From Adineta vaga (taxonomy: Eukaryota > Animalia > Rotifera), in NCBI GenBank assembly GCA_021613535.1, contig CP075493.1, forward strand, positions 2,604,001-2,668,000: 64,000 nt of DNA, in the 5' to 3' direction. Positions 1 to 64,000 of this stretch are shown here, one piece after another. The translations under genes were made by a program, and so were the position numbers. The notes below the pieces were generated by a model. It saw only the letters and a program-made list of their open reading frames with translations, was not told the origin of the DNA and ran no database searches. How positions within the stretch are numbered: position 1 is the first letter of the stretch; the number at the start of each line of letters is the position of its first letter.

Positions 1-586
1 TTGTGTTTGAAATATAATTCTACCGAAAGAACAACTATTGACATCAATTACATTTATATACGAGTAAAAAGAGTATGTCAAATAGAAATCAAACATCAAT
101 TCATTGATAATCTCATGTAATTAGATCAATGAACCTTTCAATAAAGAACATCATTACATGAAAATCCAGATTTTCACATTATTCTTTCGATTAATAGAAA
201 AATTATTTCATGCAATGAAATCAATGTCAATATAGATACATTCGTTCGTTTAAACTTTCATACTCTATGTACGAGACAATGACTAGTAGCAAGAGAAAAA
301 CAACGAGAGATCAAACGTATCATCAGTATTAACTTGACGGTCGCTATACAAACGAATACGACGAAGAGAAGAATGTCTGGACGCATTTCGGCTAATAACT
401 CCAAGATAAACACTCATTTAGAGAATAGAACGTATATTCAATATTGACCATTACACATCTACATACATATAATATATAACATTCGTTCAGTTGTCTGATT
501 TTATTTGACGTACATCTTTCCTCGAGTGATCGACTTGAAAATGACTCGTACATTTTGTTTTACATGAGTATGCACGGAAGGACGAC

Positions 587-3500
587 ATGGTCCATTGGTT
601 AATGATTATTCTTACTTATAATTTAGCCATTTTAAAAGTTCGTTCATTGATTAGTTTGTTTTCTTTTTCTTTTTGTCTATGATTTATTTTCTCAATTGTC
701 TTTTCAGTTATCAGTTAGTGAAGTGACACTTGCATTACGTTTACTTCATTATAAAAATCGAAATGGTTTAACATATGAAAATCGTCCATGTGATACAAAA
801 TATGAACATGATATCAATCGAGATGGCCGATGTGATACAGCGTTTTTATTTTGTCTTGTACGATTACCATTTCAAAATCCACATAATTGTACATTAGGTG
901 ATTATTTTACGGATTTTGTCGGTGCTGATGATATTCATTTTATTAATGTTAATCAACCACAACAACGATCATCTTCCACTTCATTGTTGAATTCTATTTG
1001 GTATCAACCAGTTATTAATTTCCACTTTAAATATCCTAAAGTATAATTTTAAATCAAAGATTACATTTTCTATTTTAGAATCCAATGTTGTTTTCTTTAT
1101 TTAGACAGGTGTTGGTTTAATAGTCGAAGTATTTGATATTGATGATGCTAATAATCATACCATACATGACTCGATTGATTTTTATGGTAGAACATTAGTT
1201 GATTTGAATATTTATCCATCGAAGGATTCAGCCAAACCACAACGCTTGTTTTTACGCAGTCTATTTGGTGCTTATACAAATCTAACAGCAGATTTTTCAG
1301 TTGAGTTTCTCTCTCTTTTTTCTTCACATAACACTTGAATTGAATGTTAATATTTAGCTTTATTGTTCATCGAATTATTTTGGTACAGATTGTGAAATCT
1401 TTTGTTTACCAAATGCACAACGTTATGATTGTGATTCCAATACAGGACAGAAACTTTGTAAACATGGATATTTTGGACAAGATTGTTTGAGTGGTATAGA
1501 GGGCGAAAAAAAAGGAAAGTCTCATTGATCTTGTTGGTTTTTGTTTTAGATGTTCGTGCTTGTGAAGATGAACCATGTTTAAATAATGGAACATGTGTTG
1601 TATATCTTCGAAGTTATTTATGTCAATGTCAGAAAGGATTTATGGACGATCGTGTGAAATTGGTAAGATGAACAAAGAGATATTTGACTGAAAAATGTGA
1701 GAATTCTTCGTTTAAATTAGGTTCAACAGTGCGAATCTTTTCACCGACATGTGATCGAATGAATTGTATGCATGGATATTGTTCAAAAGATGGCAAATGT
1801 GTTTGTTATAATGGTTGGACATCGGAAAATTGTAATGAAAGTTTTATTAGTGGTATGTTTAGTTTCTTTGCGAATTTCCATATTCAACGAATTGACATAG
1901 GAGAATCTGGTTGTTCCAGTCGTCCATGTTTACATAATGCAACATGTGAAACATTAACTGATGTGAATCCAGCATCCGCTTATCGTTGCCATTGTCGATC
2001 AGGATATACAGGTCGTAATTGTGAAATTGGTAAGTTTGGTTATTCATCATCATCATCTTGTATTTTCACATATCTTCAAAAGCAATGGTTCATGTTTGTG
2101 AACGAATGCATTGTATTCATGGTCAATGTTTTAAAATTGATTTTGATACAGAAATTTGTGTATGTAAAAAGAATTGGACAGGAATTGATTGTTCACAACC
2201 TTTATTTCGTAAGTAACTCGTTTTGAAATGAATGTCTATGAAACAAAATTTTCTATTTAGTACCAACAACGAAAACCAAACTTATTCGAACGACGAAATC
2301 TATGAAAATAATAAAAAATTTAACTGATGTATCTTCACAAAATAATATCCATAATTATCTCGATTTCTTAAATACGAGAAATACGATTAAGAAGAATATC
2401 AGTTTAGCTGTATCACCTGTCACTGCATCAACTATATATCCTAACTATAGTAAAAGAATACTATGAAATAGAAAGATGAACGATTTAATATTTTCTTTTC
2501 TAGAATATAAATCGCCATGTACAAGTAAACCATGTCTTCATAATTCAACTTGTGTCGCACAATCAGAACATAATTTTCAATGTATTTGTTCTCCATCATT
2601 TATTGGAGTGTATTGTGAAATCGGTATGTAAAGGATTTCTTTTATTCATACGAATCTTTTGATTTACTTCTTCCGTTAGAAATTTTAAAAATTACGCTTT
2701 TTCGTAAGTCTAGTTTTAGATTAGATAGATCAACGCATGTTGCATAGAAAACATTCGTTTTTTTTTTCAACTGAATAAGAAATGTTTTCTTTTAGAACAA
2801 AATCCATGTGAAAGTTCTCCTTGTCAGCATCAAAGTCTTTGTATAACCAAATCGAATCAACATATTCAATGTTTATGTCGACCACATTTTACCGGCAAAT
2901 TTTGTGAATATCCAGGTATCTATTTCACATCATAATCATCAATTTCAAATCTAAAATACTCCTAGTTCCATTTCATATGACACCATACAATGAAAAATGC
3001 AATCGAGTTTGTCAAAATGGTGGTGTTTGCTTGGTAAATCGAATCGAGAGATATGATTATTTGACAAATTTTCAATTTAGATTGATGAAACTAATCAAGA
3101 ACAATGTATTTGTAAACCATCATATACAGGACATTATTGTGAATCATTGAAAAGTAATTGTACCGATAGAACGGGTAAGTTTAGTTCAAATTATTATCTA
3201 TAAAAAGAGAGAATTTTTCCGACGTATAAATGTACTTAATAAAGAAAAGTATTTCTTAATGAACATCTTCTGCAATGTACCAGTTGTTAATCACAGAATA
3301 TTGAGCATTCAAAAAGTCGTAGAAAATATGATAAAACGATTTTTTTGCGTTAAAATTAAAGATAAATTCTACTTAAGAAAAGTAATTCATTTTTCATCTC
3401 GCTTAATCGAGTAAAGTATTTTAACTTTATTTTACGTTTGAAAAATAAATTAAACATAAAGTATTCTTCTTTTCAACTTTCAAACAGATGAAATATGAAG

Positions 3501-4237
3501 AAATAGGTACTCATGGCATTTATTTGTTTTAAAAAATTACTTAGATAATAAAAGAAATGCTTTTATCTTCTCAAATAAATAAATAAAAGCAATAGAACAT
3601 AACCCAAATGTTCATGTTATGATGAGAGGAACTAGTTGACATACAAAATTCGAATATTTTCTATTAGATCCTTCCTGTTACATTGATCCATGTAAATCTA
3701 ATCCATGTTTATCCAATGGAACTTGTCATATGTTATTATCATCGAAAAATTACATTTGTTCATGTCCTGAACAATATACAGGTAATCGGTGTGAATCCGA
3801 AATGAACTCGAATTCATCAAAAGTTTTTGCAACTGATTCCAATTCGGACAATGATGATGATGATGATGATGATGATAATAATAGTACAAGCAATCTTTGG
3901 CCATTAGCTATTGTCTTTGGTTATGTATTTTCTTTAATGTTAGTTTTTATAATCATTTGGTTTTTATGGTAAATTCTCGGTTTTTTTTAAAAATATTCTT
4001 CTAAACTATAGTTTTTATTATTATTATCTAAGGTATGGTTTAACAATTCGTCCTCAATCATATACTCCATATGGTGAACGTGTTAGTAATGATCGTTATC
4101 AACCATATCGATTAGGTGTTAGTAATCCACTTTTTTTTACAAATCAAGAATATATTACACCCATATCAACAACATTATTAACACCACCAACAACAATATC
4201 AAATCTTGATCAATGGACACGAACAATAACTCGTTAA
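587..4237 (+). CDS. Delta-like Notch ligand (signal peptide, N-terminal C2/MNNL region, DSL domain, 8 EGF repeats, TM, short tail); multi-exon; apparent 1-nt frameshift near 1640
   Basis: Spliced model starts at ATG 587 (MVHWLMIILTYNLAILK|LSVSEVTLALRLLHYKN...). DSL exon ~1358-1493 reads YCSSNYFGTDCEIFCLPNAQRYDCDSNTGQKLCKHGYFGQDC. EGF exons include CEDEPCLNNGTC, CSSRPCLHNATC, CTSKPCLHNSTC, CESSPCQHQSLC and CKSNPCLSNGTC. TM is LWPLAIVFGYVFSLMLVFIIIWFLW; stop TAA 4235-4237. Confidence 0.88.
3853..3876 (+). repeat. (GAT)8 coding microsatellite, poly-Asp just outside the Delta TM helix
   Basis: Eight perfect GAT units in frame in ORF 3730..3972. Confidence 0.95.
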
Positions 4238-4497
4238 GATTATTTCAAGAACAGACAAAAAGACTAAAAAAAAGAAAAAGAAGAAGAAGAATTTCTAAAG
4301 AAGTTTTTCTCAATTCTGTTTGTTTGTTTTTTTTCGCATGAGTACTATGTACACATTAAATGAAGAAAGAAAGAAAGAAAGAAAGAGCAGCAACAGTAAA
4401 ATAGATGAGCAACGAGAACACAAAAAGAAAAATTCTCGATTATCATCACCAAAAATCATCTTCTTCCGATTGTGGTTTATTGATTTTATTAGAATGT

Positions 4498-7400
4498 TTA
4501 CCAGTTCGATCAACATCCGATGTTGAACTTGTTTCGGAATAATCTCGAATAATTTTTACAGGAGCTTTTGTTGTTGTAACAGGAGGACGTGGAGAAAATG
4601 AATCACTATTTTCACTCTAAAAATCAAACAATAAGAGATTTTATTTATAGAATAAAAGAAATGACACTATTTTCTGACCTTTTCTTGTTCGGGACTTTCA
4701 ATAATATTGTCAATGATTGATCCTGATGAGTTTCTTTGCGTTGGATTAGTAACTAAATTTGTTTGATGATTATCACGATTACTAGGTGATCCTGTTCGAG
4801 TTAATGTTGAATAAACATCGGCTAAAGAATTCAATTTAGTCAAAAAGATTAGTTTAATGTCAATCATCTTACCAGATTGTTGTCTCATCATTTTCTTATT
4901 ACTATGATGACTACTTGATGAAGTTGATGATGAAGATGAGGATGATAATGATACTTGTTGATTTTCCATAACGATTGGTGTTCTCATATCAGGATGTTCA
5001 AGTATATTTGGTACACTACCACCATTACTTTCATGATTACTCATGATTTTACTTGTTACTAACGAACGTCGACTAGTTCGATCATTATTTGTTGCAGGTT
5101 TAATTGTTACTTCCGGATGTTCAAAGATACGTTCATGACTTTGAGAGAATACTTTATGTCGATTATTTGTATTCGTTTGTGATGTTAATAAACTTCTAAA
5201 AGAATTTCATAAATTTGTTGAAAATTATATTGACTAGGAGAAAAATAAATTTATCTTTGAACTAAAAAAATATGAAAACTTAGAATGTATCAATCGTCTA
5301 TAGATATCAGATAAGTTAATTTCATCTTCCCTATTCTTTGGGTGTCAAAAAAAACATACTTTCATTTTAGCTAACACTTCTTTTGTCTTTATTTTCTACT
5401 AGAGGTTAAATAAATATAAATAGAAAATCTAAATTTAGATGCGTAGATGGAGAAAAAAAAAATATATATGAAATGGAACAATGTTCCTCGAACAACCCGG
5501 TATACTTACTCAGAGAGATTAGTCAATGGTTGATCTTTATTCCAATTGAATTTATGTGTATGAGAACTGATATCTTGCAATGATGTTGAACTTGGCATTG
5601 TATTTGTTGTTGTTCCTTGTATTTGTGCACTTAATTTAACATTTGGCACACGTCTTGTGGATGAATAATCAATTTCTATTACATAATGGAAAGAGAATAA
5701 AAGTAGAATATATTCATTTCAGCTGGTACGATTTATTTTTTTTATCATAGGCAATCTTTCAAGTATACTCCACTGAAGAAGTACTTAGATATCAGTAGAA
5801 AGGGCGAACTAAACTTTCTTTTCTATTTGAAAAAAAAGAGAATAGAGTACCACCTGTATTTTTATTCTTGTTATCATCCATCGCAACACGCTCGTACAAG
5901 TGTATCTGTGACGTTACAGAAAAAGAAATTTTTTAAATATACTGACGAAAAACATTCTGTTACTGTTTATCTATTATTTAAAAAAGAAAAAGCTGATACC
6001 GATGCATACATTGAATAATGATGATGTAAACTATGAAAGAAAGACGATCTTTTTTGCGTTTCTAGTTACATACTAAAAATATCATGAAGGTCGTCTTTTA
6101 TAACTTTGTTTTCTCTTCTCGTGAGTTGCAAGATTAGACTTTTTTCAAAAAACAAGAAATTATCTGTCAGAATCGAATTATTCACATATGTATATGTTCG
6201 TTTTCGTCTTATTATGTATCTCTTGAGAGAGAGAGAGAAAACAGGGATTGTGTTATAAATAAGTGATACCCTTTCATTACAAAGAATGTTTTTTTATTGA
6301 TGGTTTTCTTTTTTCTTCTTCTTCTGTCATGTACTTTTGTGAAGATGACTTGTTTCTGTAGTTATGAAGAGACAAAAAGAAGTACTAGTGACAGTAATCG
6401 TCTTCGATTCGAAGTCATGGAAAGATAAAAAGCTTGTTAAGAGTGAGAGTGTGCATAACTATAGAATAATGACATGAAAAAAAAACAAGATGAAGAAAAG
6501 AAAAGAAGTTTTATTCCTTTTTCTTAAGATATAAATAGTAATCAAGCTATATTCTTTTTCATTCATTTTCTTGAAAAAAAAAGAGGAAAAAAAACATCGG
6601 TCTCTCATATGCCTGCACGGAAATAACTGTAAGATGACAGGATGACATTATGCATCTTCTTTCCGTATTTTCTCCGTTGATTAAATAAAATAATCTACAC
6701 ATGCTAACCAGGATTTCTTTTCTTCGATTGAAAATACAACTTCTCTTTTTCCTTTCTTCAAAATAGTAAAATCCTCGATTCAGTCTTACAATTGAATTAA
6801 TTTATCAGATCAATAACATTTTTCTTCTATTTCTCTACGATTCAATCATTATATACGTTACATGAAGACGATTACTATGATTATTATTATTATTATTATT
6901 ATTTGTTTCCGTATTGACTCGTTCGTTAGTACTTATCGTCGTCGTCGTTCTTCTGTTATTTTCTGCTTCGAAAGACTGCAAATAATCCAAGAAACATAAA
7001 GATCTTTTCTTCTCTTCTCTCATCTTTAACTCAATTAAATGAATCATGATGAAAAACAGAAAAGTTTATCTACACTGATAATATATTTTTCTTATTAGAA
7101 AGTTGTCTGTTGAACACAGAAGAAGAAAAACCCTAAAAACATACCGTGTGACATTAAATGACGTATTTGTAAATGAATACAAACTAAAATATCATTTTTC
7201 TTTTGTTTATATGATTTTTTTTCTTCTTTCTATAATGATTGGACAGCATGAACAGATAGAATGTTCATCCGAGACATTCATTCACTTCCGCAATCAAGAA
7301 AATTTTATCTATAGATGAGCAATGAGTCTATTCTTTGAGATGTCTTTCAGAAGTTTTTCTTTCTTCGTTATATATATATAGATAGATAGAAAGAAGAAAT

Positions 7401-10400
7401 AAGAAGAACATCGTTTGCAGACTTGCTCATCAAATACCTTCGGGCAAAATCTTTTCTATTCAAACAGTTGATTTAGACATTCGATTGAAATAGAAAACAG
7501 TCAATTTTCGATCTGATCATAAACGAACTATAATGAGATAATAAATTGCAGCGAGAAAATATAATTAGAAAGTCAATTTTTATATCAACTTACGTTTTTT
7601 TACTCTCTCTCTCTCTGGATTTTACTGAACGCTTCTGGATTATCTGACTGTTTAGGGAATTTGTTAGACGTGAATGAAAATTCGCTAAAGATCTAAATTG
7701 AATTATTCAATTAAAAAAGAGCGAGTACATTTTCATTGCTCTTCGATAGGAAATCGACTAAAGACTTAGAACTTACTGGAATTTGATAGCAGCATTACGT
7801 ATTAGAATATATCAATACAGAGAAATTGTTCATTCAAAAACAGATAGTAAAAAATGCGTATAAAACCGAATACGCGGTTCAGGAAAATAAGCCAAAGAAA
7901 AATGAAAGAAAAAAAAACGATAGTAGATCCTTTTTTCTCTTCTTCTTCTTCTTCTTCTCCTGAATCTCCTACGCGTTCGTTCTTTCCATTTTTCCATCAT
8001 TAGAAAAGAAAAAGAAGACGACGACAACGAAAAAAACCATGAAGAAGAAAGAAAACTATGTGCATCTGTGTTATTTGAAAATAAAGAACGAATAATAAAA
8101 TTTAGAACTAATAGTGCATTTTTATTTTGAAGGAACATAAATACGATGTTATCGTTTCTATCTCTCATCTAAATTAATGACAAATAATATGAAAATAAAA
8201 AACGTACTTTTTATTCTATCCATACGATACGTGCATGTTGAAATAAATATACGCCTTTTAAACATATATCAACATTGAATAAATACACGTACCTTTTGTA
8301 TATGCATGGTTATTCGATATAAGGAAAGAACCGAAAAGAAATAGATAGACGCCTCTCATCTCTGATGTTGTTCCTTACAAATATAGAATGTGACGAAGAA
8401 ATAGAATAGAATAGAACTAACATAACTGTCAGTCCCATCATTCTGCTTTTGTGGTTACCTTTCAATGGTAAAGTATTTGGATGTGAAGTTTTTGTTAATA
8501 TACGATGTTGATAATCACGATAACTTTCTTCAACTCTCTACAATAAAATCTTTCTATAAAATCAATAGAATATTTTCAACATACATCTGCTTCACGATCA
8601 AGTTCATGCATTCGTAATTTTGCTTCTTCAATAAATTGATTATAATTCGATGACGTAGAATATCGACTTTGATTTAATTGAACATCACTTGCTGATTTCA
8701 TTACATGAGATAAATAATCACCACCATGATTACTTGGAAAACGGCCATTAAAACTATCAAAAAACAAATTTTAAACGATGAAAAATCTCTTCATTTGAAG
8801 TTCATACTAAGGTTCTGGTTCATTTGATGATTGTAAAAGAGCAATTTGTGTTTTCAAATCAACTAATTCATCATTAACAACTCTTTGACCAATTGCTTGA
8901 TTATCCAAAACACTTTTCAATTCGCGCATAACCCCTCGCTAAAAAGGAAGTGAACTGTTTCATTGAAAATTTTCTGCTTTTATCTTACAGAATTATGTGA
9001 GCGTTCACGTGGTGATGAACTACCACTATCATGTTGATAACGATCTTTAAAAAACAAATCTGCACAATTCAACGAAATCTATTCGATTTCATTTACATAC
9101 CAGAACGTTGTGATCGGCTAAAGAAGAAAAGTATTAACATTAATAGTTAATATGATAAGTAACGAAAGAAGATTTTACCTTTTTGTATTATTCATTTGAG
9201 ATTTTAGAACAGCATTTTCTTCTCGAATAGATTGATAATCAAAAACCTAACAGAATGGAATGACATATAACACTAGTACATCAGGCTTTATTTATCTTTA
9301 ATAAATAGAAAAATAAAACATCGGAACCTTATTTTGAGAAAAGTTCGAAGTCTCGAAACCGGAATTTTGATCGTAGCTTTCTAAAAAATCGTTATCAGAA
9401 CCGAGAACTGCAGAAGTCAAAGTACCGAAACCGGAAACGGATGTAAAACCATTAAAAAAGATTAGTTAGTTTAGAACTAAACAAAATTTGCTTCTATAGA
9501 TAGTTAATCATAACAAAAGACAGCCTAATCTATGAAAGATGACTAATTTTCTGAAGAGAAAAACAATGGTTTTGTATGAATATTTCAATCGATAATTACT
9601 TGTTTAGATTTTTCACGAAAAATTTCATTTTCATTTTGAAGAACTTTTATTTCACTTTGTAAACGATGTATAGTTGACTGAAAAAAAATATAATTATCAA
9701 TATCGAAAATCTCATTGTCTCTTTGAAGAAGACATACATCAGCTTCAGAATAATGTTTACGCATAGCAACTATTTCTGTTTTAGATTGTTCAGCTGCTAG
9801 ACGTTCTTCGCCAAGTCGTCTTGCTTCTTCTATTCATTGAGGAAAAAAAACAGAGAAAAATAAGTTCGTTGATTCAAAAAAAGTTCAGTTGTTTACCTTG
9901 ATTTCTCATTTCGATTAATTGTAAATTTTTATTTCGTTCAGTAAATTGTTGTTCAATTTCAAATCGTAATCTAGTGAATAAAGAATTCAATAAATCAAAA
10001 CATTCTTCTATAAAAACAGACTTGTTTAATTTCATTTGAACTTGTTGATCCACATGTAATTCCGTATTGGATAGTGTTACTTCACGTTTCCGTATATCAT
10101 CTTCAAGACGTTTTACACGATCAGCTTCTAATACTAAAGATCTAAATAGAAAACCAGAATAATAAAGACCAAAATAACATCTCAATTATAGATTTGTATT
10201 AGTTTAGTACTATCAATGTCTGTCAGTCTGTCTATCTTTAGTCATTAGGATAATATAAATTACTCCTTTTTTTCTCTCATGATGATGCAGAACACGAACA
10301 ACATTTATATTCATAAATACTTTAACGTGCTTATTAACAATAAATTCTATAGGATGAAGGAAAATTTTGTGCATCTATAAAAGAAGTTATTAATACGAGA

Positions 10401-12092
10401 CTAATAATGTGACAGGCACAAATAATTGTGAATAAGTCGGTATATTGCATGAAGTATGAGCGATCAGAAAAAGAAGAATTATCAAGTCTAGACTATTTCT
10501 CTGGTCTACATAAAGAAATTAGTGATTGTTTATGTTATTTTAAGATTTTATTGGGTAAAAATATTCAACGAAACTTTCATGTTCATTACAGAGTCTTACA
10601 TCCGACAGGATTTCTGAGAAGGAAATATATTTCCTGAATCTATAGATTAGAGTTTAATTAGAGGGAATGTTTGAGTACAATATTAGTAGAAAGCAATGAA
10701 CTGTTGGATTACCGTTCGCGTATTTCAAGATTTCTTTGATTTTCAGTTTCTCGAATTTTCATTGCTTTTAATTCTTCGAGAAAAGTTTGTCTTTGTGCAT
10801 ATAATTCTCGTCGTTCATTCTATTTGATAAAGAAACTATGATGAGAAATTCATTGAATATCATATATACTTCAAGTTCAGCTTTAAATCGATCACTAATG
10901 CGTCCTTCTTTTTCATTTAAAGTTTCTTGTTTCGAATGATAAAGTGTTTCAAGCTTAAAAGACAAATCAAACTCTAATCATCTTCTCTTTCTTTTTTGAC
11001 TTATAAAGATGACGAACTTCTTTTCGTAATGATTGTAATTCCATTTGACATTTTAAACGTTCACTTTCACGAATTTTTTTGATTTCATTTTCACGAAATT
11101 CATCCATCTAAAGAATTATCTTTGATTTTAAAATCATTTTGAAAATAAATTTACTTGTTGTCGAAGATTTTCTTTTGTTCGTAATTCGATATTTTTTTGA
11201 AATAGTAATAATTTTTCTTCAGTAGACAGATTATGCATCGATGACATATCATCTTGACGATTATTATACATTGCATCAAGATTATTCAATTTTTCATCTA
11301 AATCAAATATTCGATTTTTTTAAGATTTGATTACATGTTCATCCTCAAAATCTATCATTTCGAGAGACTCTTTCATTCAGACAAAAATTCCTATCTTGCA
11401 GATTATGATAACTAACCAAGTGTGGCTCCAGCAATTGAACCAGTCCACAGTTCATGTGATGTTTGTGTTCCATTACTTTGCCATGAACCTGGTAACCACG
11501 AAGCAATACATGTTAACATTGACATCAGGAGACTTGCATGACCATTAATCTCTTTATTTGATTTCTAAGAAAAAAAACAAATCACAATTCACCTATTCAT
11601 TTCAATATAGTTTCTTACAATTTTTTTATAAAATGTTGATTCAGTTGATATATTCAATAGACGAAGAATTTCTTCATCAGACATAATCTAAAATACGACG
11701 AATTTTTCTTTCTTAATATCCTATTTTTTTTAAATTAAATCTACTTTATAATCATTAATATTTGCTTCAGGTATAAAAACACTTGTTGTATAATTATATT
11801 TTTGTCCTTGAAAATAATCTACAATCAAAGCATTTAATGCTCGAACAAGTAATGTTGGTTGTGTTGATGATGATGAAAATCGAATTTGATTATCAATACC
11901 ACCGCGTAACTCTTGAATTAATCGACCACGTAAATGAGACTAAAAGTCAATTGAATAATGAACAAAATACAAGAGTAACGAATGAATTCAACTAACTTTA
12001 ACATTATCAACAATGCCTTTTGATTTCATTAAATCGAATAATTTTATTCGAAGATCTCGTCCACTAAGTCCATCTTGTTCGACAGTCGTCAT
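4498..12092 (-). CDS. OFD1: OFD1-like centriole/basal-body protein (TOF/LisH N-terminus, long coiled coil, low-complexity C-terminus); multi-exon
   Basis: ATG 12092: MTTVEQDGLSGRDLRIKLFDLMKSKGIVDNVK|SQLRGRLIQELR...LLVRALNALIVDYFQGQKYNYTTSVFIPEA matches the OFD1 N-terminus. Coiled-coil exons lie at 8460-11300 (e.g. AKLRMHELDREAD|RVEESYRDYQ). A phase-1 donor at ~8458 matches the acceptor at ~5678, linking the Ser/Thr-rich exons at 4498-5678; this 3' link is less certain. Confidence 0.8.
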
Positions 12093-12420
12093 CTTTTTAT
12101 TTTATCGAACCTTGAAAACTGAAAAAATGAATTGAATTATATGCTTTAACAGTTGAATAAAACCACAACGACCATATCCGATTTGTTTCCTATCACAATA
12201 CCTCTATTCATGATCCCGACAGACATATCTTCTTCTCTATTTGTATTGGTTCCATTTTAACCAATGAAGAATTAAACTTAGAAGTCAAACGAAAAAATAA
12301 CATTGATGTGATGAGATACATCCATCGAAGTTTATTATTTCCAAGTAAATATTATAATAAACTTCTATTCTTATCTTTTCCTCGTTATTAGTTGTTACTT
12401 TCGTACGAAAAAAATGTATC
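12093..12420. promoter_or_regulatory. Probable bidirectional promoter between OFD1 and the C45 gene, with inverted CCAAT boxes
   Basis: Head-to-head ATGs are 329 bp apart. ATTGGTT (12245-12251) and AACCAAT (12259-12265) form an inverted pair at the midpoint. Confidence 0.55.
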
Positions 12421-13685
12421 ATGACTTCAAATAGAATTCAATTACATCGTGTTAAAGGTACACATTATGAATGTGCACATCATATTGGTCAATTAACACG
12501 TGAATCAATTCGACAACGTATTGCAAATGATCTTGCTTATTTATCGACATTATTTACGTTTATTCTAACAGAATATGGTCAAAAATTACATCGAGATTTT
12601 ATTGAAAGAATTCGTTCGTTATATCCATGGTATTGGGATGAAATACGTGGATTAGCTGATGGTTCACAAGTTCCATTAGAACAAATCCTTGTACTGAATT
12701 TTTTAAATGAAACTCGTACAGCTTATCGTTTATTAGAAGAACAAAAACAAATAGAAAATGAAACTGGTGAACAAGGTTGTACAACAGTATTAATCAATCG
12801 AAAAGATACAAATACATTATCATTATTACATAATGAAGATCATTCAAGTGCATTATATATGACTGGATATCTTATTGAAGCTGATATACAGTCAAGTAAA
12901 TACGATAACGATCAACGTGAAAGTCCAAATGAGAAATTCATTGCTTATTGTTATGCTGGAGTTATTCCAGGTAGCATATAGATTCTCTTTTTAAAAAAAA
13001 ATGAAGCTTTTGATTGATCTATCTAGGTAATGCATTTGGTGTTAATGTACATGGTTTTGTATGTGCAATGAATGGTCTCTATCCAAATTTCGTTGCTCAT
13101 GGTCGTTTACCACGTCAAATTGTAAATCGAGCATTACTTTCGATTAGAAATGAAGAAGAATTAGATCAATTAATTCGTTCATCACCTGTTGCATATGGAT
13201 TTTGTATCAATGGTGGATTTATTCATGAAAAAAGTCATTTACTTAATTATGAAATAGGTCCGAATTTAGATGAAGATAATCAAAATTATATAAGTAAATG
13301 TCGAATTATAAATTCCGAAGAAAATTTCGACAAAATCAATGGAGATTCAATTGTTAGAAATTATCTTATTCATTACAATCATTATGAACGATTAGATCAT
13401 GTTATTCATCAACAAAAAGCACTTGAATCATCATTTAGTCGATGGAAACGTGGTAGAGAACTCGGTGAAATCTTTGATATAAATGATGCCATGCGATTAC
13501 TTGGCGATCATGACAATGAATTATTTCCAATATTTCGTACTTCAAATCGTTCCGATGTGAATTCCGTGACACTTTGTACAGTACATATGAATTTTCTAAC
13601 ATTAGAACTTCGTATTTTTCAAACAAATCCAAAAGAAAATAATCAACCAACATTAATTTATAATTTACGAGAACTATTTCTATAG
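12421..13685 (+). CDS. Peptidase C45 / acyl-CoA:6-APA acyltransferase family Ntn-hydrolase (tan-like beta-alanyl-amine hydrolase); 2 exons, intron 12971-13026
   Basis: Autocleavage motif QG|CTT, HNED, YCYAGVIPGNAFGVNVHG, PRQIVNRALL and HYNHY. A phase-1 GT-AG intron joins ORFs 12421..12981 and 13014..13685. Confidence 0.88.
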
Positions 13686-14430
13686 AAAATAAAACTTTTT
13701 TGTTCCCCTTTTTTTATTTTGTCATTGAAATTTATTTATATAAATTAATATGATGTAGAAAATTGAAATAGCACGCACTTTTCTCAGAATATTGTCAATG
13801 AAATCAAATGTATATCTGTATTTATTGTTCTTTAGAAAAAAGATAGAAAAGAAAGTAAATGCATTACCTTGATAGGTGGCTAAATATTTTATGAGATGTT
13901 GAATCTTATATTGTTATTTACATAAAAAGGAAGTGTTTTGTTTCCAGTACTTTAGTAGATCACTGAGTATTGCACTTTAGCATAGATTAGTTTTCTAACG
14001 GCTTATGCAAAAAAAGACTTTGTTCTATCGGTAAAACATTTTATCGAGAGATTTCTTTTTATTTGCATTTAAACGATTGTAATTGGTTTTCTATTTTTGA
14101 AGAAATTAGCCTATTCTACCATAATGATTACTAGCCGGATCACTCATTCATCGTCTTGCACATAGAATTATTCTTAAATGTGCTTCTTCTTTTTATCAAG
14201 GTATGTTTACCTCGTAATCGTTAAAAAACATCATGCGATTTAATACTATTTGCAGCTGACGAGTGAAATCAGCGGTAATTGATATTCTGAGAAAAAGACC
14301 ATCTGTTTTTCTCGACTATTACATTCACACCGATTAGTCGATTAAAATTTGAACGTGCATATCTATTTATTTCGATTTTAATCTTATCATTTAGTATTGT
14401 AAGCTATATGACTACATAGTATGATTCTAG

Positions 14431-15606
14431 ATGAACGTTTCAAGATATGATATGTGGCATGATACGATTCGTCTTGGTCTTGTTCGAATCTTTTATCCAT
14501 GTTTAATGATTTTTGGTACCATCGGAAATATTTTATGTTTGAAAATTCTTTTACGAAAACGTTTTCGTCGACAATCAACATGTCAATATTTATGTATACT
14601 TGCTGTCATTGATATTTTATTTATTTATACGCGATCAGTACGTTATTTATATCGGTATATGTTCCAAATGGATTTACGAAATACATCATTGTGGATGTGT
14701 CGTTCATTTATATTCTTTTCTTCGACACTTTCACATTTAGCTTCATGGATTCTCGTTATTGTCAGTTTTGATCGATATTTTATTATGAAAAATCGTTTTT
14801 CATATCGAAATGCTGGACAGCGTGTAATGATAACAACATGCTTTCTCATTCTAATCATTAGCTGTATCAATGCACATTATTTCGCTATTTTAGGTAAGCA
14901 TAAAAAAACTCAAATAAACTTCAATCGTGTCTTTTTTCTAGGAATTACCATGAAATTACGTACTTCTAATCATCAAAAATCTCGAAATCTATCCAATGAC
15001 ACTCAAAATTTTATCAATCGTTTCGTATGTATGGCACGAACAGAATCTAAACATTTCTTTCGTTTCTATCAACCAATCATTGATCTCTTACTAGTAGCTA
15101 TCATTCCATTTTTTCTACTAATTTTTGCAAATATTGGCATTATACGTACAACCGTGCGTACAAATATTTTACGTAAAACATCACGAAGACAAAAACGAAA
15201 CAATCGTCTAACGATTATGCTTCTATCCGTAATCTTGTCATTTATCTTATTAACATGTCCATCTGTTATTTATATTTGTGTAAATCGTTTACAATCATCA
15301 TTAAGATTTTCGGATACAAAATTAGTTGTACTGGATTTATTTGAAGCATTATGGTATACAAAACATACATTAAATTTTCTTCTATACACATTAAGTGGAC
15401 AAGATTTTCGACGAGAATTTCGAAAGTTAATTCTATGTTCGAAACGAAATGCATCGAAAACATTACGTCATCGACGACATCGTCAACAAAAAGGTGGTGA
15501 AAGTATTTTTTCAGCAAATTCATATGTTTCAACACATCGAACATCATCGATTACAATTCAATTACATCAAACTCAAACAAAAACAACGGTTTTATGGACA
15601 AATTAA
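14431..15606 (+). CDS. Rhodopsin-family GPCR, FMRFamide/peptide-receptor-like; probable 48-nt in-frame intron 14894-14941
   Basis: Seven hydrophobic segments; GTIGN (TM1), LAVID (TM2), SFDRY (TM3), IIPF (TM5), LLTCP (TM6), NFLLYTLSGQDFRREF (TM7/H8). Confidence 0.9.
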   Translation: MNVSRYDMWHDTIRLGLVRIFYPCLMIFGTIGNILCLKILLRKRFRRQSTCQYLCILAVIDILFIYTRSVRYLYRYMFQMDLRNTSLWMCRSFIFFSSTLSHLASWILVIVSFDRYFIMKNRFSYRNAGQRVMITTCFLILIISCINAHYFAILGKHKKTQINFNRVFFLGITMKLRTSNHQKSRNLSNDTQNFINRFVCMARTESKHFFRFYQPIIDLLLVAIIPFFLLIFANIGIIRTTVRTNILRKTSRRQKRNNRLTIMLLSVILSFILLTCPSVIYICVNRLQSSLRFSDTKLVVLDLFEALWYTKHTLNFLLYTLSGQDFRREFRKLILCSKRNASKTLRHRRHRQQKGGESIFSANSYVSTHRTSSITIQLHQTQTKTTVLWTN

Positions 15607-16043
15607 TTTATAATAGAATGTATTCAATGTATTTTTGTGTTTTGTTTGCTGACGAACAAGAAAAGAAAAACATAACAAAACCTTTCTGTTTTTTTTCTTT
15701 TTTGATGAATTATGTTCATATTTGAACTCGCTACTTCTTTTCATCTAATAATAACCAACGTTTATTACATATTCATTGAAGAAAGCTTTTAGTCTAAAGT
15801 GAAAATGTCGGTGTAAATTGAGAGTATGATCTAGTGCTACATGTTATCAAGTGAAACTATAAACTCTCTACACGCGATATCGTATTCAGAGAAGAACGTT
15901 TTTAAGATTTCCAGGTATGATCTTCCATTGATGCTGTGAAAAGAGAATTCGAAAGAGAATGAAACAAAGATTTCAGATTGTCAGCATTGCATATTGTCTT
16001 GAATGATATTTACTTTTGAAATGAAAAAACATAGCACAGGATT

Positions 16044-16490
16044 TTAATAATGTCCACGTGATTGAAAATGTACTTGTGTTAAAGGATTAGTCAGTTGCCC
16101 ATTTATGCCATGTTCTCGATCATGAATATTATCATCAAGTGATTTTCGTCCTTGAAAACCATCGGATAAATGTTCATCATTTTGTGTTTTTCCTTGATTG
16201 AATCGATGTTCAAAATGTTGTTGTGCATCTCGATTAGTTTCATAGTGGACTGCTTGAATTGGTGGTTGTCGAGTACCAGCAAAAGCTCTTCTACTTTGAG
16301 ATGGTGATCTTTGATAATGTATATCATTCCTAAATCGTTGACCAGTAGGATTACTCATTCGTTGTTGTGTACCTTCTCCAAGGCTAGCACGTCGTCCAGC
16401 TTCATAACCTGCCGAAAAACCGTCGGCGTAACTATTAGGAAGTTCATGTCGATCTATCGATAAACGTGCAGCTGGTCGACCTTTTTGCAT
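16044..16490 (-). CDS. Hypothetical hydrophilic protein, 148 aa, intronless
   Basis: ATG-to-stop ORF with coding-like, GC-richer composition than its flanks; no family recognised. Confidence 0.6.
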   Translation of the reverse strand: MQKGRPAARLSIDRHELPNSYADGFSAGYEAGRRASLGEGTQQRMSNPTGQRFRNDIHYQRSPSQSRRAFAGTRQPPIQAVHYETNRDAQQHFEHRFNQGKTQNDEHLSDGFQGRKSLDDNIHDREHGINGQLTNPLTQVHFQSRGHY

Positions 16491-17103
16491 GTCTATGAAT
16501 GATGAGAATTTAAAAGAAAAAAGAACTTAACAAATAAAACGATTGCAATAAAATAATTGAATTTCAGCGCCATTGGAAATTTCTTTCAGCGAACTAATTG
16601 TAATTTGTTCAACATAACAACAACCTAATTTCTTGAGAAGTAAACACAAGTAATTAGTCTTTCAAGAATCGTTCTTCATGTTCAATATTTTCATAATGAA
16701 GACTATTTATTTCATTTCTAGCTGTTTTTCTTTTTGTTTCCTTTCTCCGTCAATGATATTTTAAGTACTTATCAGGTTAACAATCTTATTATTTGACATT
16801 CATGACATCTTTGTATATTTTATACTCTATTCTCGCATTATTGTTCTTTCTCTAAACATCTTTTTCGTTAATAGCTATATTTTATTTTCAAAAACAAGGC
16901 AGAAAATAAAATTAACTTATTATCAATTCCAATCAGAAAATAAGAGCATAGAAAAACTAGCATAGGTGATGAAAAGTAGAGGAAAAAAACCAATTCTCAC
17001 TCAGTTTCAAGTAGCATAAAATACCACTCCAAACATAAAACGATATATACTTATTGTTTCCATATTAGTTATCACGTTCATTTCTTAAAAAGACATTTCC
17101 ATA

Positions 17104-17436
17104 ATGGAGAACGATTCAGGTGCTATTGCTATAGGTCTTGGAGCGGGTCTTGGTGGATTTGTTGCTGTTGTAAGAAATCTTTTCTTTGTTAAACATTATC
17201 TTCATGTATAAAACATCTTTAGATCATTATTGGTTGTATTCTATGGAATGTTTTCTGTGGATCGTAAGTTTGAATTGATCGTCTTGTTTTATTATTGTAT
17301 TTTTGTTTTTAGTTGGTGTGATAAAAAGAAAGTACAAACAAAAGCAGTTCAAATTCCATTACAAAATCAGCGAATACATAGAACTGAACCGCCATATACA
17401 ACTCAAACTAACGTTACACCTTTTACTTCAGATTAA
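17104..17436 (+). CDS. ~76-aa single-pass membrane microprotein, 3 exons (17104-17169, 17223-17263, 17313-17436)
   Basis: Two GTAAG...AG introns of ~50 nt with compatible phases give MENDSGAIAIGLGAGLGGFVAV|IIIGCILWNVFCGS|WCDKKKVQTKAVQIPLQNQRIHRTEPPYTTQTNVTPFTSD*. Confidence 0.75.
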
Positions 17437-18550
17437 TGTACAAATAAATACTCGTTATAATTTAGAATTATAATCATAGAGTATAAAAACGTTCGATGTT
17501 CTTCTACTCAGTTTTTTTTTCTTGCTATTATTATATCGTACAATTTTTTTCTTCGATTTTTGTAATTATAAATATTTTACTGATGAAAACATTGAAATAT
17601 CAGAATATTCAGAGAATTTTTTCATATAGATAAATTATTGTCAACTATAGTTTATTTGGTTGAATATCAATACTTCTTTTCAACAACTTCAAAAGACTTC
17701 TTTGAGAACATTTTTCTTTTCTGTCATTATGGATAATTGATTATAATATGTGAATACATGAGATATTCATGACTGGGTTGATTAGTTTACAGAAGACTAC
17801 ATGAACGTTTCTATTCTTAGTATTATATGAATTATTTAATCTCACATCGTGAATATCGAACATCTTATCAATATTACAATTGACTTATTCTGAATAGTTC
17901 TTTTGATAATACGAAACGACAATAGTTCATATACATACTCTTGACATGAATTACCTACAAAGTGGTATTATATTGCCGATACCAATATATAAGTGTTATA
18001 TATATTTATATAATTATTGAATAGTAAATTTCAGTTTTCTTGAATTTGTCCCTTAAAAACGTCGATATTGTTTCTCTCACCAATCAACGTAGTTTTATAA
18101 CGATTAATTCTAAGTTCTTTTTCATAATGTAGTCTGTTCTATATTTGAATACATGTCAAAGTATAATATACATAGTCCATACCTATTTTTTTCTTTTCTT
18201 CATATTATATTCTAAATTATTTCATTTTAATCATTACTTATTAACATATAATTATTTATCCAAGGTACGTCATGTTTCATTCCTTTTTCTTTTTTTTCTT
18301 TGTTTCTTAAAGTTTGCTTTCTCTTGGTTACTATTGAATCTTCTTTTCTCAAATTGAAGACACGGCGCATTTAATGAAGGACGTGCACATTGTCATTGCC
18401 GAGAATATGAAAAGTTTTTCTTTTCTTCTTCTTCTTCTTCTTCTTTTTCTTAGCACATTTCTTTTCCCTATATTATTCGTCAGAGAGGAAAGAATAAACA
18501 TTTGAAATCGTCTAACAAAGTAAACGAGGAAAACTAAATCAAGGGATATT

Positions 18551-19414
18551 ATGAACGACGAATCAATCGATGATTGTATCTTATTATCACAAGATCCTAC
18601 ATTAATACCAAGGTATGAAGAATTTCTTCGATAAGTTTATCTTAAAAAACTAATGTTGAGAAAGAAAACATGCATTTAAATAACACTTTTTTTCTCTTTC
18701 TCGACGTTGTTGTAAAGAAATATATCAATGATAAATTCTATATCTTTTCTTTTTCTTCTTTGAAGAAGAAAATTTAACTTATCTCCCACGCCTACTTATA
18801 ATAGTCGAGCTATTTACGTGAAGGTAAAACTGGTATATTTTTATGATTTCTATCGTTTTATTTTCCTATGTCAATATAAGAGTAATGAAAAAAATGCAGC
18901 CAGAAAGATAAGAATACTAGTAGCGTTCTTTCTTTTTATGCTTAAAATTTCTCTTTTTCTTCAGATCAGTGGAAATGATGAAAGGAGATGATCCCGCATT
19001 TGTTGTTGATGAAATATCTAGTATAGTAAAATCAACAATTGAACGAGTCATTGGCGGCAAAACATATGAACATAATCAAGTAAATCGGTGGTCCGCTGAT
19101 ATTGTCGATCAAACATTAACGGAATTAACTAATTTAAAAAAACCATTTAAATATATTGTACATGCAGTAAGTCATTGTATTCAATTACGATGAATTATCT
19201 AGTAGAATTAATGTAGGTTTTAATGCAAAAGAATGGAGCTGGTATTCATACAGCTAGTTCTTGTTTTTGGGATAATACAACTGATGGTAGTTGTACTGTT
19301 CGGTAATGCGTTAGATCTTGTTTTCGAAATGATTTTATGTTTTTTTTCTATTCTAGTTGGGAAAACAAATATGTTTATGCTATTGTTTCAGTTTTTGGTT
19401 TATCTAATTACTAA
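18551..19414 (+). CDS. DYNLT1: Dynein light chain Tctex-type (DYNLT1/3-like); 4 exons
   Basis: AFVVDEISSIVKSTIERVIGG...LKKPFKYIVHA|VLMQKNGAGIHTASSCFWDNTTDGSCTVR|WENKYVYAIVSVFGLSNY*. First exon 18551-18612 is inferred from splice phase. Confidence 0.92.
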
Positions 19415-19613
19415 ACAAATATAATCGTCGCTCTCTGTTTTTTTTATCTATTCTTTTGCTTTTAGTCCATTGATATATTCTTTTTCTATAATAAAAAAAA
19501 AGAAGGAAACCTAATAAATAAATCTTGATAAAAATGTATTCATTCATGTCCTCTTTTTCTCTCGTGTCTGACCAAAACAATTTTTTTTTTCAATTTGTAG
19601 AAAGATTAAAAAT

Positions 19614-20957
19614 ATGTGTGGTCGTTTTGCTTGCGGTTTAGCTCCTGATGTTGTACGTCGTCTTTCGACTTATATGCATTCTCAAACACATGAAACAATT
19701 GTACCACCATTTATTGATTTAATGCCATCAACACGATCTTTTCGATCAAGTTGGAACATTTCTCCAACTTCAACTTGGTATGTTACATTGATTCGTTGAA
19801 AATATGAAAAATCAAAAAATCTTTTTCTCATTTAGTCTTTGTTTAATATCGGCCAAACATTTAGATGAAACAGAGGATTCATCAACAAGAGTTCTCTGTT
19901 CAATGCGTTGGTCACTTGTTCCACATTATTTTAAAGGTAATCTATCAGATTTTAAACCTGTTTTAAACAATTGTCGATCGGAAACTATCAATGAAAAACC
20001 AACATTTAAAAGACCTTTAAGTAATGGTTATCGTTGTGTCGTGCTTGCTGAAGGGTAATTTATAGAGTTGATTTTTAAAATTATGAAAAACATTTCCTGT
20101 TTTTTTCTAAATCTAGATTCTTCGAATGGAAGAAGAATGTATCAAAAGTACCTTATTTTATCTATCAATCCGAACCATTTCTTAAAGAAAAACATTATCC
20201 AAATATAAATGTGGATAAGATTCTTGAGAATACAAATGAAAAACTACCATTATTAGCGATGGCTGCTCTTTTTGATATTAATGAAAATTTCGATGTATGT
20301 ACCGATCAATGTTCGATATCTGAGCTGAACTTGAAATTATTTATTTAGACTGATCCATTGTATTCATGTGCAATATGTACAGTTGATGCAAGTGAATCTA
20401 TGCGAGATGTACATGTTCGAATGCCGGTAATAGAAAATAAAACAAACGATTGTAATTGTTAATTTTAATACATTATTTTCAAGGCAATTCTTTCAAGTCA
20501 ACAGGAGATCGATGAATGGTTGGATTTTGGTCGATATAAAACGGAAGAAGTAAGATTTATATATTTGAATCTAGAAAACAATTTTGAGAATAATTATCAG
20601 ATTCTTCCATTACTTGTTCCTCATGATGATATACAAATGTATCGAGTAACATCCAATGTTGGTTCAACAAAAGTAAATGATATGAATAATATTCGACCGA
20701 TGAATATCGATAAAGAAAAGTAAGACAATGATTTTCTTATTTCACTAAATGAGTTATTGAATTCTAGTAAAACAATATCATCAAATCAAAACACCCTTGA
20801 TTCATTTGTAATTAAAAAAGCACCGAAGAAATATTTCGAAGATCGTGTATTAAAAGATGAAACCAACAAAAATCTATCTCGTAAACGTACACAAAATGCA
20901 ATTGATGATTATATGTTTAAAGAATCGAAATCATCATCGAAGCGTTTGAAAAAATAG
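19614..20957 (+). CDS. HMCES: HMCES / SRAP-domain abasic-site processing protein; 7 exons
   Basis: N-terminal MCGRF (Cys2), WNISPT, MRWSLVP, NNCRSE, RCVVLAEG|FFEW, VHVRMP|AIL, YRVTSNVG. Confidence 0.93.
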
Positions 20958-21558
20958 ATCTTTCTCTTTTTTGTTTTATTTAATATTTTAGATATTTTTT
21001 ATTTCATTGTATAGTAATCCTGTCAGATGAAACTTGATAATTATTTAATCTCGATGAAAAAGAAAAGTCACTTTTTTTATGATGTATTTTTCTTTTATGT
21101 AACCGCAAAACGTTATCTTAATTGTCACTATTTTACTTACTTTTATTACATAAATACATTCTCGATTGTATGAAATCGTCGAAAAGATTATGTGGGTAAA
21201 GATTCTTTTTACATCGTTATCGCTCTTCTATTGATTGAAATCACAAAAGGCTGAGACAAACGAAAGAATATTTTTCTCAATTGTAATGAATACGACGAGA
21301 TGAAACATAAGGTGTTTACTCAGTTGTTTTGAAAACTAACTGCACCAACTTGAATGTACGACTTTGATCAACCAAGGATGATAAAAATAAATCGATTTAC
21401 ATATTATTTACAGAAGAATCACTGTTTCATACAATGTGTTTTTCATTTCTTTTCTCTATTGACTTCAGTGATGTGTATTAGACGACAAGATCATGTTGAG
21501 TTTTATTCAATAAAAAAAGAATTCTTTTACACTATTTTAAAACATATAAGTCAATTTC

Positions 21559-23633
21559 TCAAAATCGATGGTCTCTCGATTTTTGTGATAATTCATTTGA
21601 TATCATCGTACTTGTTTGAAGTTGATTATTATCTATTAATAATGGTTGTTCTAACATTGATGCACGCATATTATTAGCTGAATCTTGTTGTGATTGTAGA
21701 CAACCAATTAGATAACATATGAGACCCGCAAGAAACATCATAATAAACAGGATTGCAATACCGAACAAAACTATTGCCCAAATCGGTAAGAAACCGTGAA
21801 AGACTTTATCTTCATCACGATAATTCGTATTCACTTCACGTTGAACCATTTTCACTAATTGACATGTATTCAATTGATAATGAAATAATTGTTTAGATGA
21901 GTCATTGTATAAAGTTTCGTAATCAGAAAAGAATCGACCTAAAGAACAAATCTCATTTATTTGTGTAAAGAGCAAATTTTAATCATACATTGAACTTCTT
22001 TAATGAATTGCATTGTACATATCGTTGAATAAATATCTCCAAGAAGTTGAGCAGTTGCATATCCAGATGTTAAACGATGAATAATATCATTCTCCAATTC
22101 ATGAAAGACCCATTCGTTTCCATTTTGTTCGATTAATTTATTTAATTGATTTCTGTCAATATCACTTGTACAATTTGTTGGATCGATCATGACGTGAACA
22201 AGTGCATCAAAATGTGGTTGAACACGTAGTTGATGAAGAAGATAGAGATGAATTTGTAATTTTGTTGAATTCAATAGAGGATAACTAATATATCGTAATG
22301 ATTGATATGGTTCAATTTCTGATGAATTCAATTGATTAATAGTTAGAAATGGATGAATGATGTTGATTGTGATATTTTCTAAATTATCTTCCGTATCATT
22401 TTGATGTAATTTCGCTGAAAATGATGTTAAATTGCCATTTATTAAATTGTTCAATGATAATGGATGAGATTCTATTGTCCAAGCATGATTTTCCTCCGAT
22501 AATAAAAATGATTCTTCAGTTGAATTGTTCACTTTTGCCAAGAAAACTAACTGAAAATCGACTAAATCCTTAAACATTGGCATATAAAATATTAAAACAT
22601 GATCCGAATTAGTTGAAGACAATAAAAGGAATTGATGATTAGAAAAATGCTCATTCATTGATAGTAATGGTAATTCCGATGGATTAGGATCGATAATGAA
22701 CGCATTATGAAATGCTCGATGTCGTTGATGAAATCCATTTTTCCATTGATTCTGTAATTCATAATTGAGTTCTTTCAATTGTTCAAAAGATAGATCTAAT
22801 TGCCGTTCATTGGGTTGATAAGTTGTTCCTGTTGGATAATCAATTTGAGGTGTTTGTGTCATTTCAATATGAGTACCAAGAATAGCTGTAACATACAAAT
22901 TATTAAATTCGATAAATTCTACTAGACGTGATATAGATTGAACATAAGCTGTAAAATTAGAGATGTATAAACGTCCTGGATAGAATGAATCGCCAGTGAA
23001 TAGTAAACCAGTCGAACAATCATAAAAAGCAAGCGATGACATTTCGTGACCAGGAATAGGAATGACGACCAAACGACGTTGATAATCCAATGCATACGTT
23101 CCAATCGAACGTGGCCAGTTTTCTAAATGAAAAAAACGGCTAATTGCAGCGACACTCGCACGAATAAGAGTAGTAAAATTTTTCGACTGAAATTGTACAT
23201 CACCAGCTGTATGGTCACGATGATTATGTGAATGTATAACAACTAATATCATATCTTGACGTTGTCTACCCTGTTTCCTACACCATTTTAGAATTATTTT
23301 TTCAACATACTGTTGAATTGGAAACGAAACAGATGAGACTGTTGCTCCAGTATCAATTAATAATACTGTTCTACTACTAAAGAGTAGATATAGAAATGGT
23401 GCTTCATAATTAATACATTTATTCTCTCGAAGAACAAATGTATCAGCATTTATTGAAAATTCATCTATATAACGTCGGCGAGCATCTTCCTTAAAACAAT
23501 TCTTCGATCCATGAGTCCAACTCGTTCGCAGTTTTATTGACTGACTAAGATAACTTTCTTTCGGACAATAAAGTTGTACGGTGATACTAACAGCGCTTAT
23601 CAGTAAGAAGAAGAACAGCAGCAGCAGCAGCAT
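21559..23633 (-). CDS. Bacterial-type metallo-beta-lactamase-fold hydrolase with signal peptide, second domain, TM helix and cytosolic tail (~674 aa); exons 21989-23633 and 21559-21938
   Basis: Motifs LLIDTGA, HSHNHRDHTAGD, IPGHE, LFTGDSFYPGRLY and GTHIEM. A 50-nt GTATGA...TTTAG intron (21939-21988, phase 1) puts ORF 21957..23633 in frame with ORF 21559..21975. Confidence 0.85.
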
Positions 23634-24368
23634 ACTATTCTATCGTTGATTGTAAATGAAAATGAATGACAAGATTGTTGATTATCATGTGCATTTATTC
23701 TCATCACATATATAAACAAGGATATATTTCTTTTCTATTTCGAAACTTTAAGAATATGTTGTGTGATTATTTAAATATATTCTATGCATCTTTTCATAGT
23801 TATGTATGATGAATATCTTGGTTTTGCATAAATAAAAAATGAAGAAGAACAATATGAAGTTTGTTCTTCGTTTTCTTCGTCTTATTTGTCTTCAAATTTA
23901 TAAATAATTGCTTTTCTCATCAATGTTATTCGTTTCCGTTCAAAAGAAGAAGGACAATAAACGTGTTTAATTCTAACCATAGTTGACAAACGCTCTCGAA
24001 GGAAATATCACAATTTGAGCCTATATAAAAAATGAGCTGTTCTCGTTTTTCTGTGATTTTATTCGATGTATGATAGTGTTACTGAGAATTAAATTCAATG
24101 CTTGTGAGTGAAAATGATGAGTAGTTATTAGTTAAACAGAATTTTAGATATTTGTTTTTTTGTTCCACTTAAGAGTGAAGTAAACATTGAGTTTTTAAAA
24201 AGGACAAACCTCTCTTAAACAATATTGTTAATAGAAGCTCCTCTAAAAAGAAAACTTAAATTTATTTGACTGTTGTTCAATAAATAATATCCTGAAAAAC
24301 TATTGAAGAATAAAACTATCATCTTTCATATGATCAATATAGCCTATATTTCGTCATTTTTTAGAGAA

Positions 24369-25043
24369 ATGTCACGATTTTCAACAGTTGCTGATGTACG
24401 GAATAGAAATAATTTCCAACGATATGAATGTAATACGAATATTAATACAAGAAATTATGTTTCATCTCAATTACCAACATTGCCTATGCCATGTCATGAT
24501 TTACGTTTATCTGTCTCTGATCCAGTTCAATCGCCAAAACTATTATCTACATCCACCTCTCGATCATCAACTCGTACAATATTATCGAATCGACGAGATA
24601 GTGAACAAGAGAAGAATATGAAAATGACAAATGTGAATACTCAAAGATCTCTCATTCGATCTGTATCTTATTGTCCGACGTCTTCTCAGCGAGATATATT
24701 CGATGAACATATGGCACTTTTTGCAGATTCATTTTCTGTTGTTCGAATATCTCTCCTTGCAAGCAATGGTTCGAATCAGTCGCCTAATTTATGTAAAAAT
24801 TCCAATCATGACCAAAAAACATGTAAAAGAATGAAAAGAAATCATAAACGGGTCGAACGACAAAGAAATGAACATGTCGAAGAACTCTCATCTTCATTAA
24901 ATGATATATCACAATCAACAATTACAGTTGATCAAGATTACGATTATGTTAAAACGACTTCATTAGTAGAAGATTTGCCATATATACCTACCACTACAAT
25001 TCGGAAACAATTACATGTTTATTTACCAAAAATAACTCGTTAA
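24369..25043 (+). CDS. Hypothetical Ser/Arg-rich protein, ~224 aa, intronless
   Basis: Long ORF in very AT-rich DNA; likely start ATG 24369 (MSRFSTVADVR) follows a TTTTAG acceptor-like site; no family recognised. Confidence 0.6.
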   Translation: MSRFSTVADVRNRNNFQRYECNTNINTRNYVSSQLPTLPMPCHDLRLSVSDPVQSPKLLSTSTSRSSTRTILSNRRDSEQEKNMKMTNVNTQRSLIRSVSYCPTSSQRDIFDEHMALFADSFSVVRISLLASNGSNQSPNLCKNSNHDQKTCKRMKRNHKRVERQRNEHVEELSSSLNDISQSTITVDQDYDYVKTTSLVEDLPYIPTTTIRKQLHVYLPKITR

Positions 25044-25948
25044 TTGTCATTCAATTTTACTTATCGAACTTATTTTTTGTATTTTCTAAAAATCTTGCGG
25101 GATGAGTGCAGGTGTGGGTGTAGAAGAAATTTACCGCTAATTATAGAAGACGAGTAAGTTCGAATAATGCTGCGTACTTCTACTAGTATCTTTTTAAATT
25201 GAAATGGTCTATGAACTTACTGACTAATGATTAAAATTTCTTTGATTTTTACAAAATATCAAACATAATTGATCACATGACTCTCTAATCGAATAAATGG
25301 CATGCAAAAGTGTACAATTGGATCTTGTCCTTTACGTTAACAGATCTCAAATACTTAGATTCACTTACGTTCTACACGCTTTTTTAAAAACGAATCATTG
25401 AATGTTTAATTAAGAAAATAAGTCATAGATTCAAGCATGAATCATAGAACTCTTAATTTATAATTAAAACTATTATCAGTCACGACTATTGTCTGTTCAT
25501 CCGATATTTAATATAATAGCAAAGTAAAAAATAATGTTCTTCTTCTGATTTATTGATTGGTGTCTATTCTTGAGAAATTTCGAATCTAAGAAAAGTTCAT
25601 TCTTATTCTGATTTTAACAGTAAGATAGCACATATCTACTCGAATAATCTCAATACATAATATCATGTTGAAAAATCGAGTATTAGTACAGTTTCTTACT
25701 AATTATGTCACTCATCTTGTTAACAAATTACAGATATATCATCATCATATGATATAATACTGATAGCTGTATCCTGTCTATAGACATTGTAGTTATCTCA
25801 TATAACAAAAATGCAGCGACTGTCACTGAAGACATATTAAATTAAACATATGAACGTTTTGTCTGCTCATTTATTTTCTTTTTGTTAATAGAGAAAATAC
25901 AGCAATTAAAAATAAGTAATCCATTCTTTTCATTTTGATTATTTTCCT

Positions 25949-26303
25949 CTAACCAAAAAATGCATCCCAATGATGTTTTCGACCGAATGATTGTCGTTTA
26001 GTTGGATTGTAATCATTGATTCGATTAGATGGATTTATAAAAGATGTTGGAGGAAATATAAAACGTGCTGATCGTTCTGCTATATGTACTTCGTCATTAT
26101 TCTCTTCATTATCAAGTTCATCACTGTCATTGATTTCTAATAATGGTAAATATCGTTCGTCGAATATAACTGAAGAACTAATTCGCATTATGATTAAACA
26201 TGACACTAAGAAAAGCGAGAATGAAAAACAAACTAGATCAATTGAACATTCATTTTATTAATTACTAACCAACAAGAGATAAAAGATAAAAACCTGAAAC
26301 CAT
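25949..26303 (-). CDS. Neuropeptide precursor (predicted pQSFamide and HHWDAFFamide); 2 exons
   Basis: MVSGFYLLSLV|VSCLIIMRISS signal peptide, acidic spacer (DSDELDNEENNDE), C-terminal ...KR-QSFG-RK-HHWDAFFG*. Confidence 0.8.
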
Positions 26304-27625
26304 GTTATTGAATAAAATTGAATATGAAGAATGAGAAGAAAAAAACGGTTCGTGAGTGAATGAGATAATAAATATTACAAATGATTTAGTTTCTTGTTGG
26401 TCTTGTCGAATTGAAAGAGATAGATGTAGAATGGATTTTTATCCAGCTAATTAAATGTTTCTTTTCTTCTTTAGATCTGCTTTCTTAACAGAAAAAAAAT
26501 TAGAGATTAGTCTTGTACTACTTATTATCCATCACGGCATCTAGTCTTTCCTCTTCGTCGTTCTCACTATTTTCTTGTTTTTCTTTATATTATTTCGCTT
26601 TCTAATAAATTTAACAAAGAATAGAATGAGAAAATCGTGCATGATATGCACTTAACCTTGTCTACGTATTATCAAGATAATCATTAGTTACATAAAGAAT
26701 GCACAGAGAAAAACCTTGATTCCTTTTTTTTGTATTATCGAGATTTAAGATATGGAAACTATCGCATACTTCAATTTAAGTATCAATCAACGGAAAAACA
26801 ATTGTTCACAAATTTCGAGAATAACATTTTTTGCCAATATATTTGTAATCTAAAGGTTATATCGTATAATTTGTACATTATATGTCAACGAATAGCATCC
26901 ATCTTATTTTCTTGTCAAGTCATTTCATCACTCTCCAGAAGACTCGTCATTATCCTCATCGTTTTATTTCCAAAGTATCCTATTTGATCTTTAATTATAT
27001 AATGAATCATAGAAAAAGAAAATGTCTTCGAAATTGTCACAAATACATTCTTTATTGTATGATATGACATTTGATCTAACATATCTTTCATTCTTTTGAT
27101 AATTAGTTCTAGATTCCATGAAATAGCTCATTTGAAAAAGATGATCTAACCATTATTGATATATCTATTTCTATAATCGATGTTTTCATTGGCGTAATGT
27201 TTGTATCTGTAGCAATGATTTATTACCAAGATTACTGCCAGATGTGTGTACATCTTATTTTGTTCTGTAATGATGGGATGAATGAAGTTTTGTTTTTTGT
27301 CATTCGATTATTTCTTTTAATTTCATCATTGAAATTTTGTTTTGTTTTCTCAGTGTAGAACACTTGTGCAAACGAAAAAGAAAAAGAAACGAAGAATAAA
27401 AGGATGAAACACAAGTGATGAACTGCATAGTTTGTACATATATATATATACGGACTAAAGCAATAGAACTGATGGAAAATAAAAGACATGCAAAAGACTG
27501 ATGAATTGTTTTTTGTTTTTTTGTGAAGTGACATGAAACAAACGAAGAAAGAAAAAGAAAAGACATTAAGTCATTTGTGAGGAATTCTGTTTTCATCAAA
27601 TCGAATAAATATATATATGTAAATT

Positions 27626-30600
27626 CTATTTTTCCATATCTTTTCGGACTCGATAGCCACGATAAGCAGCCTAGATGAAATTATTAAAAAAAAACAAGTA
27701 TTTCGAGATGAGAAAAACACAAAGGAAATGTTCTTACTTGAATTTTAATTGCTGCTGAATTATCATCTTCATATTCAGGTTCTTTATTACCTTCAACCGA
27801 TGATGATAAAACTACAATCAGAAATAAAGAAGAGAAACAGAGAAAATATCAATATAGTTTACTTTTAGTATCAGCATGATCGTATTCATCATGTCCATGT
27901 GATGACATTGATGCATGTGTATTTTGTTCATTACCAGTTCCTCCAGTTCCTAATTCTTTACGAGTTTTATAACCACGAAATGATGCTTGTATACGTGTTG
28001 CTGCTTTATCAAGATTTGGATCATTCATATCGATTTCGTCGGTATCCAAATTTGTTTGATGTTCTCGTTCAAAATCTGAATCACGTGGTACTTGTGTATG
28101 TCGTTCGAAATCTTCACTTAATTGTGTTGGTTCACGTTCGAGACGAGGACGATTAGTATCTTGTTGTTCACCTAAAAAAAAAATCATTACTATTTAGTTT
28201 ATCTTCTATTAAATGAAGATTATTGCAATGTCTTGTCTTTTTTTCTAGACGTGTCAAATGTCAACGATATTTTACTCTTTGGCATGTCGACGCTTTTTCT
28301 CCATTCGAGACAGTGTCTGATATACAATGAATGACGTCGATGATCAGAGCTTCAATCGAGTTTCTTTTTTTTTGACAGATAACTATCCAAATAGAAAACT
28401 GTACATAGTAGCTATATTCTATCTAATGATGTATTGGTATCAACCTAGCCAAGAGCGATAAAAGGTCCTCGACGTCATTCATACTTGTCTAAATAATGAA
28501 ACAAATATACGTGCTGTAAATATCCTTGCGAGAATTCTTAATGCATTCCTATGTACGAATGAATTTAATGACTCACCTGAATGAAATATGATTTAAATAA
28601 ATCAATTGATGTGTGTGTGTGTGAATGCACAGAGTTGAATAGAAAATGATTTCTCGAGTTCTACTTTATGTATCTGTCTGAATGGATATCTATCGAATGT
28701 ATAAGATACAAACAATATACACTACGGATAGTTTGTACTTGTATTTAGCTGATATTCTCGTCTTTTCTCTCTCTCTCTCTGTTTCTTCTTTGCTCTATCG
28801 ATAAGCTAAACTGTCGCATTTCTTTATCCGTAGGCTAAATCTTTTCTCAGTAACGATAACATATGAAAAGAGAAATATTGTCTAGCGATGTTGTTTGGCA
28901 ATAGTGAACTCTTGCTTTGTACGAATAGAATATAATACGATATCACGTCAAAGCAAAAGAAAAGAAAAGAAACGATAATATACGATAATTTCCTTATATA
29001 GACGTTTTTCTTTTCTATTAAATAACAAAATTATTCATTTACCAGTTTTATGATGATCATCACGATCACTATCATGTTTGCCACTAAGACGACTTGATGG
29101 TCGAGATGATACTTTTTCATTGTCAGAGTCCTAAAACAGAAAATTTTCAATGTTTCTTTTTCTCTCTCTCTTTATTTAATCGTATCAAAAGAACACTATA
29201 CATGTTGTTGTGGTCGATCTGATAAATGATCACGATCACTAGCACTAACAGGTGATGATCGTTCTTGACCAACATTTTTACGAAGTTTCTGACCTCGAAA
29301 TCGTGCCTAGAAAAAAAAAGAAAACAATACATACGAGAGAAATATTAACATGAATATGAGATAATTATATCGAACTTGAATTGATCTTGCAGCTCGTTCT
29401 TGTTCTTCTTTTTCTTCTTCCGTAAGTTCTTCAGTAAATGGTTGATCTTCTTCGACTTCAACTTTCTACAAAACTAACTTTTTCAATAGAAATTATTTCA
29501 AAATACCTTACTGTTTCATGTTCTTCGTGTTTTTCCGATCGTGCACTTGAAATACGTGGTGATTTCTAAACAAACGATTTGTTCAAGTTAATCAATATTA
29601 GTAATAATAATTACCTGGTGATGATGATCATCATCCTTTGGTGTAGCTGATCGTCCCGTATCATAACCTAATTCTTGTCGATCAGTATCAAATATATCTT
29701 TATTCTACAATGAAAATTTTTTTAAAATAAATAAAAAATAAAACTCTCTGAACTTACGTCTCGTCGCATTTTTTCAACATCTTGTCTTGCCTTATGACCG
29801 CGAAATTTCGCTTGAATTTTTGTTGCAGCATTCTGTACTTCCGGATCATTGACTGAATATTCTTCCTATAGTGAAACTCATACATAATGAAACAAAACAA
29901 AATTCAATTGATTTCATACTTGAAAACTGGGATTATTATAATACCGATCTTCAAGTGAAGTTTGTTTGTCAGGTAAATACGATTCACCTTGTTCTAAACG
30001 ATACATAATAATATTAATATAAGGATGAATAAGCTAAAAGTTTGATTTATTTAAAACTAATTTTTTCAATGAAATCAATCAAACGAATATTAAACTAATC
30101 AATAATGTATTTCCGGACACTAATACCGGCAAAAAAGGAAGATTTTCAAGAAAAGAACTGCATTTCTTTTCATTAAATATGAACAGTTCGATACACCTTT
30201 AATCAATTATGCCTTCAAATCTAGCAAAAATATTCTTTTATCTTCACATTGAACAAAGCACAAAATTCTATGGCGATTGAAAGCCGTTTATTTCTTCATT
30301 CTCTTCTACGAAGATTTCTTATCAAATCTTTCTTGATTAATGTATTTAACAAAAAAAAACGCTTTTTTTTCTTCTTTCTTATAGAAATATCACACACACG
30401 TACACGCAAATATGTGAAGAATAAGAATAGTAATAAAGCATTCTCATTAACCTAGGAAAACAGTGTGAAAAATCAGAGTCAAATCAAAACGACCACACAC
30501 ACACAAAAGAATTAACAAGAGAAAATAGTTTGTTTTCTATTCTATTTTGAATGAATAACTTGGTTAAAATTATTCAATACTTGTTCAGCTTTACGTCTTA

Positions 30601-32898
30601 TATCATCAGGTAAATCTTCGGGAATGTTATATTCATTATTGGATATTTCAATAACCGTATTTTTCATCGGTGAATTCTCATCTAGTATTGATGATGATGA
30701 TGTATTATCTAGAAAAACTTGTCGAACACGTTTTGTAACTGTTACATTAACAACTTCATGTTCATTTGTTTCAGCATTCAAAGAATTTAAATCAAGTGCT
30801 GAACCCATTTTATCATATAAAGCTTTTAAAAATGAATTTTCCGAAGATTGTGATGCGACATAGATTGTAACCATATTCATTAAACGTCGTTTAACAGGAT
30901 TATCACTATCAATTGATTTATATTGTTCAATATCATTGAAACATTGTTGAAGTTGTTCGTTAATAAGTTTTTTTTCTTCGACTGTACCAATAATTCGTTT
31001 ATGAACATAATCAATAAGTTTTTGTTTTTCATCTTGATCGGAAAGAATTTTTTCTCGAACAAATGATGCAACTTCTTCCTTGAGTTTATCGATTGTTTCA
31101 TTATTTGAATAAGAGATAGTTGTTTCAAAATTATTCTTAACTGTTGTTTGTTCATCATCATTATCTGTTGCTATCAATGTTGATGGCGATTGTGCTGATA
31201 AAGTTGGTGTTGTTGGTAATTTTTCTTCCGAATCAATGAAAGGTACATTGGCAAATTTATCACCATTGATTGATGATGATTGTTCACAAATTGAATTGCT
31301 CTTTTTATTTCTTGTTGATACATCATTTTTTCCGTATTTGTCTTTGTTTTTCTTAACTTTTGACACGCATGCACCCATTGATTATTGTTGTCGTCGTTGT
31401 CGTCGTTGTCGTTTGATTCTTTGTCTTTGTCTTTACTAGATTGTCTTACTTGGTGCTGGTTAGTTTATGGTTACGAACGCGATAGTAATAGAATAGAATA
31501 TTTTGTCATTAGACTTGTTCCTTATTCTTCCTACTATGATTTTTCTCTCTATTTCTTTATTAGAGACAGAACGAGCGAATCAGCATACATGTTTCTCTTT
31601 CATTATACTGATGAACTTTTTCGGCATACATATATGTATATATATATATGTGTGTTATGCGCTTATAAATTAAAGATCATTCATCAAGTCAAGAAAGCAA
31701 AAAAGAAACGTCGTCATCATTATAATGGAAAGCTCAAAAGACATTTCATAGATATCCAGAGGCGAATGGTTGCCAATTGCTTTTTACGCACTTTTCTATT
31801 TATGTCGGATATGAATTTTGATCCATGGTGTATTAGAAATCTTAGGAGACTTCAATCATTCTTTTTCTCTTTTGATAATCTAATTTTTCAATGTATATAT
31901 TCATGTAAAAAGAAACCAGCAAAAATCATTGACGCGTCATAGTTACATTTCAGATTCTATTCCCGTCTGTCTATTGTCTATATACAAACGATCACATCAA
32001 GTCTATGATTGCTCTTTTTTTACTTCCTATCTCATCATGTGAATAATTGATTGGGAGGGAAGAAAAGAGAAAGATGAAGAGTACTCTTTTGAATGAATAC
32101 TAACAAATAATAAATGATTCCACATTGTCCATGTCTTTCTTTGCTTCTATAACTCGTTATTAATGAATCAATTAAAAGTTTGATCACTATTATTATCAAC
32201 AGACAAATATCTACGCAAAAACATTCGAACTTTACACTATTGTACGCTCGATGATAATACATTAACAGATGGAAAATCCATCAAGAAAAGAAATTTGATA
32301 CATATACAGTAGACAGAACAAAAATGGAAAGAAGAAAAAAGAAAAAGCTACAGCGACTAACATCAATCGTTGATGATGGTAATCATGAGATTTATGTTAG
32401 ACGCGCGCGGCATGCATAAATCTACAGACGATCGTAGAGAATCCATTAGAACAATTCATCTTTTTCTCTTGACGATGACAAATCATTCGAGCGGAGGATG
32501 TTACATCAACGGATCAAGTCAAGATTACATAGATCAGATAAAGTCATTCAATATATTAATACAAATGTTGATCCTTTTTCATAATCATTGCTGATAGGAA
32601 CAAGTTAAAAATAAATTAAGACAAAAATAGTTTCAATCGAGAAATAATTCAGGCGAATGAATCGCTTTTCATGTTATTTAGACATGATCGATTAATTTAA
32701 AAGAAAAGAAAAAAAAGAATCAAGAATATTAGCGAAATAGTTCTTACCGCGTCGTTGAAGTAATTTTTCGAAATATTCTGCAGCAAATTCATGAATATTT
32801 CTTGGTTGACTACGAAGAATTTCAGTTGATAAACCAACTAAAAGACTTTGAAAACCTTTGGGTACACGTAATTTAGTATTGGAAAACGGAATAACCAT
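27626..32898 (-). CDS. SPA17: Sp17 (SPA17)-like protein: RIIa dimerization/docking domain plus four IQ motifs; ~11 exons
   Basis: MVIPFSNTKLRVPKGFQSLLVGLSTEILRSQPRNIHEFAAEYFEKLLQRR|EQ...LEDRYYNNPSF is the Sp17 N-terminus. IQ motifs: IQAKFRGHKAR, IQ|ARFRGQKLR, IQASFRGYKTR, IQ|AAYRGYRVR. Stop TAG at 27626-27628. Confidence 0.85.
30542..31378 (-). CDS. Intronless 278-aa orphan with N-terminal myristoylation/palmitoylation motif, nested in Sp17 intron 1
   Basis: 837-nt ORF starting MGACVSKVKKNKDK; lies between Sp17 exon 1 (32748-32898) and exon 2 (~29921-29994). Confidence 0.75.
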   Translation of the reverse strand: MGACVSKVKKNKDKYGKNDVSTRNKKSNSICEQSSSINGDKFANVPFIDSEEKLPTTPTLSAQSPSTLIATDNDDEQTTVKNNFETTISYSNNETIDKLKEEVASFVREKILSDQDEKQKLIDYVHKRIIGTVEEKKLINEQLQQCFNDIEQYKSIDSDNPVKRRLMNMVTIYVASQSSENSFLKALYDKMGSALDLNSLNAETNEHEVVNVTVTKRVRQVFLDNTSSSSILDENSPMKNTVIEISNNEYNIPEDLPDDIRRKAEQVLNNFNQVIHSK

Positions 32899-34027
32899 AA
32901 TGCTAATGCTTCGTTCGAAAAAGAAAAAAACTATACGATCTAAAATTAATTATTCAACGATTTACATACTAAAAAAGCTAAAGAAATTTGTTTCGAGCTG
33001 AGAAATCACATATCAACACTAACAATAATAATAACAGAAAAGAAAAAAAAATCATACCCAAGAGACGAAGTGAATGAAGCAGAACAAACGGAAACCATGG
33101 CAGACTGAGGCAAACAGGGGCAAAAGACATCACAAATGGCTCAATGAAAAAGTCCAATAGTGAAAAAGGAACAAACAGAGGGCGCAGTTTTTATAGAAGA
33201 AAATCATTATTCTTTATATATATTTGCAGAATGTAATTATTTAAAAATTTATAGGAAAGAAAGTATAATTTATTCGTTTCTTTCCGATTAATCTATATAT
33301 GCTACAGAAACTTCCGTCTTGTTCGATTTCTCACAGATTATATATCGAAAACAAATTTTCTATCAATTAGAAAATTCTATTTCCATCATTCGTCTTCTTT
33401 TTTTTTCTTCTCCTATATACAACAATAAATCGACATTCATCTAATTCAGTTTTAGAAATCTAATAAAACGATTTTTAGCTTCATTTCTTTCACAATAAAA
33501 TATAATCAAACATACTTTAGTGATAAAGAAGATATCTAAGCAAATACTAGTATTTTAGACTTCGTGTTAATCTATAGACTGAAGAAAAAGAAGAAAAAGA
33601 GTCAGAATGAAAGCTAATGGATGTTATATGAACTTCATAGATGCATCTCATATATTATTTCTTTCGTGACAACATGCACATAGATGCATTACGAACTAAC
33701 TAATTTTCTTTTAATCATTCATGAAGAAGAGAAAAACTGTTTTCCGGATAAAAAGACAATCATATATACTAGACCAATAATAACTTCCTTCATTACAAAG
33801 GAAAAAGATTATTTATTCAGTTTAATAATATCAGTATTGATGATGAAAATAAGGATATGTTTAACTGAATAGGAAAACTTTTATTTTTTTTTCTCTTCAA
33901 GAGAGTCAAAACATCGAACAATCACAAAAGAAGAACAATAATAATCAAATCATCGTTTGGTATTTTTTTTCTCGGGTTAATATAAAAAGAAGATCGATGG
34001 ATCTGACACAAACATAACCGGATCATT

Positions 34028-34561
34028 TTAACGATCACCTCGACCACGTCCACCACCAAAACCGCCACGATCACCACCGAAACCACCACGATCACCTCCG
34101 AAACCACCACGATCACCGCCACGACCACCGGGTTGTCCAACAAATGAATTCATCGGTGGTCGACCACGTACACCTCGTCCTCGTGCAATTTGAGCACGTA
34201 AAATAGCTGATTTACCACGACCAGCCCCACCTTTAACACCACGCATATTTTTAAACATTGGTGCATTCTAAAAATAACATTGAAAATAAAACAAACTTAG
34301 ACACACAAATAGTTTGTGGTTTCTTACTTTGAGCATATCAGGAAAGATCATAAAGCGAATTTTCGATCCACGAACATATATGTATTCAAGTTGAGCTTGT
34401 CGACCATCACGATATGTTACAGTTACATTCGCTAATTGACAATTCATATTATCTTCAGCTTCGATTAATTTACCACGATACACTTCGGATGTTACTGATT
34501 CTATCGTAATTACATGACCTTCAGCTTCATGTAAAATTTTAATCGGTACTCCAATCGACAT
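34028..34561 (-). CDS. SNRPD3: Small nuclear ribonucleoprotein Sm D3; 2 exons
   Basis: [21 protein letters not shown]...[15 protein letters not shown]...[17 protein letters not shown]|NAPMFKNM...[11 protein letters not shown] plus RG tail. Confidence 0.97.
34052..34125 (-). repeat. ~21-nt coding tandem repeat (GGDRGGF x3) in the SmD3 RGG tail
   Basis: Translation [33 protein letters not shown]. Confidence 0.85.
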
Positions 34562-35317
34562 TATAATATGTCCGTTGAAATCTTAACTCAAGAATAATAA
34601 ATCTATCTAAAATAACACTAAATCTTGATATAGAATAGAATAGAATTTCTGCAATGGATGCTTGAAATTGACAAAGAGAAATGGTTCACGTTAATGATTG
34701 CTTAGTAAGGCTGCTCGGAAAATATAAATAGATTATAGATGTCACTAGTTTACTGTTCTTCTTTTTCATTTTGCAAATAACATAACAAATGAATAAACTT
34801 ATATATCTATAATACAATCGATATTATTGAAAGTAAAAGTTGAGTGACAATTCAATATGCATAATTTACTAAAACCTAAATTAAATAACAGAAAAAAAGT
34901 CTATTTTTTTCTTTTTATCTTCTTTTGAAAGATTAATCAACAAAATGAAGCACATTAGTGACGCTTCAATGTTAAATTTAATTGAAATAATATACTGAGT
35001 TGTTTTTATCTTGAATCTATGCAGATTACAGATATTCCATGCACAAATAAAATAAAATTTTTATTTTAAAGTCTCTAAACTATTGAAGACAATCGTTTTA
35101 TTTTCAAATCAGTTTTTATTCACAAGATCAAATCGAATCACAATATCAACAAAAGTTGACAAGACAAAAAACAACTAATGAATATTCGTTTTGTAATGTT
35201 CGTGTGTTCATTTCATAAACACATAATTCTTACAATGATTTGAACGTTGTTTTCATTTGATACAGAATATAAAAATGATAATAATAGAAGCGAAATTAAT
35301 GCCATATGATTTCCATT

Positions 35318-35551
35318 TCACACATCACTTTTCTTTTGATCAGTAGGTACCCTCAATGGAATTCTCTTTGCTGGATGATGACTGTCATTTTTGTTTACAC
35401 ATGGTTTCTTCTTATTATTACAATCTCCAGCTTTACTAAATGTTGAAGATATTCTTAAAGAAGGTATTCGTACTCGAATTGCATCGATATGATCAATAAT
35501 TAACATTGTACAGACAATCAATATCAACAAGCGATTGTAAGAGTATTGCAT
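35318..35551 (-). CDS. Small secreted cationic peptide, 77 aa
   Basis: Signal-like MQYSYNRLLILIVCTMLIIDHIDA followed by a basic mature region with one Cys pair (CNNKKKPC). Confidence 0.6.
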   Translation of the reverse strand: MQYSYNRLLILIVCTMLIIDHIDAIRVRIPSLRISSTFSKAGDCNNKKKPCVNKNDSHHPAKRIPLRVPTDQKKSDV

Positions 35552-36091
35552 CGTGTTACCACTACTGTTTTCAATTTGTTTTTTTGTAAGTTATGAAAGG
35601 CAAAGAAAAATACCTATTCAATTTATCTATTTTTTGCGCTGCTTAATTTCTGATTTGTTTTTCTTGTTCTGACTATTAGAATCTTGGCAGAGAAAAAATA
35701 TTTACTCTATATGCACAGTGACCGCCTCACCTATAATCGTTCTGCATGAATGCTCACTCGTTTCACCTTTGAGTATCGACTTTTTTTCTCTGGTGAAATA
35801 AATAACGATATTCTGTATGCCTATTTAGAGTAACACTCTAATCAACTACGAATAACAATTTAGTTGTTTTTCTATCGTTCATTACACGTTTTAGGTATGA
35901 AATATATTATTTCGTATTAGACAAGTACATTGTGCTGTTTCTTGCATTCTATAAATATATATATATATATTCCAAAGGTTAATACAATAAAGGAAAATAA
36001 ATGTGTTGTTGTACTAGAAGACTAGATTCAATGACGAATACAAGATATAAAACAATAAAATAAACAGGAAACACCGAGATTAGATGTCTGT

Positions 36092-39073
<2,982 letters not shown>

Positions 39074-42000
39074 ATTATTCTTATGAATAGAATATTATCT
39101 ATTAAAAGATATGAAGAAAATATTGCTTCTATTATTTTCTTAATAATTAGAATATCACAAGAAAGAATGTGTGATTCGTACGGGAGTTACAATTTGTCTT
39201 TGTATTAATTCTAACTCATTAAATAAAGATCGTTTATATCAATAGACAGTTATTCTAAAAGATCTTTCTTTTCTTTTTCTCTTTTAGCTTAATATTTTCA
39301 ATGAAAAGAAAAGATGACAAGCAATAGAAATTCTGATATATGCAAAAAACAAAGGCTATCCGGGAAAAAGAAAATGATGACAACATGCGATACAATGTTA
39401 TGTCGTTTTCTATTATAATACACTGTTGTTAGAGAGGAAAGTTCGGTCCGTACGATGTCGAATCATCCTTCGTTGAATTCTTTCTTTTCTTCTCACGTTC
39501 GACAACAGTTCATTACTTTAAGAATTGACAGAAGAGAGAGAGAGAGAGGGAACAAGATCATGTTATTAGTTTCTTCCTTGTTGACGGATGTCTTGCTTTT
39601 TCAAACTCAACAGAAAAACTAAGCTCAAATCTCTGAATATTCTTCTAATGAACATTATTTTGCATGTTATTTGATGAGAAAACTGCCTGAAGAAATAAGT
39701 GCACATACGAGGATTATTGAAGACATAGTTTTCTATATTAATGAAAATTATTAATAAGGTGATAGACGATGAACATAGATGCTAACAGGAGAAAATAATT
39801 TGAATAAATGGAAGACTATTGAAGAAAAGTATTTCTAGTGAACAAGTCAATTTTGCTTTATACATAACGATCATCTAATTGACTACTCGGATGTAGAAAA
39901 AATCATGAAGAACTTCTACTACTTGAAAGCTCTATTGAGCAACATGTTCTTTGAAACGATAAAAATAAATCAACTGATGAATGATTGATTTCATTTCTTA
40001 CTTTAATGATTAGTAAATTTTCTTTTCTTGCTCAACTCATATGAACGTACTTCACATCAATTCATTTCACTGACGTTTATTTACTCACTGGAAAACAAAC
40101 GTTTTTCTTTTTCGGAATCAATAATGTATTATAAAAGCAACAAAAATGCAGTCGGAAATGAATTTACGGGGAATGTTAAAAACAAGAATTGTTAGTTCTA
40201 TTGTTCAAATACATCCCATACTTTTACCCAAAAAAAAACAACAACAGAAAATTTACATAAATTAAGATAGATTAGAAATCAATTGGCGTTGAACGTTACA
40301 ATAAATCATTTATTTAAAGAAAAAAACCGGAAATGAGATAACGAAAACGTAAAAGTTTTCTGAATTAGAAAAAGAAACAAATTACTTTTCAAGTATTACC
40401 TTGAAAAAAATTAACAAGTATAAAACAGATTTTTTTCTGAGAAATTACCAGATACAATCTCTAAAAACAAATGTCATTTGTTCTATTTGTATTATTACTA
40501 TCAAACATTCTTTTTTTTTGATATGTGAAAAAAAAACACACTTTATTGATTTGACTTCGATGAATTTGATTAGAAGAAAATGTCATCTTATATATACATA
40601 TCTATCTTCTTCTGAAGACGAGTTTTCTTTTCCTCCATAAATTAACGAAACAATCGGGTTGATTTGATTAAAGATGAGTTTTCATTGAAGATCAAATTAA
40701 TATGTACTAGAAATAGATTTCTTCGTTCTAGTCTTACTTGTCAAAAACAATGAAGATAGAACAAGATTATAATTTGTTTTAACAACCTATGACATCAAAG
40801 ATTTTCATCGTTGTCGATACTTTAACTAGAAGACATCTATCATCATTCAATATCCGAAATATATTTAAATGGAAAAATTTCGATCACAAGATTGAACTTG
40901 CCACGGACATTTTTTCCAGATGTTAAAGTTATAAAATCACATGTAAATTCAATCGAAAAGAAAATCTGCAATTTGTCAGTCAATTTTCACTAATCTGGAA
41001 AATGTAATTTGAATTTCATAGAATATTTTTCTATCGAATGATTATACATCACATTCATTTCGCTATAGTAACAAAGAAATATAAGTTCATATTAGAGACA
41101 ATGTTCCTTTTTACTTGATGATCCATCGAAAAAGGTAACAGACATATTCGTCATGCACTCAAGATGAATAGGATCAACGCACCAATCAGACAGAGATCCC
41201 ATCGATGAACCGTTACTAATAATAAGTGCATTATTATTAAAGATGAAATGTGTAACATCATTCTATGAATAAGTAATTCTATTCTTTCTTGTGACCTAAC
41301 TGTTGAAAATTAGTTTATACTGTTTAATCTATACAAAACTAGCTTTATAGATGAAAAAGTAGTGATTAATTTATTTAAATACAGATTAACTTTTCTTTTA
41401 ACTTTTATAAATAAACAAAAACATTCATGAGTTCGTCGTCTACGACTATGCTATTTTATTATGTAAATTAAATAACTAAAAGCTATCTTTCTGAAAAAGT
41501 TTCGCATAAAAAAACATGACTATTCATCGTTTTAAAAGTATTTTACCAAAAAATATCCCAAATTTATGATAATGTATTCTTTCATGTAGAAGGTTTTATC
41601 TCATTTCTTTTTGTTACTATTTTGAAATCATCAAGATTTTACCAAAAGAAAGTTATTGATTGTTGACGATTTTCTCAGAGAAAGGAGATATGCACGATTA
41701 AGTGTATGCAAATATAGATGAAGGTTGGAAATTAGTTTTTCTGTCGTTTGGAAGAGAGATTTTTTCAAAAATAGTTATTCTGAAGAATGTCCATTTAATA
41801 ATTATTTTACTCAAAATAATCAAATGTTGAAAGCGATGCTCAAATGAATATGTCAGATTTGTTTCCTTCTATTTTATTTTTTTTAAACAATGAATGAGAC
41901 GGAAATCGTACGTATATTTCAGAGAGAATCAAGAGAAAAATTATAAAACACTTCAGTAGAAACTGAAATAAAGGAAAAAATAATCTTTTGCATGCCTATC

Positions 42001-42294
42001 ATTGAGCCTCGCTACTTAAGTTGAAGTTAAGTGTTGAGTGGGATGATTTAGGTGAGCAGACTGAACATCGTAGGTTCCTTTTTTTATCATTCTATTAACT
42101 TTTTATTAGCGTTCCTATCATAAAAAAATAAGTTCACAATATTCGTTATTTATATAATTTCTTTCTCTTCTCTTCTTTCTTTCATTCTATATATTTCTAC
42201 CTATCGTCATTATCATTTCAATAAGAAGCAGACTAACATAAGAGTCAAGCGTCTGGTACTAACTTAACTATTCCATTATCTACTATTAAAAACA

Positions 42295-42682
42295 ATGAAT
42301 TCAAAAGAAACCTATCATTTTCGTAAGATTAGATTTTCTTCATTTCAAAAATTCAAATATATATTATATTTCTTTCCCTTTCATAGCATCAATCATTTTT
42401 TGTTTGACAATTCTTTTAATATTTATTCAATGTTCAACAACTCAACCATTATCGGCAAATGTACAGAATTATGATGATATTGGTGGCCATGCAATGTGGT
42501 TTCGTCCATCCTTCGAATCGGAAATGATTGATAATGTCGATGAAAGTGATTCTCGACCAAATTTTTTTGTTGTACACTCGGCATACAATCGTTTATCTCA
42601 ACCAACATCATCTGAACCTGTTCGACGATCAAATTTCTGGAAACGAGCGAATTTTTGGCGTAAACGTGCCAATTTTTGGTGA
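42295..42682 (+). CDS. Neuropeptide precursor with three tandem xNFW peptides; 2 exons (42295-42322, 42387-42682)
   Basis: MNSKETYHFPSIIFCLTILLIFIQCSTT signal peptide, acidic pro-region, C-terminal RR-SNFW-KR-ANFW-RKR-ANFW*. Confidence 0.8.
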
Positions 42683-43859
42683 GAATATTTTCTTGCATAG
42701 ATACAATGCCATGTATTGTTTTCAAATTTTAAAATAAAGAATAAACATCCGAAGACGCTTTGAGATATGCAAAGAAAATACCTTGAATACAGTATATATG
42801 TATACACATAATTCAAGTAGGTCAAATGATCTTCTTCTAATCGATCTTATGCCAAATTGTATCTACTATTAAAACAATTATGTACTTTGAAAGTTTTTTC
42901 TTCAGTGAAATAGTTCTCATGTATAGAGATGTAAATAAGCATGTCAAAATCTACATAGAAATCAAGACAAAGCATCTTCAAGCCTACGGTAACTATTTTC
43001 TTGAGATAAAAGGGAAGACAGATATGTCATTCAAACTCGCTGACTTTGTTACGTATTATTCCTTTCATCTTATTAGTAATATACTTTATGAAGAACCATT
43101 TCAAAAAGATCTAAAATTACTTTAGAACACAATTAGTGAAAGTTACAAAAAATACTTATACTTTATTCTATAAAATGTAGATCTCATACTTTGTAATGAA
43201 AGATTTATAAGTATATTCGTTTGTATGTATTGAAGTCACATGCTCGACAATTTGTTCTTTGTTTAGCAGAGGAAATGAGTCGCATTTCTTTTTTGATGTT
43301 CGTATGCATGTAGATAAAAAAAGATAATATTCAAAAGATCATGATTTTCGTGATTGTCTACTAAAAAAGGTTAATAATGTGTGTCAGATAGCATGGAACC
43401 TCTCTGGAAATGATGAAAGATTCTTTACAACTGCATTGAGAATCTTTTTTGACGAGAAAGGAAGGATCGTTTGTTTTCTATTTTATTTATACGCAAAGAA
43501 CAAACGATTTTGTTTGAAAGTAGTTCTATTTTCTGGCATTGTAAAAATGAATTGAAGCGAATACTAGGAATTTTATCGGGTCAAATCGAAATGGCAAATC
43601 AAAACAATTGCATCATTCAGTGTACATCCGTATCTCCATGAATCATTGCTAATGTTTATAAAGAAAAATAAAAGTGCTATTGTACAAAGAAGTATTAAGA
43701 TGAAGTGATTCATCTTTACGAAAATCTTATCCTCATTTCCTTAAATTAAAAAATCAAAAACCTACTGAGTAGGCAATACATAGTAACGGAAGAATGATAA
43801 TATTTATATAACACAAGAAGAATTAAGAATTGGTTTTTCCAAAAAACTCAGGAACCTTG

Positions 43860-44000
43860 GCAGCAACGATGTATTCTAAAAGTTCATGATGTGGGAAATA
43901 GCTATTTTTTTCGAAAGAAATAGTGAAGCATTGTCGTTTTATCAAAAATAGATTTAGATGTTCAACAAGATATATTTTTTGAAGATCATCGAGACAAGTA
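43860..44000 (+). pseudogene. Degenerate TPR-repeat (kinesin-light-chain/NPHP3-type) gene fragment
   Basis: Broken frames read HDVGNSYFFRKK / SEALSFYQK* / LDVQQDIFFEDHRD, resembling the 42-aa TPR consensus IGxxY...YxEALxxYxKALxIxxxxLxxxHPD; stops and frameshifts present. Confidence 0.4.
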
Positions 44001-44741
44001 TTCTTCTTTGCAATCATCATATCGACACCTATCTGATTCAAAAGCACTATACCGATGGAGAATCTCATGTTCGGTAGATTATTACTTTAGTAGTCATTGA
44101 GAATGCTAATAAGTTGAAAGAAAATATTCATTATGCCGGAATGTTTTGAAGAAATATTTTAATAAATCATTTCCATTGTAAACATTTCTTGTTCTCCAAA
44201 TTTTACCTTTAATTTTGCATTTAATCATTGTAGAACTAACCTTTCTCACTATAACTATTATCTCATTATTTATTAATGAATTGTTTGTTTTAATCATTGA
44301 CATCAGTTTGTAGAACAAAATGATTTTTAAAGAATCTTTTCATATGAATCATCATTAACAGATTGATAGAATCTATTGTACATACACACATCTGTCATAT
44401 AACTCTGACTCTTCGTCTTCATATCCTAAAATTTCCAATATAGAATTCGAAGTATATATAGTCAGTAATTTTCGTCCTGGGACATTGACAATGTCCTATA
44501 ATTGATGAAAGCATATTTCTAATCAAATTACTCTAAAAATATTCCTAATATGAAATCCTCTAACAGATTTATTTATCTTTTTTTAATAAGATAATGATAT
44601 TGAGATCCAGATCTGTTTTTATTTGTTCGACTATCTGGATAGAATAGCATACAATCTAAAAATAACGTTTTTTTTTGTAATTAGATAAATAGCAAACTAA
44701 AGGAACATATTAATACACATGTATTTCTAGAAAGAAAAATA

Positions 44742-47119
44742 TTATTTCATAACAATGGTTGAATTTCTTTGTTGTTGTTGTTGTTGTTGAGAAGATTTAT
44801 TATTTGATGATGATGAAATATTTGATACTCGTGCTGCTTTTCGTAGTAAATGCCAACAAGCAGCACGTTGTTCACCATTGATAACTTCACACCAATGAAT
44901 GATTTCGCTATGTTGAGATATATTAGCACTACTAATCGGTGAAACATGTTCAAAACGTAAGAAACCTAATGGTTCATCAGGTGCAATTAAATCATGATGA
45001 TAAACACCTATTTCAAGAGATGATTCAACTAAAGATACACCTGGAATATTGAATGAAATTTCTTCATTCCATTTTGGATTTAATGTATTACGTTTAACTC
45101 TTGTTTTTTTACGTTTAACCTTATCTGTTTGACCTAATTGTAAAGTTAAACGTACAACTGGATCTAATCAAAGGAGATTTTCGATTTACATCGTTAGAAA
45201 CAATTTGAACAAACCTGCTTCAAGATGCATCGAAAGTGCTTTAAGATTTCGTCCTTCAATAATACCAACATTAAGTCTTTCAGCTTGAGGTAAATATGTT
45301 AATGAAACTAATAATTCACCGAGATATTCATCTTCCTAAATGATGAAAGTATACTCAACTTTAAACTAAAATTAATGTTCTTACTGCTCGTTGTTTATTA
45401 ATCGTACACCAAAGATCATCATTTGCACGTAATGTTTGTGATGTTAAACGTAATTGTGCTTCACCGATACATTCCGGTCGACTTGAATGTGCATAATTAT
45501 AAATATAAAAATATAAAGTTTTTGTTGATTTTAATACTGTTTCATTTGTAACACCAAATTTAAAACATTCATTCCATATGGGATTTATTGTTGTTGTTTG
45601 AACAGATGTTTGCCGTAATTTTTGATCAATAGGTGGGCGAAGATAAATTTTAACATATGGATTAGATAAATCTTCACGTTCAACTGGCAAACATCGAGCT
45701 AAAAGAAAAGAAAATCATTCTATTATGATTAAATAATTTCTCTTTTCATCTAGACCTTCAATGATATTTACAACAAGATCATTCCGATGTTCATCATAAT
45801 GAATACGAATATGTAATCGATGTAAACACTCTCCAACAGTTGAAGTATCATCATTTAGTCGTTCTCCAGTCGTCGTACTATTGTTAGAAATCGTCCTACT
45901 GTTTCCATTACCCTTACTATCCATAATAGTTGAAGTGTCTGTAAAATAGAGATCAGGCATAATTGCTCCCAATGCACCACGAAGTGTTTTATTTTTACTA
46001 AGCTGAGAGATTGATTGAGGAATAATTGGTGGAGATAAAAGTCCTTGATCCATTGGTATCATGGAAGCACGTGGAACAGGATTAGATTGTTTTCCAATAA
46101 TAGGAAATTTCGGTATTGCATAACGTGATGATGGTGATCGAAGTAATGATTGACGTCGATTTGAAGTTGTGATTTGTTGAGATTCAACTTTTGTTAATAA
46201 ACGTTTTGATGAACCTAATAAGGCTTCTTCAGTACCTCCGGATGATTGTTCAACCGATGAAATTGATTGTTCTACAGCATCGGATGAACGTGGAAATAAT
46301 TGAAATCGAATATTTTTCGAATTATTTGTCACATGTGAAGATGATGCATGATTTTCATTTTCTAAAGACGATAAACGTGGTGTAAGTTTCGAACTACGTC
46401 GGTTAGAATAATGTGCTGAAATTGTTTGAGTATCTGTATCTTCATAGGAATGTGATAGTCGACCGGGTTCACCTTTTTTAGGTAGAAGAACACTATCAGA
46501 TGTTACCGATGGTCGACCTGATTGATTTGAACTAATCGATAGACGAGATAATTTGTCGGATAAAATCGATAGACGACCACCGGATGCAACTGAAGTACGA
46601 GCAGATTGTGATGTTGTTTCTTGTGTAATAATTGATGGTTGTGGAATAAGATGAACTATAGGTGCATAGTTCTAAACAATGAAATTAGATTAATTGAAAG
46701 GAAAAGAAAAGAGAAGGTGAATTAATAAGACATATTAGATATCATTTTCAACAGAAGAAAAAAGAATAATCTTACATGTCAAGTTTCTTTTTTTGCTATC
46801 TTTGACAAAATCATCTAAGCATGTTTATTTGCCTGTAGAATTTCAATGAATATCGGAAACTCTACACATTATGATTCGATAAATAGAGAACTCCTACATG
46901 AAAGAAATTACTCACGAGATGTTGTTGTGGTTTAAAATATGTTTTTGCATCGATATTATTTATCGCAGCATAGTGACTAACAGATCGACCAAAATATCGA
47001 TGATTTGCTGAAGGTACACAACATTTACAAAAGATAATTGTTGCAATAATAATTATAATAATTATAGAACCAGCTCCGATACCAATACCAATATATAAAT
47101 CATAACGCGATGTAAGCAT
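44742..47119 (-). CDS. Synaptotagmin-family protein (N-terminal TM, long Ser/Arg linker, tandem C2 domains); 5 exons
   Basis: TM IGIGIGAGSIIIIIIIATIIFCKCC. C2A: LHIRIHYDEHRNDLVVNIIE|ARCLP...NPYVKIYLRP...NPIWNECFKF. C2B: YLGELLVSLTYLPQAERLNVGIIEGRNL...KKTRVKRNTLNPKWNEEISFNI...ACWHLL. Confidence 0.85.
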
Positions 47120-49085
47120 GATAGCATTGCGCTTATTATTTCAATTCTTCAAAAAGACAAATGAAATTAATGAGAAGAAAAAAATTCCTTATTATCCTAT
47201 ATTCAATTAATGGCAGTTAATAATTTCGATCATATGTAGATGACAGTATTTGTGTGTGTTTGTTAATAAGCTTTTTTCCTTCACTATTATCTTTCTTTCT
47301 CTTATTTTGGTAATGATCTGCGAGTATGCTCATCGTTATTTCAATTCGAAATGAAAGAAGAGAAGGAGAAAAACTATTATCATCATCCGTCATATAGATG
47401 ACAACGAATAATGATTTGAATATTTCTCAACATCTATCCACAGCGAAAGACACATTTCCTCAAACAAGAACAGAAGAAATTATAGACGATACGATGATAG
47501 TTTTATGTCGAGCTAATAGTTACCTGTCATGTTTCATATGCACGAAAAAAAAATAACTTAGGGGTATGATAATAAATTGACGTGCATTTATGTTCATCAG
47601 ATGAACAGGTTGTATTTATATAAAATTTATAGTTGAATGACAAATGTAAAATAAGTTTCTCTCTCTCTCTCTGTTTCTTTCTCTTTTTCCTTTTTTGTTT
47701 CGAAATATGTTAAAGCAACGATGCAAAAGTACATTAGATTTCTTTTTCTCATTATCTTATTTTTCTCTCTTTCTCTCTTTATTATTATCAAAAGAATAAA
47801 TCTAAGATGAATCTCCTTCTAATAGAAAAAAAACCGTGAAAAAGAAAAACAAATTCTCGTTTAATAATAAAAAAAAAGAAGAAATGCAAGCACGTATGAC
47901 TTTTTTTCTTTTTTACGTTTGTTTTTCTTGATATGAATGTCAAGAGAGAAATTACGAACTATAGTTATTCACAAATAGTCAAAGTTATTCAATTGAATTT
48001 ACTTGTTAGCAATCCATAGAATTTAGAATCATCATTATCATACGCAATTCTCGCTATTCAATCAATGATAAAGAAAAAAAAGAAAAGATTTTTCTATTCA
48101 TTAAAGATCATTATCATGAATGAGGAAAAAAGACTAAGAAATGAGATTTGCATTGCTCGTCTATATGTCTAGATTTCATCTATTTTCCTCCAGGAGAGAG
48201 AGAGAGAGCGAATGTATTTGGAACAATGAAAATGTCTCTTACTGATTGTGATATGTCATAGCAAGCTGAGCTTTCACGCACACACACTTAAAGTATGGGA
48301 GAAAAAACCCAACCAACAACCACCAAGCTTATTATTTGTCATCGGAAACAAGATAGATATACCATATACATGAAATAAAAATAATTATTTTATATCAGCA
48401 AATCTCTATAGTTTCATAATTTATCTAATTTCTTTCAAGTATTCTTTGTTCTAATTGCTCATGACTCCGTTCAATGACACTTAGATTTATTCATGAAGAA
48501 AACATCTATGATTTTATTAAAAAATATTTCATTCGACATTCTCTATGATAATTTTATATGTTCATTATAATTATGTTTGAAAGAGTACTTCTTCTGTTCT
48601 TGACGTTTTTCTTTTTCTTTTTGAAAATTCTCACTGTATCGTCTATTTACTTTTATGTATTCACTTCAATTCAATCGTATACAATGTTTGAATCGTCTAT
48701 ATTCTGTGTCTATAAAAGACAAATCATTTTGACAACATTGTTATCTTGACTTCATTAGTCTGTCATAATACACTTGATTCCGTTCATTTTTTAGTGACCG
48801 AGATATTGAACTTAATGGGATTGACAGAAACGATCGAGCAAGCAACAATTATGCATATGTCTCTATGTATGTATATGTGTCCAATCAAACAATAAAATGA
48901 GAGAACTGACACAAATATTTTAACTCTGTCTCTCTTTCTTTTTTCTTTCTTTGTTCAAATGGTTACCTAGCATTCGACAGTATATGTATACATATATATA
49001 TACGTACATACGTTATCATCACACGCTTATTTTCAAGCACATTTTATTCTTTTTGTTCTTTACGTTCAACAACTACTGAATAAAT

Positions 49086-50009
49086 ATGTTCAAAAAATTT
49101 CGAAATCAGAGTGAAAATAAGCATATGAAAATGAATGATTCGGCATTAAGAGATATTATTCCATCTGATGATGTCTCTTTTATCGAGGTAAAGTTTTTTT
49201 TATTGATACATGCATATAAATAAATAAGATAATATTTTACATAGGAATCACGACAACCACGATTATTGAAAATATGTAAAATTGTTCTAGCTATTCTTAT
49301 TTTGGGAGTTGTTGCAATTGGAATCGTTCTATTAGCATTAATTCTTACATGTAAGTTCTTATTATCTAATTATTTATTTTCGTCAAACTTTTTCTTTTCA
49401 GATTCAGGAAAATCTTTTCTAAATTTTATCTTACAATCATCAGGAATTCAATTCCTATCCTCATCAAATACGACTATTCCTCGTGAAAGTATGTTCATTA
49501 CCACATATATATATATATATATATTTGTTCAAAATTTATTCCTATCTGTTTAGATTTAACTCGTCTATCCGATAAACAAGATTGGTCAAAAACATCTCTT
49601 CTATCATCAACAAGTGCTAGTTTACCAATTCGTACATTATCAACCAATACTCCATCAACGAAACTGGATCCAATAACAAATGAACAATCAACTTCAATTA
49701 CTTTTCAGACAGAAATATTATCGACAACAGTAAATGATCAAGTATATATTACCACATCATTAGAAAAAAGAAAGACAACTACTGATTCTCTGACGTCAAC
49801 ATTTCTCAGTACAAAAAGTATGATCTAGATTTTTCTTCCCTATGACTTATATTATTATCTCTTCTTTAGTTCAAGATCACGAAACAAATTCATTTACAAA
49901 ACTTTCATCAACTCCAAAGATCTCAACAAAATCTTCTAGAAAACTTATTCAAGCAAATTATAAAAAACTCGTCGAAGATGATATCATTGATGATCTTTTA
50001 TTTTCATAA
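49086..50009 (+). CDS. Hypothetical single-pass (type II) membrane protein with Ser/Thr-rich mucin-like ectodomain; 5 exons
   Basis: MFKKFRNQSE...SFIE|ESRQPRLLKICKIVLAILILGVVAIGIVLLALILT, then S/T-rich exons joined by ~55-nt GT-AG introns; ends EDDIIDDLLFS*. Confidence 0.7.
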
Positions 50010-50704
50010 TATATATATATAGATAGGATGTTTGAATCAAAATAATAATAATAATAAATAACAAGAACAAAGTAGCATAGAATATCTTTTCTCTCTCTCT
50101 TTCTTCATTTATAATCAAATACAAAATCATTCATTCATTTATTGTCTTTTGTTAAACATTCAACATTGAATAAACCTGAAATTTACTCCATAGGACATTG
50201 ATTTCTTCCTTTTCTTTTTCACAATTCAGAAAATATTATTAATTTATCATCCATTGTTTGAAGGGAAAAAAGATAAAAAAAAAAGGATGAAGAATGTTGT
50301 TTCATGGTACAGGATGAAGAACGCGATAGGATCGACGTGCTAAAATGAAAGAATAAATATATATTTTTCCTCGATTAATGACCATTTCTTTTTTATTTAC
50401 AAAATGTATCTTCTAAAAGACGAAAAATATTTCATAGTCTTTATCATTTATACAATATTCCAATAGAATGTATTTAAAACTGGATAATATCAGTAGAAAT
50501 ATGTTTAAATTGTCTAGCAAAAAAAAAGAAAAGAGAAATTTCGTATCCCATATTTCATATCTGTTTTTTTCCTCATCTCATCGATAACAGTTATTCAACA
50601 AGTATGTATTGAAAATAAACTTGGCTTTGTGTGTAATTTAGAGCTGTAATCATGAGTGAAGAACATTGATATAATTGATTGATTTTCTGTTCTAAAGATT
50701 TATC

Positions 50705-52992
50705 ATGTCGACGAAAAAAGTCGAGAAAAAGAAACAATCCGAAGAAAAAGAAATTGATCTTGAAGAATATGAATATGTAACAATACCACCGGATGGAGGT
50801 TTTGGTTGGGTTATTGTTTTAGCTGCTATGGTATTTGTATTTGAAAATATGAATATGAAATTTCGATCTTTTATTTGTATAGCTTTGTAATCTTGTGTGT
50901 GATGGTACATTATTTGCTTTTGGTACCATGAAACTTTATCTTCAGAAGCATTTTAAATGTAGTGATATGGTTATTCTTATGGTTGGATCTATTCCATGTG
51001 GTGTTTATTTACTTGTTGGTATGATTTAGTATTTTTTTTTTAAAATTATAAATCTAGTATTTTAATATTCATAATCGTTATTATTAAGGACCAATTGTAT
51101 CGGGTTTAGCAAATAGATATGGTTGTCGAATAATAATTATTATCGGAAGTATTGGTGCATCGATTTGTATTATGTTATCAACACTTTCACGTAATGTTTA
51201 TGATATGATAATTATTTATGGTATATTTGGTGGAATCTTCTTCGGCATGATCTACCTTCCGTTTGTAGATTTATTCTTACCTGAAACAGATGATTTTAGT
51301 TTTTCGATGTTTTAGATCAATAGTAATGGTATCATTTTATTTTGATAAAAAACGAGCAATTGCAAATGGTAAATCAATTCGTTATTGATGGCATTGAAAT
51401 TTTTTGTATTGAAAATATTTCACTATCTAGGATTAGTTACAGCAGGAACAGGTATTGGTGGATTATCATTTGGTCCATTGGCTGAGATCGTTATGGGAAA
51501 ATTTGGTTGGCAAATTGGCATGCGTATATTTGCTGGTTTGATGTTATCCTGTATTCTATTCGGATCAGTCATGAAACCATTAAAACCACAACGAGTACCA
51601 ATAAAACGAACACTAATAAAATCAAAGTATGTATTATCTATCTAGACTTGCATATATTCATATTTTTCACAGAATTCCAATCGAAAGTCATTCGGAACAA
51701 TCACCATCATCAATAAAATATCAATCAAATGCCGATGATCCATTTGAGGTAATAACAAATGTATATATATATATTTTATCTATCATGAATCTTTTTTTCT
51801 TCATTTTCAGACATCACCACCAACATACGATAATATCTTTTCTAATGACGTCATCAGTATACCTCAAACTGATGACATGCATTCGAAAGGAACACCAAGA
51901 GATTCGCGTATTCGTCATGTATCAATGTCAAGTCGAACATCAATAACATCTATTGGTGAACATCGATGTGGTGTTTCTGATCCAGAAAATGCTGCTCGAC
52001 CATTATATAAAAAAGATGCTTTATTTACTGGATCGAAACAACAACTTCATCTTTCACATACATCATTACATAGCAATCCGTATATATCCTCGGTGACAAA
52101 TATTCCGGCTGCAATAAACGAAACAAAGAAAAAGCAATCAGCTCTACGAGCATTTGCAGATATTCTTTCTGCAATGACTGATTTATCAATATTGAAAAAT
52201 AAACAAATGTTATTAATTTGTATTGGAAATATCTTTTCAATGTTAGGATATTATCTTCCAATCATGTGTCTTATTTCATTTGCAGTCAGTGATAATGGTG
52301 TTAAAAAGGAAATTGCTCCATATCTTATGACAATTTTTGGTAAATATAAACGTTGTTCTTTTCTAATCAAAATAAAACTTTTGGAAATTCATCATTTTAG
52401 GTGCTGCTAATACAATTGGTCGATTTGCTAGCGGACCTATTGCTTTAATTCCTCATTTTGGTGCTCGGCGTGTTCATAATATACTCTTATTTGTTTTTGG
52501 TATTTTGACAGTTTTAGTAGCTTATGCATATGATTTCACAACATGTGCACTCTATGCTGCTTTCTCTGGTTTTGTTATTGGTATGAAATATTAAATTGAT
52601 ATGAATTCTGAATTGTTTTCTTTTAAATTTAGCACCACATATGGCCCTTTTGCCAAGTGTTATATGTGATTGTGTTGGCATAGAACGTTACACCACAGCT
52701 TTTGGTGTTCTATGTCTATTTCGTGGTGTAACATCCATGATTGGACCACCTGCTGCAGGTTTGTGTTTGTTTGTGTTTTTCCAATAAGAATTTCAAAGAA
52801 AAAATTTCTTTTCTTTGTTCAATAGGTTATATAAAAGATTTTACTAAACGATATGATTTATCATTTGTTATTGGTGGTACAATGATAATCATTGCAGCCT
52901 TCTTTCATTTTGCCCTATCATTTGTGGAACCTGAACGTTTACCAGAAGAAGAAGAAGAAGAAGAAGAAGAAGAAGAAGAAGCTCATGTTTAA
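50705..52992 (+). CDS. Monocarboxylate transporter (SLC16/MCT family); ~10 exons
   Basis: IPPDGGFGWVIVLA (SLC16 signature), GPIVSGLANRYGCR, YFDKKRAIANG, ARPLYKKDALFTGS, FRGVTSMIGPPAAG. Confidence 0.93.
52945..52980 (+). repeat. (GAA)12 coding microsatellite, poly-Glu C-terminal tail of the MCT
   Basis: Twelve perfect GAA units in frame before AHV*. Confidence 0.95.
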
Positions 52993-53168
52993 TCCTTTCG
53001 GTTTAATGAATGAATTCTAAACAAACAGAAAATACAGTACATTTAAAAATTAATTAGAAGTAGTTTTTGTTTTCTTGCATGTTGTTTGTTTGTTTGTATG
53101 TTCTTCTATGAATGAATACTTGATATAAATTCAAGTTCTTAGAAAATAAAAAATGAAAATCAAGAATG

Positions 53169-55385
53169 TTATGCCAAAGATTGTTGTTCCGATAAATATT
53201 TAAATTCCATTGAATTTGAATGGACAACGAGAGAATTGGATAGTTCATTTGTATCGCCATTGGGAAGTGGTTTAGATTGTTTTCTAGAAGATATTTTCTT
53301 TTGAATATGTGCTCGTGGAATCTGTGTATTCAATGTTGATTCATCTGTTAATGTTAGTGTTGTTGTTTGAGTATTATGAAAGAATTTTTTCCGTAAAAAA
53401 ATAAATCGATGATTAAAACAATGTGTAAATAATTTTAAAAATTCACGACGAAAATCTTGCCCACTTAATGTATACAAAACGAAATTCATTGCATGTTTAG
53501 TATACCATAATGCTTCGGATACATCAATAAGCATTTGTATATTTGGTGGTAAACCACGATTAATATTTTCATTTAAAGTACCTTTTCGTTGGGTTAAAAT
53601 AAGTGGTGAATAGAGAATTTTATTTACACATATGAATATAACTGATGGACAGGTTAAACCAATAAATGATAAAGTTACCGAAGAAGCATAATTGTTAAAC
53701 GTTGATGTCGACGATGTGAACGTTTTCGATGTTGTTGAAGACGACGATGACTACGCATAGTAAATGATATAATGCCAATATTAGTAAAGCAAAGTAAGAG
53801 AAAAGGTATGAGAGCAACAAGTAAAATATCAAAGATAGGAATATAAGTACGAAAGAAATTATCAAAGCCAGCACTTGGTACACAAACAAAGAAGGAGGGT
53901 GTTTTAAAACGAAATAATTCCGATGGAAAATAATTTGTTGAATTATGTACATCGGATAATGAAGTTTCATTTGATGATGCAAGAAAACGATATAATAAAC
54001 GACGATGATCAGATGTGTTAAAACCTCCTAATGTCATCGATCGACCTAAAACGAAAAACAGAAATTTCCTATATTTCTTTTCACGTTACAACTTGATTCC
54101 ATGGATTCTGTAATTATATTCACTTGTTTCTATAGAATACGGTACTTAACACAAATATTAACGAAAAACAGTACGACTAATAATCTCTTTGGTACTAAAT
54201 TATTATTATTTTTATCTTATCTGATGTCATAATAATGAGCTTATTCAAATATTTTCAATGAAATTTTCTCATGCGGACATATACATTCGATGACAGACGA
54301 TAGAGAGTATTATTGTATCGCTCAGATAAACTTCCTGGATAAGTATCATGTAAGGTACGTCATTACTACTTTCTTTTCTTGATGAAAAGGTTCGAGAGCA
54401 TTAATTTATCTCTTTATTGTTCTTTTGACACGCATCAAAACTCTGTAATGATATCGCATACAATTTATCTATATATCGTATGAAAATTATATACGATGTT
54501 ACGTTTTATCCTTACTGAAAACAATAAATCTACGACGTTTATTCTTTTTCTTTTGAACTTCATATTCTCGTAAACGTTTCATTTGTGAAAAGTATCTCTT
54601 TTTGATGTGTGCCTTCTAATACAAAAGTATTAAATTCTTATAACAGACATGATTTATTGTAATACCAGCGTTATTGTTTCAAATGAAAATGCCTGAGGTG
54701 TTGTCACTATCATCATCATCATATTTGCTTTAGGATTCAAAAAATACAATATGACTGACTGATTTTCGTCTAAACTGCTAAGAGGTTTATATCCGTTCGC
54801 ATCGCGTCAGAACTCTCATCAAAGCGACTAATCAATATATTTTTTTCTTCTATTTATTATTGTATTCTTACCTAATATAAAGAAATAATAAAGATTACAT
54901 ATTGCCACAATAGCAATAAGTATACTTGTTGAACAAAGTACTCGATTAGCATATCGACCATGTCGTCGATATAGACTTGTAACCATAAAATATCGATCAA
55001 AACTTACAATAACTAACATCCATGAACCCATATGTGCAAGTGCCGATGAAAAAAATGTTAAAAATCGACAAATCCATTTGGATGTATTGAATATTGGTGA
55101 ATCACGAAATAATTTATAAATATGTCGACTTGAACGCATAACAATAAATAAAATATCGATAACAGCAAGAATAGCTAAATATTGACAAGTTGAATTTTTA
55201 TTAAATTTTTTACTTAATAAAACACGTAAACATAATGCATTGCCAATTGTACCCCATACGAGTAAACAAGGATAAAAAATACGTACAAGAAAGAATCGTA
55301 AATCAAAGACAAATGGTGTTTGTTGATGGGAAATGATTTCATCATGATGAACAGTATAATTTTCGATATTTGTAATGTTCAGCAT
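53169..55385 (-). CDS. Rhodopsin-family peptide GPCR, paralogue of 14431..15606; exons 54872-55385 and 53169-54045; 1-nt frameshift at ~53681
   Basis: Shares LVRIFYPCL, GTIGN, STCQYL, VSFDRYF, NIGII, RLTIMLL and ALWYTKH...NFxLYTLSGQDFRREF with GPCR 1. Restoring one T gives MLLSVTLSFIGLTCPSV, in frame with ORF 53169..53534. Confidence 0.85.
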
Positions 55386-57213
55386 GTTTTTATGTCATAG
55401 TTATGTAATAAAAATCTAAGGAGAGAGAGAAAAAAGACTTCTAAATATCAGAAGTAAATCAATTTATAGTAGTTTTCTTTTATCAAGGTATATTTGATTC
55501 GATAGACAAAAAAAACGAAGACGGATATCCGCAACCTGGTGTTTTTCTTTGGGCAAACTCAAAAGTGAATAAATAAAAAGATGTAAATTTTTAGTAGAAG
55601 AAGAAGAAGAAGAAGAAAATGCTTGAGGAAGTAGTATTTTTAGTGAGATGAGAAAGAGAACAAGAAGAAAAAAGCTAAGAATTGATGGAAAAGACATTTA
55701 TCGACATTTTAATTCAGTTAGAAGAACTTGTCATGCTATTTATGAAAACTTTCTTTGGCAATTTGACAGTTAGAAGAAAAGACGAAAACTTTACATCAAT
55801 CCTATAGTTATTCTATTATTTCGATAGTCTTATGAATATTCACACGCAACAATCTTTCGATTGACAAGAATAAAAGGAAAATTTTTCATATAGATCGAAT
55901 ATGTGATGATGCACCGATAAATAGAAAGAAACTCGAAGTGAAATATGATGCATGGAATCAGTGTGTTTTCTCTTTGACGAAGGGAAGGAAAAAAAAAGGA
56001 AAATTTTAAGATTATTTGCATAAATAGTCTTCATGTAACATCCTACGCGACCTTATGTTCTTTGCTATATATATATAATCTGATTACTATGAAAAAGGAA
56101 AACCTAAGATTTACTTTCGAATACAGAAAATAACAATTTTACAAAGATCAAATTCCGATGATAGAAACACTCGAATTTATAGGAAGACTTACTTAATAGA
56201 ATAAGCAATTAGTTTTGATTGTTCAGATTATTATCTTTCTTGCTTTTCTCCGTCAAGAAGAAAAACGAGAAGAGAAGTAAGTTTTGATGTGACGACAAAT
56301 GATGAGTTAAACTACTCATTATAATTATTATTGATAAACTAGTTTTCTTCTTTCTTCTTTTTTTCTTTCCAACGGTTCGGAATGTGTTCTTCTTTTAATC
56401 AATAAAACATTTTCGTGACAGTTTGATCTTAAATTATATACAAAAAAAAGAATCTTTCACTTAACTTTCTCAGTACATACTGCGAAACCTAGAGAATGGC
56501 AAATAATATTTACATTCTAACGTTCTTCAAATAGGTTTTTTATCGGCTAACAAAAACGTGCTGTTATGATGGAATTTTTAAGTATATTTACTTAAATCTA
56601 TATGCTCAGTATCATATTTTTGAACCACAACATCACATATATATATATTTTGTTATTTTATCGATGTTGATTTCTTTTCTTTTTGACATGTTCCGAACAA
56701 TTGATGATTGTGACAAGAGCTTTCCAAGAAGTGAAGTCATAAATAGCTTCAAGCTTACCAAGTCATTCGCTTTCATGCATAAATTAGAATGAAATACTTT
56801 GCTAATGGTTACTCTCAAATCTTCATTATCAACTTGAATGAACACTAATAAAGAATTTATCTACATGTTACAAACAAAACTATCAACTAAGTTAATGAAA
56901 AATAAGATGCAATGAAATCAAATCGGATTATGTTTGTCAGTATTGGATGATAAATTGAAGACGACATTTTCTTTCATTGAATAACAAATTGATCATATAA
57001 ACATTTCTATTTTAATAGAATTTGATCTTTGGCTACGTATTACCTTCTGTCATTTACAGTGAATGTCAATACACCTACATTTCATTTAGATGTGTCTATT
57101 TGTTCTCAACAATCAAATAGATTTTCTTTATCTATATGTATATGATCAAAAACCCACAATAACAGGAAAGAAAAAAAACAACAATGACATAAAAGCTATT
57201 CTTAAAAATCATT

Positions 57214-58635
57214 CTACGTCGTTTTTCCCAATTCAAATTTTTTAAACAATTCACTTGCAGTAAATATAAGAGAATCAATAATGCTTGCAACTGTAAATGA
57301 ACCACCGACAACAGCACAAATCGATGTAATAAATGTGTAGAATTTTTGTCGATGTTCAGTATACTTAACAGTTATTGGCTAAAAGGAAAAGAAAAGAACG
57401 TTTCAAAGATTAATTTTGAAATAAAGATGGAAGGATTTTACAATAATATCATAACGAAACCATATTGCAGGAATCATACCACCACCATGGGGTTGATATG
57501 GACTATATTCCTAAAAGAATAAGAACGGGATTAAACTTGAAAATAATTTTGAATGTCAACAGAAAGATTGCTTTATTTCTAATACAATAAGTAATCTTTA
57601 AATCCGACAGTTTAATGCATGCATGACTTTATCCAATTGAATGTTTTAACGAGAGCTAGGTGAACTCAAATGAAATGCGTCATTATTATCTTTGATAAAG
57701 ATTCGTATGAAGTTGTATGTATAGATACTAACTCGATAGAAAAATGTAAATTGATATGGATATCGTCGGATATTACTAAGATCTTCATAAATAGTTGGAA
57801 CAATTTTTAATAAATAATCATGTGATGCATGACTTGGACGATTTGTATTATTAAAACGTCTTAAGGGATGAAATGCTTTACGATTTGGAATTTGTCGAAA
57901 ACCCTATGGAAAAAACCAAAGATTGAAATTTGATTTAAAAATTTGATCACAAACTTTAATCGTATCACCGAATGTTAATTCATGAATAACATGTTTCATA
58001 TCACCATTCGACGGTTGACTTTCGGCAGAATGTGTTGATATATGAAAGTTTCCGGGAACACGATTGATTTTAAAGGATGCATTTATACGACAACCAGCAC
58101 CATTATTTTCCGGTGTTTTCAATGTATTATCAATAAATCCTACTTCATGTCGACCAAGATCATCTTGAATATCAATACCAACATCTAAAACGACATTTTA
58201 GTATGACAAAAACTTGTTATTATTGTTTTTCCTTACATTGACATCCGATATTTAATATACTGATATCGATATGAACTGGTATACGATCAGCATTACCACT
58301 TTCGGGTATATCAACGAATAATTCGCTAGCACTAATTGAATAGAAAGAAAATAGAGGTGATATTTTTTAGATATTAAAAGTGTTCTAGTTGTTACACTTC
58401 AGGTGTGATAAAATAATAAAGTTCAATGAGAAGTAATGTTGATATAAATGAAATGCAAGCGAGAGAAATTGCAGCACCAGTATTCGTTGGTTGAGTGAGA
58501 TCTTTCGGAACCTTTCGATAAATATCGAATCTAATTAAAGTAAAAAAAACTTATCGACTCCTTTTTCCTGTTAAATCTTTATTTGAGAAGAAAAATCAAT
58601 GGAATAAATATTTACCGTCGAATGTCAAATTGCAT
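57214..58635 (-). CDS. ERGIC1: ER-Golgi intermediate compartment protein 1 (ERGIC-32); 7 exons
   Basis: MQFDIRR|FDIYRKVPKDLTQPTNTGA, DIQDDLGRHEVG, INRVPGNFHISTH, SHDYLLKIVPTIYED, PAIWFRYDI, ends KKFELGKTT*. Confidence 0.95.
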
Positions 58636-59235
58636 TTGTACTATTCAGATCTAAAATATAAATCGAATAATATTCCTAATAAGATCATGATGACATTTCT
58701 AAAGAAAAACAATTAGTTTAGAAGATTTTCTTCATTACTACAAGGGTTTAGTACTTAGCATTCAGGTAGTCACTCTTTTGCGTATTGTTTACATTTAATC
58801 CAAGTACCTATTTCTTCTCATTCTTATGCTTCATTATGAACATTTTAGATTTTGTTGTATTCTGATACTTCAACCATGATCTTCCTTAAGATCACTTGTA
58901 TAATCAAGATCCATGTTTTCGACATACTGATTACAATATGATATGTTTACCTTTAAAATAACTAGAACTAGTTTCTCGAAATGAAGAATTAAAAGAGAAA
59001 ATGTGACCGATAAAACAAACTGAAAGTGTAACTAAGAGAACTATAAATCGTGTTAAATCCACGTTGATCTAACTAAGCAGACAAATAGTGAATAGATTAG
59101 AGAAATTTATCATTGGTTTAAGATTTATTTCACACAATCTAGATGTCGATAGCCTTCAATAAAGTTCATTTGAAAAATCTTTTTCAAAAGATTTATGATC
59201 AATTTTTATTTTGTAGAAACAAAAACAAGAATTTC

Positions 59236-60926
59236 CTAATGTCGGAGATATTCATCAATTGTATTGCCAGCTTCTAAATGACGTTCAATCTCAATTAATT
59301 TTGTTACACCATTTAGAACATTTTGAATGATTTCAATCTAAAAATCAAATAATTAGAATGCCATTCAATTCAATTTTGTAAAACAAACTTCAGTTTTGCC
59401 AATTCGATCACGATTGGATACATCAATACAATCTTTAAATGTGTCAAAAGCAGGATCCATGATTTCATTCATTGTTAAATTAAGATCTTTGATAATCGTT
59501 GGAAAACGTTTATCTTTTGTTAAATGTGGTAATTTCAAAAACACATTATATTTCAATCCTGTACCAATACTAGCTGGACAAGTCGTTAAATAACCAAAAT
59601 GATCATCATGAGCAAATGATATACCTTCGTTTTTCATAGAATTTTCTAACTAAAGAAAGAAAATATACTTTCTAAATGAAATAAATTCGATTTTTTTTTG
59701 TATTCATTACTAATGAGATTCCTTGGAACAGGTTTGTTATGACTGTACGAAGATTGTCTTTAGCATTATTCGTACTCCAACTAATGAATCGTAAATGATC
59801 TTTTTGATTAATCCATGCAAATATATTTTTATCATTGTTAACATAAATTGCTCGACCATCCGGCCAATCACGTGCAACACCAGAACTAAGCCAATCCATT
59901 GCTTGTGGTTTAAATAAATACACACCGTCCTAAATGAAAAAAGATCCGAGTGTAATTTGATTTAAAATCAACATTTTCAGACGTAACAAATGTCTAATCT
60001 CGAATGTACTTTCATCACATTCTGTTTAATGATTCTCGGAGTCTTCAAAGTATCTGATATGCGTTCTACAGTAATCTCCTACATACTTGATGTGCTTACA
60101 TTGACTAATGTGTCTTCTAATCGTTCGTCAACATTTGATAAACGATGATAATTTCCATTGAATAGATCATTTACTTGAATTAATTGTTGAAATACTTTAC
60201 TGAATTTATCTTCAACACGACGACGTTCAGCACGTGTCGAAAATGTTGGAAATGTATAAGTTGCAAGATTTCGTGTTATACGAATACGTGATGAAAGAAC
60301 ATATTTATTTATAGCAATGGTTTCATCTGATTCAAATGGAAAACGAAGTTTTGTTAGATCAAAATCATGATATTGACGTGCTTCAGGTGCATGATTAAAT
60401 TTTATTCGAATCAATGGATCGAATAGATCACTAAACATCTATAAGCAAAAAAATGATCAATAAAAGAATGATTTATAAAGGAAAGATATTACTCGATATG
60501 ATTCTTCATCACCAGCTGATACACCGAAATATTGTCGACTAGGTGAACCACGATTATCTACTCCGACTTGTATAACATCGTCTATTGTATATCCAGATGG
60601 AGTTATACGATCACGAAGTTTAGCATACATCTAAATATATCATATTCAACATTATTTATGCAACAGATTTGTTCGAATCATTGTTTAACCTGTGGTGTTA
60701 ATTGACGAGCCATTAAATTTGAATGTTTAGTTAATTGTGGATATTCTGCTGATGCAGAGTAACGTTTTAAATGTAAACTATATGAACTTGCATGATGTTG
60801 CTGATTTTGCCATAAAAGAGCAGCTGTACTTAGTCCAATTGATGATATAACTGCTGCTAACTTCCATTTTTGTTGTTTAGAACCCGAATGAATGAAAGAA
60901 CGAAAGAAATTTGAATAGGTAGACAT
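59236..60926 (-). CDS. Mitochondrial creatine-kinase-like phosphagen kinase, active site degenerate; 6 exons
   Basis: Presequence-like MSTYSNFFRSF..., YSASAEYPQLTKHSNLMA, AGDEESY, YVLSSRIR, ARDWPDGRAIY, DHLR, GYLTTCP, DVSNRDRIGKTE. Confidence 0.88.
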
Positions 60927-61384
60927 ATCTAAAAGTATACTATTTTCATATTTTATCCAAGATATTTCACTACAAGATCTAAAAGATATGATGACCATAG
61001 AATATGAGATGAGATGAGATGGAAAAAATAGACTGCGGAAGATTTCCATTTCCACTCCACTGCAGTCCAGATCAATATCGAATAATTATTTTTTAAACAA
61101 GCGAATTGAAGAATGTTTCGAAAGATGTCAGAAATAACAAATATATGTTCTATTTAGATTGTACATTTCTTACATCAATGACTAAAGGTTTGGACTACCG
61201 ATATCCGTAGCATATTGACAATGTCTCTCCAATGGCGAAGATATGCATACAAGATGTATTTGTTATCTCTAGAAATTCTTCTTCGAACGTTTTTCGTGAC
61301 GATCTTATCCCAATAGACATATATTAGAAAGAATGATTAGTTTTTATTTTGTAAGAGATTGTAGTTTTATTTATAAAATAGTAG

Positions 61385-63113
61385 TCAAATATTTGATTCT
61401 TCATCTAAACTTTTCCACTCATGAAAAATTTCAACTGGTGAATAAAGTATTATTCGAGTTAATGTGATGATACCGAAAATAATTGATCCAAATAAAATAA
61501 TACCAATAAAAATGACAATAATTATAAATATTATTTTAATCAATCGTTGTGAATTTGAACTAAAAACAAGAGAAGAGCATCGATTGTTTTACATTGGCTA
61601 AAAAAAAATTTCTTCTTTCGAATAACAAATTCGAAATCATATGTAATTTAGATCTGAGAAACGTACCTGAATACTAATTTATCTTGTTGTCTATCATCTA
61701 GAGAACGATTCGTTTCTATCGATTGATTATTACTAAATATAATAGTATGAGAATATTTGTGAGTGAAAAATAGATGAAGAAATATTTACTGATAATGATG
61801 AACTATTTCCGAATAGGGAATATGAGTTGTTTCATCAGATTCATTTTTACTAATATATAGATATCAGAAATATTAAAACGACTGAAATTCTCTGTAAACT
61901 TACTGTAGAAGATTATTTGAACTTTTTTGAATTGATTCGTTCGTATGTGCCTCCTCCGTAGTTTCTTCTTGATTGATAACTTAATGAATTCGACACTTTA
62001 ATTTTAAATAAATAATCAATCTTATTTACTTTTTTCACAATTTTCTCCTTGAAATTGACTTGAACATATGCATCGATATCCTTTTTCTATCATTGGCTCA
62101 TCCACACATCGTCCATCGTTTTGACATAAGGTCGAATCAAATGTACAAGGTCCTAGTAGAGTTCAAAATGAGCTATTATTCATAAGCAGAGCTTCACACA
62201 TTCTACTACCTTTCTCACAAGCTGTTGTCAATGCATTGTACATAAAACCTAATTCACATCTCTTCATAATATATTCACCATCATTTCCACATATTATATA
62301 CATATCAATACGATTGAATATAGGTAAGTAAGTATCAGATGGATGATCGCGACAAATTCCTTTCAAACTCTTGTTAATCTCATCATCTGCATCTATAATT
62401 GGTTCGTATTGACAATTAACCTAGAATGATTGCGATGAAGAAGTAATACATGTATTTATGTATACGAATAATACCAATTCTGGAGCTTTACACATGAATG
62501 TTTTTGGATCGAAATGAAGATTATTTCGACATTTCAAAATGTCATGCTGTTGATTTTCACGACAATAATGAAATAAAGAACAATCAAGTGTATCAGGATA
62601 GATTCCTATTTGAACACATTTCGATGTTGCTGATTTCCGATGATCATCAAATCTGTACTCTACTGAAAAATCACTAAACACTTTCATTTGTTCAAGTATA
62701 ATTTCGCATCTTGTTTCATTTTCCTAAGAATCAAACGTATGCAATGTGGTTTGTTGAAGAAACAAAATACTTACTAACGCGACATATTCACATCGATTAT
62801 GGATGGGATTAAAAAAGAATCTATCAATACATGTATAAACTGTATGAATACCAAATATACACATATGAAAGAGTGAACAGTTAGTAGTATGAGCATAGAT
62901 TCCATTTTCAGTTGGGCATTTTGAAAAATGAGGATCATCATTTGAGACCATTAATGGAATTGGAAAAACACTTCTAGCTAATTATTATTCAAAAGAAATT
63001 GAATAGATAGATGGTTCTTTTTCTTGAATCACTTAATTCTAATTCTTACCATACTCTAACTGATCACTAATTTGAATGGAAATAAGAAGAAGAATTGTCA
63101 GAAGAATATTCAT
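61385..63113 (-). CDS. Peritrophin-A (CBM14 chitin-binding) domain membrane protein; ~9 exons
   Basis: Signal MNILLTILLLISIQIS; CBM14 units CPTENGIYAHTTNCSLFHMC...C...FFFNPIHNRC and CVQIGIYPDTLDCSLFHYC...C...LHFDPKTFMC, a third degenerate unit, then C-terminal TM IIFIIIVIFIGIILFGSIIFGIITL; stop TGA 61385-61387. Confidence 0.85.
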
Positions 63114-64000
63114 ATTTGAGTTAGTATATCTCTATGAATTAGAAAATTCGATCAATTAAAATCTATACATAGAGAGGAGTATCGGTCGCGCTTGATTTAC
63201 TTACCGTGCAATAATGAATGTTTTATATATAATGTCTTGTCTAGATACAATATTTTTATTTGAACAATCTCATCCTAGTATACTTCATCATCGATCAAAA
63301 GTTCAACTATCTAATCATTTGATGGTTTAGACGTTCTCTTTTTCTCTCCTTTTTTCTTATAATACATTGTTACATATACAGGACACCCTCAATATATTTG
63401 ACAAACATTTATATTAAGACGCTCAACTCAATGATGATTGCACGATGCTAGAAAAAGAAAGGACACTGTTTTCTAATTAGATTCCTGATGTTCTTGTTCT
63501 ATTGCGCTTGATATTTATAGAATGTTTTTATAATGAAGAGAGAAAATAGCTCAAACAAATGGAGGAGAAATATTCTTAAAGATGAATACAGTATCTCTCA
63601 TCTTCATTGAAAGAATATAATAAGCTTTGTCAACTTTATCAAACAGATTATAATAATAACATTGTTACATACTGACTCTCTGATCGTATTGTTACGTATG
63701 TGACAACATGCAAAGGTAATTAATGTTAGAGTAAGATATAAATAGATTAAAGAACTAACATAGACATATAAGCTTGTTTACAGGTGTAATTAAAGAGAAG
63801 TATGTTACTAGATCAGTTGAACAACAAAGATTTTCTTTCGCTGATAAAGTTCATTATAGACAATGCTAGTCTGTAATATAAACATTACAGATTAACAAGA
63901 AAATCCAAGGTGCCATTTATAGTAATTACGTTGTCTGAATGTAATTTTTGAGTAGCACAATGAATTACTGTCATATCATTTTATAAACAATTTTTTCTTA

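Follow-up and report, generated by a model that had tools for sequence, protein, structure and literature searches.

A bacterial-type MBL-fold hydrolase of Adineta vaga with a double beta-barrel domain and a host-like transmembrane exon

Bdelloid rotifers are said, in the work of Gladyshev and others in 2008, Flot and others in 2013, and Nowell and others in 2018, to carry horizontally acquired genes that have gained introns and host targeting signals. The MBL fold is common to glyoxalase II, AHL lactonases, class B beta-lactamases, and the rotifer domain described here; glyoxalase II and the lactonases among them have HxHxDH, H, D, H as their ligand pattern. Nearer to the rotifer protein are uncharacterised secreted or lipoprotein MBL hydrolases of bacteria (among them those of Winogradskyella, Maribacter, Mucilaginibacter, Oligoflexus, Bryobacteraceae, and Planctomycetota), which are likewise exported and which occur as single-domain proteins, tandem MBL-MBL proteins, or beta-propeller fusions; the barrel domain, when present, is encoded by a separate neighbouring gene. 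The fold of this second domain is that of the C-terminal appendage of PcncAAAD, the noncanonical aromatic amino-acid decarboxylase of Psilocybe cubensis (6EBN 718-1013, PF21391), a double beta-barrel in which acidic sites that bind calcium lie between the two barrels and where the domain meets the enzyme; its role for the enzyme has been described (PMC13062060).

The gene analyzed here lies on the minus strand at positions 21559-23633 of the window, i.e., the whole stretch of 64,000 nucleotides of A. vaga chromosome 1 that was analyzed, and corresponds to the public model NCBI I4U23_000744 (Table 1). Two minus-strand ORFs overlap here, one of 558 aa (21957-23633) and one of 138 aa (21559-21975); the initial annotation read them as a single gene spliced at a 50-nt intron, and this reading is confirmed. 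Removal of the intron from 21988 to 21939 (GT...AG) gives ...KEVQ-C-RFFSDY... with the frame kept, the split TGT codon taking its T from the last base of exon 1 (21989) and its remainder from exon 2, which starts at 21938. The junction of the NCBI model is identical to the predicted one, and a GT-AG intron of 44-52 nt, in phase 1 and in the same Cys codon, is present in all six orthologous loci (L006-L011), in which the intron sequence has diverged and the exon 2 ORF is conserved. If the intron is retained, the frame of the exon 1 ORF ends at ...ICSLHK and a stop, as had also been noted. No internal intron is supported in exon 1, the frame of which runs collinear with bacterial and bdelloid homologues; contrary to the NCBI model, which excises a 33-nt in-frame segment as an "intron," this segment is probably coding, as the helix to which it contributes (aa 106-120) is conserved among homologues. 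An entry named FUN_000744 in a published expression table (PMC10809525), with an HGT flag and zero counts, was considered as the same gene and discarded, because its neighbours (opsin, arginase, and acyl carrier protein, vs. SRAP and Tctex-1 in the window) indicate another gene numbering.

Table 1. Positions in the window of the features of the gene and of its neighbours
Feature	Positions	Strand	Basis
Neighbouring multi-exon Tctex-1-like and SRAP-like genes	18940..20972	+	Synteny in orthologous loci
Coding region, two exons, I4U23_000744	21559..23633	-	ORFs, splice join, public annotation
Exon 1, 548 codons plus the initial T of the split Cys codon	21989..23633	-	Frame collinear with bacterial and bdelloid homologues
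Intron, 50 nt, GT-AG, phase 1, within the Cys codon after ...KEVQ	21939..21988	-	NCBI model, orthologues
Exon 2: stalk (conserved HY...C, N-glycosylation sequon), transmembrane helix, cytoplasmic tail, stop	21559..21938	-	Orthologue conservation
In-frame segment of 33 nt, excised as "intron" by the NCBI model	23277..23310	-	Helix aa 106-120, homologue conservation
Signal peptide, ~aa 1-22	23568..23633	-	Aligned with signal peptides of bdelloid paralogues; hydropathy
MBL-fold hydrolase domain, aa 25-325, bacterial secreted/lipoprotein subfamily	22659..23561	-	Pfam PF00753, identity, AF2 pLDDT 93
HNHRDH (HxHxDH) metal-binding motif, aa 136	23211..23228	-	Invariant alignment columns
PGH ligand, aa 194	23046-23054	-	Invariant alignment columns
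TGD ligand, aa 213	22989-22997	-	Invariant alignment columns
GTH ligand, aa 253	22869-22877	-	Invariant alignment columns
C-domain, aa 319-548, double beta-barrel accessory domain	21990..22679	-	AF2 pLDDT 91; structure matches; family alignment
Transmembrane segment and juxtamembrane GFxPxW...GC frame	21703..21789	-	Hydropathy; similar to L013/L014 transmembrane module
EQPLLI; conserved core E-x-x-L-[LI] (E96, L99 invariant in 7/7 orthologues)	21634..21651	-	Orthologue alignment
C-terminal D-x-x-F-COOH, D and F invariant in 7/7 orthologues	21562..21573	-	Orthologue alignment

The product consists, in this order, of a signal peptide, an MBL-fold domain, a C-domain of 230 aa, a stalk, one transmembrane helix, and a tail of 46 aa. 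The N-terminal hydrophobic window (aa 1-19) has a Kyte-Doolittle value of 2.83, and exon 2 contains a single strong hydrophobic stretch with a maximum of 2.99; by such hydropathy heuristics the protein has an N-terminal signal and one transmembrane segment near the C-terminus, i.e., a type I single-pass layout, consistent with the signal peptide and single helix proposed earlier. The helix is directly followed by CR[RK] in the orthologues and by CLQSQQ in A. vaga. In the AF2 model of the two-domain ectodomain (pLDDT 93, pTM 0.90), the C-domain packs against the MBL domain. The product is likely, in our view, a type I membrane glycoprotein in which a bacterial-type MBL metallo-hydrolase and a barrel domain are exposed on the luminal or extracellular side and are anchored by a transmembrane segment from a host-like exon.

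The MBL domain matched Pfam PF00753 over aa 82-227 (33.7 bits, gathering cut-off 22.7), and it showed 43-48% identity over ~285 aa to exported bacterial proteins of ~300 aa (E 3e-80 pairwise), the best non-bdelloid matches, all bacterial, having 43-49%. Relatives of the domain are encoded at no fewer than 583 (i.e., at least 583) bacterial loci in many phyla, and 49 columns are invariant between it and its bacterial relatives, including W..GS.NC, NKC.NYE, H.H.H.DH, PGH, TGD..YPGRLY, H.IE, and DYP.G..YQP. The complete set of metal ligands listed in the initial annotation (HNHRDH, PGH, TGD, and GTH) falls on invariant columns of the alignment of bacterial and bdelloid proteins, and the domain is predicted to be a binuclear metallo-hydrolase with the HxHxDH/H/D/H set. 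Foldseek with the AF2 model returned 500 matches at E <= 0.001, the top matches listed being MBL enzymes, of the B1 type (TM score ~0.68), while a sequence search of the PDB with exon 1 gave no match. Unlike in B1 enzymes, the position of the Cys ligand is occupied by Asp, and the rotifer domain is ~80 residues longer than glyoxalase II, lactonase, and beta-lactamase enzymes, with N-terminal Cys-containing extensions. The bacterial neighbourhoods, inspected for a substrate clue, differed from locus to locus apart from the barrel gene (methyltransferase, Rce1-like, DUF3237, fucosidase, and dehydratase).

The prediction that the enzyme is of a bacterial type and was acquired horizontally is borne out by phylogeny and by the genomic setting. 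In the MBL tree, 37 bdelloid sequences form one clade (support 100) on a stem of 0.66, beside Acidobacteriota and Bdellovibrionota, and no MBL orthologue from non-bdelloid animals was found in the ranked match lists, NCBI and UniRef entries included. These comparisons show a subfamily that is otherwise bacterial and that, judging from the sequences, reached the bdelloids in a single event older than the split of the genera sampled. We considered whether the gene is not foreign at all, being either bacterial contamination or an old animal MBL gene (LACTB2, MBLAC, or glyoxalase II), for which one could cite only the generic MBL fold and the glyoxalase II model TIGR03413 (GloB), which matches weakly and only in part, at 33.8 bits against a cut-off of 200.8. 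The scores also lie far under the cut-offs for the AHL lactonase AiiA (NF045699, 19.3 bits vs. 375), for the NCBIfam class B beta-lactamases (core 24.7 vs. 100; B1 18 vs. 200; B3 families ~12 vs. >600), and for the models of ordinary metazoan families, and the best non-bdelloid relatives are all bacterial. The lactonase or beta-lactamase activity and the use of ingested metabolites put forward in the initial annotation are conjectural. Contamination is opposed by the position of the gene on a chromosome-scale contig amid animal genes rich in introns, in a syntenic order kept in several bdelloids, by its GC content of 31%, like that of its surroundings, and by its spliceosomal intron. We regard a non-foreign origin as extremely improbable. 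The SRAP synteny extends to the chromosome 4 ohnologue, which has an SRAP paralogue downstream.

The C-domain was aligned to residues 719-956 of PDB 6EBN with Z 16.7 (rmsd 2.9, 193 aa aligned), the next-best structure having Z 6.7, and its protein-atlas match was to a PF21391 cluster (TM score 0.73). The kinship to PF21391 is one of structure: no Pfam match at E <= 1 was obtained, and the profile of the domain family retrieved no PDB chain at E <= 10. A Pfam search with the C-domain, the stand-alone family, the bacterial partners, and the host protein L013 gave nothing significant; feature searches of the protein atlas gave no usable lead, and no cluster names were found for distant relatives of the C-domain. 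Foldseek matches to PCNA and sliding clamps were rejected (TM score < 0.2, rmsd > 15). The PcncAAAD domain and the rotifer C-domain are both non-catalytic, appended C-terminally, and packed onto an enzyme, which is a PLP decarboxylase in PcncAAAD and an MBL hydrolase in the rotifer; unlike its fungal counterpart, the rotifer domain is extracellular and has Cys pairs and N-glycosylation sequons. By analogy with the part that the PcncAAAD domain plays for its enzyme, the barrel may assist or stabilise the hydrolase in the manner of an accessory subunit.

The initial annotation had noticed a second domain of ~230 aa; this domain is more than an unexplained addition, as its family adjoins the same MBL subfamily in bacteria. 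In seven genomes, bacterial relatives of the C-domain are separate secreted or lipoprotein genes directly beside an MBL gene of this subfamily (L099, L044, L026, L048, L043, plus G096 and G005), and the two genes occur in both orders. The adjacency is recurrent rather than general, as it was seen at 5 of ~81 MBL loci and in 3 of the 13 Bdellovibrionota genomes in which the barrel gene is present. From this adjacency we infer that the rotifer fusion joins a functional pair that existed beforehand.

The C-domain tree, which is unrooted and in which bacterial sampling is thin, tells less in favor of a transfer of the pair as such. In it, the fused domains group with stand-alone proteins of eukaryotes as their sister family (support 99, branch 0.8), with the sampled bacterial partners outside this clade, and co-transfer therefore does not follow from the tree. 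The fused domain also scores higher in BLAST against the stand-alone eukaryotic proteins (107-126 bits) than against the bacterial partners (87-94 bits). Both results would be expected if only the MBL domain came from bacteria and the barrel was recruited within the rotifer from the eukaryotic stand-alone family, represented by the A. vaga chromosome 2 gene I4U23_007612 and by amoebozoan and protist relatives, in which case the resemblance to the bacterial pair would reflect convergent functional coupling. The fused clade is, however, sister to the whole stand-alone clade and not nested among the bdelloid stand-alone genes, and KG[ND]FEQGG and C-T-x-GP-[DE]-F-Y-x-x-C are common to the fused and bacterial forms, the stand-alone family having NGSFDT instead. 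Moreover, it would be remarkable if chance had joined precisely the two families whose genes adjoin each other in bacteria. We take such a separate recruitment of the barrel to be a serious possibility, although we lean against it, and we prefer the reading in which the fusion joins a functional pair that already existed. The locus L101, from the group that branches as sister to the eukaryotic stand-alone proteins, looks eukaryotic, with a 740-nt non-coding flank of lower GC.

None of the bacterial homologues carries the stalk, transmembrane helix, and tail. The ohnologue on A. vaga chromosome 4, which lies in a syntenic block, is secreted, ends with C-x-x-GP-x-F-x-x-x-C, and has no sequence like exon 2, and the basal bdelloid copies likewise have a short secreted C-terminus; the Rotaria copies that were examined lack the transmembrane form. 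In the chromosome 1 copy this ending is replaced by the short phase-1 intron and the exon for stalk, helix, and tail; no remnant of the ancestral C-x-x-GPDF...C ending was recognisable by eye within the intron. Since the ohnologue and the basal copies are secreted, the transmembrane exon is the derived state. Exon 2 matched L013 with E 2.7e-5 as a single sequence and with E 5e-11 as a profile of seven orthologues, and these matches show it to be related, at the level of sequence, to the transmembrane module of a small family of host membrane proteins (L013/L014). The earlier idea that the membrane anchor was added later and on the host side thus agrees with both lines of evidence.

As to the tail, the initial annotation read EQPLLI as a lysosomal sorting signal. 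The motif is present in A. vaga, but the [DE]xxxL[LI] register is kept in this species only (1/7 orthologues), the last position being T, N, V, V, K, and Q in the other six, and the Glu that is conserved precedes the first Leu by three positions (-3) instead of four (-4). A match to [DE]xxxL[LI] arises in 9% of tail shuffles, so EQPLLI on its own is not above chance. That a canonical AP-adaptor signal sends the enzyme to lysosomes might still be argued from the fit of the A. vaga sequence, from the motif region being the best-conserved part of the tail in the seven orthologues, and from the canonical DDEFLL of the related host proteins L013 and L014; with the register lost in six orthologues and the frequency of matches among shuffled tails, we judge this quite unlikely. 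The conservation of E-x-x-L-[LI] together with D-x-x-F supports some cytosolic sorting or binding function for the tail, and not lysosomal targeting specifically.

Purifying selection is indicated by the pairwise dN/dS of the MBL domain (0.18-0.27), the C-domain (0.27-0.35), and exon 2 (~0.46). The A. vaga copy has a terminal branch of 0.33-0.40, vs. ~0.1 for the orthologues, and some conserved positions of its C-domain are changed (e.g., PDFD to PHFD); because of this long branch and these changes, it may be under relaxed constraint. Expression looks very low, judging from sparse short contigs (150-210 nt, depth 2-8) of runs whose RNA status was guessed. No such contig crosses the junction 21939-21988; one of them (23573-23762) spans the ATG collinearly with the genome. 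Taken together with match lists that hold no spliced full-length protein of the transmembrane type from metatranscriptomes, the sparse coverage, the long branch, and the altered residues might suggest that the A. vaga gene is silent or decaying, or that its product is effectively secreted through intron retention, so that the membrane form matters only in other species. Against this, both exon ORFs are intact, no metal ligand is lost, each of the three parts has a dN/dS well under 1, and the splice sites are intact and canonical, and we think such a state of the A. vaga gene improbable.

We propose that a bacterial exported hydrolase was acquired by the bdelloid lineage and fused with the barrel family, its neighbour in bacteria, and that, after genome duplication, one copy passed from secreted to membrane-anchored through a short new intron and a host-like transmembrane exon. 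The substrate of the enzyme would be a small ester, lactone, thioester, or phosphoester met outside the cytosol, either on the surface of the cell or within endocytic or digestive compartments, and the conserved ExxL[LI] and terminal DxxF may bind the cytosolic sorting machinery. Going further, we offer tentatively, as a picture with more chance of failing than of holding, that the MBL hydrolase and the barrel are an unrecognised bacterial two-component system, that the pair, once captured by bdelloids, was fused and gave rise to secreted, transmembrane, possibly GPI-anchored, and pseudo-enzyme forms, and that the transmembrane form arose through an exon shuffled from a host endocytic membrane protein, giving an enzyme that recycles at the cell surface or is endolysosomal and that has microbial compounds as its substrates.

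The locus is a clear, though not unprecedented, case of a foreign gene rebuilt by an animal. Like other acquired genes of bdelloids, it combines bacterial-type coding with ameliorated composition, a spliceosomal intron, a spread over bdelloid genera, and ohnologous copies; unlike them, it joins two families that are neighbours in bacteria, and one ohnologue is membrane-anchored via a host-related 3' exon. What is new here is the barrel fold of the C-domain, the bacterial gene adjacency, the derived state of the transmembrane exon, and its kinship to a host family. Foreign genes are abundant in bdelloids, and the way in which they turn into functional animal genes has been learned in few instances; three steps of it can be told apart here, namely acquisition, fusion, and membrane anchoring after duplication. 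The analysis also offers a first approach to two families that are so far uncharacterised: a widespread bacterial MBL subfamily and a barrel family without a Pfam model, the only solved relative of which is an enzyme-activating appendage. The rotifer fusion and the bacterial adjacency together lead to the prediction that the MBL and barrel proteins work together.

The window is positions 2604001-2668000 of the chromosome-scale contig C1 in an Adineta vaga assembly of 100.8 Mb in six contigs; GC content is 28-32% across it, and the gene under study shows no deviation. The two ORFs named in the initial annotation are present (Table), and their in-frame GT-AG join matches the identical exon junction of the top database match, NCBI 'hypothetical protein I4U23_000744 [Adineta vaga]' (P0001, 633 aa). 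P0001 begins with MSIKL..., so that the signal peptide is missing from the public model (window 23548-23633), and it treats 33 nt in frame (window 23277-23310), which encode the 11 residues YVEKIILKWCR, as an 'intron'. Both segments are kept in all homologues, and the 11 residues lie inside a helix (aa 106-120) with a pLDDT of 96-98 in the AlphaFold2 model, which indicates that both are probably coding; because of this conservation and this confident helix, we consider the earlier model of exon 1 better than that of P0001. The uninterrupted 1.6-kb exon 1 contrasts with the finely split SRAP-like and Tctex-1-like neighbors at 18940-20972 (+), which have many exons of 80-230 nt and introns of ~45-60 nt. 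In A. vaga these multi-exon genes are found on the downstream side of the MBL gene, as are SRAP and/or Tctex-1 genes at the orthologous loci L006 and L008-L010, a linkage that firmly places the MBL gene in the host genome.

Coordinates of the MBL gene parts (window positions) and of the host genes resembling exon 2
Feature	Position	Strand	Location	Description
ORF, exon-1 side	21957-23633	-		558 aa
ORF, exon-2 side	21559-21975	-		138 aa
Exon 1 end	21989	-		T of split TGT codon
Intron	21988 down to 21939	-		GT...AG, 50 nt
Exon 2 start	21938	-		joined reading ...KEVQ-C-RFFSDY...
L013 gene	L013:1327-1887		chromosome 4	exon-2-like stalk-plus-TM module
L014 gene	L014:1237-1827		chromosome 1	exon-2-like stalk-plus-TM module

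Sequence comparison gives strong support to the intron. An ORF homologous to exon 2 was found downstream in all orthologous loci, namely that of A. steineri (L006) and those on five contigs from metagenomes or assemblies (L007-L011). In the five loci where the junction could be placed (L006-L010) as well as in A. vaga, the intron is in phase 1 within the same Cys codon, has GT...AG ends, is 44-52 nt long, and has diverged in sequence, with in-frame stops inside. The MBL part has a pairwise dN/dS of 0.18-0.27, the C-domain (the ~230-aa domain after it) one of 0.27-0.35, and exon 2 one of ~0.46. The Logan contigs from runs whose RNA status is a guess are short (150-210 nt) and of low depth (2-8); they cover the two exons and the 5' end in part, and no contig spans the splice junction. 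Another contig from a guessed-RNA run covers 21175-21371, the gap left between the SRAP-like and MBL genes, whose 3' ends converge, and could represent the 3' UTR of one or the other.

Horizontal transfer into bdelloids is already well established (PMC6264785). The named near-full-coverage matches of the product are confined to bdelloids (Adineta, Rotaria, and Didymodactylos), and the next-ranked ones are bacterial proteins of ~300 aa that carry signal or lipoprotein leaders and have 43-49% identity; no named non-bdelloid eukaryote is among the matches listed, which are ranked and not exhaustive. Other bacterial matches are tandem MBL-MBL proteins (~600 aa) and fusions with beta-propeller repeats (PF21959/PF16819), seen in P0057, P0044, P0072 (Acidobacteriota), P0059, P0108, and P0112. 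When one genome per species was scanned, MBL relatives turned up at no fewer than 583 bacterial loci, spread over Bacteroidota, Planctomycetota, Acidobacteriota, Bdellovibrionota, Pseudomonadota, and other phyla. A tree built from 78 bacterial and 37 bdelloid MBL domains placed the bdelloids in one clade (support 100) with a long stem (0.66) and Didymodactylos at its base, adjoining Acidobacteriota (87) and then Bdellovibrionota. The proposal of a bacterial-type MBL domain thus agrees with both the matches and the tree.

The C-domain has no Pfam match, but folded alone it reached a pLDDT of 90.8. Its sole strong solved match was the appendage domain at the C-terminus of PcncAAAD, a Psilocybe cubensis decarboxylase (6EBN residues 719-956; Z 16.7, rmsd 2.9 over 193 aa; runner-up Z 6.7). 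The two domains share a fold, and an ESM Atlas search agreed (TM 0.73 to the PF21391 cluster). The PcncAAAD appendage is a non-catalytic double beta-barrel packed on the enzyme and needed for its activity (PMC13062060). Searching 1.8 billion representatives with a profile gave 514 relatives, mostly of 250-310 aa, two of which were traced to clearly bacterial contigs. Stand-alone secreted proteins of ~295 aa form a family to which the C-domain can be aligned, with members in A. vaga (chromosome 2 gene I4U23_007612, L003:1096-2073), other bdelloids, dictyostelids, Paramoeba, and protist transcriptomes. The nearest non-bdelloid relatives of I4U23_007612 are the dictyostelid, Paramoeba, and protist proteins (45-53% identity), and the gene may have entered bdelloids separately, from a eukaryote. 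Two further bdelloid-type paralogues end in a hydrophobic tail: the barrel-only P0345 (316 aa), and P0339 (562 aa, on a 1.8-Mb ENA contig), in which the barrel follows an MBL domain without the HxHxDH ligands, so that it would be a pseudo-enzyme.

The fresh point of this case is the pairing of MBL and barrel genes in bacteria. At locus L099, 12 nt separate a barrel gene from the MBL gene that comes next, whose 313-aa product has 43% identity with the MBL domain of the rotifer (E 3e-80). When the bacterial MBL loci were rescanned for adjoining barrel genes, co-oriented neighbors were found with the barrel gene upstream in L044, L026, and L048, and with the MBL gene upstream, the rotifer order, in L043 (Oligoflexus). 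Among 101 Bdellovibrionota genomes, 13 carry a barrel gene; five of these 13 also have the MBL subfamily, and in three (G001, the genome of L043, G096, and G005) the genes are adjacent. Adjacent pairs total seven, in both gene orders, and the rotifer fusion therefore unites two families already linked in bacteria. As to the source of the rotifer barrel, the evidence points both ways: the motifs KG[ND]FEQGG and C-T-x-GP-[DE]-F-Y-x-x-C are common to the fused domains and the bacterial partners, and the C-domain tree makes the eukaryotic stand-alone family the sister group (99) of the fused domains.

The membrane anchor is, on sequence grounds, derived and host-like. Most bdelloid copies are ~572 aa long and end in ...EIQC-T-x-GP-x-F-x-x-C-N-V, an ending present in the A. 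vaga chromosome 4 copy (P0034, L002), the basal Didymodactylos copy, and the stand-alone and bacterial barrel proteins. Because an SRAP paralogue lies downstream of it, the chromosome 4 copy is collinear with the study locus and hence its ohnologue, and no exon-2-like sequence was found there. TM-type sequences form a separate clade (97) in the MBL tree. Genome-wide, the only matches to exon 2 were L013 and L014, two genes for small type I membrane proteins, with which it has F-F-H-x-G-F-x-P-x-W ... Y-L-x-G-C-R-R-P in common; the E-value went from 2.7e-5 with a single sequence to 5e-11 with a seven-orthologue profile. This is good evidence that the stalk-plus-TM modules share an origin, and the suggestion that a host anchor was added to an acquired enzyme is supported. 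The L013/L014 proteins belong to no Pfam family, and a weaker hit lies at G000:C1:2821708-2821920. The Rotaria copies examined have no exon 2 and extend the ancestral ending by a short hydrophobic tail; in Rotaria sp. Silwood2 and Silwood1 (L096 and L097; P0040, P0038, P0037) ...GPDFYDNC is followed by a short Ser-rich segment and this tail. It looks like a GPI-attachment signal, by which these copies would have become membrane-attached in a second way, independent of exon 2.

The lysosomal signal of the initial annotation was over-read: the canonical [DE]xxxL[LI] motif fits A. vaga, but only A. vaga of seven orthologues, and shuffling the tail produces a match 9% of the time. All seven have E96 and L99, with L or I at 100 (E-x-x-L-[LI]), and all seven end in D-x-x-F; this conservation makes a cytosolic interaction motif likely. 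The L013/L014 tail carries a canonical acidic dileucine motif, DDEFLL.

The part of the protein encoded by exon 1 starts with a hydrophobic signal (Kyte-Doolittle 2.83) and contains 10 N-glycosylation sequons and seven Cys; that encoded by exon 2 has a single strong hydrophobic stretch (2.99). PF00753 matched at 33.7 bits (cut-off 22.7), and the curated models of glyoxalase II, AiiA lactonase, and class B beta-lactamase all stayed far under their cut-offs. The full set of metal ligands claimed earlier (HNHRDH, PGH, TGD, and GTH) is present on invariant alignment columns. AlphaFold2 folded the 548-aa ectodomain as a single compact unit (pLDDT 93.3, pTM 0.90), and the MBL half matched solved MBL enzymes only at the level of the fold (TM ~0.68 by target, 15% identity). 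Bacterial gene neighborhoods gave no clue to function beyond the barrel gene, and full-text literature searches found no description of the family in bdelloids. The product is predicted to be a binuclear metal hydrolase with the barrel as a built-in accessory subunit, which would be displayed on the cell surface or in endocytic/digestive compartments. The initial observation is confirmed and its interpretation partly supported, and the case is a well-resolved example of the stepwise domestication of foreign genes.
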